A stretch of DNA of 64,000 nt from the NCBI GenBank assembly GCA_038315875.1, contig JBBQAG010000001.1:523-64522 (forward strand), in the 5' to 3' direction. A model generated the notes under the pieces. It saw only the letters and a list, made by a program, of their open reading frames with translations. It was not told the DNA's origin and ran no database searches. Origin of the DNA: Sphingomonadales bacterium. GTDB lineage: Bacteria > Pseudomonadota > Alphaproteobacteria > Sphingomonadales > Sphingomonadaceae. The stretch's first letter is position 1. Each line of letters starts with the position of its first letter. Positions 1 through 64,000 of the stretch are shown here, piece after piece. The translations under genes were made by a program, and so were the position numbers.

Positions 1-623
1 TTGAAGGGCCGCAAGGATTATACGCTGCCACCTGCAAAATGCCAAAGCCCATGGAGCTCGGCGATGGCTGGCGGATCGAGGAAGTCAGCTTCAAGCCCTG
101 GGGCGCTTGCCGCCACGCTCATCCCGCGATCGACGCGGCACTCGCGCTGCGCGCGCGCGGGACGCTCGAGCTACCCGTGACCGTCGCAACGTTCGCCGAT
201 GCCCTCGCCTTTTGCGACCGCCCCGATCCCAAGACGCCGCAAGAGGCGAAATTCTCGCTGCAACACGCCGTCGCGGTGGTGGTGGCACGTGGCGTGCCGA
301 CGCTTGCGGATTTCGAGCCCGACGCGATTGCGGCACTCGCTGGCGTGCGCGCCGGGGTGCGGGTGATCGAAGACCCGATGATCACCGCGCGCTACCCCGC
401 TCATTTCGGCGCGACCGTCAAGGCCGGGCGCGATCACGAGGCGCTGATCGACACGCTCGGCGATCCCGAACGGCCATTGTCGCGCGACGGGGTGATCGCC
501 AAGGCGCGCGCGCTGTTCGCCTGGGGCGGGCTCGATCCGGCGCTGTCCGAGCGCGCGGCGACGCTCGCACTAGACAGCAACGATGCCGAGGGCGTGGTTG
601 GCTGGCTCGAAGAAATCCTGTGA
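1..623 (+). CDS. MmgE/PrpD family protein, C-terminal part (5' end outside window)
   Basis: Frame is open from nt 3 (EGPQGLYAATCK...), upstream of the ORF-track start. Has MmgE/PrpD motifs EGPQGL, KPWGACRHAH, AKFSLQHAVA and GDPERPLS. Confidence 0.85.
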   Translation, partial: EGPQGLYAATCKMPKPMELGDGWRIEEVSFKPWGACRHAHPAIDAALALRARGTLELPVTVATFADALAFCDRPDPKTPQEAKFSLQHAVAVVVARGVPTLADFEPDAIAALAGVRAGVRVIEDPMITARYPAHFGATVKAGRDHEALIDTLGDPERPLSRDGVIAKARALFAWGGLDPALSERAATLALDSNDAEGVVGWLEEIL

Positions 624-1906
624 ACGCGACTGCCACCCTGCTCGAATTCGTGCGCGCCGAGCATCGGCTACCACAAAGCGTGCGTGTCGATGCCGAACGC
701 CTGCTCGCGGACACGCTCGGGGTTGGCGCAGCAGGCGCGACGGCGCCGGGGGCAGCCGGGGTGCTTGCAGCGGCACAAGGTTGGGGCAATGGCAGTGACG
801 CCCGGTTGATCGGATCACCGGAGCGCCTGCCCGCCCCCGGCGCCGCCTTCGTCAACGCGTTTCGCGTCCACTGCCTCGAATGGGATGCGGTGCATGAGCC
901 CGCGGTTGTCCACGCAATGTCAGTCGTCACGGCAGCCCTTGCCGCGAGTATCGACCGGATGGGCGGCTGCGACCCCGAAGACGCGCTGACCGCGCTGGCG
1001 GTCGGCGTCGATATCGCCTGCGGACTGGGCATTGCGGCCACGTCCCCGCTCACCTTCTTCCGTCCGGCGACCGCCGGGTGCATCGGCGCGGCAATGGCGG
1101 TTGCGCGGATCGAACGACTCGAGCGACCAGCGGATGCCCTTGGCCTCGCTTATTCCTTCTGCGCGGGCACGATGCAGGCGCATGTCGAGGGATCAATCGC
1201 GCTCCCGTTGCAGATCGCCAATGCGGCGCGTTCGGCGATCATGGCGGTCGATCTCGCCAAGGCGGGGCTTAGCGGCCCTTATGACTCGCTCGAAGGCGCC
1301 TTTGGGTATTTCGCCCTGTTCGATCGCGGCGACCTGACAGCCTATGTCGCGCAGATTGGCACGCTTTGGCGGATCAGTGAGATCAGCACCAAGCCCTATC
1401 CATCGGGCCGCGCAAGCCATGCCGCGCTTGGCGTGCTGGCCGACTGGGTGCTCGATCCGACCAAGGTCGACCGGATCGAGGTGATCGCGCCGCCGCTGAT
1501 CCAACGCCTCGTCGGGCGGACAATGCCGCGCAGCATGACCCCGGCCTATGCCAGGCTGTGCCTGCCGCTGCTCGCAGGGATGATGATCGTCGATCGGCGG
1601 ATCGACCCGCGCCGGTTCGTGCCTGCGACGTTTTTCGATCCGGAGATTGCCGATCTGGCGGGGCGCGTATTCGTGACGATCGATGGCAATCCCGATCCCA
1701 ACGCGCTGTCCCCGCAGCGAGTGCGTGCGACGATGAAGGATGGGCGGGTAATCGAACGGGTGGTGCCCGCCACGCTCGGCAGCCCGCAATCGCCGCTCTC
1801 TCCCGAGCAGACAGAGGCAAAGCGCGATCTGGCTCGCGCACTGGCGCCCGAAGCCGATCCGCGGCTGTTCGAATCTCCTCTTGCCTGGTTCACGGAGCCG
1901 CGATGA
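620..1906 (+). CDS. MmgE/PrpD family protein (second paralogue)
   Basis: GTG 620 overlaps the upstream TGA (GTGA). Motifs NAFRVHCLEWDAVH, LEGAFGYF, KPYPSGRASH, LGSPQSPLS. Confidence 0.85.
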   Translation: MNATATLLEFVRAEHRLPQSVRVDAERLLADTLGVGAAGATAPGAAGVLAAAQGWGNGSDARLIGSPERLPAPGAAFVNAFRVHCLEWDAVHEPAVVHAMSVVTAALAASIDRMGGCDPEDALTALAVGVDIACGLGIAATSPLTFFRPATAGCIGAAMAVARIERLERPADALGLAYSFCAGTMQAHVEGSIALPLQIANAARSAIMAVDLAKAGLSGPYDSLEGAFGYFALFDRGDLTAYVAQIGTLWRISEISTKPYPSGRASHAALGVLADWVLDPTKVDRIEVIAPPLIQRLVGRTMPRSMTPAYARLCLPLLAGMMIVDRRIDPRRFVPATFFDPEIADLAGRVFVTIDGNPDPNALSPQRVRATMKDGRVIERVVPATLGSPQSPLSPEQTEAKRDLARALAPEADPRLFESPLAWFTEPR

Positions 1907-3267
1907 CCTTCCCGACCTATTTCGAAGCCTTTGATGCAAAACAGATGCTCGCCGATTATCCCGTCGGCGATGCCTTTATCGCGCGCTATACAGCCATGAG
2001 CCGCGACGAATTGCGCGCCATCCAGGAAGTGCGCTTCGCCACACTGATGAAGCGCGGCTGGGAGATTCCCTTTTATCAACGGCTATGGGGCGAAAAGGGT
2101 ATCGAGCCGGGCGATATTCGCAGCCTCGACGATATCACCAAGCTGCCCGTTTACGACAAGACCGATCTGATGGCCTCAGTCGCGGCGCACCCGCCCTATG
2201 GCGATTTCGGGGGGCGCGGCGGCGATCCGGTGATCTTCCACACCACGAGCGGCACCACCGGGCGCCCGCAACCCCTGCTGTTTGGGCCAAAGGGGCGCGA
2301 GATCACCAACCTGCTCGTCGGCCGGATGTATCGCTGGCAGGGTCTGTCGCCCGAGGACGTCGTGCAGTCGGTCTATGGCCACGGCATGATCAATGGCGGG
2401 CATTACATCCGCGAGGCCGTGACCCACTTCACCAACTCGCTGTTCCTGTCGGCAGGCACGGGAATCGAGACGCGCAGCGCAGCGCAAGTATCGCTGATGG
2501 CCGATTTCAAAGTGACGGTGCTGGTCGGCTTCGTCGATTATATCCGCAAGCTGGCCGATGTCGCGCGCGAGGCGGGGATGATCGACCAGATCAAGATCCG
2601 GATGATCTGCGGCCATCTCGGCACCGAAGACCGCGCCGCGACCGAAGCGGCCTGGGGCGGCGCGAAAGCGTTCGATTGGTACGGCGTTGGCGATACCGGA
2701 TCGATTGCTGGCGAAGGGCCGGAACGCGACGGGCTTTATGTGTGGGAGGACGCGCAATTCCTCGAACTGCTCGATGTCGAGACCGGTGCGCCCGTCCCGC
2801 ACGGTGAAACCGGCGACATGGTCGTCACTTGCCTGTTCAAGGACGATATCGCGCCGTGCATCCGCTTCAACACGCATGACATCACGCATGAACTGAGCGG
2901 CACCAATGCGACGGGCATGGCGTTCAAGCGGATCGCCGGTTTCAAGGGCCGAAGCGACAATATGGTCAAGCTGCGCGGCATCAACGTCTTTCCCCACGCA
3001 ATCGGCGCGATCATCGAGAACCGTGCGGACTTGACCGGCGAATATGTCTGCCGGCTGGTGCGAGATCCAGTGACTCAGCGCGACGACATGCTGGTGATCC
3101 TCGAAAGCCGCGGCGGCAGCGACACAGCGGCTCTCGGCGCGCTGTTGCGGCAGGGGCTCGGCGTCGAGGTATCGATCGCGATTGAACCACCAGGGGGGAC
3201 CGCAGACCTCACCCAGATCGACAGCCGCCAAAAGCCGATCCGGCTGATCGACGAGCGCGGACTGTGA
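1903..3267 (+). CDS. Phenylacetate-CoA ligase (PaaK)-like adenylate-forming enzyme
   Basis: ATG 1903 overlaps the upstream stop (ATGA). P-loop TTSGTTGRP, WYGVGD, IRFNTHD, GRSDNMVKLRGINVFP. Confidence 0.85.
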   Translation: MTFPTYFEAFDAKQMLADYPVGDAFIARYTAMSRDELRAIQEVRFATLMKRGWEIPFYQRLWGEKGIEPGDIRSLDDITKLPVYDKTDLMASVAAHPPYGDFGGRGGDPVIFHTTSGTTGRPQPLLFGPKGREITNLLVGRMYRWQGLSPEDVVQSVYGHGMINGGHYIREAVTHFTNSLFLSAGTGIETRSAAQVSLMADFKVTVLVGFVDYIRKLADVAREAGMIDQIKIRMICGHLGTEDRAATEAAWGGAKAFDWYGVGDTGSIAGEGPERDGLYVWEDAQFLELLDVETGAPVPHGETGDMVVTCLFKDDIAPCIRFNTHDITHELSGTNATGMAFKRIAGFKGRSDNMVKLRGINVFPHAIGAIIENRADLTGEYVCRLVRDPVTQRDDMLVILESRGGSDTAALGALLRQGLGVEVSIAIEPPGGTADLTQIDSRQKPIRLIDERGL

Positions 3268-3274
3268 TCGCCGG

Positions 3275-4441
3275 ATGATCGATTGGACCGATCTTGAAGC
3301 GCGTAACGCCCCCCTCAACGCCTTTGTCGATTGTGATCGCGGCGCGACGGCTGGCGAAGGACCGCTGGCGGGTGTGACGATCGGCATCAAATCCAACATC
3401 GCCGTCAAAGGCCTGCCCTGGACCGCGGGCATGGGCACGCGGCGCAGCGTGATCGCCGAGCGCGATGCCGCCGTCGTGGCGCAATTGCGCGCGGCGGGCG
3501 CGATCATCCTCGGCACGCTCAACATGCACGAGGCAGCGCTCGGCGCGACGAACGACAACGCATTCTACGGCCGCACGCACAATCCGCACCGGCATGACTA
3601 CACGCCTGGTGGTTCCTCGGGCGGCAGCGGGGCTGCGGTGGCGGCAAGCTTGTGCGACGTAGCGCTGGGCACCGATACCCTTGGCTCGGTACGAATTCCG
3701 GCGGCCTATTGCGGCGTCTGGGGACTGAAGCCAACGCTCGGCGCGGTGAGCGACGACGGGCTGGTGCATCTGGGCACGGCCTATGACTGTATCGGCCCGC
3801 TCGCACGCGACCTCGACTTGCTGGCGCGGGCGTGGGCGGTGATGGCGCCGGGGCAATCGGAGACGCCGTTCGCCCGGCAATTGATGCTTCGGAATCTTGG
3901 CGACATCGTAATCGAATCAGCGGTCCGAAGGGGCTTTGAGCGGGTCATGGCCGCGATCGACTTGCCCAATGCCAGCTTCGCACTGCCCGATCCACTGCCT
4001 GCAATCCGCATGGCCGGCCTGATCGATTCGGTCCACGAACTGATCGGCGATCTCGGCGAGGCGCGGCATGGCGATGGCGTGTCCGACGAGCTGAAATTCG
4101 TGATGAGCGCGGTTGGCTCGCTCGCCCCGACGCCCGATGTGGTCACGCGCACACGCACCGCGCTGGTCGACGCGCTTGGCGATGACGGCGTGCTCGTGAT
4201 GCCGACCGCACCGCAAGCAGCCTTCGCGCACGGCCAGCGCGCGCCCGTTACTCAGGCCGATTTCACCGCGATTGCCAGCGTTGCAGGCCTGCCCGCGCTG
4301 TCGATTCCGGCGGGCTTCGACGGCAACCGGCTCCCTGTCGGCGCGCAAATCGTCGGCCCGGCGGGCAGCGAGACGCGACTCATCGCGCTCGCCCGCCAGA
4401 TCGAGGCCAACATCCAAGCCTACGCGCCACCCTCACGCTGA
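3275..4441 (+). CDS. Amidase signature family enzyme
   Basis: IGIKSN (Lys), GGSSGGS and GTDTLGSVRIPAAYCG give the Ser-cisSer-Lys triad motifs. Confidence 0.9.
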   Translation: MIDWTDLEARNAPLNAFVDCDRGATAGEGPLAGVTIGIKSNIAVKGLPWTAGMGTRRSVIAERDAAVVAQLRAAGAIILGTLNMHEAALGATNDNAFYGRTHNPHRHDYTPGGSSGGSGAAVAASLCDVALGTDTLGSVRIPAAYCGVWGLKPTLGAVSDDGLVHLGTAYDCIGPLARDLDLLARAWAVMAPGQSETPFARQLMLRNLGDIVIESAVRRGFERVMAAIDLPNASFALPDPLPAIRMAGLIDSVHELIGDLGEARHGDGVSDELKFVMSAVGSLAPTPDVVTRTRTALVDALGDDGVLVMPTAPQAAFAHGQRAPVTQADFTAIASVAGLPALSIPAGFDGNRLPVGAQIVGPAGSETRLIALARQIEANIQAYAPPSR

Positions 4442-4457
4442 CCCCAGGAGAAAACCA

Positions 4458-4766
4458 ATGCGCATCATTGTGTTGTTCAATCTGAAGCCCGACACTGCGG
4501 TCGCCGACTATGAAGCATGGGCGCGCGGCACCGATATCCCCGGCGTCCGTTCGCTCAAATCGGTCAGCGATTTCCAGATCTATCGCACCACCGGCCTGCT
4601 TGGCGGCGATACGCCTGCCCCCTATTCGCATGCCGAGATCATCGACGTGGCTGATATGGACCTGTTCTGGCAGGAGGTCGTCCAGCCGGGCCCGCAAAAG
4701 GTCGCGGGCGAATTCCGCGCATTCCTCGCAGGGGAACCCTTGTTCATCACCACCGAGGCGCTGTGA
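4458..4766 (+). CDS. HapK/RedY-like small protein (dimeric alpha+beta barrel type)
   Basis: SD AGGAG then ATG 4458; 102 aa MRIIVLFNLKP...YEAWARGTDIPGVRSL...EIIDV resembles REDY-like HapK proteins (from recall). Confidence 0.7.
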   Translation: MRIIVLFNLKPDTAVADYEAWARGTDIPGVRSLKSVSDFQIYRTTGLLGGDTPAPYSHAEIIDVADMDLFWQEVVQPGPQKVAGEFRAFLAGEPLFITTEAL

Positions 4767-5560
4767 TGCGCTTTGCCGGCAAGACGATCGTGGTGACTGG
4801 ATCGGGGCGCGAGAAGGGGCTCGGCCAAGCGATCCTGCAGCGCTTCGCCGATGAAGGCGCGAATTGCGTGGTGAGCGACCGCGAGATTGGCGATGAAGCA
4901 CAGGCCGTGGCAAAGGAGTTGAGCGACCGGGGCGCCGCCGTTGCAACGATCGCCTGCGATGTTTCCGCGGCCGCGCAGTGCCAGGCGCTGGTGAAGAGCG
5001 CGGTCGGAGCGTTTGGCGGCATCGATATCTTCGTCAACAATGCCGGCATCGGCTTCATGATGAAGCCGTTCCTGGACGTCGAACCAGCGGACTGGGACAA
5101 GGTGATCGCGGTCAATCTGTCGGGCGCCTTTTACTGCACACAGGCGGCCGCCAAGGCGATGATCGCCGGCGGCCGCGGCGGGCGGATCATCAATATCGCC
5201 AGCCAGGCCGCCAAGACGGGGTTCCCGCATCTGCCGGCCTATGTGAGCTCGAAGCACGGCATGATTGGCCTGACCCGCGCCTCGGCGGTCGAACTCGGCG
5301 CGCACGGCATCACCGTCAACGCGGTTTGCCCCAATCATGTCACGACTGGCCTCGGCGCTGAACAAAACGCCTATTTCTCCAAACTGCTCGGCTTTGACAG
5401 CATCGACGCCTATTTGAAAAACATGGCCGCCAAGAACCCGATGGGCCGCCCCGGCCTCGCCAGTGACACCGCCGCCGCCTGCGCCTGGCTCGCCAGCGAA
5501 GATGCCGTTTACGTGACCGGCGAGGCAATCAATGTGAGCGGCGGCGAGGAAATGCATTAG
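4766..5560 (+). CDS. Classical short-chain dehydrogenase/reductase (SDR)
   Basis: TGSGREKGLG, NNAG, NIAS, YVSSK (YxxxK), VNAVCPNHV. Confidence 0.92.
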   Translation: MRFAGKTIVVTGSGREKGLGQAILQRFADEGANCVVSDREIGDEAQAVAKELSDRGAAVATIACDVSAAAQCQALVKSAVGAFGGIDIFVNNAGIGFMMKPFLDVEPADWDKVIAVNLSGAFYCTQAAAKAMIAGGRGGRIINIASQAAKTGFPHLPAYVSSKHGMIGLTRASAVELGAHGITVNAVCPNHVTTGLGAEQNAYFSKLLGFDSIDAYLKNMAAKNPMGRPGLASDTAAACAWLASEDAVYVTGEAINVSGGEEMH

Positions 5561-5585
5561 CCAATGTTTGACCACGCCAAACCAC

Positions 5586-5668
5586 CCGTCGCCCCGGGCT
5601 TGACCCGGGGTCCCGCTTCTGCCGCGACCGAGGATGAGCGGGACCCCGGGTCAAGCCCGGGGTGACGG
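5586..5668. repeat. REP-like inverted repeat: 32-bp arms, 19-nt loop
   Basis: 5586-5617 CCGTCGCCCCGGGCTTGACCCGGGGTCCCGCT is the reverse complement of 5637-5668 except for one G.T wobble. Each arm contains CCCCGGG-N5-CCCGGGG. Confidence 0.9.
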
Positions 5669-5749
5669 TAAGGTAGGTGGGTTTGACCGCCAGCAGCGAT
5701 GGGTCTCCCTCTCCCCTGCGAGTAGGGACAAGGGAAAAGGAACGATGGG

Positions 5750-6616
5750 GTGAAGGAAGAACGCATCGACTGGCCGAACGGCGCGAAGATCGCGCTGAGC
5801 ATCGTCGTCAACGTCGAGGAAGGCAGCGAGATGAGCGTCGCGCGCGGCGACCGCGGGATGGAGCCCGTCGACGAGCTCGGCATCCATATCAAATCGCCGA
5901 TCCGCAACTACGGCAATGAGAGCAACTATCTTTACGGCATCAAGGCAGGCGCGCCGCGGATCGTGAAGCTGTTGCGCGCCTACGATATCAACGCGAGCTG
6001 GACGGTTGCCGCGCTCAGCCTCGAAAACCACCCCGAGATCGCTGCCGCGATCCGCGATCTGGGGCACGAACCCGTCAGCCATGGCTATCGCTGGGTGCAT
6101 CAATTCAAGATGGACGAAGCCGCCGAGCGTGATTTCATCGCCAAGGCCGTCAGCTCGATCGAGGCAAGCACCGGCACCCGCCCCCATGGCTGGCTCAGTC
6201 GCTATTTCCATACGGAGAATACCCGCCGACTGCTGATCGAGGCGGGCTTCGCCTATCATATGGACGATTATTCGGGCGACGTGCCCTATTGGGACCGCAC
6301 CACCGTGCCCGGCAAGCCGATCGCCATCGTGCCCTACCAGCTCGACGATAACGACATGAAGATGTGGACCGACCCCGCCTATACGCCTGCCGCCTGGTTC
6401 GATTATGCGCGGCGCTGCTTCGATCAGCTGTACCGCGAGGGCGCCGAGGGCAACCCGAAGATGATGTCGCTTGGGCTCCATCTCCGCATCATTGGCCGGC
6501 CGGGGCGCATCTGGGCGTTCGAGGAGTTCTTGAAACACGTCCGCGCGCACGATGGCGTGTGGGTCGCCACACGACACGAAATCGCGCAGCATCTGGCGAC
6601 GGTGGAGCCAGCGTGA
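5750..6616 (+). CDS. Polysaccharide deacetylase (NodB/CE4) family, PuuE/allantoinase-like
   Basis: WPNGAKIALSIVVNVEEG, HEPVSHGYRW, YHMDDY, MMSLGLHLRIIGRPGR, VWVATRHEIA. Confidence 0.85.
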   Translation: MKEERIDWPNGAKIALSIVVNVEEGSEMSVARGDRGMEPVDELGIHIKSPIRNYGNESNYLYGIKAGAPRIVKLLRAYDINASWTVAALSLENHPEIAAAIRDLGHEPVSHGYRWVHQFKMDEAAERDFIAKAVSSIEASTGTRPHGWLSRYFHTENTRRLLIEAGFAYHMDDYSGDVPYWDRTTVPGKPIAIVPYQLDDNDMKMWTDPAYTPAAWFDYARRCFDQLYREGAEGNPKMMSLGLHLRIIGRPGRIWAFEEFLKHVRAHDGVWVATRHEIAQHLATVEPA

Positions 6617-7365
6617 CGCTGCGCCTCGAAACCGACGGCGCCATCGCGCATCTGATCATCGATCGCGCGGCCAAGCGCAACGCGATCACCCAGGCGATGT
6701 GGGAGCAATTCCCCAGCCTGATCGCCGCCGCCATGGCCGATGAAGCGGTGCGCGTCCTGATCCTGCGTGCCGCCGGGCCGGGCGCCTTCTCGGCGGGTGC
6801 CGATATCGCCGAATTCAGCGTCGGCGCCCGCGACCCTGCGTGGCGCGCGGCCAACCAAGCCGCACTCGCAGGCGCCCAGATCGCGCTGACACGCGCGCCA
6901 AAGCCCGTCATCGCCCTTATCGAGGGCGATTGCATAGGTGGTGGCTGCGGCCTGGCGCTCGCCTGCGACCTGCGCGTCGCCACCGCCAACGCCCGCTTCG
7001 GCATTACGCCCGGCAAGCTGGGCCTCGTCTATTCGCTCCACGATACCAAGCTGCTCGTTGATGCCGTTGGCCCGTCCCAGGCCAAGCGGATTCTGTTCAC
7101 CGCTGCCCTGATCGATTCGGTCGAAGCACAGCGTATCGGCCTGGTCGATCTGCTGGATGAAGACCCGATCGCGCTCGCCGAAACGATCGCTGCCAATTCG
7201 CCGCACACCGCGCGGCAAGCCAAGGCGATGGTGCGACGTATCCTGGACGGCCAGGCGCATGACGATGCCGAGACCAACGCGCTGTTCGCCGAGGCATTCA
7301 CGCTGCCCGATTTCGAGGAAGGCGTTGGCGCCTTCCTCGCCAAGCGAAAGCCGGTGTTCAAATGA
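6613..7365 (+). CDS. Enoyl-CoA hydratase/isomerase (crotonase) family
   Basis: GTG 6613 overlaps the upstream stop. FSAGADIAEF, KPVIALIEGDCIGGG, ACDLRVA, EGVGAFLAKRKPVF. Confidence 0.9.
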   Translation: MTLRLETDGAIAHLIIDRAAKRNAITQAMWEQFPSLIAAAMADEAVRVLILRAAGPGAFSAGADIAEFSVGARDPAWRAANQAALAGAQIALTRAPKPVIALIEGDCIGGGCGLALACDLRVATANARFGITPGKLGLVYSLHDTKLLVDAVGPSQAKRILFTAALIDSVEAQRIGLVDLLDEDPIALAETIAANSPHTARQAKAMVRRILDGQAHDDAETNALFAEAFTLPDFEEGVGAFLAKRKPVFK

Positions 7366-8270
7366 GCGACTTTGTCACCCATGGGCGGATCATCGGCGGA
7401 TTGGCGACGGTGCCCGATCTTGAGGCGAGCCTCGCCGATTACCGCGATCGATTGGGGTTGAAGGTGATCGAGCACGGCCCCCTGCCCGACGATCTTGCTG
7501 CGAGCTGGGGGTGTCCCGCCAATGCCGGCGCGCGCTTTGCCAGACTCGCCCCGATCAGCGGCGCGCCGTGCAGCATGCGGCTGGTCGAACAGCCACTCGA
7601 TCGCGATTTCGTGCCCACGCGGAGCTATGGCTGGGCGGCGTTCGAGATCACCGTGCAGGATGTATTCGGCTGGCCCGAAAAGCTTGACGGCAGCGGCTTC
7701 GACATCGTTGGCCCGCCGAAGGAAATTCCCGGCCTTCCCTATTTCGTCGCGATGCAGATGCTCGGACGCGGGCGCGAGATGATCTATCTGAACGAGGTCC
7801 GCGAAAATACGCCAACCTCCGATCTGCCCCCTGCGGCATCACCCGTCGATCATCTGTTCATCGTCATCCTCGCGAGCCCGGACCGCGCGGCGACGATGGC
7901 CTGGTATCACGACACGCTGGGGCTGGAGGAAGGCGGTAGCTACACAATCCCCTATTCGATGATCAACAAGGCGTTTGGCTTGCCCGACGGCCACCTGACC
8001 TCGCTGAGCATGGCGCAGAAAGGGCGGATGCCGATCGTCGAGATCGACGATTATCCGGACGTGGCAACCCCGCGCAGGCGGTCAGCCGGCTTGCTACCCC
8101 CGGGCAATGCGCTGGTGACGCTGGCGGTCGACACGCTCGATCTGCCTGGGCTCGATTTCATCACCCCGCCGGCGCTGCGCGACGGTCCCTTCTATGCGTT
8201 GCGCCGCGCCGCGACGGTGATCGGCCCGGCTGGCGAGTTACTGGAACTGGTGGAGATTGATCACCAGTAG
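7362..8270 (+). CDS. VOC/glyoxalase family protein (multi-module)
   Basis: Repeated VOC modules: VPDLEASLADYRDRLGL, SPDRAATMAWYHDTLGL, IGPAGELLELVE. Start overlaps the upstream stop (ATGA). Confidence 0.75.
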   Translation: MSDFVTHGRIIGGLATVPDLEASLADYRDRLGLKVIEHGPLPDDLAASWGCPANAGARFARLAPISGAPCSMRLVEQPLDRDFVPTRSYGWAAFEITVQDVFGWPEKLDGSGFDIVGPPKEIPGLPYFVAMQMLGRGREMIYLNEVRENTPTSDLPPAASPVDHLFIVILASPDRAATMAWYHDTLGLEEGGSYTIPYSMINKAFGLPDGHLTSLSMAQKGRMPIVEIDDYPDVATPRRRSAGLLPPGNALVTLAVDTLDLPGLDFITPPALRDGPFYALRRAATVIGPAGELLELVEIDHQ

Positions 8271-8331
8271 CGACCGACTGACCGATCCCGTGACGAGGCC
8301 ATTTTCATCACCATTGCGAGCGCAGCGAAGT

Positions 8332-9045
8332 TCATCGGTCGCGAGGCGCCTGGTCCTTCAGTCGTGCCGCCGCTGCCATGGTTCGCGCATCGCGATCCGG
8401 CGAAAGCGCTGCTACCCGTTTGCGATAAAGTGCCACCGCATCGGCCCCCGCGCGTTCGGGTGAGCCACTATCGAAGGGCGGCGCGGGATCATATTCGAGG
8501 CTTAGTTGCACCATCCGGGCATGCGCCTCACCCCGGATTCGCGCGGTCAGCGCCAGTGCGAAATCGATGCCCGCCGTCACGCCGCCGCCCGTTACGCGAT
8601 TGCGATCGAAGACGTAGCGCGCTTGCTCGGGGATTGCGCCGAATGCAGCCAGATGCTCATGCTGCGCCCAGTGGCAGGTCGCACGATATCCCGTCAGCAA
8701 TCCGGCGGCGGCGAGCAGGATCGATCCAGTGCACACACTCGTTACCCACTCGGCGCCGGCAGCGGTCTTGCGCAACCATGCCAGCGTCGCATCGTCCTCC
8801 ATTGCCGCTGTCACGCCAAATCCGCCCGGCACGCACAGGATATCGGGCTGGGCGGCGGTGGCGAAGCTCGCGGTAGGATGAAGCGGGAAGCCGGCATCGG
8901 TCGGCACGGGACCCATCGTCTTGGCGACAAGATCGATCGTCATATTGCCGAGCCGCGACAGCACCTGTGCAGGACCGGTGAGATCGAGCTGGGTAACATC
9001 GGGAAACAGCAGAAACGCAACGCGGATCGGACTCAGTTCGGGCAT
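8332..9045 (-). CDS. DJ-1/PfpI family protein, isonitrile hydratase (InhA)-like
   Basis: FLLFPDVTQLDLTGP (Asp21), VPGG, SVCTG (Cys105), ATCHW, GGGVTAGIDFAL, VQLSLEYDPAPPFDSGSP. The 84-residue Asp-Cys spacing equals InhA Asp17/Cys101. SD GGAGG at 9055-9051. Confidence 0.88.
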   Translation of the reverse strand: MPELSPIRVAFLLFPDVTQLDLTGPAQVLSRLGNMTIDLVAKTMGPVPTDAGFPLHPTASFATAAQPDILCVPGGFGVTAAMEDDATLAWLRKTAAGAEWVTSVCTGSILLAAAGLLTGYRATCHWAQHEHLAAFGAIPEQARYVFDRNRVTGGGVTAGIDFALALTARIRGEAHARMVQLSLEYDPAPPFDSGSPERAGADAVALYRKRVAALSPDRDARTMAAAARLKDQAPRDR

Positions 9046-9069
9046 ATCGACCTCCAGCTATTCGAGGGA

Positions 9070-9139
9070 TGCCCAGGCGATGCGGCTGCAAACCCCGCGC
9101 TCCCCGGTGGTGCTCCACCCGATCGCCAGTTACGCGGTT
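9070..9139 (-). ncRNA. ZMP/ZTP (pfl motif) riboswitch aptamer
   Basis: Minus strand reads AACCGCGUAACUGGCGAUCGGGUGGAGCACCACCGGGGAGCGCGG-GGUUUGCA-GCCGCAUCGCCUGGGCA. P1 CCGCGU/GCGCGG, ACUGGCGA, P2 GGUGG/CCACC, GGGGAGC, P3 GCC/GGC, pseudoknot GGCG/CGCC. Ends 25 nt before the start codon. Confidence 0.9.
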
Positions 9140-9281
9140 ATGCCAATAGGTATCGCTGATTGGGGTCGTTTTCCAGCGTAAAGTCGGGCTGTCGTCCGGT
9201 CCCTTGATGGCACGGCAACACGAAACGTCTGCGTAACGGCTGCGTGCTTTTCAGATTCTTGCCATTATCATCCGCTAGGCC

Positions 9282-10667
9282 ATGCGCCCACTTCCTCAAT
9301 TCGCTGCCGGTTGCGCGATCATGCTTTCCGGATGTGCGCCTGTGCCCCGCATTGCCGTGCCACTAGCGGTGTTGTCGGTTGATTGGAGCCGCGATCCACA
9401 TGATCAAGGCGAGCTGACCAACCGGTCGCTTGCCGACATGCTGGGGTCGTCCGCGCTCGCCGCGCTGATCGATCGGGCGATGATCGCCAGTCCCCCGCTG
9501 ATCGCCGCCCGTGCACGGGTCGATCAGGCGGTGTCGCAGGTGCGTGTCGCGCGGTCGACAGGTCTGCCGCTGGTGTCGGCATCGGCGGGCGGCAGTGCTG
9601 CACGCGTTGGCGGGCGCAGTCCGTTCGATTTCACCAGCAGCTTTGCCGCCCTCGATGCGAGTATTTCGATCGACATTTCGGGCGGCATCCGCGCCGGACG
9701 TCGCGCCGCACGTGATCGCGTGAGTGCTGCCGATCTCGATGCGCAGGCGCTCGCGCTGGAAATCGGCGTGACGATTGCCCGGGTTTATGTCGATCGCGCG
9801 GCATTTCAGGCCAGGCTGAGGCTGATCGATCGCCAGATTGCCGCGACGACCCAGCTCCAGCACCGCATCGAGGCACGGCAGCGTGGCCACGCGCCGACGC
9901 CGATCGCGATCGGACTGCAATTGATCCGAGTCCAGAATCTGATCGCCGAGCGCAGCCGCCTCGATCAGGCGCTCGATCAGACCCGCACCGCGCTGGCCCT
10001 GCTGCTGGGTGAAGAGGCGCCGCGCTTTCGCGCAGTGCCAGCCGATCTTAACGCCTTCGATTACCGGACGACGACGGTACCAAGCCCCTCGCAGTTGCTG
10101 ATCGAGCGTGCCGATATCGCTGCTGCCGAACGTCGTATCGCTGCCGCTGGGGGGGACGTGGCACAAGCGCGCGCGGCCTTTCTGCCCCGGCTGGACCTGT
10201 CGATCAGCCGATCGGCAGAGAATTTCCTGACAGCAGGGCCATTTGCCGGGATGAGCATTGGCGGCGCCTTGCTCGCCCCGATCTTTGGCCGTGGCAGACT
10301 GCGCGGCAATCTCGAATTTGCCACCGCAGGACAGCGCGAGGCGGTCGCCAACTATCGAACGGTGCTGCTATCGGCCTTTTCCGATACCGAAAATGCGCTG
10401 TCGGCAGTTCGTCACGCCCGAGAGCGCGCCGCACTTCTCGCCGATATCGAACAGCGGGCGCTGACGACGGCGTCGCTGGCGGAGCGTCGTTATTTGACCA
10501 GCGGGGGTGATTTCTGGGCGGTAATCAATGTCCAAGACCTGTCGATCGCGGCGCAGGACGCCCGGCTCGTCAGCCTTCAGGAACAGCTCGAAGCGAGCAT
10601 CTCTCTCTACCGAGCGACACGGCGATCAGCGACGGCACCACGATTAGACGATAACCCGACAGACTGA
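9282..10667 (+). CDS. Outer-membrane factor (NodT/OprM/TolC family) lipoprotein
   Basis: Lipobox LSGC; two OEP-like repeats; signature PSQLLIERADIAAAERRIAAA...ARAAFLPRLDL. Confidence 0.85.
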   Translation: MRPLPQFAAGCAIMLSGCAPVPRIAVPLAVLSVDWSRDPHDQGELTNRSLADMLGSSALAALIDRAMIASPPLIAARARVDQAVSQVRVARSTGLPLVSASAGGSAARVGGRSPFDFTSSFAALDASISIDISGGIRAGRRAARDRVSAADLDAQALALEIGVTIARVYVDRAAFQARLRLIDRQIAATTQLQHRIEARQRGHAPTPIAIGLQLIRVQNLIAERSRLDQALDQTRTALALLLGEEAPRFRAVPADLNAFDYRTTTVPSPSQLLIERADIAAAERRIAAAGGDVAQARAAFLPRLDLSISRSAENFLTAGPFAGMSIGGALLAPIFGRGRLRGNLEFATAGQREAVANYRTVLLSAFSDTENALSAVRHARERAALLADIEQRALTTASLAERRYLTSGGDFWAVINVQDLSIAAQDARLVSLQEQLEASISLYRATRRSATAPRLDDNPTD

Positions 10668-10786
10668 ACGTCGCCGGCGGCGCGGCGCACTGGCATTTGC
10701 GGCACCTGCGGTTAGGATGCCGTCGATGCATACCGAGCGGCCGTCGCGGTCGATCATGCGATAATGACTGCGGGGCTTGGCGGATT

Positions 10787-11461
10787 TTGAATTACTGGCT
10801 GCTCGCGGGAATCGGCGTCGTCATTCTGGGCTTTGCGCTCCGGCTCAATCCGCTGCTGGTGGTTGCGGCGGCGGCAGGGGCGACAGGGCTGGCTGCGGGG
10901 ATGGCACCGCTTGCGATCATTGCGGCGTTCGGCAAATCCTTCAACGACAGCCGCTTCGTCACGATCATCTATATCCTGCTGCCCGTCGTCGGCTTGCTCG
11001 AACGGTACGGGCTGCAGCAGCGCGCGCGGACGGTGATCGGCGGCATCAAGGGCGCATCGGTCGGGCGGCTGCTGATCGCCTATATGCTGTTCCGCCAGAT
11101 AACTTCGGCGCTGGGGCTCATCTCAATCGCAGGCCCTGCCCAGACCGTGCGGCCGCTGGTCGCGCCAATGGCAGAGGCAGCGGCCGAGCGTGATCATGGC
11201 GATATCGATAATGCCACCCGGCAAAAGGTAAAGGCGTTTGCCGCGGCGAGCGACACGATCGGGCTCCTGTTCGGCGAAGATCTGTTCGTCGCGATTGGAT
11301 CGATCCTGCTGATCATTGGCTTTTTGAAGCAGAACGGCATCGAACTCGCGCCCTTCGAGCTTTCTGTCTGGGCGATCCCCAGCGCAATTGCGGCTTTCGC
11401 TGTCCACGGGCTACGCTTGCTGCTGCTCGACAGGGCATTGGCGAAGGCGCCGCGCCGATGA
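10787..11461 (+). CDS. DUF969 family membrane protein (predicted 5-oxoproline transporter subunit)
   Basis: Probable TTG start 10787 (NYWLLAGIGVVILGFALRLNPLLVV); LLERYGL, GPAQTVRPLVAPMAEAAA, GLLFGEDLFVA. Confidence 0.85.
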   Translation: MNYWLLAGIGVVILGFALRLNPLLVVAAAAGATGLAAGMAPLAIIAAFGKSFNDSRFVTIIYILLPVVGLLERYGLQQRARTVIGGIKGASVGRLLIAYMLFRQITSALGLISIAGPAQTVRPLVAPMAEAAAERDHGDIDNATRQKVKAFAAASDTIGLLFGEDLFVAIGSILLIIGFLKQNGIELAPFELSVWAIPSAIAAFAVHGLRLLLLDRALAKAPRR

Positions 11462-12399
11462 TCGGTCTGCCCGCGCTCTATGGCCTTGCCGGGCTGATTT
11501 TTGTCGGCTTCGCGATGATGAACGCGCGCGATGCGAGCAACCAAAAGCGGCTGGGGAATGGCGCCTTTTGGGGCTTGATCGCGGTCAGCTTTCTGCTCGG
11601 CGACTGGCTCGGAGATATCGGCAATGGTTTTCTCGCGCTGGGGCTGGTCGTGCTGGCGGGGTTCCGGCTGCTCGGGCGCGGCAGCCAACCGACGACGACT
11701 ACGCAGGAACGCAAAGAGAGCGCCGCGCTGCTTGGCAACCGCCTGTTTCTGCCAGCACTCATCGTGCCCGTCTGTGCGCTGCTTGGCACCGTGTTTCTGA
11801 AGGACAGCGGCCTGGTCGATCCCAAGCAGGTGACGTTGGTATCGCTCGGCGCGGGCGTGCTGATCGCGCTCGCGGTCTGCTATGCCTGGCTCAGGCCGCC
11901 GCTGCTCGCGCCGATCGACGAAGGTCGGCGGCTGATGGATTCGGTCGGCTGGGCAGCCGTTTTGCCACAGATGTTGGCCTCGCTCGGCGCCTTGTTCGCC
12001 TTGGCAGGGGTTGGGCAGGTGGTGGGGGCGCTGGCGGGCATGGCGATTCCACCAGGTAATCTGTTCGTCGCGGTATCGGTCTACGCGCTTGGCATGGCGA
12101 TGTTCACGATGCTGATGGGCAACGCTTTTGCCGCCTTCCCGATCATGACGGCGGCGATTGGCTTGCCCATTCTCGTCGGCGGCTTTCACGGCGATCCAGC
12201 GATCATCTGTGCGATCGGGATGCTTGCCGGCTTTTGCGGCACGCTGATGACGCCGATGGCCGCCAATTTCAACATCGTGCCGGCTGCATTGCTCGAACTC
12301 GACGATCAGAATGCGGTGATCAAGGCGCAGATCGGCACGGCGGTGCCGATGCTCGTGATCAACCTGCTGCTCATCTATTTCCTGGGGTTCAAGCAATGA
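11458..12399 (+). CDS. DUF979 family membrane protein (predicted 5-oxoproline transporter subunit)
   Basis: GWAAVLPQMLASLG, MGNAFAAFP, GTLMTPMAANFNIVPAALLEL, VIKAQIGTA; coupled to DUF969 by ATGA. Confidence 0.88.
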   Translation: MIGLPALYGLAGLIFVGFAMMNARDASNQKRLGNGAFWGLIAVSFLLGDWLGDIGNGFLALGLVVLAGFRLLGRGSQPTTTTQERKESAALLGNRLFLPALIVPVCALLGTVFLKDSGLVDPKQVTLVSLGAGVLIALAVCYAWLRPPLLAPIDEGRRLMDSVGWAAVLPQMLASLGALFALAGVGQVVGALAGMAIPPGNLFVAVSVYALGMAMFTMLMGNAFAAFPIMTAAIGLPILVGGFHGDPAIICAIGMLAGFCGTLMTPMAANFNIVPAALLELDDQNAVIKAQIGTAVPMLVINLLLIYFLGFKQ

Positions 12400-13382
12400 T
12401 CGATTCAGCGATCGCCAGCCGCTTTGCCGAGATCGCGCTTGGCCATGTTACGCGCGAGTATCCCAACAAGCTTGATCACGCGATGATCAATCCTGCAGAC
12501 GTGCAGGGCCCACGCGCGCTGCATCCGATCTTTTTCGGCAGCTATGATTGGCATAGCTGCGTCCATGGCTATTGGCTGCTGCTGCGGGTGCGGCGTGACT
12601 TTCCCGATATGGCGATCAACGCGCGGATCGAGGCGCTGGTCGCCGAAATGGTGACGGCGGCCAATGTCGAGGCCGAGCGCGCCTATCTCGATAGACCAAG
12701 TTCGGGCGGGTTCGAGCGGCCCTATGGTTGGGCATGGATGCTCGCGCTGCACGGCGAGGCGGCGCTGTCCGATCGGGGCGACTGGGCGGCATTGCTCGAA
12801 CCACTTGCACGCGCCTTTGCCGAACGGTTCAAACAGCATCTGCCCAAGCTCACCTATCCAATCCGCGTGGGCGCGCATGCCAATACCGCCTTCGCCATGA
12901 TCCTCGCGCGGCGATGGGCAGTTGCGCACGATATCGCGCTGCTCGACCTGATCGATGCTCGGGCGCGCGATTATTATGCCAATGACCGCGATTGCCAGGC
13001 CTGGGAGCCAGGCGGAGACGAGTTCCTGTCGTCTGCGCTGACCGAGGCCCATTGCATGGCGCGCATTCTGGGGCCCCAGGCATTCCGCGCCTGGTTTGCT
13101 GAATTCCTGCCGCGTTTTGCAGAAGGGCACCCCGCCAGCCTGTTCACGCCGGCGACCGTTTCCGATCGATCGGATGGCAAGATCGCCCATCTCGATGGCT
13201 GCAATCTGAGCCGTGCCTGGTGCCTGCGGGCAATCGCCGGCGCGCTGAACCCGGCAGAGGCGGCGGTCGCCCTCCGATCGGCCGAGCGTCATGCCGCTGC
13301 CTCGCTGAACCAGGTCGCCGGCGATTATATGGGCGAACATTGGCTGGCGACCTTCGCCCTGCTGGCTCTCCTGTCCGAATAA
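12396..13382 (+). CDS. DUF2891 family protein
   Basis: ATG 12396 (ATGA). REYPNKLDH, LHPIFFGSYDWHSCVHGYW, FERPYGWAW, HLDGCNLSRAW, YMGEHWLATFA. Confidence 0.85.
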   Translation: MIDSAIASRFAEIALGHVTREYPNKLDHAMINPADVQGPRALHPIFFGSYDWHSCVHGYWLLLRVRRDFPDMAINARIEALVAEMVTAANVEAERAYLDRPSSGGFERPYGWAWMLALHGEAALSDRGDWAALLEPLARAFAERFKQHLPKLTYPIRVGAHANTAFAMILARRWAVAHDIALLDLIDARARDYYANDRDCQAWEPGGDEFLSSALTEAHCMARILGPQAFRAWFAEFLPRFAEGHPASLFTPATVSDRSDGKIAHLDGCNLSRAWCLRAIAGALNPAEAAVALRSAERHAAASLNQVAGDYMGEHWLATFALLALLSE

Positions 13383-13408
13383 GATCCTCGATCAGCGCGA
13401 CGCGCGAT

Positions 13409-13426
13409 AATTTGTCCGGACATATT
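13409..13426. promoter_or_regulatory. Palindromic operator copy 1 (AATTTGTCCGGACATATT)
   Basis: 18-bp near-perfect palindrome abutting a plausible -35 TTGCAT (13426-13431), 16-nt spacer, -10 TAGCCT (13448-13453), upstream of the DUF1838-like gene. Confidence 0.75.
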
Positions 13427-13487
13427 TGCATTTTTCCGCGAACGCGCTAGCCTTGGCAACATCGCACAAGCTGCATTGGGGGATAGC

Positions 13488-14381
13488 ATGATCCGTTCGC
13501 TTCTGTTGGCCGTCAGCGTTGCCGCCATTTCACTCGCTGCGCCCGCCGCTGCCCGTCAGCTCGATCCCAATGTGCCCGCCGATGCGCTCGAGATCAGCAA
13601 GCGCACACAGTGCGGTGCAAAGGATGGCGAGCCAGCGGTATATCATTGGTCGGGCAAGGTTTATTCCAGGATTGAGGGCGAGCCAGACAAGCTGCTGTTC
13701 CTTGGCGAGGGGATGAATATCCGCCAGTGCGTCGCTGTCGACGATGCCAAGCGGGGCAAGGGCTATCGGCAGGTCAGTCGTGAAGTCATGCTGTTTCTCG
13801 ATCCCAAAACGGGGGAGATTGCGCGCCAATGGGCAAATCCCTGGACCGGTGAAACGCTGCCCGTCGGCCATATCGCCAATGATCCTGTCAACGGCCGGCC
13901 GAGCTTTCCGATCGGCGCTGACGGCAAACCCTATACCGTGACGATCAATCGGATGGGTGCCTGGGCGCAGATGCCCGTCGAAGTGCCGCTATTCTACGAA
14001 AACCCCCTTGGCGGCGATTATCAGGATTATGTCGGCAACAAATATCACGCGATGGAAATCTTCGATTTCGCCGCGCGCGCTGACGAACTGCTCGATACCA
14101 AATACCCCACCGCCTATCCCTCGGTATCTTGGGTGCGGATTTCCGATTGGATGCCGTGGATGAAGATGCGCGGCCGCCACGGCAACATTGTCTTCAACGC
14201 GATGGGCGCCAAGCTGAAAAACTTCGATGAATTGCCCAAGCTGCTGAAGGATGAGATCGCCAAGAACTATCCGGCCTGGACGTCGCCCCCGCCCGGCGAT
14301 GATGCGCGGCCCAACGATACGACCTGGACGGTGTTCAAGAAACAGATCGACTCCAGCCGCAAGGCAGCCGCCGGTAAATAA
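13488..14381 (+). CDS. Secreted DUF1838-like protein
   Basis: Signal peptide MIRSLLLAVSVAAISLAAPAAA; VYHWSGKVYSR...LFLGEGMNIRQC, QWANPWTGE, HIANDPVN, SWVRISDWMPWM. Confidence 0.75.
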   Translation: MIRSLLLAVSVAAISLAAPAAARQLDPNVPADALEISKRTQCGAKDGEPAVYHWSGKVYSRIEGEPDKLLFLGEGMNIRQCVAVDDAKRGKGYRQVSREVMLFLDPKTGEIARQWANPWTGETLPVGHIANDPVNGRPSFPIGADGKPYTVTINRMGAWAQMPVEVPLFYENPLGGDYQDYVGNKYHAMEIFDFAARADELLDTKYPTAYPSVSWVRISDWMPWMKMRGRHGNIVFNAMGAKLKNFDELPKLLKDEIAKNYPAWTSPPPGDDARPNDTTWTVFKKQIDSSRKAAAGK

Positions 14382-14386
14382 GGGCA

Positions 14387-15136
14387 TTATTTCGGCGGCG
14401 CGAACAACGCCTCATCGATGGGGGCGTTGACCTTGGTCTGGGTCCAGAACACTTCGTTGGCCTTCACGCCGTCATAATAGAGCGTGACGTGCCGCGCCTG
14501 AAGCCAGCGCGGATTTTTGAGCGTGACGAAATCGTCATAGATGCGGACGTGCCAGCCCTTGGGCGTTGCAAAGCCCATCGTTCGGATCGCGTAGCTCCGC
14601 TGGTCAATGCCAAACAACGTGCTGCCCCCGCTCGGATCGGTGAGGCGGACCATGTAAAGCGCGTGGCCATCGATCCGGTCATCGGGCACGCGCTCAGCCT
14701 TGAAGCCGGCGTCGGCGGCGTGGCGGATGATGCCGAAGCCGAAGTTGTTCGCCCAATAAGCATCGGCCTCCGCCTTTGGGACCAGACCGCGCTCGTTCCA
14801 TGTCGTGGCGCCATCATAGCCAATCGTGAACAGCGGCTTGCCCTTTGCGAGGGCGACGATCCGCACTTTGCCCTCGGCAGCGTGGGAGACTTCGCGACCC
14901 GGATCATAGACCCGCCACATCCGGTAATCGTCCGCGGTCGATCGTGGTGCGGCGCCTGAGGGACCGTAGAAGATCGCATTGCCGGATAGCGTGAGCGTCT
15001 TTGCCTTCGCCCAAGCCTCGCCACCTGCAGCCTCAGTTGCGCGCGCCAGGATCGTTCGTCCGTCGATCATCGCCTGCGCCGAAGCCGAGACCGGGACGGA
15101 AACGATCAGCGCAAGAGCGATGGTGCGCCTGATCAT
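14387..15136 (-). CDS. Secreted hypothetical protein (beta-rich, possibly LolA-like fold)
   Basis: SD GAAAGGA then ATG 15136; signal peptide MIRRTIALALIVSVPVSASA; ILARATEAAGGEAW; ends NAPIDEALFAPPK. Confidence 0.7.
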   Translation of the reverse strand: MIRRTIALALIVSVPVSASAQAMIDGRTILARATEAAGGEAWAKAKTLTLSGNAIFYGPSGAAPRSTADDYRMWRVYDPGREVSHAAEGKVRIVALAKGKPLFTIGYDGATTWNERGLVPKAEADAYWANNFGFGIIRHAADAGFKAERVPDDRIDGHALYMVRLTDPSGGSTLFGIDQRSYAIRTMGFATPKGWHVRIYDDFVTLKNPRWLQARHVTLYYDGVKANEVFWTQTKVNAPIDEALFAPPK

Positions 15137-15151
15137 CTTGGCATCCTTTCT

Positions 15152-15190
15152 AAAAAAAGAGCTCCCGTCGGCCTTTGCCGAGGGGAGCTC
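15152..15190 (-). terminator. Rho-independent terminator after the TonB-dependent receptor gene
   Basis: Minus strand GAGCTCCCCTCGGC-AAAG-GCCGACGGGAGCTC followed by T7. Confidence 0.85.
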
Positions 15191-15212
15191 AAGGCCATGG
15201 TATTCCAATCAA

Positions 15213-17867
15213 TCAGAAGTTGAACGTCGCCTCTACGCCAAAGGTGCGGCCCTTGCGCAACGCAGTGAAAAAGGCCCGTGGCGCGCCGGTTTCGATCTGC
15301 GCCGGGCGGCCGTCAAAAGTGACCGTGGCTGCAGCGGGCAATCCGGTCGTCCCCGCGCCGTAGCGATAATCGAACCAGCGCGTGGCAAGTGGCGCTGAGC
15401 TCTCGTCGGTCAGGTTACGGACAAAGCCGGCAATGCTGAACTGGCCCGAACGGATGCCGATCCGGCTGTTGGCGACGAAAGCATCGCCAACGCTTGCCAG
15501 ATTGTCGACCTGCACGAACTTGTGCGCTTCATAGCTGAAATTGGTGTTCGCCCAGAGCGACAAATTGCCCCGGAGCGGCACCGTGTAAGTAGCGTTGCCA
15601 TTGACGGTGACGGGAGAGCCGAGCGGCAGCGTCTTGCCTGAGATGCTGCACAGCGGCGCTGCGGCAGCGGTTGGGTTGCGGGTATCGAAATTGGGTCGCA
15701 GCCCACCTGAGTTGAGGATGAACTGATCCGCATCACAGCCCGAGGTGAAGCGTGCATCCACGAACGAGAAGCCGAAGCCAAGGTTCAACCGATCGCTTGG
15801 CGCCGCCTGGACTTCGAGTTCAAAGCCGCTGGTGCGCGCATTGCCCTGGTTGGTGACGATCGACGTGATCGCCCCGGTCCCATTGGGGTTCGGGATCGCT
15901 GTCGTCAGCTGGACATCGGTCAATTGCGTCGTGAAGGCCGAGAACTGAACCCGAAGGCGATTGTCGATCAGCGAAAATTTCGTGCCGATTTCGAACCCTT
16001 CGGATTTTTCCGCCAGATAGTTGACGAAATTCTGCCCGGTCTGAGTGCTCGCCGTCACGCCGGCACCGCCATTGAAGCCGCTTGGTTTGCGGCCTTGAGC
16101 GTATATGCCGTACAACAAGAGGCCGCCGGGCGTGGTGTAGTTGATCGTGACGCGCGGCGTCGTGCCGGTGTCCTTGTTCTCTGGCAGACAATTGGCGGTG
16201 GTGAATGTGCCGAACACGTTGCTCGTGCCGGCATAGCCCGCGCAGAACAGCGGTGCCGACGCGAAATCAAGCGATTTGCGCGTTTCCTCGGCATAGCGGA
16301 CTTCGCCGGTGATCGACAGGTTCTTGGTGATATCCCAGGTCAGCAGCCCGAAGACCGCCATGTTTTCCAGCTCGTTGCGGTTCGAACCGATTGCGCCGAG
16401 CGGATCACCGACGATTGGATTGGCGAAGGTGAGATCGCGCCCATCGGTTTTCTGCTTGAAATAATAGCCGCCAATCAGGCCGTGGACGGGATAGGTGGTT
16501 GGCGACGCGATCCGGATTTCCTGGCTGAAATCATAGCCGTCGTTGCGCGTGGTGTTGGCAAAGGCAGGTTCGGTGACCAGCGGATTGGGCGCAGTACCGC
16601 CGATCGCGGGATTGGTGTTGAAGTAGAAAAACGACTCGCTGTGATCGGAATCGGTACCGAACAGGTTATTGTTCGCTCGATATCCCGAAAGGCTCGAAAA
16701 GACGAAGCCAGAGCCAAGAATATCCCAGTCGACGATCGCCGTGCCGTAATATTGATCGTTCTGGATGCCGTCAAAAGCGGTGCCGTCATAAACACCGCTG
16801 ATCGTCGGCGTACGAAAATTTGGCGGCTGGCCGGTAAAGCCAGGGATCGTCACCGCGATTGGATCGGTATTCAGGCGGATATTGTTCGGCTGCGGCTTGA
16901 TGGTGCCGCAGAAATACTGGTTCGTATTCGTCGACGTGCCAAGCGTTGCCGGGATGTAGGGCAGCGCACTGGAAACGGTCCGATAGCGCGCAGAACGGAA
17001 GCCGGGTGCGCAATTATTGTCGGCCGCCCCTTGCAGGAACAGCGCCAATGGTCCGTCGCGGTTCTGCTGATATTGGCCGCGCAGCCGGATCTTGAGGTCG
17101 TCGCTCGGGGTGAAGTTGAGCAGCGCATAGAACGAGTCGGTGCGCTCATTACCCACCTTTCGGCCCGTCAGCTGGTTGGTATATTGACCGCCATATTCAT
17201 AATGACGCCCGCCAACGCGAAATCCGAGCAGACCGGGAATGATCTGTCCGGAAATAGACGCCGACACCGTGTATTCCTTATACTCGGCAACCGAAGCACG
17301 GCCCGATACCGTGAGATGCTCGGTCGGGTCCTTGGTGATGAAGTTGATCGCGCCAGCATAGGTATTGCGACCGTAGAGCGCCGATTGCGGCCCCTTGATC
17401 ACTTCGACGCGCTGCAGCGATTCGGGATCGAAGCCCTGGATGTCGCCCTGATAGTAAATGCCATCGACGAAATAGGCAGCGCCCGATTCGACGCCGAACT
17501 GGACGTTGGCGAGCACGTTGGAGGCGCCGCGGACTACCGGGCGATCAGAGGAGCGACCGAACGCCTGGCTGAAGCTGATACCCGTCGCCTGCTTGGCGAA
17601 ATCATCGATGCTGTTCAGGCCGAGTGTCCGGATTTTCGCATCCGACAGCACCGACACTGACACTGGCGCCTTTTCGATGCTTTCTTGAATTTTGCGCGCG
17701 GTGACGATGATGTCTTCAAGGCCAGACTGGCCTGCCGGCATCTCCTCGACGGCCGGCGCTGCCGATGTCGTAGCCGGCGCCTGCTGCGCCGATGCAGCAC
17801 CCGGCATCATCGCAACGGAGCCCAAGGCCGTTGCCGCCATCAGCGCAATTCGAGTTACCCCCCGCAT
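15213..17867 (-). CDS. TonB-dependent receptor
   Basis: Signal peptide; EDIIVTARK; plug motif YFVDGIY...RVEVIKGPQSALYGRNTYAGAINFITK; beta-barrel; C-terminal GRTFGVEATFNF. Confidence 0.95.
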   Translation of the reverse strand: MRGVTRIALMAATALGSVAMMPGAASAQQAPATTSAAPAVEEMPAGQSGLEDIIVTARKIQESIEKAPVSVSVLSDAKIRTLGLNSIDDFAKQATGISFSQAFGRSSDRPVVRGASNVLANVQFGVESGAAYFVDGIYYQGDIQGFDPESLQRVEVIKGPQSALYGRNTYAGAINFITKDPTEHLTVSGRASVAEYKEYTVSASISGQIIPGLLGFRVGGRHYEYGGQYTNQLTGRKVGNERTDSFYALLNFTPSDDLKIRLRGQYQQNRDGPLALFLQGAADNNCAPGFRSARYRTVSSALPYIPATLGTSTNTNQYFCGTIKPQPNNIRLNTDPIAVTIPGFTGQPPNFRTPTISGVYDGTAFDGIQNDQYYGTAIVDWDILGSGFVFSSLSGYRANNNLFGTDSDHSESFFYFNTNPAIGGTAPNPLVTEPAFANTTRNDGYDFSQEIRIASPTTYPVHGLIGGYYFKQKTDGRDLTFANPIVGDPLGAIGSNRNELENMAVFGLLTWDITKNLSITGEVRYAEETRKSLDFASAPLFCAGYAGTSNVFGTFTTANCLPENKDTGTTPRVTINYTTPGGLLLYGIYAQGRKPSGFNGGAGVTASTQTGQNFVNYLAEKSEGFEIGTKFSLIDNRLRVQFSAFTTQLTDVQLTTAIPNPNGTGAITSIVTNQGNARTSGFELEVQAAPSDRLNLGFGFSFVDARFTSGCDADQFILNSGGLRPNFDTRNPTAAAAPLCSISGKTLPLGSPVTVNGNATYTVPLRGNLSLWANTNFSYEAHKFVQVDNLASVGDAFVANSRIGIRSGQFSIAGFVRNLTDESSAPLATRWFDYRYGAGTTGLPAAATVTFDGRPAQIETGAPRAFFTALRKGRTFGVEATFNF

Positions 17868-17925
17868 CGACTATCTCCCCCGAGTTTAAATCCCTTGTCA
17901 TGTAGACTTTCATTCCGGCATAAAC

Positions 17926-17937
17926 TTGTCCAGACAA
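17926..17937. promoter_or_regulatory. Palindromic operator copy 2 (TTGTCCAGACAA)
   Basis: About 59 nt upstream of the receptor start; extra CTTGTC half-sites at 17894 and 17940. Confidence 0.75.
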
Positions 17938-18106
17938 ATCTTGTCCTGGAGAGTGTAAGCGAATGGAGTGTTGCCGAACTGTTACACTCCACTCCCGGGC
18001 AATGCGTTGGCGCGAGGGGAATGACGATGCAGGATCGACACCCGCCTTTTAACGGCGTCCAGTGGCCGGCGAATGGCTTGGTTCGAGCCAAGGGGAGGCC
18101 TCCCCA

Positions 18107-18538
18107 ATGAGCACGGCGCTATTCAACGCCTATGCCGCTGCCTAGAGCACGGGCCGGGCAGAGGCGATTACCGACTTTTGGGATCGTTCAGCATTTCGCT
18201 TTTACAAGGCAGAAGAGGTGGCCGATATCTTCACCACCTGGGAAGAAGTCGAGCGGTACTGGCACGGCAATGAGGCGATGCATGAAACCGTGCGGCTAGG
18301 TTTTTCCGATATCATGCCCGTCCCGCTGGATGGCCGGTTCAGCCTGCTGATCGCGCGGATGCGCTGGGATATCCGTTTTGCAACCAGCGCGCCTGCCGCC
18401 GTTGCCGGGCGAGCGATGGGCGGTGACAATCATGTGGTTGCGTTGATCGCGGGCGATAGTTTTGCTGGCTGGTGCGAGGCGCCTGATGCCGCGATCAGCT
18501 ATATCCGGCGGCTGTATGAGGATTCCGCACGGCTTTAA
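18107..18538 (+). pseudogene. NTF2/SnoaL-like frame interrupted by an in-frame TAG (18143-18145)
   Basis: SD GGAGG then ATG 18107: MSTALFNAYAAA*STGRAEAITDFWDRSAFRFYKAEEVADIFTTWEEVERYW..., continuous with ORF 18218-18538. Fold assignment is by pattern only. Confidence 0.65.
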
Positions 18539-18574
18539 ACTTTGGCGCTTGCGTCGTTCCGGCGGTTAGGTAGC

Positions 18575-18586
18575 TTGTCCGGACAA
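18575..18586. promoter_or_regulatory. Palindromic operator copy 3 (TTGTCCGGACAA, perfect)
   Basis: Overlaps a plausible -10 TAGCTT (18571-18576), with -35 TTGCGT (18549-18554) and a 16-nt spacer; 16 nt before the DUF1330 start. Confidence 0.8.
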
Positions 18587-18602
18587 ATTGGGAGCCCGAT
18601 CG

Positions 18603-18908
18603 ATGCCCGCCTACATGATCGTGACCGCCAAGATCGCCGATCGCGAGGCATTTATCGGCGGCTATGGCCAGGCGGCGGCCAAGCTCGTCGCTCAATTCGG
18701 CGGCAGATATGTGCTGCGCGGGCCCGGCGTGTCCTTGCTGGAGGGCGATTTCGGCGAGGGCGCATCAATGGTGATTTCCGAATGGCCCGATCGTGCGGCT
18801 GCCGAGGCATTCTGGAACTCGCCCGATTATGCCGAGGTGAAAAAACTGCGCGCAGGCATCGCCGATTGCCAGGTGCTGCTGATCGAGGCACCGACGATCA
18901 ATGGCTGA
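18603..18908 (+). CDS. DUF1330 family protein
   Basis: MPAYMIV...FGGRYVLRG...LEG...VISEWPDRAAAEAFWNSPDYAEVKKLR. Confidence 0.88.
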   Translation: MPAYMIVTAKIADREAFIGGYGQAAAKLVAQFGGRYVLRGPGVSLLEGDFGEGASMVISEWPDRAAAEAFWNSPDYAEVKKLRAGIADCQVLLIEAPTING

Positions 18909-19377
18909 TTACGCGCCCGATCTGATCAAGCGGACGACGCTGATCGTGCGTGACATCGAGGCGGCAGCGCCTTGGTATGAGCAGGTTTTCGGCATGACGC
19001 GGGTAATGGATACCCCCTTCACGCTTTCTGGAACGCAGCTCGCGGCGGGAGCCAAGGGCGACAAGACCCGGCTGGTCATCCTGAAATGCGCCGATGATCT
19101 GGTTGGCATGATCGGCTTGCTTCAATGGGTCGACCCGGCGATGCCAGCACCAGCCGAATTGCCGACGCGGATCGCCTTTGGTACGCCGATCTTCGTCGTG
19201 GCGGCAACCGACTGCCGCGCGACGACTGACCGCGCGCGCGATGCTGGCAGCCGCATCCACAGCGAACCGCGCGACTGGACGGTGACGGGATTCGACGGCA
19301 CGGAGCAGGCGATGGTCGGCGCAAGCTTCTTCGATCTCGACGGCTATTTCTTTGAAGTGAACGAGCGCGTGGCTTGA
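18901..19377 (+). CDS. VOC/glyoxalase family protein
   Basis: RTTLIVRDIEAAAPWYEQVFGM; FFDLDGYFFEVNE. Confidence 0.82.
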   Translation: MADYAPDLIKRTTLIVRDIEAAAPWYEQVFGMTRVMDTPFTLSGTQLAAGAKGDKTRLVILKCADDLVGMIGLLQWVDPAMPAPAELPTRIAFGTPIFVVAATDCRATTDRARDAGSRIHSEPRDWTVTGFDGTEQAMVGASFFDLDGYFFEVNERVA

Positions 19378-19817
19378 GCGGCGTGCGGTTCCAGCGGGGC
19401 AACCACGTCGTCGCCGATCTTGATCGGGCACTCTGCTTTTATCAGGGCGTGCTGGGCTTCGACGTGACATTCACGCTGCCGCACAACCCGGAAAGCTATT
19501 CCTTTCCCGTCTTCGATATCCCGCCCGAGGCCAGGATGCGCTTTTGCGTGCTGTCGACGCAGACGCAGGAACGCGTGATGGCATTGACCGAGATCGCCGC
19601 GGTTGCTCTCGCCCCGGTGCCACACCCTCGCCGATCGGCGATCGTGTTGGAAATAGAGGATCCCGATGCAGTCATGGCGGGTGCCCGCGCGCTCGGCCTC
19701 AGGGTTTATGACGAGGAAGTGCTGAAGACCAAGGACGGGCGCGTTGGCCGGGAGATCGGCATCGTCGATTTCGATGACAATCTGGTGGTGATCTACAAGA
19801 TCACTGGCGCCGCATGA
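19374..19817 (+). CDS. VOC/glyoxalase family protein
   Basis: TTG start overlapping the upstream TGA; RGNHVVADLDRALCFYQGVLGF; GIVDFDDNLVVIY. Confidence 0.78.
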   Translation: MSGVRFQRGNHVVADLDRALCFYQGVLGFDVTFTLPHNPESYSFPVFDIPPEARMRFCVLSTQTQERVMALTEIAAVALAPVPHPRRSAIVLEIEDPDAVMAGARALGLRVYDEEVLKTKDGRVGREIGIVDFDDNLVVIYKITGAA

Positions 19818-21124
19818 ACGAGGCAATGGAGGCCCCCTATCCAGCGTCGCGCACCGCCTGGACGATGGTGTTGCTGCTGACGCTTGCCTACGTCTTCTCG
19901 TTTGTCGATCGCTATATCCTTGGCCTGCTGATTGAGCCGATCAAGGCCGATTTGCATTTTTCCGATGAGAAGATCGGCTATCTGCTGGGCCCTGCCTTCG
20001 CGCTTTTCTATGCGACGATCGGTGTGCCGCTCGGCTGGCTTGCGGATCGGGCGCGACGGACGTGGATCGTCGCGGCAGGCATCACCCTTTGGAGCCTTGC
20101 GACCGCGGCTTCGGGGATGGCGCGCGGCTTTGGCGGGCTGTTCGTCGCGCGGATGAGCGTTGGCGTTGGCGAGGCGACGCTCAGCCCTTCTGCGATGTCG
20201 ATGATCAGCGACAGTTTTCCGCCCGAAAAGCGCGGAGCGCCGATCGGCGTCTATTCGGCAGCGTTGTCGCTTGGCGCGGGCGTCGCTTCGCTCATCGGGG
20301 CGGCAGTGCTCGGTTGGGCAAAAGTATCGAGCGGCATGACGCTGCCATTGCTCGGCGCAGTGAAGCCTTGGCAATTTGCCTTCCTCGCGGTTGGCCTGCC
20401 GGGATTGTTGATCGCCATCGCTTTCCTGTTTCTACCGGAGCCGCTGCGTCGGCGTGGGCCCGGCAATGCCCAGGCAGCGGGCTTTGGCGCTACGATCGGG
20501 TTCGTCGGCCGGCAGATCGGCGCGTTCGGGGGCATGACGCTGCTGGTCGCCGTCATGACGATCATTGCCTATTCGCAAGGCTTCAACCCCGCTGCCTTTG
20601 CCCGCACCTATGGCTGGGAGGCCAAGGATTATGCGCTTGTGAATGGCCTGATCATCCTCGTCGTTGGGCCAGCAACGGTCTATTCGACTGGCGCGATCGT
20701 CGATCGCTGGCGCAAGAACGGCACCCGCGACGCGGCGTTCCGGATGCTGAGCTATGGCTTTGTCGCGATGCTACCGCTCAGCGCCGTCCCATTGTTCATG
20801 CCCACCCCTACCCTCGCCTTTGTGATGCTTGCGCTAAGCTCGGCTTCAATCGGCACGGTAACCGCAGCCGGGATCATCGCGCTGCTCGACATCACGCCAG
20901 GCGCCTCGCGTGCGACGATCGTGTCGCTTTACTACATGCTGATCAGCATCGCCGGGCTGGGCCTTGGACCGACAACGGTGGGCGTGCTTTCCACGCGCGT
21001 TTTCGGCGAGGCCAATCTGCGGGCTGCGGTGGGATCGGTGCCGCTGATCTATGGCCTGGTCCCGTTGCTGTTGCTGCCGCTCATCGCGCGCACTTATCGG
21101 GCGCAGCTGGCGCGGACGACGTGA
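19814..21124 (+). CDS. MFS transporter (spinster-like)
   Basis: About 12 hydrophobic segments; FSFVDRYILGLL; motif A GWLADRARR; RMSVGVGEA. Confidence 0.92.
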   Translation: MNEAMEAPYPASRTAWTMVLLLTLAYVFSFVDRYILGLLIEPIKADLHFSDEKIGYLLGPAFALFYATIGVPLGWLADRARRTWIVAAGITLWSLATAASGMARGFGGLFVARMSVGVGEATLSPSAMSMISDSFPPEKRGAPIGVYSAALSLGAGVASLIGAAVLGWAKVSSGMTLPLLGAVKPWQFAFLAVGLPGLLIAIAFLFLPEPLRRRGPGNAQAAGFGATIGFVGRQIGAFGGMTLLVAVMTIIAYSQGFNPAAFARTYGWEAKDYALVNGLIILVVGPATVYSTGAIVDRWRKNGTRDAAFRMLSYGFVAMLPLSAVPLFMPTPTLAFVMLALSSASIGTVTAAGIIALLDITPGASRATIVSLYYMLISIAGLGLGPTTVGVLSTRVFGEANLRAAVGSVPLIYGLVPLLLLPLIARTYRAQLARTT

Positions 21125-21423
21125 AGCATTTCACGATCATATGCTGGGATGCCCATGGTTCGGCGCCGATCCGCGCGTCTGCTCGCGACGCGCACTTCGC
21201 CCGCACTGAGGCAATCATCGACCGTCTGGCCATCGCCGGCCCGCTGAAAGACGCAAGCGGCGCGTTTACTGGATCGCTGGTAATTGTTACCGCCGAGGAC
21301 GAGGCTGGCGCGCGTGCAATTCTGGAAGGTGACCCCTATTTTGCGGCAGGCGTATGGGCCCGCTTTGAAATCAGCGAGTTCGTGCCTGCTGCCGGCGGCT
21401 GGATCGGTGGCAAGATCTGGTAA
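21121..21423 (+). CDS. YciI family protein
   Basis: GTG 21121 overlaps the MFS stop; RDAHF, AGPLKD, TGSLVIV, DPYFAAGVW. Confidence 0.85.
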   Translation: MKHFTIICWDAHGSAPIRASARDAHFARTEAIIDRLAIAGPLKDASGAFTGSLVIVTAEDEAGARAILEGDPYFAAGVWARFEISEFVPAAGGWIGGKIW

Positions 21424-21434
21424 GGATGTAAAAG

Positions 21435-22409
21435 ATGGCACGCGCTGCAATCATCAGAAGCACGGGCGGCCCAGAGGTGATCGAGTGGACCGATATCGAC
21501 CTGCCGCCACCGGGCGCAGGCGAAGTGCGATTTGAAACCCGGGCGGCGGGCCTCAATTTCATCGACACCTATCACCGGCGGGGCATCTACCCGATCGATC
21601 TACCCAGCGGCCTGGGTATGGAGGGCGCGGGTGAGATTTCCGCAATTGGCGAGGGGGTGACAACGCTTGCTGTTGGAGACCGCGTCGCAACCTTTGGCCC
21701 TCAACGGGGCGCCTATGCGACTGCGCGCAACCTGCCCGCAACGTCGCTGTTCAGGCTGCCCGATTCGATCGATTTCGAGACAGCGGCAGCCGCGCTGTTG
21801 AAGGGCTGCACCGCCGAATTCCTCGCTGAGCGTGTCGCACACGTGATGCCGGGGGATTGGGTGCTGGTGCATGCCGCCGCCGGTGGCGTCGGGCTGATCC
21901 TGGTGCAGTGGCTGAAGGCAATCGGCGCCAGGGTGATCGGCACGGTCGGCAGTGAGGACAAGGCGGCGCTGGCGCGCAGCGCCGGGGCTGACGAGGTCAT
22001 CCTGTATCGCCACGAAGACATTGCCAAGCGGGTGCGCGATATCACCAGCGGCGCGGGCGTACGGGTGGCGTATGACGGGATCGGTCAGGCGACCTGGAAC
22101 GCTTCGCTCGATTCAACCGGCCGGCGCGGGATCATCGTCAGCTATGGCAATGCCGATGCGCCCGTGACGGGGGTCGCGCTCGGCATCCTCGCGACCAAGG
22201 GCTCGCTCTACAATACCCGGCCGACGCTGTTCGATTATTACACCACGCCCGAAGAGCGAGCAGCGGGCGCCGCACGGCTTTGGGAGATGATCGCGGGCGG
22301 CAAGGTGAAGGTGACGATTGGGCAGCGCTATCAGCTTGAAGATGCCGCGCAGGCGCACCGTGACCTCGAAGGCCGCCATACCCATGGATCGACGTTGCTG
22401 GTGCCCTGA
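21435..22409 (+). CDS. qor: NADPH:quinone oxidoreductase (zeta-crystallin/MDR family)
   Basis: GLNFIDTYHRRGIYP, LGMEGAG, VLVHAAAGGVG, YDGIG, GSTLL. Confidence 0.88.
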   Translation: MARAAIIRSTGGPEVIEWTDIDLPPPGAGEVRFETRAAGLNFIDTYHRRGIYPIDLPSGLGMEGAGEISAIGEGVTTLAVGDRVATFGPQRGAYATARNLPATSLFRLPDSIDFETAAAALLKGCTAEFLAERVAHVMPGDWVLVHAAAGGVGLILVQWLKAIGARVIGTVGSEDKAALARSAGADEVILYRHEDIAKRVRDITSGAGVRVAYDGIGQATWNASLDSTGRRGIIVSYGNADAPVTGVALGILATKGSLYNTRPTLFDYYTTPEERAAGAARLWEMIAGGKVKVTIGQRYQLEDAAQAHRDLEGRHTHGSTLLVP

Positions 22410-22452
22410 GGCACGTCGAAAGCAACGCGTCGACCCAGCTTGGCACCCGCGA

Positions 22453-23085
22453 TCAGCCGCGCGACTTCATGCCTTGCACGCGGTGCCAGACATAATAGCC
22501 CGCAGCACCAAGCAACAGCACTGCGATGAGCGCATCGGCACTGTGAAAAGCGGCCTTCAGCCACGGGCTGCTGTTCCACTGCTCGCCCAGCTTCATTCCC
22601 ACCCAGGCAAGCCCGAAGCACCACGGCCAGGAGCCAACGAAAGTGTAGATATGGAATGGCAGCACGGGCATCCGCGCCATACCAGCGGGAAAGGCGATGA
22701 AAGAGCGGATGACTGGCAGCAGCCGCCCGATCAGCACCGCCGAATTGCCGAACCGAGCGAAAAAACGATCGGCGGCGTCAAGTTCACCCGGCCCGATCAG
22801 CAGATAGCGACCCCAGCGCTCGATCGCCGGGCGCCCGCCCCGCTTGCCGAGCTCATAGGCCGGGATCGAGCCCAGATTGCATCCGATCGCTCCCGCCGTT
22901 GCCGCCAGATACAGGTTGAACAGCCCGGTTGAGACCAGATAACCCGCAAAAGGCATGATGATTTCCGAAGGCAGGGGAATGCATGCCGATTCGATTGCCA
23001 TCAGCAGCGCGATGCCAAGATAGCCGCCGGATGAAATCACCCAGATGGTGAAGCCGGCCAATACCCCAAGAATTTGCTCGATCAT
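22453..23085 (-). CDS. DedA family membrane protein
   Basis: MAIESACIPLPSEIIMPFAG, FFARFG, GRLLPVIRSFIAFPAG. Confidence 0.92.
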   Translation of the reverse strand: MIEQILGVLAGFTIWVISSGGYLGIALLMAIESACIPLPSEIIMPFAGYLVSTGLFNLYLAATAGAIGCNLGSIPAYELGKRGGRPAIERWGRYLLIGPGELDAADRFFARFGNSAVLIGRLLPVIRSFIAFPAGMARMPVLPFHIYTFVGSWPWCFGLAWVGMKLGEQWNSSPWLKAAFHSADALIAVLLLGAAGYYVWHRVQGMKSRG

Positions 23086-23166
23086 GGTACCGCGATTGCG
23101 CGAAGCGGCTGCAGAATGGAAGCGCTTTGTTGCAGTGCCGCAGGCTGTTTTGGCCGGGCACCACCA

Positions 23167-23655
23167 TCATTCGCGCTCGTCGCTGCCTGGCGGCGATGCC
23201 TCGGCGCGCGCAATTTCGCGTGGCTTGCGCGCTTCAAAAATCTCCGCGAGCCGCGCTGTCTCCTTCGCCGAAAGATCCTTGGCGGCAGAGGGAAACATCT
23301 CCTCCTCTTCTTCATCGATATGATGTTCATAACGATCGCGCATGGCCTTGAAGCGCGTCAGCCACGCACCCGATGCCATATCGATCTCGCTCAGCTCGCC
23401 CAGAAAATCGTCGATTTCCTTGTGCTCCGAAACCGAATGACGGGCATCATCGCGAAGATCGGGCTTCGCCAGCATGGTCGCATAGAGCGATTCCTCCTCG
23501 GCCGCTGCATGTGCCGAAACTTCGATCTTGAACGCATCGAACAAGGCGCGGCGCTCGCCACTGTCACCGCTGGTCTCGCCGATCTGGCGCAGCAAGGTGC
23601 GGTGCTTGTCGTGATCGGCCTTCAGGTCGGCGAAAATCTGCGCAGTCGTCATCAT
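23167..23655 (-). CDS. Hemerythrin/HHE cation-binding domain protein
   Basis: LKADHDKHR, HAAAEEESLY, HSVSEHKEID, HHIDEEEEEMFP; SD GGAG before ATG 23655. Confidence 0.88.
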   Translation of the reverse strand: MMTTAQIFADLKADHDKHRTLLRQIGETSGDSGERRALFDAFKIEVSAHAAAEEESLYATMLAKPDLRDDARHSVSEHKEIDDFLGELSEIDMASGAWLTRFKAMRDRYEHHIDEEEEEMFPSAAKDLSAKETARLAEIFEARKPREIARAEASPPGSDERE

Positions 23656-23679
23656 GAGTCTCCGATTGTCGACTGTCTC

Positions 23680-23705
23680 AACCAGCGATCTCACGCAAAG
23701 TTGCC
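23680..23705 (-). promoter_or_regulatory. Putative EcfG/sigmaT (general stress response) promoter
   Basis: Minus strand GGCAAC-N17-GTT, 25 nt upstream of the hemerythrin start; one mismatch to GGAAC-N17-GTT. Confidence 0.5.
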
Positions 23706-23804
23706 GACGCTCTCTCCAAATCCTCTCGAAGCTGATCGGCGCCGACGAGCGCAGAGCAAACCATCTGCGCTGTCTGGTGATTGGCAAGCGACGCGCTCAC
23801 CTGA

Positions 23805-24323
23805 TCAACCGAACAGGAACTGGCCAAGCATCCGGTTGAAGGGAAAGGTGAAGAACCCAGCGATGAGAAGCGCGCCCGTCACCATCCCGCGCACCGATCG
23901 CCGATGCACGGCGAGGCGGTGGTGCCGCGCGGACCACCAGATCAGCGGCACTTGAAACAACGTCCATGCCGACAAGATGTGGATGATGCTGAAATTGCCG
24001 TGATTGGCGTTGCGGATTCCCAGCGAGATGAGCGCAGTGGCCAGCATCGCTGCGACCCAGATCGTGCCCAGCGCCCGGTGCGGACGATCACCGCGGCGGC
24101 GCAACAGCATGATCGGGGTCAGCGCCAGCGCGATCATCATCGATCCCAGATGCAGCCACACGAGCACCGGCACCTGGCCCCAATGACGATTACCACGCAG
24201 CAGGGCAGCAATGACGAAGGCGAGCAGGATTGCCGCTGCAATCGCCAGCACCCGCTCAAATCGGTCTGGCGCCAGCGAAGGCGGGGCCTTGCCGGCGCGT
24301 GTCGCGATCGTCGCCATCATCAT
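23805..24323 (-). CDS. DUF2306-like membrane protein
   Basis: Five hydrophobic segments with conserved His: WLHLG, RGDRPHRALGTIW, FSIIHILS, HRRSVRG. Confidence 0.75.
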   Translation of the reverse strand: MMMATIATRAGKAPPSLAPDRFERVLAIAAAILLAFVIAALLRGNRHWGQVPVLVWLHLGSMMIALALTPIMLLRRRGDRPHRALGTIWVAAMLATALISLGIRNANHGNFSIIHILSAWTLFQVPLIWWSARHHRLAVHRRSVRGMVTGALLIAGFFTFPFNRMLGQFLFG

Positions 24324-24352
24324 CCCCCCGGATCAGCGTAGCTGGCGCGCGA

Positions 24353-24757
24353 TCAGCGTTGCGGCTGATCCGCCCGTTCTGCAGCCCTCTTCGCCTTGCG
24401 TTCGCGCAGCGACTGTTGGAACAATTGGTTCTGACATCCCGATGCGCCGCCGATCCCGGCCGCGCTGCAGCTTCCAGTCCCGGTCTGGCCGACATCCTGC
24501 ACCGACTGTTGCCGCACCGCCCAGCTTTCATATTCGGGCTTGATCGTGCCCTGGCGAAGTTCCTTGGGGATGCGGAACTGCTCGGCCGCCGGGCGACGCT
24601 GACAGACGACGATTTCGTTACCGTCGGTATCGGTCGGGCATTTGTCCTTGTCGCCATATAGGATGATCACGCCGCCGACGGGCGCATCCTGCGCAAACGC
24701 AGGCGCACCTACCGCCACCGTTGCAGCCAAGGCCGCCCAAATTGCCAGCTTCGCCAT
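24353..24757 (-). CDS. Secreted hypothetical protein
   Basis: Signal peptide; CPTDTDGNEIVVC...GSCSAAGIGGASGC. Confidence 0.7.
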   Translation of the reverse strand: MAKLAIWAALAATVAVGAPAFAQDAPVGGVIILYGDKDKCPTDTDGNEIVVCQRRPAAEQFRIPKELRQGTIKPEYESWAVRQQSVQDVGQTGTGSCSAAGIGGASGCQNQLFQQSLRERKAKRAAERADQPQR

Positions 24758-24868
24758 CACATCATCTCCCTACAGCAGTTCCAAGGCAGGCGACATCACC
24801 TGCCAGCTCGAACCGCGACAATACAAATCCGGCACTCAAACCGATACGCGCCGGCGCGTGCATCGGTT

Positions 24869-25405
24869 TCATATCCGTTTTGCCGTTGCGATGGCGATGC
24901 GGCAGCCCAGGCGAATGGCACCGCTCAACAAAGGATAGCCAGGCGCGCGCTCAGCGCCCGATGCAAGAGCGGTATCACGGTGTTCCAGTTCATCGGCCTG
25001 AAAATCGGCGATTGCAGCTGAAAGCTCGGGATCGCTATTGCCAAGCTGCACCAGCTGTTCCGAATAATGTTTGTCGATCTCGGTTTCCACCGCCGCCGTG
25101 CATGCCATTGCTGCTTCCGGACCGATTGCCGCAGTTACGGCACCTAATGCAAAACCGGCCACATCCCAGATCGGCTGGAGCAATGTCGGTCGCACCCGGC
25201 GGGTGGCCATCATCTTGTCGAAAAAGGCACGATGCCGTTCTTCCTGCGCCGCCATTCCGGCAATCGCGCGCGCCGCCGCGCCGCGATCACCCATCACTGC
25301 CAGCTGGCCGGCATAAATGCGCGTCGCCCCAAATTCGCCAGCCTGATCGACGCGGATCATCGCATCGGTCCGGCGCTTCGCATCTCCCGGCTTCCAATCG
25401 CTCAT
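24869..25405 (-). CDS. coq7: Demethoxyubiquinone hydroxylase (Coq7 di-iron family)
   Basis: MIRVDQAGEFGATRIYAGQ, EERH, CTAAVETEIDKHY, DELEH. Confidence 0.93.
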   Translation of the reverse strand: MSDWKPGDAKRRTDAMIRVDQAGEFGATRIYAGQLAVMGDRGAAARAIAGMAAQEERHRAFFDKMMATRRVRPTLLQPIWDVAGFALGAVTAAIGPEAAMACTAAVETEIDKHYSEQLVQLGNSDPELSAAIADFQADELEHRDTALASGAERAPGYPLLSGAIRLGCRIAIATAKRI

Positions 25406-25893
25406 CAGCGGCCCTTTCGCAGCAACATCAGCATTATGGCCGAGCCGCCGGCAATCGAGAAGAGGGCATTAAAGCCAGCTAGCGAAATCCCGCCGAGCGT
25501 CCATTGCGGCGCATCACACCGCACCAGCGGCGCCGCCATCACACGCGCAAGCATGTCAGTCGCGCTGCCACCAGCGCCAGTGATGGTACTGCTGCAGGCC
25601 GTGATCCCCTGCCACCAATGATATTCGACGCCGGCATGGAACACGCCGATCGCGCCGCTCGTCAGGATTGCCAACGCCGCCAGGGCGACCAGCACCCGAC
25701 GCGCATCTGCGCCGGGAACGACAAAGGAGAGCGCTGCCAGGGCGATCGCGGCATAATGCGGCCAGCGCTGCCAATAGCACATCTCGCATGGGTAAAGCCC
25801 GCCCAGGAACTGCGATCCAATCGCGCCCGCCATCAGCGCAAGCGGCACCAAAAGGGCGATCAGCCGTGCAGCCCGGAAATCCCCCAATGCCAC
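25405..25893 (-). CDS. dsbB: Disulfide bond formation protein B family
   Basis: PCEMCYWQRWP, FHAGVEYHWW, C...VRCD; probable GTG start 25893. Confidence 0.88.
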   Translation of the reverse strand: MALGDFRAARLIALLVPLALMAGAIGSQFLGGLYPCEMCYWQRWPHYAAIALAALSFVVPGADARRVLVALAALAILTSGAIGVFHAGVEYHWWQGITACSSTITGAGGSATDMLARVMAAPLVRCDAPQWTLGGISLAGFNALFSIAGGSAIMLMLLRKGR

Positions 25894-25897
25894 TGAA

Positions 25898-27283
25898 TCA
25901 ATTGGGCTTTGGCGCAGGCGGCGCAGCAAGATCAGGTGCCGCAGGACCAGGCGTACCAAGCTTTGCGATCGCGGCGACCTGGGTCGGCCCGCCAAGCCGC
26001 GCGATCGTTTGCAGCGCATAATAAAGCTGGAAATCGTCGATCTTGCGCTTCTTCAGATCATCGATTGAAGCCGCGAAACGCGTATCGGGCTTCGTATCTT
26101 CCTCAAGCACCGAATTATCGACCTTCGCCTCGTTGATCAAATGACGGCGCAGATCGTCCTCCCGAAAGGTTGGACGAGTCTTGTAATCCGCATCGCTCAG
26201 CTGCGGCACCAGAACATCGGGATCGATCCCGCCTTCCTGCACCGATCGCCCCGAAGGCGTGTAATAGCGCGCCGTCGTCAGCCGTACTTCGGTTTTGGCA
26301 CCGATCTTCAACAACGACTGGACCGATCCCTTGCCGAAGCTGCGCTCGCCTAGGACGAGGCCACGGTGATGATCCTGCAGCGCGCCGGCGACGATCTCCG
26401 ATGCGGAAGCGGTGCCGGAATTGACGAGGACAACGATCGGCAGGCCATTGGCGAAATCGCCGGGCTTGGCAAAGTAGCTCTCGATATCGGTTTTCTCCCG
26501 GCCACGCTGCGAGACGATCTCGCCGTGATCGAGGAAGGTATCCGATACCTCGATCGCTTCGTTGAGCAAGCCACCGCCATTGTCTCGAAGATCGACGACA
26601 TAGCCGAGCGGATCATGCCCCAGTTTCTTGCGGATCTGCGCGATCGCGTCGCGCGTGTAGGCGCCGGTGCGATCGGAGAACGTGTTGATGTTGATGATGC
26701 CGATATCGCCCTTCACGTCCCACTTCACAGGTTTCTGGACGATGATTTCGCGAATCAGCGATACCTCGATCGGCTTGTCGCGGCCCTTGCGCACCAGCGT
26801 GATCGTGATCCGGGTGCCGGGTTTGCCGCGCATCTCCGAAATCGCCTCGTCGAGCGTCAGGCCGTAAAGCAGCTTGCCGTTCAGGCGGGTGATATAGTCG
26901 CCCGATTTCACGCCGGCACGAAATGCCGGCGTATCTTCCTGCGGGGCAATCACCTTCACCGCGCCGTCTTCCATCGTCACCGACAGGCCAAGGCCGCCAT
27001 AGCTGCCTTCGGTCTGGATGCGCAGATTGTCGTAATCAACGCCGTCGGCAAATGAGCTATGCGGATCGAGCGCTGCCAGCATCCCGTCGATTGCGCCTTT
27101 GACCAGCACCTTGTTATCGACCTTGTCGACATAGTTCGCTTTGATCAGATTATACACGTCCATGAACTGATCGAGCTCACGATAGGTGTCGGTATCGACC
27201 TGTGCCATCGCGCCGGTCGTAACGGGCACGAGCGCGAGCGCGACGACGATCGCAGTGGCCTGGAGCAGCGCGGAACGGGACAT
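25898..27283 (-). CDS. ctpA: S41 family carboxyl-terminal processing protease
   Basis: LDPHS, PDZ GGLGL, DLRDNGGGLL, TASASEIVAGALQD, SFGKGSVQ, TTARYYTPSGRSVQ. Confidence 0.93.
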   Translation of the reverse strand: MSRSALLQATAIVVALALVPVTTGAMAQVDTDTYRELDQFMDVYNLIKANYVDKVDNKVLVKGAIDGMLAALDPHSSFADGVDYDNLRIQTEGSYGGLGLSVTMEDGAVKVIAPQEDTPAFRAGVKSGDYITRLNGKLLYGLTLDEAISEMRGKPGTRITITLVRKGRDKPIEVSLIREIIVQKPVKWDVKGDIGIININTFSDRTGAYTRDAIAQIRKKLGHDPLGYVVDLRDNGGGLLNEAIEVSDTFLDHGEIVSQRGREKTDIESYFAKPGDFANGLPIVVLVNSGTASASEIVAGALQDHHRGLVLGERSFGKGSVQSLLKIGAKTEVRLTTARYYTPSGRSVQEGGIDPDVLVPQLSDADYKTRPTFREDDLRRHLINEAKVDNSVLEEDTKPDTRFAASIDDLKKRKIDDFQLYYALQTIARLGGPTQVAAIAKLGTPGPAAPDLAAPPAPKPN

Positions 27284-27395
27284 GGACGCAAAACTTTCGA
27301 AAGATCATGGGCGGCGGATGAGCGTGCCCGCAGCAGTGTAACGAGGATCAGTGCCCAATCAAAGCGCTGAACAGATGAACAGATGCTGGACGCGA

Positions 27396-28592
27396 TCAGC
27401 CGAGCAACCGCGTCATGTCTACGGGCCGGTCGCGCCGCCTGAGTTCGATCGTGACGCGCGGGGCATCGCCTTCATTCGCCCGACCGATCGGCGCGCCCTG
27501 CTCCACGCGCTCGCCCGTCGCCACCGATGTCGAGGCGAGATTGGCGATCAGCGAAGTCCAGCCCCCGCCGTGATCGATGATCACGACGGTGCCATAAGCG
27601 CGAAACGTCCGCGCGAACACGATCCGGCCTTTGGCAGGTGCGATCACCTGAGCCCCCGGCTGGGGCGCAATCGTCAGCCCGCGCGAACGAACGCCCGCCT
27701 CGGAGATTTCGCCCAGCCCAGTCACGACCTTGCCGGCAACGGGCAGGCGATAGGGCGGCGCACTGATCGACCAGCCAAGCGTATCGACGGGCGAGGCGAC
27801 TTCGCCCGGCCGGGGCGGGCGCGGCAACGGCCCGGGTAGCGATTCCAGATCGGCGCGGGTGGTTGCCTGATCGCCAAGCTGATCCATCAGATCGACGATA
27901 TCGCGCGCGCGCTCGCCAAGCGCGATCGCCCGATCCGATTCGAACAGCGCATCACGGCCCAAAGCGCGCGATTTGAGCCGATGTTCGGCTTCGAGCCGGG
28001 TCAACGCCAGGCGTTCGGTCTCGAGTCGGCCCCGGCTGTCGCCAAGGGCACGCACCGCCAGCGCCGATGCTGCCTGCAGTCGCCGAGTCCGTGCAAGCGC
28101 CGCACGCACGCTGGTCGTCCGGGCGTTTACCTGCGGGATAACCGTGCCCAACACCGCCCGCACATGCACCAGATCGTCGACCGAGCCCGGCTGCACCAGA
28201 CTGACGATCATCGGCCGGCGGGCGAGCGATTGCAGTGCGGCGAGCAGCCGAACGATCGGCGCCTGCTTTTCGGCAAGCGTCGCGCGCTGGCGATCGAGCA
28301 ACTGTCGCACGATCGCAATCCGCGCCTGTGCCGCGGCGATATCAGCCTCTGCTCGCTGGATACGGGCAGCGACCGCGGCTTCCTGCGCCCGTGCCTGCCG
28401 CGCCTCGTCGCGCTCACCCGCTGCAGCGCGTTCAAGTGCATCGGCACGCTTTTGGGCAGCGGCCGATTGCACCTTCGCCTCGCGGAGGCGATCGCGGTCG
28501 TCCGAACCGCCTGACGGTAGCTGCGCAGCGACGGTCCCCGCCATCGCCAGGCACGCCGCGAGAGGGGCGATCAAGAAGGCCGATCGCTTCAT
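27396..28592 (-). CDS. envC: Murein hydrolase activator EnvC family (coiled coil + M23-like)
   Basis: Signal peptide, long coiled coil, C-terminal YGTVVIIDHGGGWTSL. Confidence 0.85.
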   Translation of the reverse strand: MKRSAFLIAPLAACLAMAGTVAAQLPSGGSDDRDRLREAKVQSAAAQKRADALERAAAGERDEARQARAQEAAVAARIQRAEADIAAAQARIAIVRQLLDRQRATLAEKQAPIVRLLAALQSLARRPMIVSLVQPGSVDDLVHVRAVLGTVIPQVNARTTSVRAALARTRRLQAASALAVRALGDSRGRLETERLALTRLEAEHRLKSRALGRDALFESDRAIALGERARDIVDLMDQLGDQATTRADLESLPGPLPRPPRPGEVASPVDTLGWSISAPPYRLPVAGKVVTGLGEISEAGVRSRGLTIAPQPGAQVIAPAKGRIVFARTFRAYGTVVIIDHGGGWTSLIANLASTSVATGERVEQGAPIGRANEGDAPRVTIELRRRDRPVDMTRLLG

Positions 28593-28597
28593 CCTGC

Positions 28598-29020
28598 CTA
28601 TCCTTCGCGGTGATAGGGGTGGTTGGCAAGGATACTGGTGGCGCGCCACAATTGTTCGGCAAGCATCGCGCGGGCAAGCAGATGCGGCCAAGTCGCCCGC
28701 CCGAACGAGAGCAGCAGATCGGCATCGGCGCGATCAGCCTCGCCAAAGCCATCGGCTGCACCAATCATGAAACGCGCTTCACGAACGCCGTCATCGCGCC
28801 AACGCTCCAGCCGCTCGGCAAAGGTCTTCGATGGAAGCATCTCACCGGTTTCATCGAGCAGCACCAGCTTCGTCTGCGGCTCGCGCAGCGGCACGCGTCC
28901 GCCGTTATCGGGCAGTTCGGTGATCCGCACCGGCCAGCCGAGCCGCTTCACATAGCGATCGACCAGTTCGGCCTCGGGCCCGCGCCCGATGCGCCCGCGC
29001 GCGACAATGTGGAGCAGCAA
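28598..29020 (-). CDS. rlmH: 23S rRNA pseudouridine-1915 N3-methyltransferase
   Basis: LLDETG, FMIGAADG, LSFGRATWPHLLARAMLAEQLWRA, HPYHR. Confidence 0.95.
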   Translation of the reverse strand: MLLHIVARGRIGRGPEAELVDRYVKRLGWPVRITELPDNGGRVPLREPQTKLVLLDETGEMLPSKTFAERLERWRDDGVREARFMIGAADGFGEADRADADLLLSFGRATWPHLLARAMLAEQLWRATSILANHPYHREG

Positions 29021-29026
29021 CGCGGA

Positions 29027-29440
29027 TCAGTCGTCTGGCGTCGGATCCGGCTCCGCAACGGCCACTGCCACCGGTGCGTCACCAAATGCCCACATCCGCT
29101 CCAGATTATAAAAGCTGCGCACTTCGGGGCGAAACAGATGGATGATCACGTCGCCCGCATCGATCAGCACCCAGTCCGCCGTCGGCAACCCCTCGACGCG
29201 CGCGCTGCGGCCCGTTTCGGCCTTGATCTTCTCGGTGAGCTTCGACGCCATCGACGCGACCTGCCGGGTCGAACGACCGCTGGCGATCACCATGTGATCG
29301 GCAATGCTGCTCTTGCCCGCGAGCGGGATCGAGATGGCGTCGACCGCCTGATCATCGTCGAGCGATGCCAGAACGAGACGATGCAGCGCCTCGACACCGT
29401 CAGTGTCGGACGAGCGATAGCTTTGTGGGGATGAGGCCAA
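29027..29440 (-). CDS. rsfS: Ribosome silencing factor
   Basis: SD AGGAG + TTG; MVIASGRSTRQV, WVLIDAGDVIIHLF, RSFYNLERMW. Confidence 0.95.
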   Translation of the reverse strand: MASSPQSYRSSDTDGVEALHRLVLASLDDDQAVDAISIPLAGKSSIADHMVIASGRSTRQVASMASKLTEKIKAETGRSARVEGLPTADWVLIDAGDVIIHLFRPEVRSFYNLERMWAFGDAPVAVAVAEPDPTPDD

Positions 29441-29448
29441 GATAACTC

Positions 29449-30120
29449 CTAGGTTGAAGGCGCGTCGGTAGCGCCGCCGGGTGCGGTTGAAGGGGCGTCA
29501 GTGTCAGTATCGGAGCCCAAAAAACGGGCCTGCCAGGCGGGATCGGCCTTTCGGAGCCGGGTCGCGGACGTCTCATCAGGGCGAAAGCGCAACAGCACGA
29601 GTGCCGGCAATCTCCACCTCGTCCAGCCTTGAGCCTGATATGCGGGATGGACAAAGCGCCGCAACCAACCCATCGCGGGGGCCGCGCGGGCAGAACCTTC
29701 ATATCCCGGACGCGCGATGACTGCAATCGGAACCTGCTTGGCGATCCGCCGCCAGCCGCGCCATTGATCGAATTGGGCAAGATTATCGCTGCCCATCAGC
29801 CAGACGAAGCGTTTCTTGGGGTATAATTTGGTCAGCTTGTCGATCGTATCGACCGTAAACCGGGTGCCCAGCCGTTGCTCGATCGCGCTTACCCGGATCG
29901 GCGCGTGGCGCGCCATTTGCAGGGCAGAGGCATAGCGTGCGGCAAAGGGCGCCATGTCGCTCGCCGTCTCTTTCAGCGGATTGCCCGGCGACACCAGCCA
30001 CCACACCTCGTCGAGATCGAGCGCGGCAAAAGCGGCCATGCTGATCGATCGGTGCCCGGCATGCGCGGGATTGAACGAGCCGCCAAGGATGCCGATGCGC
30101 GTGGCTGTCGCGCCTCTCAA
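29449..30120 (-). CDS. nadD: Nicotinate-nucleotide adenylyltransferase
   Basis: GILGGSFNPAHAGH, NPLK, TRFTVDT, WLMGSDNL; probable TTG start overlapping the proA stop. Confidence 0.92.
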   Translation of the reverse strand: MRGATATRIGILGGSFNPAHAGHRSISMAAFAALDLDEVWWLVSPGNPLKETASDMAPFAARYASALQMARHAPIRVSAIEQRLGTRFTVDTIDKLTKLYPKKRFVWLMGSDNLAQFDQWRGWRRIAKQVPIAVIARPGYEGSARAAPAMGWLRRFVHPAYQAQGWTRWRLPALVLLRFRPDETSATRLRKADPAWQARFLGSDTDTDAPSTAPGGATDAPST

Positions 30121-31382
30121 CCGCGCACCTGCCCCGTGCCGCGAGCAACCCATTTATACGTGGTCAATCCCTCGAGCGCGACCGGCCCGCGTGCGTGCAG
30201 CCGACCCGTTGCGATGCCGATTTCGCCGCCCAGGCCGAATTCGCCGCCGTCAGCAAATTGAGTGGAGGCATTCCATAGCACGATGGCGCTGTCGACCTCG
30301 GCGAGGAACCGTTCTGCTACGCCCGCATCGGCGGCAACGATGGCATCGGTATGATGCGATCCGTGGCGCGCGATATGCGCCATTGCGCCGTCGACGCCGT
30401 CGACGATCGCAACCGAGGCGACCGCATCGAGATATTCGGTATCCCAATCGGCGTCATTGGCTGCCAAGACACCGCCATCGAGGATTTGCGCAGAACCATC
30501 TCCGCGGACCTCGCACCCCGCCTGACGCAGCGCCGCAATCAGCGCGCCGCCGCCGGCAAAACGCCGATCGATCAGCAGCGTTTCCATCGCGCCGCACACG
30601 CCTGTCCGCCGCAGCTTTGCATCGATCACGATCGCCTGCGCCATCGCCGGATCAGCCGAGCCATCGACATAGACATGGTTGATCCCGTCGAGATGCGCGA
30701 GCACGGGCACCCGCGCCTCCGCCTGCACACGCGCGACGAGGCTCTTGCCCCCGCGCGGCACGATCATGTCGATGCTCCCCTCCGCTGTCAGCATCGCGCC
30801 GACCAACGCGCGATCGGTATCGGCAACGAGCATCACGGTTTCGGGCGACACGCCGGCCGCACCGAGACCAGTGACGAAGGCAGTATGGATTGCCCGATTG
30901 CTCTCCCGCGCTTCCGATCCGCCGCGCAGGATGACCGCGTTGCCAGACATGACGCACAGCGCCGCTGCATCGGCGGTCACATTGGGGCGGCTTTCATAAA
31001 TGATCCCGATCACCCCGATCGGCACGCGCACGCGGGCAAGCGCGATGCCGCTGGGCGCCGTGCGCTGATCGATCACGGCGCCGACTGGATCGGCCAGGCG
31101 CGCAATCGTCGCTACGGCTGCCGCCATCGCCTCGATCCTGCCTGCGTCCAGCCGTAGCCGATCCAGCATCGCCGGCGACAATCCTGCTGCTTGGGCGCGC
31201 GCCATATCATCGGCGTTCGCCGCCAGGATTTCGGGCATCGCTGCCCTTAGGCACGCCGCTGCGCGCTCCAGTGCCGCAATCCTCGTAGCGGGCGGCAGCC
31301 GCACGAGCATCTGGCTCGCAGCGCGCGCCTGCGCGGCCATCTCGTCGATAATGTGATCAGCGCTGTCGGCAATGTCGGTCAT
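30117..31382 (-). CDS. proA: Gamma-glutamyl phosphate reductase
   Basis: GVIGIIYESRPNVT, LRGGSEA, IVPRGGKSL, GVCGAMETLL, NASTQFADGGEFGLGGEIGIAT, RGPVALEGLTTYK. Confidence 0.96.
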   Translation of the reverse strand: MTDIADSADHIIDEMAAQARAASQMLVRLPPATRIAALERAAACLRAAMPEILAANADDMARAQAAGLSPAMLDRLRLDAGRIEAMAAAVATIARLADPVGAVIDQRTAPSGIALARVRVPIGVIGIIYESRPNVTADAAALCVMSGNAVILRGGSEARESNRAIHTAFVTGLGAAGVSPETVMLVADTDRALVGAMLTAEGSIDMIVPRGGKSLVARVQAEARVPVLAHLDGINHVYVDGSADPAMAQAIVIDAKLRRTGVCGAMETLLIDRRFAGGGALIAALRQAGCEVRGDGSAQILDGGVLAANDADWDTEYLDAVASVAIVDGVDGAMAHIARHGSHHTDAIVAADAGVAERFLAEVDSAIVLWNASTQFADGGEFGLGGEIGIATGRLHARGPVALEGLTTYKWVARGTGQVRG

Positions 31383-31475
31383 CGTCAACAGGCGTAGCAG
31401 CGTGTTTGGCGGGCGCCAAACTTTGTGCGGCGCGTGCCTCTATCGTGCGCCGCTCGAAATCGTTATCGTGACCCT

Positions 31476-32594
31476 GTGCAGGGGGAATTCGAAGCAGCAG
31501 GCGACATCGCCACCGGCGGCGTCTTTGCGCGCGCCATTGAGACCGATGCGGGCGAAGCCGGGCATCGAAAATCGCATCGGCATACAGCCCAGTTGATCTG
31601 CCTGAATTGCGGCACCGCGCTATCCGGGGAGTTTTGCGCCAATTGCGGCCAGGCGGTACATATTCATCGGACGCTTGCGTCGATCGGTCATGATCTGCTC
31701 CACGGCGTTTGGCATTTCGAGGGCAAGATCTGGCGCACCCTGCCAATGTTGTTCACGCGCCCCGGCACCCTCACGCGTCGCTATATCGCGGGCGAGCGCG
31801 TGCGCTTCGTCTCGCCGCTCGCGCTGTTCCTTTTCTCCGTCTTCCTGATGGTAGCGACGTTTGAGACGATTGGCGGCCCCTTCGGTGGCAACGACCCCAG
31901 GGCCGTTGCCGCTGCGGGCAAGCTCACTCCGGCCGAGATGACGAAGCAACGCCGCGACAAGCAGGCCGAGAAAACGCGCCTGACGGCTGAAATCGATGCT
32001 CTTCGCGCACCCCGCGACGGCAGCGATCAGGTGGCCACACGCATCGAGCGGATCGATAAGCGGATCGATCGGCTCGACGAAGATATCGACGCGCTCGAAG
32101 CTGCCGAGGCGATCACATCGGGCAAATTCGATAATCCGAAGATCACCAGCAAGATTCACACGGGCATCCCCGCGTTCGACCATCGGCTCGCTTATGCGCT
32201 CAAGGAGCCCAAGCTGTTTCTCTACAAGCTACAGTCGAGCGCTTATAAATATAGCTGGGCGCTGATCCCGATCTCGCTCCCCTTCATCTGGCTGTTGTTT
32301 CCGTTCCGGCGCGATGTCGGCCCCTATGATCATACGATTTTTGCGATCTATTCGCTATCGGCGATGACGCTTGGCGCTGTTTTGTTGAGCGTTGGCCAGG
32401 CAATCGGACTCCCCGGCGGCATGATTGCGACACTCTTCGCCTTCGGCCCCCCGCTCCATATGTATAAGCAGTTGCGCGGCGCTTACCGGATTGGCCGGTT
32501 TGCAGCGATCTGGCGCACCGCTGCATTGATGCTGTTCTCGCTCGTATCCGCCGTGCTGTTCTTCGTCGTCGTGCTGACGATCATCGCTGGCTGA
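31476..32594 (+). CDS. DUF3667 domain membrane protein
   Basis: CLNCG...FCANCGQ zinc ribbon; EGKIWRTL...RPGTLTRRYIAGERVRFVSPLALFLF; coiled coil; C-terminal TM helices. Confidence 0.88.
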   Translation: MQGEFEAAGDIATGGVFARAIETDAGEAGHRKSHRHTAQLICLNCGTALSGEFCANCGQAVHIHRTLASIGHDLLHGVWHFEGKIWRTLPMLFTRPGTLTRRYIAGERVRFVSPLALFLFSVFLMVATFETIGGPFGGNDPRAVAAAGKLTPAEMTKQRRDKQAEKTRLTAEIDALRAPRDGSDQVATRIERIDKRIDRLDEDIDALEAAEAITSGKFDNPKITSKIHTGIPAFDHRLAYALKEPKLFLYKLQSSAYKYSWALIPISLPFIWLLFPFRRDVGPYDHTIFAIYSLSAMTLGAVLLSVGQAIGLPGGMIATLFAFGPPLHMYKQLRGAYRIGRFAAIWRTAALMLFSLVSAVLFFVVVLTIIAG

Positions 32595-32613
32595 AAGGCC
32601 GGCTGAAGGCGCC

Positions 32614-32988
32614 TTACGCCTTGCAGGGAAAACGCTGCTTCATCAGGCTGACAAATGCCGTTTTGACGCTGACGGTGCGCTTTGCTGCAGGAATCGAGGA
32701 GAAATAGCTGATCAGATCGGCACTACCGATTCCGGTCTTGCCGACCGGCGGCGGGCAGCTGCTTGGCTGCTTGCCGGCAGCTGCTTCAGCGGCGAGCGCC
32801 TTGCGATACTCAGCGCCTGCACCCTTCACCTCTTCGGTCATCAGCCCAATATCGGGCGATGCGATTGCCAGCACCCCCTGTTGCTTGAGCGCGGCCGCCT
32901 TGGCGAGAAACTCGTTGACCGTCATCGCCTGCGCGACACTCGGCACGATCGCTGTCAACAATATCGTCGCCATCAAGCTCTTGCGCAT
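32614..32988 (-). CDS. Small secreted protein with Rap1a/Tai-like C-terminal pattern
   Basis: Signal peptide MRKSLMATILLTAIVPSVAQA; SCPPP...YFSSIPAAKR...LMKQRFPC. Confidence 0.6.
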   Translation of the reverse strand: MRKSLMATILLTAIVPSVAQAMTVNEFLAKAAALKQQGVLAIASPDIGLMTEEVKGAGAEYRKALAAEAAAGKQPSSCPPPVGKTGIGSADLISYFSSIPAAKRTVSVKTAFVSLMKQRFPCKA

Positions 32989-33133
32989 CCGATGTCCCTT
33001 CCCGTCCTGGCAACGGGCGCCATAATCGGGCGACACGCTGAGGGAAAGTGGATTCGGCGCACCACTAGGCCGTCGCGAAATTGGTCGCTTGGCCGAGCCG
33101 CTAAAATCCCGAGCCAGCCGAGATACGCGGGCG

Positions 33134-35095
<1,962 letters not shown>

Positions 35096-35119
35096 GGTCG
35101 CTCGATACCTTTCAGGTCA

Positions 35120-35151
35120 CCAAGATAGGCATCCGCAGGTTAATGGCAATG
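35120..35151 (-). promoter_or_regulatory. Putative RpoH (sigma32) promoter of ftsH
   Basis: Minus strand CATTG-N17-CCTATCTTGG versus the alphaproteobacterial RpoH-type CTTG-N17-CYTATNTNNG. Confidence 0.45.
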
Positions 35152-35175
35152 GAACAAGTTACGGCATTAAGTCCA

Positions 35176-36195
35176 TCAGAGTGATCGGCGGGGCGGGGCT
35201 TTGGAAAAATGCCAAATCGGACCCTTCGACGAAGCGATAACGCCGGCGTGGGTGGCCGATTTCCGGGATTCCAGCGCATCGAGCAGAGCCTCGATGTTAC
35301 TTGCATCGCCAAAGTCGGGCCGCGTGATGGCGTTGCTGCTTCGCACGGCCGCGATCGCGGCACGCGCCAGACGGCGCTTCAGTTCGCGTGGCACGCCGGT
35401 GAGGTCCAGCGAAACCGCTTCGCCGGGGTTCGTGCCGTCATGCAAGATGCGGCGCGTTCCCCAGAGCCACGCCTCGATATCACGCATCGCTGAATCGGCT
35501 TGAGCCGCATGCGCTGCCGAACGCGCGAGTTGCACTGCATCGAGCAAGGGCGCCTCGGCCAACAGCGCGCGAAACTGGGTTCGGTCGAATCGAGGGTCAC
35601 CGTTGCTTGGATCATCGACGAAAGGCACCTGCTCTGCGCTGCAAAGCCCGCGCAAGGTCGCGCTACGCCAGCCTAGCAATGGCCGAACGAGATCGAACGG
35701 GGGGGCCTCGACCAGTCTCACCCGCGCCCGGATGCCGGCAAGGCCGGATACCCCCGAACCGCGCGCCGCGCGCATCAGGAATGTTTCTGCCTGATCATCG
35801 CTGTGGTGCGCGGTCGCGAGGATGCCAGCCCCCGCCATCATCGCCCACCGCGTGAGCAAATCATACCGTGCTGCCCGCGCACCGGCCTGGACATTGGCGG
35901 GATCGATCGGGACATCGGGCGTCAGAACCTCATGCGGCACGCCGACTGACTGGCAATAATCGCCCACCATCGCGGCTTCGTCCGCCGATGCGGCGCGCAG
36001 CCGGTGATCGACCGTCGCTGCGATCAGCTGTCCCGGAAACGCCGCGCTGGCGAGCGCCAGCATCGCCATGCTGTCCGGCCCGCCAGACACCGCAAGGGCG
36101 ATAGGTTCGTCCGCCGCGACATCGCGGTCGAGCACGGCAACAAGATCGCCCCTGAAGCGCGCAACCAGCGCCGCACCGGGCGCCGCCGCTCTCAT
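35176..36195 (-). CDS. tilS: tRNA(Ile)-lysidine synthetase
   Basis: AVSGGPDSMAM, TVDHRLR, ATAHHSDDQAETFLMR, DDPSN. Confidence 0.95.
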   Translation of the reverse strand: MRAAAPGAALVARFRGDLVAVLDRDVAADEPIALAVSGGPDSMAMLALASAAFPGQLIAATVDHRLRAASADEAAMVGDYCQSVGVPHEVLTPDVPIDPANVQAGARAARYDLLTRWAMMAGAGILATAHHSDDQAETFLMRAARGSGVSGLAGIRARVRLVEAPPFDLVRPLLGWRSATLRGLCSAEQVPFVDDPSNGDPRFDRTQFRALLAEAPLLDAVQLARSAAHAAQADSAMRDIEAWLWGTRRILHDGTNPGEAVSLDLTGVPRELKRRLARAAIAAVRSSNAITRPDFGDASNIEALLDALESRKSATHAGVIASSKGPIWHFSKAPPRRSL

Positions 36196-36199
36196 TGGA

Positions 36200-37180
36200 T
36201 CAGCTGGCCTTGCACTTCTGTTCAGCCCGGCCGCGCGCGATATCGTCCTTCATCGTCGGCGTGATCTTGGCCGCATAGACCTCGCTCAGCTCGTCATAAA
36301 CCTGGCAGATGTCGGCTGCAGGCTTGCCGAGCTTCTTCAGCGATACCGCCAGATAATAGAGGCTGTCCGGCGCCCGCTCGCCATCGTGAAACTTCTTGTA
36401 GTTGTCGTAGAAAGCGAGCGAGGCGAGCGATGGCTTGCCTTCATCAAGATAGGTGCGCCCAAGCAGATTCTGCGCCCAGCTCGCTCGGCGATGCGTTGGA
36501 TATTTGGCGACGACCTGCTTTAGCTGCGCCTCCGCCTCAGGGTAGAGCTTGGCCTGCCATAGCCGATAGCCATAGACATAGCCGTCGTCGGCGGGATCAT
36601 CGGTTGCGGGTCGCTCGACTGTTGCGACGAGCTTCGCTCGTGCCGGATCAACCGCCATCATGGCGGCAACGGCGCCGGTAGATGCAGGCTTTGGCTTGGC
36701 AAGGCCGGCAGCCAGCGCCGGGCGGGGTTGATCTGCCGAAATCGGCGCGATACCCGTCGCCAGTGGCTTGGCGACGCCTGTGCTCGTGCTGCCGGCTTCC
36801 TCAAGCGCCTTTAGCCGGGCGTCAGTCGATCGGCGATAGGCAGTGAAGGCATCGTCAATCAGCTGGAGCTTATGCTGCGCCTGTTCGATTTGCCCGGTGA
36901 ACGTCGTCATCTGCGATTCAAGTGCGTTCACCCGGCCGTTGAGATCGGTAACAGGGTTCGTCGCCGGCGTGCCCGGACCAGGCCCGCTGGTCGCATCCGC
37001 CGGCGCGATCTGCGGCGGGAAATACTGGCTGTTCCCGCCTGGAAACACCTTTCGCTGAACCGCCCGCATCTCGCGCTCCAGACGATCGACACGACCGTCG
37101 ATCGCGCTCTGCGCCACCGCGATCCCGGGGCCGAACGCAACGCCGCCCAACAAGATCGCCACCATCAACTGTTTACGCAT
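36200..37180 (-). CDS. Tol-Pal associated TPR protein (YbgF/CpoB-like)
   Basis: Signal peptide, N-terminal coiled coil, C-terminal TPRs (WAQNLLGRTYL, APDSLYYLA); upstream of tilS-ftsH. Confidence 0.8.
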   Translation of the reverse strand: MRKQLMVAILLGGVAFGPGIAVAQSAIDGRVDRLEREMRAVQRKVFPGGNSQYFPPQIAPADATSGPGPGTPATNPVTDLNGRVNALESQMTTFTGQIEQAQHKLQLIDDAFTAYRRSTDARLKALEEAGSTSTGVAKPLATGIAPISADQPRPALAAGLAKPKPASTGAVAAMMAVDPARAKLVATVERPATDDPADDGYVYGYRLWQAKLYPEAEAQLKQVVAKYPTHRRASWAQNLLGRTYLDEGKPSLASLAFYDNYKKFHDGERAPDSLYYLAVSLKKLGKPAADICQVYDELSEVYAAKITPTMKDDIARGRAEQKCKAS

Positions 37181-37243
37181 TTTACTCCCCCGGTGCCTTG
37201 TCGCTATCGAGATATACCCAAATCTCGCGCGTTGTCGCCAGCC

Positions 37244-38281
37244 TTAAGGATTGGGGGGCGTGGCCGGCGTTGGCACCGCAGCAGCAGGCTGGGCAGAGGC
37301 TGCATTGGCGCGCGCGGTTTCATCGCTATCGCTGCTGCGCGGAGAGGACGTCGCGGACGGAGAGACACGGTCGCTGCGATTTGGCTTGGTCGGCGCCTGG
37401 GAGCGCCTCGAGGGCCGATCCCTGCCGCTGCCCGCATCGCTTGCAGTCGGCGAACTGGCAGATGATGGGGTGTCAGACGATTGCGCCCCCGACGATAAGG
37501 CGGCCGTGGCACTAGCACCGCGCGCAAGCAGCGCCTCGGCGCTTATCCCGACATCCTTGATCGCGCGAGCACCATCGCCGAGCGGCGCAACAGCCGAACC
37601 GTTGACGGTGACTTCAAGCTTGTCGGGCCGGCCGACATTGATCATTGGATGATCGGCATCGGCAGGCACCTCATAACGCTCGCCCGTCTGCAGTTCCTTT
37701 TCGAACAGCGATTTGCCAGTTGCGTCATAAATCCGCAGCCAGACGACGTCGGTCGCGGTAATCGCCACCTGTCCTCCCCCGGTCGGCGCAGGCGCCGCTG
37801 GGACGGCCTCGGGCGGCGGCGCCATATAGGCTACCGCCTCCGCTGGCACCGGGTTTTCGCCCCCCCGGAACAGGCTGGTGCCATACCAAAGACCAACCGC
37901 GACAACCAAGATCACCGCGATAATCGCGACCATGGTCGCAAGACCCTTTGGCGGCAGCCGCTTCGGATCCTGCATCTCATAGGGCTGATATTCCGCGGGG
38001 CGATGCGTCGCATCCGCCTGTCCACGGACATCGCGCCCGATCGCCACCTCATCGATGCCCACCGCACGCGCATAGGCCTTGGCAAAACCGATCGAATAGG
38101 TCGACGAAGGCAACCCGGAATAATCCGATCGCTCGATCGCCTCGAGATGACGGGTTGGCACCCGCGTACGGGCAGCAACTTCTGCCAGCGAGAGGCCGCC
38201 AGCCTCCCGTGCATCGCGCAGTCTCTCTCCGGCAGTTTTCGGGAAAAGAGTGGCCTCTTCCGCGGGATCAGCTTCAGTCAT
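37244..38281 (-). CDS. RodZ-like protein (HTH, TM, DUF4115)
   Basis: GERLRDAREAGGLSLAEVAARTRV...LEAIE, YSIGFAKAYARAVG, one TM, VWLRIYD...GERYE. Confidence 0.85.
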   Translation of the reverse strand: MTEADPAEEATLFPKTAGERLRDAREAGGLSLAEVAARTRVPTRHLEAIERSDYSGLPSSTYSIGFAKAYARAVGIDEVAIGRDVRGQADATHRPAEYQPYEMQDPKRLPPKGLATMVAIIAVILVVAVGLWYGTSLFRGGENPVPAEAVAYMAPPPEAVPAAPAPTGGGQVAITATDVVWLRIYDATGKSLFEKELQTGERYEVPADADHPMINVGRPDKLEVTVNGSAVAPLGDGARAIKDVGISAEALLARGASATAALSSGAQSSDTPSSASSPTASDAGSGRDRPSRRSQAPTKPNRSDRVSPSATSSPRSSDSDETARANAASAQPAAAVPTPATPPNP

Positions 38282-38365
38282 TTTCCGCTCCGGCTTGGCG
38301 AGCACCGGCTTGCCCGCAAACCGACGCCAGTGTCAACGCAGGCGGGCCTCGTTTTGGGCACGTCT

Positions 38366-40639
38366 TTAGGCCAGTTCGACGTTATTTTCGACCGCCCAGG
38401 CGAGCAGGGTGGCGCGCATGTCGCGCGGCGGGGCAGCGATCAGCACGGCCATGTCATTCATCAGCCGTGCCCGATCGAGCGAGCGGATCATCGCCTTGAT
38501 CGGGCCAACGGCCACGGGCGTGATCGACAATCGCTCGATCCCCAGCCCGATCAGCGCCATCGCTTCAAGCGTGCGTCCGCCCATTTCGCCGCACACCGCC
38601 AGATCGACGCCGGCCGCGTGCGTCGGCGCGACAACCCGCGCAATGAAGCGGAGGATCGAGGGGCTCAGCCAGTCATAGCGTTCGGCAAGCTTGGGGTTGG
38701 CGCGATCGGCGGCAAACAGAAATTGCGTCAGATCGTTGGTGCCGATCGACAGGAAATCGAGTTTGGGCAGCAGGATATCGAGCATTTCGGCAAGCGCTGG
38801 CACTTCCAGCATCGCGCCATATCTGATCTGTATCGGCAACTTGCGATTGCGCGAGGCGAGCCAGGCACGCTGCGCCTCGAACAGGGCATGTGCCTCGTCG
38901 AATTCCCAGGGCTCCGATACCATCGGGAACATCACGTTGAGGGTGCGCCCGCCGGCCGCTTCGATGAGCGCGCGCGCCTGCGCCTTCATCAGCCCGTCGC
39001 GCTCAAGCGCAAGCCTTAGCGCGCGCCAGCCCATCGCCGGATTTTCCTCGTTTGCGGTATCGTCTCGCAAATAGGGGAGCGCCTTGTCGCCACCGATATC
39101 GACGGTGCGGAAGATCACCGGGCGATCGCCTGCCATGTCGAGAACATCGCGGTAAAGCCGCTGCTGGCGCTCGCGCTGTGGCAGCGTGGCCGACACGAGG
39201 AACTGAAATTCGGTGCGAAACAGCCCGATCCCGTCGGCCCCCGTCAGATCGAGCGCGGCAACATCATCGCGAAGCCCCGCATTGACCATCAGCGTCAGCC
39301 TTTTGCCATCCTTCGTCGTCGGCGGCATTTCCTTCATCGCGGCGAACGAGGCGCGACGTTTCTGGCTGAGCAGCAACTTGCCCTCGAACGCTTCCTCGAT
39401 CACCGGCGTCGGGCGGGCAAAAACGTTCCCAGCCGTTACATCGAGCAGCAGAAAATCACCCTCGCCAATCAGCCTGCGGACATCCTTCACGCGTCCCAGC
39501 ACCGGAACGCCCATTGCCCGCGCGACGATCGTGACATGCGCCGTCAGCGATCCTTCCTCGAGGACCACGCCCTTCAGCCGACGTCGATCATATTCGAGAA
39601 GCTCTGCAGGGCCGAGATTGCGGGCGATCAGAATCGAATCCTGGCGAAGACCAAGCTGCGCCGCCGTGCCCATCTGGCCCGACACGATCCGCAGCAGCCG
39701 GTTCGACAAATCCTCCAGATCGTGCATCCGCTCTGCAAGCAGCGGATCGTCGATCTGTCGCATCCGCATCCGCGTGCGTTGCTGGACACGTTCGATCGCT
39801 GCCTCCGCGGTCAGGCCACTGTCGATCGCTTCGTTGATCCGGCGGCTCCAGCCTTCGTCATAAGCGAACATCTTGTAAGTCTCGAGCACCTCGACATGTT
39901 CGCCGCCGACCCCGAATTCGGCCTGCGCCGCCATTCGCTCGATCTGTTCGCGCATCTTGTCGAACGCGCCATAAACACGGTGGCGCTCGGCTTCGACATC
40001 CTCGGCGACGGTATGCTCGACCGTCACGCGTGGCTGGTGGAACACCGCGGACCCCCGCGCCATGCCGTCGACGAGCTTCAGCCCGTCGATCCGGGTCGGC
40101 GCGGTCGACTGTGGGCGCGTGGTGATGGCGCCGGTGTCATCGATCAGATCGGCATTGGCGATCAGTTCCGAAAGCACCATCGCCACGGTCTGCAGCGCCT
40201 CTACCTCGACGTCGTCATAGCGGTGCGGCTCGACATGCTGGACACAAAGCACACCAACCGCGCGCTCGCGCCTGATGATCGGCACGCCGGCAAAGCTGTG
40301 AAACTTGTCCTCGCCGGTTTCCGGCCGATACGCAAAATCGGGGTGTGATGCAGCTTCGGCAAGGTTGAGCGTTTCGACATCCTCGGCGATCGTGCCGACC
40401 AGCCCCTCGCCCAGCGCCAGCTTGGTGACGTGGACCGCCGCCAGATCGAGCCCGCGTGTGGCGAACAGCTCCAGCACGCCCTCGCGCAACAGATAGATCG
40501 AGCACACCTCGCTGTTGGTCGCTTCGCCGATGATCTGGACGACGCTGTTGAGCTTGGCCTGCGCGGTCGTCCGCGCCGCCATCACATCGTGCAGGCCAAC
40601 AAGGATTTCACGAGCGGAAGCGGCGGCTGAAAGAGGCAT
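38366..40639 (-). CDS. ptsP: PTS enzyme I(Ntr) with N-terminal GAF domain
   Basis: GAF (EVCSIYL...LFATRGL), phospho-His motif GSLTAHVTIVAR, GIGLFRTEF, LSIGTNDLTQF, VCGEMGG. Confidence 0.96.
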   Translation of the reverse strand: MPLSAAASAREILVGLHDVMAARTTAQAKLNSVVQIIGEATNSEVCSIYLLREGVLELFATRGLDLAAVHVTKLALGEGLVGTIAEDVETLNLAEAASHPDFAYRPETGEDKFHSFAGVPIIRRERAVGVLCVQHVEPHRYDDVEVEALQTVAMVLSELIANADLIDDTGAITTRPQSTAPTRIDGLKLVDGMARGSAVFHQPRVTVEHTVAEDVEAERHRVYGAFDKMREQIERMAAQAEFGVGGEHVEVLETYKMFAYDEGWSRRINEAIDSGLTAEAAIERVQQRTRMRMRQIDDPLLAERMHDLEDLSNRLLRIVSGQMGTAAQLGLRQDSILIARNLGPAELLEYDRRRLKGVVLEEGSLTAHVTIVARAMGVPVLGRVKDVRRLIGEGDFLLLDVTAGNVFARPTPVIEEAFEGKLLLSQKRRASFAAMKEMPPTTKDGKRLTLMVNAGLRDDVAALDLTGADGIGLFRTEFQFLVSATLPQRERQQRLYRDVLDMAGDRPVIFRTVDIGGDKALPYLRDDTANEENPAMGWRALRLALERDGLMKAQARALIEAAGGRTLNVMFPMVSEPWEFDEAHALFEAQRAWLASRNRKLPIQIRYGAMLEVPALAEMLDILLPKLDFLSIGTNDLTQFLFAADRANPKLAERYDWLSPSILRFIARVVAPTHAAGVDLAVCGEMGGRTLEAMALIGLGIERLSITPVAVGPIKAMIRSLDRARLMNDMAVLIAAPPRDMRATLLAWAVENNVELA

Positions 40640-40701
40640 GAAACCGAGCTATCAGAAAGGCCTCTGCGAGAACAGCGCCGCGGCCTACCCAACGCAAATG
40701 C

Positions 40702-41430
40702 TTATCGCAGCGTCACGCCGCCATGATCGACGACGATGCGCCACAAAAATTCCACCCGCTGGTCATCGATCGCCCGGCCGTCGCGCTTGCCCGGCGCCAT
40801 TCGCAGCATCGGCACCGCCGCCAGCACTGCTCGGCGCAGGCCAGGATAGAAGGGAACCTCGCGCAGGACCCGGCACTGAACGCGCGTGTCGAGCGCAATC
40901 GTGCACTGCATCCGGTAATCGACCTCCAATGATTGCCGCATCAGGTCTTCATCGACGAGCGGAAAAAATTCATCGTCGGTCACCTTATGGACCCAATGCG
41001 GCGGGACGAAGCCTGCGCCGCCGCCGCCACCGCCATTATCGAGATCATAGACGGCATCGCCCTCCCCCGCCTTGATCGGCCCGGTCGCGGCTGGTGGCGG
41101 CGAGGCAAGCGGCGCCGCGACAGTGACGGGCACGGTAGGGAGCGGCACGGGCGCGATCGCGGGCTTTGGGCTTTGGGCGCGCGGCTTGGCGATGGCGGGA
41201 TCGCGACGCGGGGTTGGCTGTGTCGGTTCGGGTGACGGCAGCAATGTGACCGTGATCGGGGCGGCGTCCGCAACCGGCCGGGAGATGCGCTGCCGGAATG
41301 TCAGCAGCGCCAGCATCACCGCCAGATAAAGCCCGGCAACGATCACGATCGTCAACGCCCGGCGGCGATTGGTGATCGGCACATAAGCCGCCCGTTGAAG
41401 CCCGGTCATGTCCATTGCCCGTGCTATCAC
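40702..41430 (-). CDS. TonB-like protein (TM, Pro-rich linker, TonB-C-like domain)
   Basis: One TM, P/A-rich spacer, C-terminal QCTIALDTRVQCRVLREVP...PGKRDGRAID; start uncertain. Confidence 0.55.
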   Translation of the reverse strand: MIARAMDMTGLQRAAYVPITNRRRALTIVIVAGLYLAVMLALLTFRQRISRPVADAAPITVTLLPSPEPTQPTPRRDPAIAKPRAQSPKPAIAPVPLPTVPVTVAAPLASPPPAATGPIKAGEGDAVYDLDNGGGGGGAGFVPPHWVHKVTDDEFFPLVDEDLMRQSLEVDYRMQCTIALDTRVQCRVLREVPFYPGLRRAVLAAVPMLRMAPGKRDGRAIDDQRVEFLWRIVVDHGGVTLR

Positions 41431-41486
41431 GGAGCGTCGGCTAATTCACCGCCCCCGTCACCTGAAAGGGTCGTGTGTTGCGGTGT

Positions 41487-42215
41487 TCAGGGTACTTTGA
41501 AGACAGTTGGATCGATCCCGATCCGTGGCGCTTTACCAGTTGGCGTCGCCGCCATCACCGCGATCGATTGGCCGGCGCGCGCATAAGGCACCGTCACTGG
41601 ATGATCACGCGCCTCGCGGTAAACATCATAAGCGCGGTAAAAATCGACAAAGGGTGCATCGAGCAACGGCACCGAACGCGCGGCAAAATCGGCAAGTCCA
41701 CTAGCAGGCACGTTCGCGATTCCGCTGACGACCTGCGCTGCGGCAGCGCAGAAGCCCGCATGCGCCGGAGGCTGCGCGAAATAATTATACAACTTGGTCA
41801 TCGCACCGTCATAGGCTTCGCGCTCGCCCGCTGCGCCGCCGCCGCGATATTCGGCAATCAGGGTGCGCTCGGCGGCGGCAAGCGATGCTGCCCGGCTGCG
41901 GATCCATTGGTTATAACCCGAAACCAGCACCTGCTCGAACGGCCCGCGACACCCGAGTGCCGCAACGTTCAACGCCGCTCGCAAATGCCAGATCGACGCC
42001 GCCGCAGACAGGCTTTCATTCGGCGTTGGATAGCTGCCATCGACGCGGCGCAGTGGAATGGAGAGATTGGCGGCGGCCCCGCCGGGGGCCGTCAGGCCTG
42101 GGGCATAGACGGGGGAAGCTACGGTCGCCACAGCTGGCGGCTGCCGCGTGGCGCATCCCGCCAGCATGACGCCTAGCGCGGCCACAGTCATTCCTACCAA
42201 GCGACGATCGATCAT
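41487..42215 (-). CDS. Hypothetical lipoprotein
   Basis: Lipobox LAGC; IWHLRAALNVAALGC, MTKLYNYFAQPPA...FC. Confidence 0.75.
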   Translation of the reverse strand: MIDRRLVGMTVAALGVMLAGCATRQPPAVATVASPVYAPGLTAPGGAAANLSIPLRRVDGSYPTPNESLSAAASIWHLRAALNVAALGCRGPFEQVLVSGYNQWIRSRAASLAAAERTLIAEYRGGGAAGEREAYDGAMTKLYNYFAQPPAHAGFCAAAAQVVSGIANVPASGLADFAARSVPLLDAPFVDFYRAYDVYREARDHPVTVPYARAGQSIAVMAATPTGKAPRIGIDPTVFKVP

Positions 42216-42266
42216 GCCCCAATCCTCTTGCTGCCAACCAGCGGGCCGACCTTCGCTTCAGAGGTA

Positions 42267-42281
42267 TTAAGGCTTCGTTAG
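42267..42281. promoter_or_regulatory. CtrA-box-like element TTAA-N7-TTAG
   Basis: One mismatch to TTAA-N7-TTAA; 52-66 nt upstream of the lipoprotein start. Confidence 0.4.
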
Positions 42282-42314
42282 CCACGAGCCCGGCCGGGTG
42301 GCCGTCGGGACGAT

Positions 42315-43346
42315 TCAGGCAGCGCGCTTCTCAAGCGCGGCGATTGCCTCCACCATCAGCTGGGCGATGATCTCGGCAACGGGTTCCTCGCGGGTCACCA
42401 TGCCAACGGACTGGCCAGCCATCAGGCTGCCATGCTCGATATCGCCGTCGATCACCGCACGTCGCAAGGCGCCCGCCCAATAATGCTCGATCTGGAGCTG
42501 CGCCTCGGCCATTTCGACTGAACCAGCATCGAGCAAAGCGGCCACTTCACGCTGTTTGGCGGTGAAGAGCTCGCCACCCGCATTCTTCAACGCGCGTACC
42601 GGGATGACGGGCAGGCGCGGATCGATCTGGATGCTCGCCACCGCATCGCGCGCCGAAGCGCGAAAAAAAGCCTTTTTAAACGCCGGGTGCGCAATGCTTT
42701 CAGTCGCGCAGGCAAATCGAGTGCCGAGTTGTACACCGGCGGCACCCATATCGAGATAAGCGGCGATCGCCTCCCCCCGGCCGATTCCTCCAGCGACGAA
42801 CACTGGCACCTGGGCGGCCACCTCGGGCAGAATTTCCTGGGCGAGGACGCTGGTCGAGACGGGGCCAATATGCCCGCCGGCCTCCATTCCTTCGACCACC
42901 AGCGCATCGACCCCCGATCGGATCAGCTTCTTGGCCAGGCTAAGCGCGGGTGCAAAGCAGATGACCTTCGCACCACCCGCCTTGATCGCATCGAGCGCGC
43001 CGGAAGGCGGCAGGCCGCCAGCGAGGACGACATGGGTGACGTGATGCTTCGCGCACACCGCGATCAGATCGGTGAGCTGGGGGTGCATCGTGATCAGGTT
43101 CACGCCGAACGGCTTCGAGGTAAGCAATTTTGTCGCGGCAATCTCGGTATCGAGCAGCGCTGGCGACATCGCCCCGCAAGCGATCAGCCCGAAGCCGCCG
43201 GCATTCGAAATGGCGGAGACAAGGTGCCGTTCCGAAACCCACGACATCGCCCCGCAGATGATGGCGGTCTCGCTGCCGAGAAACTGCGTGCCACGGGCCA
43301 TGCGGTTGGCGAGGCGGCGCGCGCCGTCGGTGTTGGTCTGGATCAT
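42315..43346 (-). CDS. FMN-dependent oxidoreductase, nitronate monooxygenase/FabK-like
   Basis: GAMSWVS, KPFGVN, EGMEAGGHIG, AGGIG, GVQLGTRF, GSLMAGQSVGMV. Confidence 0.88.
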   Translation of the reverse strand: MIQTNTDGARRLANRMARGTQFLGSETAIICGAMSWVSERHLVSAISNAGGFGLIACGAMSPALLDTEIAATKLLTSKPFGVNLITMHPQLTDLIAVCAKHHVTHVVLAGGLPPSGALDAIKAGGAKVICFAPALSLAKKLIRSGVDALVVEGMEAGGHIGPVSTSVLAQEILPEVAAQVPVFVAGGIGRGEAIAAYLDMGAAGVQLGTRFACATESIAHPAFKKAFFRASARDAVASIQIDPRLPVIPVRALKNAGGELFTAKQREVAALLDAGSVEMAEAQLQIEHYWAGALRRAVIDGDIEHGSLMAGQSVGMVTREEPVAEIIAQLMVEAIAALEKRAA

Positions 43347-43393
43347 TACAGGGCCACTAGCCTTGGCTCCGGGCTTGAGGCAAGTAGCCGTGC

Positions 43394-44188
43394 ATGATGC
43401 GGCGATCGCCTGCCCGCACCGACCGATCGGTACGGTCCGCTACGCTGGTGACGGCGCTTGCCGCCGGCCGTGGGCATCGGTTGCGAACGCTGTGGCAACG
43501 CTGGCGCAACTTTTTCGAGGAAATCTCGATTGTCGTGTTCGGCGTGTTGATCGCGCTGGGCGCCGATAGCGTCGTTTCCTCGCTGCGGGACCGTAGCGGG
43601 TCGATCGAAGCGCGCGCCACGATTCGCGACGAGCTCGCTGAAAATCTCGGACGGATGCAGCAGCGCGACTTGACGCGCGACTGCGTTGACCGCCGCCTGG
43701 ACGAGCTGGGCGGCTATCTAGACCGGGCCGCCGAGCGCGGACGGCTCCCGGTACTCCACTGGATAGGCCGGCCGCAGGTTTGGCCAATGCTCGAAAGCCG
43801 CTGGTCGGCAACCGCCAGCGCCGGCAAAGCGAGCCTGTTGTCATCGAAGGAACAAGGCGGCTACGGCGCCATTTACGCCAATATCCGCGATTTCCAGAGC
43901 AACCAGACGACCGAGCAGCTTGCATGGGCGCAGCTGCGCCAGATCGCCGATCATCCCCGCATTACCCCGCAACAGGATGCGGTGCTGCGCAGCGCCCTGC
44001 AAAACGCGCGCTATGCCGCCTGGCTCAGCCACATCATCGTATGGCAGGTGACACAGGACGCAGCCCGACTCGGCATCTCTCCCATTACCGAGATGATCGG
44101 CTCGCGGTCTATCTGCATACCGACCGACACGCCCTTCGATGATGCGGTCAGCCAGGCCGGCGCCAGCCGGTTCGGGGAACCGCGCTAG
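43394..44188 (+). CDS. Hypothetical membrane-anchored protein
   Basis: One TM (EISIVVFGVLIALG) followed by a helical domain; opposite strand to its neighbours. Confidence 0.65.
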   Translation: MMRRSPARTDRSVRSATLVTALAAGRGHRLRTLWQRWRNFFEEISIVVFGVLIALGADSVVSSLRDRSGSIEARATIRDELAENLGRMQQRDLTRDCVDRRLDELGGYLDRAAERGRLPVLHWIGRPQVWPMLESRWSATASAGKASLLSSKEQGGYGAIYANIRDFQSNQTTEQLAWAQLRQIADHPRITPQQDAVLRSALQNARYAAWLSHIIVWQVTQDAARLGISPITEMIGSRSICIPTDTPFDDAVSQAGASRFGEPR

Positions 44189-44208
44189 CCGTCCACCTGC
44201 CACGCCGC

Positions 44209-45459
44209 TCAGGCGACCGCATCCTCCGCATCCAGCCCATAGGCCGTGTGGAGCACGCGGACGGCGAGTTCGGTGTAATCCTCCTCGATCAGCACGCTTA
44301 CCTTGATCTCACTCGTCGTAATCGCCTGGATGTTGATACCGCGGGCGCCAAGCGTCTGGAACATCGTTGCAGCGATGCCTGCATGGCTGCGCATGCCGAC
44401 GCCGACGACCGAGATTTTCGACACGCGGCTATCATGAACGATGCTGCCAAAGCCGATCGCGTCGCGGCCATTGTTCAGCACATCCAGGCTCCGCGGCAGA
44501 TCGGCTGAGGGCACGGTGAAGGTGACGTCTGTCGAGCCCGTCGAATGCGCGACATTCTGCACGATCATATCGACATTAATCCCGGCATCGGCCAGCGGCC
44601 CAAAGATCGCGCCGACCGCGCCGGGGCGATCGGGAACGGCGGTCAGCGTGATCTTCGCCTCGTTCTTGTCATGCGCGATGCCCGTGATCAGCTGGCGTTC
44701 CATATCCCCAAGTTCCTCTTCGCTGACGATCAACGTGCCCTGTTCCTCGCCATCTGTATCCAGGAAGGAGGAAAGCACGCGGATACGGACATTTTCCTTC
44801 ATGGCGAGGCCGACCGAGCGCGTCTGCAGCACTTTTGCGCCGACGCTCGCCAGCTCGAGCATTTCTTCATAGGTGACCCGCGCCAGCTTGCGCGCGCGCG
44901 GCACGATCCGCGGATCGGTGGTATAGACGCCGTCGACATCGGTATAGATGTCACAGCGATCGGCCTTCATCGCCGCCGCGACCGCGACCGCCGACGTATC
45001 GGAGCCGCCGCGCCCCAAGGTCGTTACCCGTCCGCCATCGGCGACGCCCTGGAAACCGGGGATGACGGCGACCTCGCCTTTGCCAAGCGAAGCATCGAGC
45101 GCGACCATGTCGATATCCTCTATCCGCGCAGAGGCATGCGCCGAACTCGTCTGGATCGGCAATTGCCAGCCAAGCCAGCTGCGGGCGGGCACCCCCGCTG
45201 CCTGCAGCGCGATTGCCAGCAACCCGCTCGTCACCTGCTCGCCCGCCGAGACAACGACATCATATTCACGCGCATCGTAAAGCGACGAGGCTTCACGACA
45301 GAAATTGACGAGGCGATCGGTTTCGCCCGCCATTGCCGAAACGACGACCGCGACCTGATGCCCGGCATCGACCTCGCGCTTCACCCGCGCGGCCACGCTG
45401 CGGATCCGCTCGATTCCGGCCATCGATGTGCCGCCGAACTTCATCACGATACGCGCCAT
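44209..45459 (-). CDS. lysC: Aspartate kinase
   Basis: MARIVMKFGGTS, VVVSAMAGETD, TLGRGGSDTSA, YTDVDGVYTTDP, two ACT domains. Confidence 0.97.
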   Translation of the reverse strand: MARIVMKFGGTSMAGIERIRSVAARVKREVDAGHQVAVVVSAMAGETDRLVNFCREASSLYDAREYDVVVSAGEQVTSGLLAIALQAAGVPARSWLGWQLPIQTSSAHASARIEDIDMVALDASLGKGEVAVIPGFQGVADGGRVTTLGRGGSDTSAVAVAAAMKADRCDIYTDVDGVYTTDPRIVPRARKLARVTYEEMLELASVGAKVLQTRSVGLAMKENVRIRVLSSFLDTDGEEQGTLIVSEEELGDMERQLITGIAHDKNEAKITLTAVPDRPGAVGAIFGPLADAGINVDMIVQNVAHSTGSTDVTFTVPSADLPRSLDVLNNGRDAIGFGSIVHDSRVSKISVVGVGMRSHAGIAATMFQTLGARGINIQAITTSEIKVSVLIEEDYTELAVRVLHTAYGLDAEDAVA

Positions 45460-45511
45460 TGGGGAAACGTAATTCCTTGGGTTGGAAAGGGGCGGCTGAT
45501 AAGTGGGGGGC

Positions 45512-46270
45512 ATGAAGATGGCAAGCGACTCCGCAACGACCCCGGTGACGACCCCCACCACGATCAACCCGAAGGAGGCAGCGCATTTCGGCAAGCTCGC
45601 CGCTGAATGGTGGGATCCCAAGGGATCATCGGCGATGCTCCACCGGCTCAATCCAGCGCGGCTTGGCTATATCCGCGGCACCGTCGATGCGCACTGGCAG
45701 CTCGATCCGGCCAGCTTCACCCCGCTCGCCGGCAAGACCGCGCTCGATGTCGGGTGCGGCGCCGGGCTGTTGTGTGAGCCGCTCGCGCGATTGGGCGCGG
45801 CGGTGACGGGGCTCGATGCAGCGCCCGAAAATATCGAAGCCGCCAAGGCGCACGCCGTGATTTCAGGCCTGTCGATCGATTACCGCGCGGGCAGCGTCGA
45901 GGCCCTGCGCGGCGAGCATTTCGATCTCGTGACCTCGCTCGAGGTGATCGAGCACGTCACCGATCCGACTGCCTTCGTCGCTGGCCTCGCAGCGGCGCTC
46001 GCCGAGAACGGACTGCTGATCCTGTCGACCCCCAACCGCACGATGCTGTCGCGGGTCGCGCTGATCTCGGTCGCCGAGGGGCTGGGCCAAATTCCGCGCG
46101 GAACGCACGACTGGGACAAGTTCCTGATGCCCGGCGAGCTGACTGAAATCGTCGAGGGGGCGGGGCTACGCGTCGTCGATACCCGGGGACTTGGCTTTTC
46201 CCCAGCACGCGGCTTCGCCACCGGCGACGACGTCAAGCTCAACTATCTGATGACGGCGGTGCGCGCCTAG
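45512..46270 (+). CDS. ubiG: Ubiquinone biosynthesis O-methyltransferase
   Basis: WWDPKG...LHRLNPARL, LDVGCGAG, LEVIEHV, STPNRT, GTHDWDKF. Confidence 0.95.
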   Translation: MKMASDSATTPVTTPTTINPKEAAHFGKLAAEWWDPKGSSAMLHRLNPARLGYIRGTVDAHWQLDPASFTPLAGKTALDVGCGAGLLCEPLARLGAAVTGLDAAPENIEAAKAHAVISGLSIDYRAGSVEALRGEHFDLVTSLEVIEHVTDPTAFVAGLAAALAENGLLILSTPNRTMLSRVALISVAEGLGQIPRGTHDWDKFLMPGELTEIVEGAGLRVVDTRGLGFSPARGFATGDDVKLNYLMTAVRA

Positions 46271-47895
46271 CCCATCAGGTTGCGGCCGCGCATCACCGTC
46301 GTCGTGTGGCCGATGCTGGCGGTGGTCGATGCCTGCTTGATCGTATCGAGCATCACCCAGTCATTCGTCACCTTTGTCGGCGTGATCGTCATCGCCATAT
46401 ACCCACGTCGGCTGGTGTCGCACCATTTCAGCTCGGGATTGTCCTTGACGAGTGACGCAGCAACGAGCTTCGGATCGATGCCGATACCCGATTCATAGCC
46501 TGGCGAGGTGACGCTGTGGCCAGCGAATTCGACGCCTGCGGGCTTACCGTCCTGTGCCAGATCATAGGCCCAGGCGTTGTGGCTGTCGCCAGAGATGACG
46601 ACGAGATTTGCCCCCATGCCCTGCGCCGATTTCAGGAAGCGGGCACGGGCGGCGGGATAGCCGCCCCAGCTGTCATAATTGGAGGGCAGCCCAGCTTTGG
46701 CGGCAGCGACGCCTGCCAGGATATAGGTCTTTGAACGCGTGGACGTGTCGGGCGTGATCCAGCTCGCGGCGTCGAGCGGCGCGGATGTATTGCCCATGAT
46801 GGTGCCGAAGCCAACCACCTGCCATTTCTGCCCGGCGCGCACCGAAGCGCGCATCGCGTGCCCCAGCCAATCCTCCTGCTGCGATCCCATCATCGTCATC
46901 GCCGGATCCTGCCAGGCGCCATCTCGGAACGCGACCAGCGCCTTGGCGACATCCATATTCTTGAACAGCGGCGCGATATCTGGCTGCTTGGTGCGCGCAA
47001 GCACGCGCGTTTCGGTGCGGAACAGCGTCGCCAGCGTGCCGATGTCATAGGCCTTCCAAGGCTCGTCCGACACCGGCATCCACTCGCGGTACGCCTGGAT
47101 CGAGGCGGCGCGGCGGCTGCTCCATAGCCCCTCGGCTTCGGGCTGATGGTTTTCGGCGCCGCCTTCCCAGCTGTCATTCGACGATTCATGATCATCCCAT
47201 TGGACGATCATCGGCACCAGGCTGTGCAGCTTCTGCAAATCCGGATCGCTGCGGTAGCTGGCATAGCGCAACCGGTAGTCGGCGAGATGAATGAGCTCGG
47301 TCGTCGGCAGCGGCTGGCGACCTTCCACCGAATCCTTGACGGCGGGATAATCGCCCGTCTGATATTCGTAAAAATAATCCCCGAGGTGGATGGCCAGATC
47401 GATGTCGTTTCTAAGCGCGGCGTGCGCATAGGCGTTGAAATAGCCGAACGGCAGGTTCGAGCAGGAGAAGATCGCGGTGCGGAACGACGCGACTGGACCT
47501 GCGGGCAGCGTCTTGGTGCGGCCGACGGGCGAGAAGCTGCCATCGGGGGCTACGAAGCGGAAATGATAGACGGTGCCGGGCTTCAGGCCGCCCACGGTGA
47601 TCTTGGCGGTCCAGTCACGCCACGGCCCCGTGATCTGCGCGCCACCCGATGCTACCCTCGTGAAATCGGCTGTCTCTGAAATCTCTGCGCGCAGATGCGC
47701 TGAATCGCCAGTGGCGGGCACATAACGCGTCCATAGCAGCATCGAATCGCCGCTCGGCTCGCCACTCGCGACCGAATGGGTGAACCCGCGCACGGTCGAC
47801 ACGTTTGCCGCCTGTGCAAAGCCCGGAATAGCGAAGGCACCGATGCCAAGTGAACCCGTCATCACGAATGAGCGTCGGTCGATCCTGATCGTCAT
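46267..47895 (-). CDS. phoD: Alkaline phosphatase D family (Tat-exported)
   Basis: Twin-Arg DRRSF; FTHSVASGEP, FSCSN, HLGDYFYE, WDDHE, DSWGGY, SGDSH. Confidence 0.92.
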   Translation of the reverse strand: MTIRIDRRSFVMTGSLGIGAFAIPGFAQAANVSTVRGFTHSVASGEPSGDSMLLWTRYVPATGDSAHLRAEISETADFTRVASGGAQITGPWRDWTAKITVGGLKPGTVYHFRFVAPDGSFSPVGRTKTLPAGPVASFRTAIFSCSNLPFGYFNAYAHAALRNDIDLAIHLGDYFYEYQTGDYPAVKDSVEGRQPLPTTELIHLADYRLRYASYRSDPDLQKLHSLVPMIVQWDDHESSNDSWEGGAENHQPEAEGLWSSRRAASIQAYREWMPVSDEPWKAYDIGTLATLFRTETRVLARTKQPDIAPLFKNMDVAKALVAFRDGAWQDPAMTMMGSQQEDWLGHAMRASVRAGQKWQVVGFGTIMGNTSAPLDAASWITPDTSTRSKTYILAGVAAAKAGLPSNYDSWGGYPAARARFLKSAQGMGANLVVISGDSHNAWAYDLAQDGKPAGVEFAGHSVTSPGYESGIGIDPKLVAASLVKDNPELKWCDTSRRGYMAMTITPTKVTNDWVMLDTIKQASTTASIGHTTTVMRGRNLMG

Positions 47896-47960
47896 GGCTT
47901 TGCCCCCTGGTTAATCGCGCGCTTTGCACGCTTGTTGCACATCATCCCTGCGCCCGTGAT

Positions 47961-47978
47961 ATGGCCGCATTGTTACAG
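47961..47978 (-). promoter_or_regulatory. PHO-box-like direct repeat
   Basis: Minus strand CTGTAAC-AATG-CGGCCAT versus CTGTCAT-N4-CTGTCAT; 66 nt upstream of phoD. Confidence 0.45.
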
Positions 47979-48023
47979 GGGCATCGTCTACCCCTATCGC
48001 GCTGGCTGCAAGGGGACCGAAGG

Positions 48024-49496
48024 ATGTACGGATTGCGCCGGCAGCAGGCGATGTTCGCCGGCGCGACCGTGCTGCTCTGCCTGCTGGCGCTGGCCCGGCC
48101 GATCGATCATGACGAAAGCCAGTATGTCGCAGCGACGATACTCGCGTGGCGCGGGCTCCCCTATCGCGATTTCGCCTATTTGCAGACGCCGCTCCAGCCA
48201 ATGTTGCTGGCACCGCTGGCGGCGTTGGCGGGTACGCTGACGTGGCCGGCGCTGCGACTGGCCAATGCGGTTTTCGGGGCGCTGATGCTGCTGGGTTGCT
48301 ATGCGGCGGCGCGCGAGGCCGGCGTCGGTGTGCGGATGGCGACGATCGCCACCGCGCTGCTGGGCTGTTGTGACATTTTCCTGTTCAGCGCCGCGGTCGC
48401 CCGCAACGATGCGTTGCCCGCTGCCTGCCTGGCCGGCGCGCTCTGGCTTGCTCTTCGCGCCGCCAATGGCACTGGCAACGTTGCCAGTGCGCTGCTGGCC
48501 GGATTCCTGCTCGCAGCGGCAGCGGCGGCGAAAATCTCGTTCGCGCTGCCCGCAGCCGCTTATGGCGCATGGGCATTGTGGGATCGCCGACACCGCCCGA
48601 TCGCGCTCGCGGTCGGCGCGCTGCCTGCCGTGGCGCTGCTTATGTGGCTATACGCGCAGGCACCCGATGGATTCATGTTCGGCGTTTTCACTTTTCCGGC
48701 GCAGGCGCCTGCCCAATGGTATCGCGCCGCCAATCCCTGGAAGCTGACCGCGGCGGCAAAGGCGGTCGATACGCTCAAATTCCTGGCGCTGGGCCCGGCG
48801 CTGGTCGCGCTGATCCTCGTCGCCATCGATGCGGATCGCCATCGTACCTCGCGGATGCTGCTTGTGCTGATTATCGCTGGCGCAGTCGCTGCTTTGCTGC
48901 CCGAGCCGACGTGGCGCCAATATCTGTTGCCGATCCTGCCGCCGCTGTTCATCCGGCTGGCAATGGTGTGGGAAGCGCGGGCGCCGAGCCGCCCTTGGCG
49001 GATCGCAGTTGCGGTGTTTGTCGGCGCGGGCTTGGCAACCACTGCCGAGGGCTTGATCAACAATCGGGGCATGACGATGATTGAGGCAACGGCACAAGGC
49101 GATGCAATCGGCTTGGCTGCACGCCGGGCCGGCATCGATGGACCAATCGCCACCCTGTCGCCGCAGTTCCTGCCCGCGGCGCAATTGACGATCGATCCAC
49201 GCTTTGCAGCCGGGCCCTATTATTTCAGGAGCCGGTCGCTGCTGTCGCCCGCAATGGAGCCCCGCCTGCGTGTCGTTTCGCGCGCCCGGATCGATCTCAC
49301 CAACTTACCGCCCGCTGCCATCCTCATTGGCGGCGAAGGCGCTTGGACGAGCGGCGATTCCGGCGACGACAATGCGCTTGAAGCCTATGCGATTGGCTTG
49401 CGCTGGCGCCGGATCGGCGTGCCGGGGGGACGGTTCAGGCTCTACGCACCGCCTCAGGCCGCCGCGCGCTTGGCGCCCGCCACCAGTCCTTCATAA
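48024..49496 (+). CDS. GT-C fold (ArnT/PMT-like) integral membrane glycosyltransferase
   Basis: First TM then RPIDHDESQY acidic motif, PYRDFAYLQTPL, many TMs, soluble C-terminal tail. Confidence 0.7.
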   Translation: MYGLRRQQAMFAGATVLLCLLALARPIDHDESQYVAATILAWRGLPYRDFAYLQTPLQPMLLAPLAALAGTLTWPALRLANAVFGALMLLGCYAAAREAGVGVRMATIATALLGCCDIFLFSAAVARNDALPAACLAGALWLALRAANGTGNVASALLAGFLLAAAAAAKISFALPAAAYGAWALWDRRHRPIALAVGALPAVALLMWLYAQAPDGFMFGVFTFPAQAPAQWYRAANPWKLTAAAKAVDTLKFLALGPALVALILVAIDADRHRTSRMLLVLIIAGAVAALLPEPTWRQYLLPILPPLFIRLAMVWEARAPSRPWRIAVAVFVGAGLATTAEGLINNRGMTMIEATAQGDAIGLAARRAGIDGPIATLSPQFLPAAQLTIDPRFAAGPYYFRSRSLLSPAMEPRLRVVSRARIDLTNLPPAAILIGGEGAWTSGDSGDDNALEAYAIGLRWRRIGVPGGRFRLYAPPQAAARLAPATSPS

Positions 49497-50632
49497 TAGG
49501 CCATCAACTCGCGGGTGTGCTCAACATCGGTGCGGACCTTGCCCGCCGCCACGATCGCTGCCCGGCGCAGCAAAATGCCGTCGCGGGAGGCCATCCGTTC
49601 GATCGCCTGCGCGGCCGATTGCGCGTTACGCGCCTGGTAAAGCTCCGAACAATGCGGATCAGCGACCTCTGCACACCCGCCTTCGTCGGGCGCGATCAGC
49701 GGCAGGCCGGATGCCATCGCCTCGGACGCAACCAGCCCGAAGGGCTCGCCTTCGGAGCCATGGATCAGCGCATCGCAGCTCGCCATGATCCGCGCGAGCC
49801 GCATCCGATCATAGACCGGGCGGAACATCCGGATATGCGGCGATCCGTTCACCCGTCGCTCGATCGTGCGTCGCTCGATGCCATCACCGATCAGCAACAG
49901 TCCAACAGGCAGCTTGGCCCCTGCCCTCGACACGGCGTCGATAACGAGCGGCCAACGCTTTTCGGGATGATGCCGCCCTAGCCCGAGCAGCAAATGCGCT
50001 TCGGGTGGCAGATCGCACTGCGCAAGCAATGCCGCGCGCAGTTTCTCATCGCGCATATCGGGCGAGAAATGCCCCTTTTCGATGCCCAATGTCATCGCCG
50101 CATCAATCCGCACGCCGCGCCGCGTCAGCCGTTTTTGCAGCGCCGGACCGTTCGTCACCACCGCATCGAAATGCGCGAGAAAGCGGTTCATGTAGCGGCT
50201 GTACCAGGCAAAGGCGCGCTCGATGCGCTGGGGGTTCGCCACCCCTTCGAACCAGCGCTGCGGATAAGCCCCCACATTATCGTTGTGCATGAAGAATATC
50301 TTCGCGGCGCGCCCTTGCCATTGCCCGACGATCCAGGCGGGGCGCCACGGCGACGATACCTCGACGACATCGGGATCAAGCGCGTCGAGCAGTTGGGTAA
50401 TCGGTTCACCGTCCCAGAACAGCCCGTAGTTCGAATCGAACGGCAAGGGTGGCGCCTTGATGAAGATGATCCGCCCGCCACCGGGTCGCTCTTCAACCGA
50501 ATCGGCAAGCGCCGGTGCGATGACGATGAGTTCATGCCCCATCTCCGCCATGATCGTCATCTTGCGATCGATATAGGTGCGAACGCCGCCGCCCGTAGGC
50601 GAATAGAATTCGTTGACGTCGACGATTTTCAC
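49454..50632 (-). CDS. GT4 family (GT-B) glycosyltransferase
   Basis: FYSPTGGGVRTY, LGLGRHHPEKR, EPFGLVASEAMASGLP. Confidence 0.9.
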   Translation of the reverse strand: MKIVDVNEFYSPTGGGVRTYIDRKMTIMAEMGHELIVIAPALADSVEERPGGGRIIFIKAPPLPFDSNYGLFWDGEPITQLLDALDPDVVEVSSPWRPAWIVGQWQGRAAKIFFMHNDNVGAYPQRWFEGVANPQRIERAFAWYSRYMNRFLAHFDAVVTNGPALQKRLTRRGVRIDAAMTLGIEKGHFSPDMRDEKLRAALLAQCDLPPEAHLLLGLGRHHPEKRWPLVIDAVSRAGAKLPVGLLLIGDGIERRTIERRVNGSPHIRMFRPVYDRMRLARIMASCDALIHGSEGEPFGLVASEAMASGLPLIAPDEGGCAEVADPHCSELYQARNAQSAAQAIERMASRDGILLRRAAIVAAGKVRTDVEHTRELMAYYEGLVAGAKRAAA

Positions 50633-50637
50633 CTGCG

Positions 50638-51171
50638 TTACCTGTCGGTCTTGATTGGGCCGAAGCCGCTGAAGCCGCGCAGATACTGCGCCTGAATGAT
50701 AGTGTCTGTCACCCCCGGGCCGACGTCGATCTGGGCGTCCGCCAGCTTGGGCCGGCTGCGCCCCATCTTCATGTTGCTGGGCAGCCCGGCCCCGTCGACC
50801 CAGAAATTGAACTTGTTCTTACCGTCGCGATCATGCGTAAAAAACAGGGCATAGCGGCCGGGTCGGGGCGCCTTGATGCACACCGAAACTGTGCCGCTTT
50901 CGGGCGTGTCTGCCCATACACGGCGAAAGAATTTGCCCTCGTTGATCAGATCGCGGTCGTCGCGCAGAAAATCCTTGTCGTTGGCGGGATAAAGCTCGAG
51001 CTTGAGCCGACCCTTGCGATCCTTCAGCCCGGTGATCCTGGCATCGATTGCAGGGCCCTCGCCCGCATCGCAGGCAGCGGCATCGCTGCCGACGGCTCGG
51101 CCTGCAAGTGCGGCTTGCGACATCGCCAGTACGCCAAGCGAGAGGGGGATAAGCAACAAACGGGCAGTCAT
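50638..51171 (-). CDS. DUF2141 family exported protein
   Basis: Signal peptide; ITGLKDRKGRLKLELY, PGRYALFFTHDRDG, DGAGLPSN. Confidence 0.8.
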   Translation of the reverse strand: MTARLLLIPLSLGVLAMSQAALAGRAVGSDAAACDAGEGPAIDARITGLKDRKGRLKLELYPANDKDFLRDDRDLINEGKFFRRVWADTPESGTVSVCIKAPRPGRYALFFTHDRDGKNKFNFWVDGAGLPSNMKMGRSRPKLADAQIDVGPGVTDTIIQAQYLRGFSGFGPIKTDR

Positions 51172-52088
51172 GATCGATTCCTAACCAGCGAATACAGGCT
51201 GAACGCGCCAATCAGGCCGACATGGGCAAGCAGCGTGAGCGCTGCTGTCATGGCGACTAGATTGGACAGGGCCTGATCTTGGCCGATAAACAGGATCGCG
51301 AAATTGGCGAAAAGAAGGTCTTTGTTCGGCACCAGCGGCAGCCGCCAGACCAGCAGGCGCCCCGCCGTCAGCAGCAACCACATCTCGATCGATACCTGTG
51401 GCATCCCGAAATGCCAGCAAACCGCCAGCAAAGCCGTGCCTGCGACAACCCGCAGGCTGTGGACCATGAAAATCCACCACAGGGTTGCGCGCGGGAGGGA
51501 GAAAACGCGTTTCGAAAAGATCAGGAAGGGCAGCAGCATCACCGCGACGACGGCGGTCGAGGCGATCAGCGCCTTGACTTGCGTCTGCGTCAACAAGCCG
51601 TAGCAAAAGGGGAGCGCGAGCCCGATCATCGCCAGTGTGAGCGTGTTGCTGGATACCGCCGACAGGATGCTCACATCCTTTACCGCGCCAAAGGGTGCCG
51701 CCACCATTTGCGAGCGCTGCCTGGCCCAGGCGTAGAAATAGGCTTCGCCCGAATAACCGAGCACGACCTCGTTCGCGATCCGCTTCTTGATCAGCGCCGC
51801 CAGGCCGGCGATCGGCACGCCCCAAAGACGCCGGAAGATGATGAAATCGCCCACAGGCAGCGTGAAATAGAGCAGCGTAAAGGCAAGATAGAATGCGGGA
51901 TCGCCGGGCACCGCGCGGGAAAGCCCTGCAAGCCCTGATCCTAGCAATTCGCGCGCCAGCCCGAGGATCATCGCCAGGGTGAGCAAACCGCCGAGCCACA
52001 TCGGCCAACGACGCTTGATCGATTCGATCGGCTCCAGCCCGGCAATATCGGGGGCGGCGCTCGGCGCATTGGCAAGCTGGGTACTCAT
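51168..52088 (-). CDS. Multi-pass membrane protein, LPG-synthase TM (flippase-like) type
   Basis: About 8 TMs; ANEVVLGYSGEAYF; coupled to DUF2141 by ATGA. Family assignment is tentative. Confidence 0.55.
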   Translation of the reverse strand: MSTQLANAPSAAPDIAGLEPIESIKRRWPMWLGGLLTLAMILGLARELLGSGLAGLSRAVPGDPAFYLAFTLLYFTLPVGDFIIFRRLWGVPIAGLAALIKKRIANEVVLGYSGEAYFYAWARQRSQMVAAPFGAVKDVSILSAVSSNTLTLAMIGLALPFCYGLLTQTQVKALIASTAVVAVMLLPFLIFSKRVFSLPRATLWWIFMVHSLRVVAGTALLAVCWHFGMPQVSIEMWLLLTAGRLLVWRLPLVPNKDLLFANFAILFIGQDQALSNLVAMTAALTLLAHVGLIGAFSLYSLVRNRS

Positions 52089-52222
52089 TGAAACGTCATT
52101 CTTTCCTGCATTCGCGGCGTCGGATCGGAAACGGGTGATATGGTGGCCTTAAGAGAACGATCCAGGTCGAAAACACGACCCGGCCTTGCTGGATGCCAGT
52201 CTGGTATCGGGGTAGATCGGCA

Positions 52223-52873
52223 TCACGTGACAGGCTCCGGCGCGAATCGATCGGGATGGGCATCCGCAAACGCAGCCAATCCGGCGGCAGCCGAATCAGC
52301 GCGGACCAGCCGGGGGAAGCGCGTGAGCGGCAGCGAAAATCGCCTAGCGTTATAAAGCTGCGGCACCAGCACTACATCGGCAAGGTTCGGCGCGTCGCCA
52401 CCCAGAAAGGGCCCGTCGTGACCAAGCCCTGACGCCATCGCCTCAAGCGCGGTCAAACCATTGTCGACCCAGTGGCGATACCAACCATCCTTTGCCGCCT
52501 GATCTGCGCCGAATTGCGATTCAAGCCGCTTGAGCACGCGCATATTGTCGATCGGGTGGGTATCGGCGGCGATCACCAGTGCTTGCGACAACACCTGTGC
52601 GCGGGCCATCGGATCGGCCGGGACCAACGGCGGATCGGGGTAGGTCGCATCGAGATAATCGATGATCGCAAGGCTCTGGATGATGGTGCGCCCGTCGATC
52701 TCCAGCGTTGGCACCTGCCCTTGCGCGTTGCGGGCGACATTTTCGGCAGTCAGCTGTTCGCCTGCGACGAGGTTGACGGCAACCCGGTCATAAGCGACGC
52801 CCTTCAGTCCGAGCGCGATCCGCACCCGGTAGCTCGCCGACGACCGGTAATAATCATACAGCACTATCGTCAT
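52223..52873 (-). CDS. maiA: Maleylacetoacetate isomerase (GST zeta)
   Basis: YYRSSASYRVRIAL, NAQGQVPTL, QSLAIIDYLD, ADTHP, PQLYNARRF. Confidence 0.9.
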   Translation of the reverse strand: MTIVLYDYYRSSASYRVRIALGLKGVAYDRVAVNLVAGEQLTAENVARNAQGQVPTLEIDGRTIIQSLAIIDYLDATYPDPPLVPADPMARAQVLSQALVIAADTHPIDNMRVLKRLESQFGADQAAKDGWYRHWVDNGLTALEAMASGLGHDGPFLGGDAPNLADVVLVPQLYNARRFSLPLTRFPRLVRADSAAAGLAAFADAHPDRFAPEPVT

Positions 52874-53931
52874 CAGCCTGAAGCCGGGTCGCTCGGCCCC
52901 TCAGTGCCGCGTTGCAACGCTACCTTGATCATTGCCACCATCGGATCGGCCAGGGCAAGGCCGAGCACCCCGAACAACGTGCTGGCGAGTATCTGCGACG
53001 ACAGCGTGAGCGCGGGCGGCATATCGACGGTACGCCTCGCAACCATCGGAATGACGACATAGCCATCGAAATTCTGCACCAAGAAATAGGTGAAGATCGC
53101 CCAATAGCCCGTGTTCAGCCCAGCGCTGAAGCCGACGGCGACCATCAGGATACCAGTCACGATCGCGCCGATATTGGGGATAAAGGCCAGCATGCCTGCC
53201 AAGATGCCAAGCAGCAGCGCCATCGGTACGCCACCGACCCAAAGCATGAACCAGATGAGAATGCCCTCGACAAGCATGCCGAGCAGCCGGCCCGCGAGCA
53301 GCCGGCGCATGGTGTAAGCCATGCGGTCGATCGTGATCGCGAATTCGCCGCGCAGGTCCGATGGGATCAGCCATTGCAGCCCGCGTTCGTAAAGCCGCGG
53401 CTCCATCGCCACAAACAGGCCGATGACGAGGATCATCAACAGGCTGGCAACCGCGCCGATCGCGGTGCCGACCCATGATGTGAGCCGTCCGAACGACCCC
53501 AAAGCCTGCTGGATGAGGCCGTTGATATCGGCGCGACCGGGTATCATGCCGTGCTGTCCCGCCCAGACGATCACACGGTTGCCCTGCACCTCCAGCGTCG
53601 CCCGCAACTGGGCGAACTGGTCGGCAACCTGAACGCCTGTCAAAAACACCACTGCGGCAATAAACGCGATGGTCGACAAGACGACGATCGTCAGCCGCCA
53701 GCCCCGCCCGATCGGCAGGATGCGCCCTAGCAATCTGACGCCGCCATCAAGCATCGACGCGAACACCAGCCCGCCGAAGATGATCAGCAGCGGCTGAATG
53801 AGCAACACAACGAGCGCCATCGCCGCTGCGAGCCCAAGCCACACCGCCGCGCGCTTCAATTCCCACCGGATCGCCGGGTCGCTGACGTCGCTTGGGCTTG
53901 GCCCGGAGACGATCTCCGCAGGCTCTGTCAC
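52873..53931 (-). CDS. AI-2E (PerM) family transporter
   Basis: LAFIPNIGA, QNFDGYVVIP, FGVLGLALADPM. Confidence 0.88.
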   Translation of the reverse strand: MTEPAEIVSGPSPSDVSDPAIRWELKRAAVWLGLAAAMALVVLLIQPLLIIFGGLVFASMLDGGVRLLGRILPIGRGWRLTIVVLSTIAFIAAVVFLTGVQVADQFAQLRATLEVQGNRVIVWAGQHGMIPGRADINGLIQQALGSFGRLTSWVGTAIGAVASLLMILVIGLFVAMEPRLYERGLQWLIPSDLRGEFAITIDRMAYTMRRLLAGRLLGMLVEGILIWFMLWVGGVPMALLLGILAGMLAFIPNIGAIVTGILMVAVGFSAGLNTGYWAIFTYFLVQNFDGYVVIPMVARRTVDMPPALTLSSQILASTLFGVLGLALADPMVAMIKVALQRGTEGPSDPASG

Positions 53932-54839
53932 TATTGCGCCTGGGCCGGATGGAGCGACGTGCCTGCGCGGCCGCCGCGAAGCGAGCCGGGCCAGGTCAGC
54001 GGGTTCCAGCTGGCGCTACCGTCAACGGAAAAGGTGATGAATTCGGCGCGACCACCGATATTCTCCCATGGCACTGGCCCGCCCAGCCCCAGATTGGCGA
54101 TCGAAAAGCGGCTATCGGCGCTGCGATCGCGATTGTAGCCCATCACGAATACATGATTGGCGGGGATGGTGATTGGCCCATAGAAGTCGCCCTCGCTGCG
54201 ACCGAGTTCAACCGTATCATAGGTGCGGCCATTGGGGAGCGTTTCAGTCACGACCGGCAGATAGCAATACAGCTTGCCATCGGGCCCCGTGCGGCGGGCA
54301 TCGCCATATTCGCTTGGCTCGCAACGGGCATTTTCGTCGACCGGGATGATCTTGTCGTGGATCGCACCGCGCTTCACCGCCACACCGTTCAGCATGACTA
54401 CGCCGTCGCGCACCTCCAGCCGATCGCCGGGCAGGCCGATCACGCGCTTGATGTAATCTTCATTCTTACCCGGTGGGGCAACGATCACAACATCGCCGCG
54501 GGTCGGCAGCCGACCGAACAGGCGACCATGGAAAAACGGCAGCAGATGAAAGGTGGGCGACACGAACGAGAAGCCATAGGGATATTTGGTGACGACCAGT
54601 CGATCGCCGATCAGCAGGCCCGGCAGCATCGATTCCGATGGAATATAGAAAGGCTTGGCGATGAAGCTGTGGAAACCAAGCACGGCGAGCACCAGCCAGA
54701 AGATGCCGCGCACTTCTGCCAGCCAGTCGGTGCCCGGTTTCGTCGGCATCGAAGCCGACTTATCGTCCTGCTTCTCGCCGTCGATCCCACCGTCCAACGC
54801 CAACTCCTCGCCTGCCATCGGTCTCTTTGCCTTCTTCAA
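53931..54839 (-). CDS. lepB: Signal peptidase I
   Basis: [39 protein letters not shown]; alternative start ATG 54818. Confidence 0.95.
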
Positions 54840-55237
54840 ATCGCCAGCGCTTCAATGATCACAAATGCCTGCGCCCAGGGATGATCATCGGTTAACGACA
54901 AATATATGGCCGCGGCGTGGCCTTCGGGGGTGATCGCGTCAAGCCTTGCCTTGGCACCGCCCGTCAGCGCCAATGTAGGTGCGCCGCCGGGCATATTCAC
55001 GACGCCGATATCGCGGAAGAACACACCGCGCTTGAATCCGGTCCCTACCGCCTTGGAAAAAGCTTCCTTTGCAGCAAAGCGCTTTGCAAGTGTCCCGGCC
55101 TTGGTAAACGGGCGCTGTGCCGCCTTGGCACGCTCGGTTTCTGTAAATACCCGCGCTTCGAAGCGATCACCGAAGCGGTCGAGCGACGCCTGGATGCGCT
55201 CGATATTGCACAAGTCAGAGCCGATGCCGATGATCAA
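54836..55237 (-). CDS. acpS: Holo-ACP synthase
   Basis: [31 protein letters not shown]. Confidence 0.96.
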
Positions 55238-55968
55238 CGGGCCGCATCCATTGCTACCCGCATCTCGCGCACTGCTTCGCCCAGACCCAGGAACAACGCC
55301 TCGCCGATCAGGAAATGGCCGATGTTGAGCTCGCGCACCTGCGGGAGCGACGCGATCGGTGCGACATTGGCAAAGGTGATGCCGTGGCCGGCATGGACCT
55401 CAATCCCGTTCTTGGCGGCAAGCGCTGCTGCATCGGCGAGCCGACGAAGCTCATCCGCCTGAGCCGGACCATCGAGTTCGGCATAGCGCCCGACATGCAG
55501 TTCAAGCACCGGCACGCAGAGCCGCAGCGTCGCCTCGATCTGGCGCGGATCGGGCTCGACAAACAGGCTGACGCGGATGCCGGCCGCCTGCAATTCGGAA
55601 ACGAACGGTGCCAGCCGATTGTGCTGGCCTGCGGCGTCGAGCCCGCCCTCCGTGGTGCGTTCCTCGCGTTTTTCGGGCACGATGCACACCGCGTGCGGGC
55701 GGTGCGAAAGCGCAATTTCCAGCATCTCCTCTGTTGCTGCTATCTCCAGATTGAGCGGCACCGAAAGCTCGGCCATCAGCCGCGCGATATCATCATCGGT
55801 GATGTGACGCCGGTCCTCGCGCAGATGCGCTGTGATGCCGTCAGCGCCGGCCTCGACCGCCAGCAACGCTGCGCGCACCGGATCGGGATAGCCGACGCCG
55901 CGGGCGTTGCGCACCGTCGCGACGTGATCGATGTTGACGCCCAGGCGCAGATAATCGGTGATGCTCAT
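55234..55968 (-). CDS. pdxJ: Pyridoxine 5'-phosphate synthase
   Basis: [42 protein letters not shown]. Confidence 0.97.
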
Positions 55969-56552
55969 ATCGCCGCCAGCCCCCGACTGCCGGGCTTGAT
56001 CGGCGGTAGGGCGGCCAATTCCGGCGGCAATGCATCAGCGGGATAGGCTGGGATATCGAGCGTACAGAGCGATACCAGTGGCACGCCGATATCGGCCTTG
56101 CCGTTCGAACGATCGATGATGCACGCTCCGCCGAGCAATATGCCAGGGTGCTGGCGGATAGCAGCAATGCACTCACGCGACGACAGCCCAGTCGTCACCA
56201 TATCCTCCACCATCACCACGCGCGCGCCCTCAGGAATTTCGAAATTGCGGCGCAGCTGGAATTCGCCGCCTTCGCGTTCGACGAAGATGGCATGGCAGCC
56301 AAGCGCGCGGGCCGTTTCATAGCCTGGGATGATCCCGCCGACGGCGGGCGAAACGATCAGATCGACTTCCCCGAAGCGCGCCGTAATCGCCTCGGCCAGC
56401 GCCCGAGCAAGCCGTTCAGTGCGAACGGGATCTTGAAAAACCAGCATTTTTTGAAGGAAGACGGGCGATCTAAGCCCCGATGAAAGAATGAAATGCCCCT
56501 CCAGCAACGCATCCGCGTCCCGGAATTCGGCGAGCACCTCGTCTGCGGTCAT
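55965..56552 (-). CDS. pyrE: Orotate phosphoribosyltransferase
   Basis: [15 protein letters not shown] motif [13 protein letters not shown]. Confidence 0.94.
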
Positions 56553-56765
56553 AGTCGGATCGGCCCTGCTATTGGTTAGAGCGGCCTGATAGGATTGCGT
56601 CCGCCGCCATGCAACGCTGGAGCCAAAAAAGCGTTGTGAACGCTTGAGAGTACAGCCTCTCGTGCGTATAGCGCCCGGCAAAAGAGCATAATATGGATCG
56701 CGTGCCGGGACGATTTGCTGCTACGCACAATCGACCGCCGCACTGCAACAGGACAAACGATCAAG

Positions 56766-57935
56766 ATGCGAATGACAGGGCGTATATCGGGACTGAAGCC
56801 GTTGCTGCTGGCAGCGAGCCTGCTGGTCGGCTGTGGCGGCCAGGCAGTGGCACAGGCGCCTGTTGCGCCCCAGACCACCGCGTCGCAAGGTGTTACCGTC
56901 GGCACACCCACCGCCACGGCGCCGACCGCGCCCCCCGCCCCCACTGCCGCCAATGATCCAATGCTCGCGCTTGATGGCGGGCCAATGATGTTGCCGACGG
57001 CATCGGTTGGCCAGCCGGTTGACAAGGAAATCGGCGTCCAGCCTCAATTCACGCCCACCGGTCGCCGAGCCGCCTGGATGCATGATGTCATCCTGGTGCC
57101 CGTGATCACTGTGATCTCCGTCTTCGTACTGTTGTTGTTGATGTGGGTAGCGTTTCGGTATCGCCGCGCCGCCAATCCCGTCGCTTCCAAGACCAGCCAC
57201 AACACGCTGATCGAGGTGATCTGGACGTTGGCGCCCGTGATCATTCTGGTGGTAATCGCGGTGCCTTCGATTGGCCTGCTGCAGGCGCAATACAAGCCTG
57301 CCCCGTCGAATGCGATCACGCTGAAGGCGATTGGCAACCAATGGTATTGGTCATATCAATATCCAGACAATGGCGGGTTCGAGATCACGTCGAACATGCT
57401 CAAGGAAAAGGGCGACGCCCCCGGCACCGAGCGGACGCGCACCGATGCCGACGGCCCCCGACTGCTGGCAACCGACAACCGGATTGTGCTGCCCGTCGGC
57501 GTGCCGATTCGGCTGATCACGACCTCCAACGACGTTATCCACAGCTGGGCGATGCCGGCATTCTGGATCAAGCTCGATGCGATTCCGGGCCGGATCAACG
57601 AGACGAGCTTCACGATCGACAAGCCAGGCGTCTATTTCGGCCAATGTTCTGAACTGTGCGGTGCGCGGCACGGCTATATGCCGATCACGGTTGCGGCCGT
57701 CGAACCGGCCGTGTTCGCCAAATGGGTAGCGGCCAAGGGTGGCACGATGAAGGGCGCGGCACCGGTCGCGGCCGGTATCTCGCCAGCGCCGGGTACCCCG
57801 GCGGCGGAGGCGCCTGCCGCAGTGACGCCGCTGCCCGCCACGCCTACTGAAACCAAGGGTGTGGCGACCGCCGAGACCAAGCTGCTGGTCAATTCAACCG
57901 AACCTGCGGCCGCTGCCGCCCCGCTGAAGAAGTAA
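56766..57935 (+). CDS. ctaC: Cytochrome c oxidase subunit II
   Basis: Lipobox [28 protein letters not shown], CuA motif [12 protein letters not shown]; start 56766 or 56772. Confidence 0.96.
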
Positions 57936-57939
57936 GATC

Positions 57940-59619
57940 ATGACAGATACTGCCTTAAATCCTTCGGCGTTCCAGGCGCATAGCGATCACGCGCATCATC
58001 ACGATGCCGATCACAAACCGGCCTTTTTCGCGCGTTGGTTCATGTCGACCAACCACAAGGATATTGGCACACTCTATCTGATCTTCGCGATTACAGCCGG
58101 GATCATCGGCGGCGCGATCTCGGGTCTGATGCGCGCCGAACTGGCGCATCCGGGCATCCAGTACCTCACCTATTGGGCAACTTTCCTGCCGGGTGGCGAG
58201 GCAGGCCTCGATCATTCGCTCCATCTTTGGAACGTGTTGATCACCGCGCACGGCCTGATCATGGTGTTCTTCATGGTGATGCCGGCGATGATCGGCGGCT
58301 TTGGCAACTGGTTCGTGCCGATCATGATCGGCGCGCCCGACATGGCGTTTCCGCGCATGAACAACATTTCGTTCTGGCTGCTAATCCCAAGCTTCACGCT
58401 GCTGCTCGCTTCGCCCTTCTTCGGGGGCGCTGGCAATGGCTGGACGCTCTACGCGCCGCTTTCCACCTATGGTGAGCCCGGGCCATCGACCGATATGGCG
58501 ATCCTGTCGCTCCATCTTGCCGGCGCATCGTCGATCCTCGGCGCGATCAACTTCATCACCACAATCTTTAATATGCGCGCGCCCGGCATGACGCTGCACA
58601 AGATGCCACTGTTCGTGTGGTCGGTGCTCGTCACCGCTTTCCTGCTGCTGCTCGCGCTGCCGGTACTGGCGGCGGCCATCACGATGCTGCTCACCGATCG
58701 TAATTTCGGCACGACGTTTTTCGATCCGGCCGGCGGCGGCGATCCCGTTCTCTACCAGCATCTGTTCTGGTTTTTCGGCCACCCCGAAGTATATATCATG
58801 ATCCTGCCGGGCTTCGGCATCGTCAGCCAGGTGATCTCCACGTTTTCGAAGAAGCCGATCTTTGGCTATCTCGGCATGGCCTATGCCATGGTCGCGATCG
58901 GCGTTGTCGGCTTCGTCGTGTGGGCGCATCACATGTTCACCACCGGCCTCAGCGTGAACGTGAAGATGTATTTCACGGCAGCGACGATGATCATCGCGGT
59001 GCCGACCGGCATCAAGATCTTCTCGTGGATCGCGACGATGTGGGGCGGCTCGCTCAGCTTCAAGACGCCAATGATGTGGTCGATCGGCTTCATCTTCATG
59101 TTCACCGTTGGCGGCGTGACCGGGGTGGTGCTCGCAAATGGCGGCATCGACGATTACATGCAGGACACCTATTATGTCGTCGCGCACTTCCATTATGTGC
59201 TGTCGCTCGGCGCCGTGTTCAGCCTGTTCGCGGGCTTCACCTATTGGTTCCCGAAAATGTCCGGCAAGATGCTCAACGAGGCGCTTGGCCAGGTTCATTT
59301 CTGGATGTTCTTTGTCGGCGTGAACGTGCTGTTCTTCCCAATGCACTTTTTGGGCCTGCAGGGCATGCCGCGCCGCATTCCCGATTATTCCGATCAGTTC
59401 GCGACCTATAATTATGTCGCGACCGTCGGCTACATGATCATGGCGACGAGCATGGTAGTGTTCTTCGTCAACCTGATCATGTCGCTCGCCGCTGGGCGCA
59501 AGGCTGGCGACAATCCGTGGGGCGAAGGCGCGACGACGCTCGAATGGACGCTGTCCAGCCCGCCGCCTTATCACCAGTTCGAAACGCTGCCAGTGATCGA
59601 CGACAGCCACGGGCATTGA
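57940..59619 (+). CDS. ctaD: Cytochrome c oxidase subunit I
   Basis: [31 protein letters not shown]. Confidence 0.98.
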
Positions 59620-59621
59620 TG

Positions 59622-59737
59622 TTCTCCACCTTTCTGCTTGCGGGAGGGATCAGGGGTGGGAACGTCCCGCCTAAACAACCCAGGCCGGGAGTGGACAACC
59701 ACCCCCGGCCCTTCCCGCCAGCGGGAGGGGAGGAAAA
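59622..59737. repeat. Palindromic REP-like element between ctaD and ctaB
   Basis: Arms 59634-59659 and 59699-59724 pair at 20/26 positions plus 3 G.T; flanked by GATG at 59618 and 59738. Confidence 0.75.
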
Positions 59738-59738
59738 G

Positions 59739-60641
59739 ATGACAACGACGACGCTCACTGCTCCGATATCCGCCGATTGGCAGGATTTCCTTGCGCTTAC
59801 CAAGCCGCGGGTGATGCGTTCGGTCGTCTTCACCGGTCTGTGCGGAATGCTGGTTGCACCCGTTAGCCTGCCGCCTGCAATCGGCTTCACGGCTATCCTC
59901 GCCATCGCGCTCGCTGCGGGTGCGGCCGGCACGCTCAACCAATGGTATGAAGCCGATATCGATGCGCTAATGAAGCGCACCGCCAATCGCCCGCTCGCCG
60001 CTGGTCGGATGGACCGCGAGACTGCACTCCAGTTCGGCGTGGGTGTCGGCGTGTTCAGCGTCCTGCTGATGGGGTTGTTCGTCAACCTGATCGCGGCAGC
60101 GTTCCTTGCGGCATCGATCCTCTTTTACGTCGTCGTCTATACGATCGGGCTCAAGCGCTACACGCCGCAGAATATCGTCATCGGCGGCGCGGCGGGCGCC
60201 TTCCCGCCACTGATCGGCTGGGTGGCGGCGACGGGCAGCATCTCGCTGCTGCCGATCCTGATGTTCGCCTTGATCTTCCTTTGGACGCCACCGCACAGCT
60301 GGGCGCTGGCCCTGCTCATTCGTGACGATTACGCCAAGGGCCGCGTGCCGATGATGCCCGTCGTCGCCGGCGCGCGGACGACGCGGTGGCAGATGCTTGG
60401 CTATGCCGTGCTGATGGCAATCGTCGCGGTCGCGCCTTGGCCGCTTGGCCTTGCCGGCGCGCTGTACGGCATCGTTGCTACGGCGGCCTCGGTCGTGTTT
60501 GTCGCGCTCACTGCCTGGGTCGTCATCGCCGCTGCGCCGACGCCCAGGGAAATGAAGCCCGAGCGCACGCTGTTCGTCTATTCGATCGGCTATATTTTGG
60601 CGATGTTCGCCGCCCTCGTTGCCGACAAGTGGTTCACATGA
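59739..60641 (+). CDS. ctaB: Protoheme IX farnesyltransferase (heme o synthase)
   Basis: [47 protein letters not shown]; an in-frame upstream ATG exists at 59619. Confidence 0.95.
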
Positions 60642-60772
60642 CGCCCGAGGAAGAGACCCAGCTCCGTGCCAAGCAGAAATCGCGTGCACTCGTGATGGCT
60701 CTGATCCTCGGCGCTCTTGCCGTGCTTTTCTTCGTCGTCACCATCGCCAAAATCCAAGCGGGGCATGCATGA
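60638..60772 (+). CDS. Small single-pass membrane protein of the cox operon
   Basis: 44 aa [44 protein letters not shown]; ATGA overlaps at both ends. Confidence 0.8.
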
Positions 60773-61302
60773 ACCGCAAGCTGCGCACCGCGACGCTCGC
60801 CGGGATCGGCGTATGCTGCATGGGTGGGCTCGGCTATGCCAGCGTGCCGCTCTACCGCCTGTTCTGCCAGGCAACGGGGCTGAACGGCACAACCCAGCGT
60901 GGCGAGGCCGCGCCCGGCGCCGTCGACGGGCAGGTACGGATCGATTTCGATACCAATGTCAGCCCAAAGCTCGACTGGACCTTCCGCCCCGAAATCCGAT
61001 CGGAAACAGTCGATGTCGGTGCGCGCGACATGGCCTTCTTTACCGCGACCAACAATGCGGATCACCCGATCACCGGCACGGCGACTTTCAACGTCTCGCC
61101 GGCGCAGGCGGGGAAATATTTCACCAAGATCCAGTGTTTCTGTTTCACCCAGCAGACTCTGAAACCGCATGAGACCGTGCGTATGCCGGTGATCTTCTTC
61201 GTCGATCCCAAGATGCTCAAGGATCCCGACGCGGCCGATGTCGATACGATCACGCTCAGCTACACTTTTTACCCTGTGGATTCCGCAAAGGCCGCAGGCT
61301 AG
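60769..61302 (+). CDS. ctaG: Cytochrome c oxidase Cu chaperone (Cox11)
   Basis: YASVPLYRLFCQATG, YFTKIQCFCF, ITLSYTF. Confidence 0.95.
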   Translation: MNRKLRTATLAGIGVCCMGGLGYASVPLYRLFCQATGLNGTTQRGEAAPGAVDGQVRIDFDTNVSPKLDWTFRPEIRSETVDVGARDMAFFTATNNADHPITGTATFNVSPAQAGKYFTKIQCFCFTQQTLKPHETVRMPVIFFVDPKMLKDPDAADVDTITLSYTFYPVDSAKAAG

Positions 61303-61330
61303 AGCGCAACCGAACAGCTTCTGACGGGAA

Positions 61331-62203
61331 ATGACGACCATGGCCGGCGCCAAAAATCACGATTATCACATCCTTGCCCCCAGCTTCTGGCCGCTGCTCG
61401 GCGCGATGTCGGCGCTGCTGCTGGCGTCGGGCGGGCTGATGTGGATGCACAAGGCCGATCCATCGGCGATTGTCTTTTTCATCGGCCTTGCCGGCGTACT
61501 CGCGACGATGTTCCTGTGGTGGCGCGACGTCATCCGAGAGGCGCATTCGGGCGATCACACGCCCGTCGTCCAGCTCCATCTGCGCTACGGGATGATCCTG
61601 TTCATTGCCTCAGAAGTGATGTTCTTCGTTGGCTGGTTCTGGGCCTTCTTCGATTTCTCGCTGTTCCCAGCCCCCGTCGAGGTCGTCGGCGGTGAAGTGA
61701 CGCGGATCGCAGAAACCGTGAAGGCGGTGGCCGGGCAATGGCCACCAAAAGGCATTGAGGTGATCGATCCGTTCGGTTTCCCGCTGCTCAACACGATCAT
61801 CCTGCTGCTTTCGGGCACCACCGTCACCTGGGCGCACCACGCGCTGATCCATGGCGATCGTGAGGGACTGAAAAAAGGTCTGTGGGTCACGATCATCCTG
61901 GGCGCGATCTTCAGCTCGATCCAGGCCTATGAATATGCCGATGCACCATTCCACTTCAGCGGGCTGAATTTCGGCGCGTCGTTCTTCATGGCAACGGGCT
62001 TTCACGGCTTCCACGTGATGATCGGCACGATCTTTCTCGCGATCTGCCTGGCGCGCGTTTATTCGGGCCACTTCACCCCACGTCAGCATTTCGGGTTCGA
62101 GGCCGCCGCCTGGTATTGGCATTTCGTCGATGTCGTCTGGCTGTTCCTGTTCGTCTCGATCTATGTTTGGGGCGGTGCAGGCGCGCCTGTCCACGCTGGC
62201 TGA
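61331..62203 (+). CDS. ctaE: Cytochrome c oxidase subunit III
   Basis: LFIASEVMFF, LLNT, ATGFHGFHV, WYWHFVDVVWL. Confidence 0.97.
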   Translation: MTTMAGAKNHDYHILAPSFWPLLGAMSALLLASGGLMWMHKADPSAIVFFIGLAGVLATMFLWWRDVIREAHSGDHTPVVQLHLRYGMILFIASEVMFFVGWFWAFFDFSLFPAPVEVVGGEVTRIAETVKAVAGQWPPKGIEVIDPFGFPLLNTIILLLSGTTVTWAHHALIHGDREGLKKGLWVTIILGAIFSSIQAYEYADAPFHFSGLNFGASFFMATGFHGFHVMIGTIFLAICLARVYSGHFTPRQHFGFEAAAWYWHFVDVVWLFLFVSIYVWGGAGAPVHAG

Positions 62204-62206
62204 CGG

Positions 62207-62710
62207 GTGACCGACTGGCATCTCGCCCAGGTCAATGTGGGGCGGCTGGTGGCGCCGCCCGGCGATCCGCGCGTTGAGCCCTTCATGGCGGCACTCGACC
62301 GGATCAACGCGCTGGCAGATGTATCCCCGGGATTCATCTGGCGGCTCCAGGACGATAGCGGCAATGCGACGGCGTTACGGCCTACCCCCGATCCACTGTT
62401 TGCCGTCAACATGTCGGTGTGGCGCCATGCCGAGGCCTTGTTTGATTTCGTCTATCGCAGCGCCCACACGCCAGTGATGACGAAAAGACGCGATTATTTC
62501 GATCGGTTCGACGGTGCCTATCAGGCGCTGTGGTGGATCCCGGCGGGCCATATTCCATCGGTCGATGAGGCATTTTCACGGTTGTGGCGGCTCGATCGCT
62601 ATGGGCCGACCGATCACGCCTTCACCTTCAAGGCACGGTTCCCGGCGCCGGGTATTTCCGGCACGCCAATCGATATGCAGCCTGATCCTTGGTGTGTCGG
62701 CAACGCCTGA
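62207..62710 (+). CDS. DUF3291 family protein
   Basis: WHLAQVNVG, INALADVSPGFIWRL, NMSVW, FVYRSAH, ALWWIPAGHIP, AFTF. Confidence 0.82.
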   Translation: MTDWHLAQVNVGRLVAPPGDPRVEPFMAALDRINALADVSPGFIWRLQDDSGNATALRPTPDPLFAVNMSVWRHAEALFDFVYRSAHTPVMTKRRDYFDRFDGAYQALWWIPAGHIPSVDEAFSRLWRLDRYGPTDHAFTFKARFPAPGISGTPIDMQPDPWCVGNA

Positions 62711-63083
62711 CCCCAACCCGCCCGCGACGATCGCCATTGTGTTGCGGGGACTGTGCCCAAGGTGCGGCAGCAGAACGCTGTTTGCGGGAATGGTGAAATT
62801 TGCCGACAAATGCACCGTTTGCGGGCTCGACCTTTCGGCGTTCGATGTCGGCGACGGGCCAGCAGCGTTTCTCACGCTGATCCTCGGCGCGCTCGTGGTC
62901 ATCATGGCGATCACGCTCGAACTCACCCTGTCGCCGCCGCTATGGGTACATATGCTGATCTGGATTCCGGTGACGGCTGCAGGTGTGATCGGATCGCTCA
63001 GGATCGCCAAGGCCGCCTTGCTCCTCGTGGAATACCGGATTGCGCTCCGCGAAGGCCGGATTGTTCCGCGCAACGACGCATGA
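62694..63083 (+). CDS. DUF983 family membrane protein
   Basis: GLCPRCG...C..CGLD, DVGDGPAAF, PPLWVH; probable GTG 62694. Confidence 0.88.
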   Translation: MSATPDPNPPATIAIVLRGLCPRCGSRTLFAGMVKFADKCTVCGLDLSAFDVGDGPAAFLTLILGALVVIMAITLELTLSPPLWVHMLIWIPVTAAGVIGSLRIAKAALLLVEYRIALREGRIVPRNDA

Positions 63084-63685
63084 AGAAGCTCCCCCCCATC
63101 CCCACGATCCTTGTCCTCCTCGCGGTTGCCGCGATGATCGGGCTTGGTGTCTGGCAGCTCCAGCGCAAAGGCGAAAAGGAGGCCGCGCTTACCCGCTATG
63201 TCCAGAACGCAACGCTACCCCCGGTGGCGTTTCCGGCAATCCCGATCGGCGATTCGCTGCTGTACAGGCGCACCAGCGTCTTTTGCCTCACCCCCACGAG
63301 CTGGCGCATCGAGGGCGCTGGCAGCCGTGGCTGGCGGCACATCGCGCAGTGTCGCACCGGCGCCGAAGGGCCGGGCTTTGCGGCAGACATGGGCGCATCG
63401 CAGGATTTGAAATACAAGCCGCAATGGCGCGGCGGCGAGGTGAGCGGCACGATCGCCCAGGCCCCATCGCATCAAAGCCTGATCGGCGGGCTTTTCGGCC
63501 GCGAGGTAAAGACGCTGATGATCGTCTCCGACACCGCGCTGCCGGGCCTGAGACCGACATCGCGGCCAAGCCCCGAATCGATCCCCAACAATCACTTGGC
63601 CTATGCCGTTCAGTGGTTCGTGTTCGCAGCGATTGCGCTGGGTATCTATGCGCTTGCGCTTCGGCGGCGGAGCAACGGCCGCTAA
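63080..63685 (+). CDS. SURF1/Shy1 family protein
   Basis: LGVWQLQRKGEKE; NNHLAYAVQWF; ATGA overlap with DUF983. Confidence 0.88.
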   Translation: MKKLPPIPTILVLLAVAAMIGLGVWQLQRKGEKEAALTRYVQNATLPPVAFPAIPIGDSLLYRRTSVFCLTPTSWRIEGAGSRGWRHIAQCRTGAEGPGFAADMGASQDLKYKPQWRGGEVSGTIAQAPSHQSLIGGLFGREVKTLMIVSDTALPGLRPTSRPSPESIPNNHLAYAVQWFVFAAIALGIYALALRRRSNGR

Positions 63686-63728
63686 GCCGCGCTTGTGCGG
63701 CTTGAGGGGCAGCGGTATCGATTCAGCG

Positions 63729-64000
63729 ATGGAGTATCTCAGCACCCGGGGCACAGCGCCGATCCTCGATTTCGAACAGGTGACGCTGGCTGGGCTCGCG
63801 AGCGATGGTGGCCTGTATCTCCCCGCGACCTGGCCGAGCATGTCCCCAGCGGAGATAAGCGCGCTCCGCAGCGCATCCTATGTCGACACCGCTGTCGCGG
63901 TGATGGCGCCCTTTGTCGAAGGCACGCTGTCGATCGAGGCGCTACGGGCGCTGTGCGTCCAGGCCTATGGCACCTTCGCGCATGCCGCCGTCACGCCGCT
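63729..64000 (+). CDS. thrC: Threonine synthase, N-terminal part (runs off window)
   Basis: MEYLSTRG...GLASDGGLYLP...AYGTFAH; not in the ORF track because it is truncated. Confidence 0.9.
   Translation, partial: MEYLSTRGTAPILDFEQVTLAGLASDGGLYLPATWPSMSPAEISALRSASYVDTAVAVMAPFVEGTLSIEALRALCVQAYGTFAHAAVTP

Follow-up and report, generated by a model that had tools for sequence, protein, structure and literature searches.

An in-frame amber codon at an invariant tryptophan interrupts an NTF2-like gene in a TonB receptor-linked operon of a Sphingomonadales draft genome

In a draft genome of a Sphingomonadales bacterium, a conserved gene for a 143-residue NTF2-like protein is interrupted, 12 codons from its start, by a single amber codon at a position where every aligned relative has tryptophan. 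The gene lies within a stretch of 64,000 nucleotides that was analyzed as a whole (hereafter, the window). We think it reasonably probable that the interruption is a genuine and very recent nonsense allele (TGG>TAG) of a real gene, which annotation represents only by a downstream fragment. An error in the consensus sequence is the main competing explanation, and we weigh it below against the other nonsense codons of the same assembly.

Results

A single amber codon in an otherwise intact frame

The frame opens at ATG 18107 and closes with TAA at 18536-18538, and the TAG at codon 13 is the only in-frame stop among its 143 codons, the translation around it reading MSTALFNAYAAA*STGRAEAITDFW... 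(the asterisk marks the stop; feature coordinates are collected in Table 1). The Shine-Dalgarno-like GGAGG ahead of the ATG is enclosed by a perfect palindrome, GGGGAGGCCTCCCC (18092-18105), and a small hairpin over the ribosome-binding site is predicted, although the leader fold as a whole is ordinary (z = -0.39). This palindromic stretch is particular to the window lineage and is missing from the orthologous locus L005. An Rfam search near the leader gave no match near the gathering score, and a promoter scan of 17800-18700 did not find a sigma-70 consensus site. Past the TAG the frame offers a single start codon, GTG 18218, directly abutted by AGAGG without a spacer. The ORF listing of the window shows only the 106-codon ORF from this GTG, and the corresponding entry in the protein collection, P0002, is its truncated 106-aa product, which is without helices 1-2 of the protein and without the invariant FRFYKAEE motif. 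A first-pass annotation of the window, made from the letters alone, had extended this ORF upstream to the ATG and its GGAGG, had recognized the TAG as the sole interruption and as one substitution away from TGG, and had expected an automated annotation to truncate the gene; each of these points is borne out by the sequence and by the homologues described next.

The read-through translation matches 40 database proteins, most of them 141-150 aa long and covering 90-100% of the query. All 34 homologues that were aligned are full length (138-178 aa, 43-76% identity), and the column of codon 13 is Trp in 34/34. The 37 residues encoded upstream of 18218 carry eight of the 23 invariant columns of the family (W13, W25, F30, Y33, K34, A35, E36, and E37). 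A profile search of 1.8 billion representatives returned 150 proteins at E <= 0.001, and nearly all of the full-length hits begin at profile positions 1-5. Among the checks put forward in the first-pass annotation were the residue of homologues at position 13 and whether homologues begin at 18218; homologue starts coincide instead with ATG 18107, none starts naturally at 18218, and the shorter database entries checked (P0036, P0039, and P0040) derive from contigs of 647-3,152 bp.

In three orthologous loci (L005, L006, and L007) the DNA has GCC TGG in place of the GCC TAG of the window, so that a single G>A transition at 18144 accounts for the lesion and places an in-frame stop, as in a pseudogene, at a site that is a sense codon in orthologues. 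Elsewhere the frame is well preserved. The window retains the family residue at all 22 other invariant columns and at 16 nearly invariant ones, and there is no indel relative to its closest homologue. Locus L005, used as an outgroup, is equidistant from the window copy and from the intact L003 copy (69.2% identity each), which argues that the window lineage has not accelerated and carries no extra divergence. The NTF2-like gene evolves faster than the rest of its cluster, at 69-75% identity between loci versus 73-92% for the neighboring genes; this holds for each of the three pairs compared, one of which consists of two intact copies. Because there is no decay beyond the stop, the TAG change is either very recent or not real.

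A second copy of the locus from this species was not found by exact-pattern scans of metagenome and genome contigs, in which the variable base was set to R, or by exact look-ups of the neighboring DUF1330 protein and of P0002. Further, the gene is absent from 24/24 same-genus genomes and was found in only one genome of another family of the order, so that there is no close outgroup.

Table 1. Coordinates of the features discussed (window positions unless a locus or a contig of the assembly is named)
Feature	Position	Strand	Basis or remark
Full-length 143-codon NTF2-like gene, single interruption	18107..18538	+	Frame, 34 homologues, AF2 model, fold matches
In-frame amber TAG at invariant Trp13 codon (TGG); changed base 18144 (G>A)	18143..18145	+	Homologues and orthologous DNA
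GGAGG, Shine-Dalgarno-like, 8-nt spacer to ATG 18107	18094..18098	+	Sequence
Truncated 106-codon GTG ORF, residues 38-143 of the real protein	18218..18538	+	ORF list; P0002
Operator-like palindrome TTGTCCAGACAA, copy 2, divergent TonB-receptor/NTF2-like intergenic region	17926..17937	.	Kept in L003, L004, L005, L006, L007, L093, L095
Perfect palindrome TTGTCCGGACAA, copy 3, 16 nt before DUF1330 start codon 18603	18575..18586	.	Kept in L003, L004, L005, L006, L095
DUF1330 gene, next in operon	18603..18908	+	PF07045, E = 1.8e-22; syntenic in all orthologous loci
TonB-dependent receptor, divergent	15213..17867	-	Plug and TonB_dep_Rec_b-barrel; syntenic in L003, L005, L093, L095
CN_hydrolase gene	L003:4865-6004, L093:4865-6004, L095:4871-6004	5' of NTF2-like gene	Orthologous loci
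trpE (anthranilate synthase component I), locus L010, TAG	C28:16226	+	TAT>TAG at conserved Tyr, GGVGYF to GGVG*F
recJ, TAG	C128:2563	-	RecJ: single Pfam domain spans stop
TspO/MBR gene (tspO), TAG	C85:2390	+	Single Pfam domain spans stop
GSDH-type glucose/sorbosone dehydrogenase gene, TAG	C130:2061	+	Single Pfam domain spans stop
117-aa membrane protein gene, TAG	C93:8096	+	Homologue has Trp at site (W>*)
~560-aa membrane protein gene, TGA	C40:20224	+	In-frame stop, otherwise intact

Fold and family of the repaired protein

With the stop replaced, an AF2 model built on a 35-sequence alignment is of high confidence (pLDDT 94.8, pTM 0.86) and consists of helices at residues 2-14, 18-22, and 45-58, after which come four long strands and a helix at the C terminus. 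A fold search of the PDB with this model gave 315 matches at E <= 0.001 (TM as high as 0.73), and 49 of the 50 top matches are NTF2-like proteins or enzymes, the exception being a de novo designed curved-sheet protein (5trv). Matches include 3b8l (Novosphingobium), 3cnx, limonene epoxide hydrolases, SnoaL-type cyclases, and CaMKII hub domains, and the model together with these matches displays the alpha+beta cone of the NTF2-like superfamily.

Sequence searches did not place the protein directly in a described family. In Pfam it matches 0 families at E <= 1, and is thus not a direct member of SnoaL_3; its close relatives P0041 and P0046 match no family at E <= 0.1; and a sequence profile search of the PDB returned only noise. 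Among 10 sampled hits of the family profile, however, eight match SnoaL_3 (PF13474), and six of them reach its gathering score of 22 bits, at 23-36 bits; the E-values of these six in the family-profile search range from 2e-27 to 2e-6. The link to SnoaL_3 is therefore one of transitive homology between sequences rather than of direct membership, and the NTF2/SnoaL-like label given in the first-pass annotation is right at the level of fold and by this indirect route, with no Pfam threshold passed by the protein itself. We conclude that the protein is a cytoplasmic member of the NTF2-like superfamily related to SnoaL_3. The family, a small one for which Pfam has no model, is marked by a distinctive invariant motif, with a polar set that comprises Y33-K34-A35-E36-E37, N55, R86, R90, N108, and E124, and it is a candidate new family of NTF2-like enzymes or accessory proteins. 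An enzymatic or enzyme-accessory role is presumed because of the conserved polar pocket residues and the gene context.

Operon context and the CN_hydrolase partner

The NTF2-like gene is the first gene of a conserved, putatively repressor-controlled catabolic/uptake operon beside a divergent TonB-dependent receptor. On the plus strand it is followed by DUF1330, two VOC/glyoxalase, MFS, YCII, and Zn-dependent dehydrogenase genes, and on the minus strand the order is DUF1838, a hypothetical gene, and the TonB-dependent receptor; both orders are kept in diverged loci.

In three orthologous loci (L003, L093, and L095), a gene for a CN_hydrolase of 377-379 aa with a twin-arginine-like N-terminal leader lies 5' of the NTF2-like gene, the two genes sharing 4 nt, and in another (L094) a Peptidase_M28 gene has the same 4-nt overlap with the NTF2-like gene. 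The arrangement with the CN_hydrolase suggests, from gene layout, translational coupling. This partner is absent from the window (17868-18106) and from L005 and L006. A tblastn search of the 240-bp intergenic region gave no significant match to a CN_hydrolase remnant, and in a DNA alignment of the region only the operator/leader part is shared. An orthologue was not found elsewhere in the assembly either, the best match being a 26% paralogue on contig C35. Loss of the partner may have relaxed selection on the NTF2-like gene. Loci L005 and L006 have no CN_hydrolase, yet their NTF2-like genes are intact, and loss of the partner alone thus does not make the gene dispensable.

Operator-like palindromes

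The palindrome TTGTCCNGACAA occurs in the window at 13412-13423 and in two further copies (Table 1) that flank the NTF2-like gene. A scan allowing up to two mismatches gave 16 matches compared with 8.3 +/- 3.1 in shuffles. Copies occur at equivalent positions in L003, L005, and L095, where the flanking intergenic DNA diverges, and the placement of the gene between operator copies 2 and 3, which had been remarked on at first reading, is conserved in orthologous loci for both copies. With a conserved copy in its promoter region, the NTF2-like gene would belong to a putative TTGTCCNGACAA regulon. The downstream genes may have a regulated promoter of their own at copy 3, because that copy sits 16 nt before the DUF1330 start codon; any polarity of the early stop would then be limited.

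A gene for a LacI-family regulator adjoins an operator copy in one orthologous locus (L095:136-1155, minus strand), and an orthologue with 62.5% identity lies on another contig of the present genome (G000 C143:17061-18053). The regulator is a candidate for the repressor that would act at the TTGTCCNGACAA palindrome, of which perfect copies were also seen on contigs C17 (1828 and 2596) and C35 (12201). A second conserved motif in the receptor/NTF2-like intergenic region, GAGTGTTGCCGAACTGTTACACTC (17967-17990), contains the inverted repeat GAGTGT...ACACTC; its core, TGTTGC..AACTGT.ACAC, is retained in L003 and L005, whereas L095 preserves it less well, and the motif could be part of a promoter or a second protein-binding site.

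Nonsense codons elsewhere in the assembly

The assembly is a draft of 2.6 Mb in 166 contigs and is 92.7% complete. Broken genes were sought in two ways, by a codon-usage scan of the whole assembly that took the best of six frames, and by a tblastn comparison that took its queries from the ORFs in 1.54 Mb of a same-genus genome (G001). A genome scan based on GC3 only was dropped, as it was dominated by antisense shadow frames. Counting the NTF2-like gene, at least seven conserved genes carry in-frame stops, of which six are TAG and one is TGA (Table 1). At the trpE site relatives read TAT, and a stop occurs in 0/23 of them. In two lesions the ancestral codon could be read from orthologous DNA, and these are TGG>TAG in the NTF2-like gene and TAT>TAG in trpE.

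No internal frameshift was present in 420 orthologue-like comparisons with G001, which cover ~150,000 aligned residues, and thus the assembly is not riddled with indels. Two frameshift-like cases with multiple HSPs proved to be over-extended reference ORFs and were set aside. The only remaining frameshift-like break lies at the extreme end of contig C79 (positions 1-144), where it is probably a contig-end assembly artifact.

TAG terminates 359 of 1675 long coding-like ORFs (21%). The release factor gene prfA (RF1) is intact, scoring 479.9 bits against an NCBIfam cut-off of 423 bits and having no internal stop, and loss of RF1 was rejected on that ground. In this 92.7%-complete assembly, no tRNA with a CUA anticodon is among the 44 tRNAs called by aragorn or the 61 calls made at relaxed thresholds. 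As far as an assembly of that completeness tells, TAG is read as a stop in this organism.

Origin of the amber codon

The account that we favor, as probable, is that a single G>A change at 18144 turned the invariant Trp13 codon TGG into amber TAG in a real gene, and that the TAG is presumably carried by the cells and is not an assembly artifact. Translation from ATG 18107 would then halt after 12 residues, TAG being an ordinary stop, and a restart at GTG 18218 would yield a 106-residue fragment with very little prospect of folding or functioning. The gene would be a very young pseudogene, or a null allele in the dominant strain of the sampled population.

A less likely but entirely possible explanation is that the cells carry TGG and a functional gene, the A at 18144 being a product of the sequencing, of mixed strains, or of the polishing of a draft assembled from a metagenome. 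The lack of any other decay in the gene is equally compatible with such an error and with a very recent mutation, the draft is fragmented into its 166 contigs, and the break at the end of C79 is typical of contig-end artifacts. However, the rest of the assembly speaks against it. At ~1 consensus error per 0.1-1 Mb, of which ~4% make a stop, we would expect ~0.1-1 nonsense codons (our own estimate); the at least seven that were found would need, by a further estimate of ours with ~4% of random coding substitutions being nonsense, about one substitution error per 15 kb, a rate unusual for a short-read consensus, whereas long reads should bring indels, of which there is none internally in ~150,000 residues. 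Further, TGG>TAG and TAT>TAG differ in their base change, so no single systematic error accounts for both. Seven nonsense codons in excess of what we would expect from short-read consensus error, an absence of indels, and dissimilar base changes together favor real alleles, and most of the seven stops are probably real.

Functional amber suppression or readthrough, in which a suppressor tRNA or a leaky TAG still gives the full-length protein, was considered because the first five interrupted genes to be found all had TAG. In its favor, six of seven stops are TAG and lie in genes, trpE and recJ among them, that are otherwise intact, and the gene for a suppressor tRNA could be in the portion lacking from an incomplete assembly, which is without several expected tRNAs. 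Yet from codon usage alone TAG is expected in 60% of one-step nonsense mutations, and the probability of at least six in seven is then 0.16; the TAG share therefore fits codon usage and is no evidence for recoding, and with the TGA in the seventh gene it led us to downgrade a TAG-specific mechanism. RF1 is intact, no CUA tRNA appears even at relaxed thresholds, TAG ends 21% of genes, and the residues replaced differ (Trp here, Tyr in TrpE), so that no one inserted amino acid would restore all of the proteins. Programmed recoding, by suppression or of the Pyl type, likewise finds no support, there being no CUA tRNA in the assembly and the replaced residues not all being alike (Trp, Tyr, and Trp). 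We regard suppression as very unlikely, and give a similarly slight chance to a specific form of it, a natural amber suppressor encoded on an unassembled replicon or prophage, or present as a modified tRNA, that keeps the TAG-bearing genes partly functional; if that form were true, the strain would be a wild amber-suppressing alphaproteobacterium. The order proposed in the first-pass annotation, with a recent mutation or a sequencing error ahead of readthrough, thus holds.

The notion that the 106-codon ORF from GTG 18218 is the true gene, and the upstream 111 nt an open non-coding leader, merits next to no credence: gene callers do report that ORF, but it is refuted by the alignment of full-length homologues, which all cover residues 1-37 with their eight invariant residues, and is further disfavored by profile hits that start at positions 1-5, by the short contigs behind the shorter entries, by a GTG without a spaced ribosome-binding site, and by an AF2 model in which helices 1-2 are needed to close the NTF2 cone.

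Discussion

A conserved gene with an internal stop that annotation truncates is a feature of an ordinary kind, and a specialist will find it unsurprising. It nevertheless has practical consequences. The real product of the locus is the 143-residue NTF2-like protein and not the 106-residue fragment in the database, and the gene is due an internal-stop flag. With the gene that heads the receptor-linked cluster probably null and its usual CN_hydrolase partner missing, neither step should be counted in pathway reconstructions from this MAG. More broadly, the presence of at least seven nonsense-interrupted conserved genes bears on either the quality or the biology of the genome, including auxotrophy: the amber codon in trpE, if real and unsuppressed, predicts that the organism cannot make its own tryptophan.

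The favored reading, a recent nonsense allele, resembles bacterial pseudogenes flagged by annotation pipelines such as NCBI PGAP, in which a single nonsense substitution in a conserved gene leaves a truncated product from a downstream start. The present case differs from the typical one in that the stop lies just 12 codons from the start, where the upstream piece is too short for detection by ORF-based or coding-potential methods; the lesion was found only by reading the frame upstream, and was confirmed by homology.

Natural amber-suppressor strains are known, for example, those with supE/supF-type suppressors in coliforms. The present genome is like them in having several in-frame TAGs in otherwise intact genes, but it is unlike them in that the tRNA searches turned up no suppressor, RF1 is intact, the excess of TAG is within mutational expectation, and one of the stops is TGA.

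The protein itself is best compared with the SnoaL_3 (PF13474)/DUF4440 branch of NTF2-like proteins, with which it shares the alpha+beta cone, the three N-terminal helices packed on a curved sheet, and a conserved Trp in helix 1. Against solved structures, among them 3b8l (Saro_3538, Novosphingobium), 3cnx (SAV_4671), 3er7, and the limonene-1,2-epoxide hydrolase 1nww, the repaired protein reaches TM 0.6-0.73 with a match probability of 1.00, yet identity is only 8-18%. The window family is set apart from this branch by its own invariant polar set and, in several loci, by the 4-nt overlap of its gene with the gene upstream.
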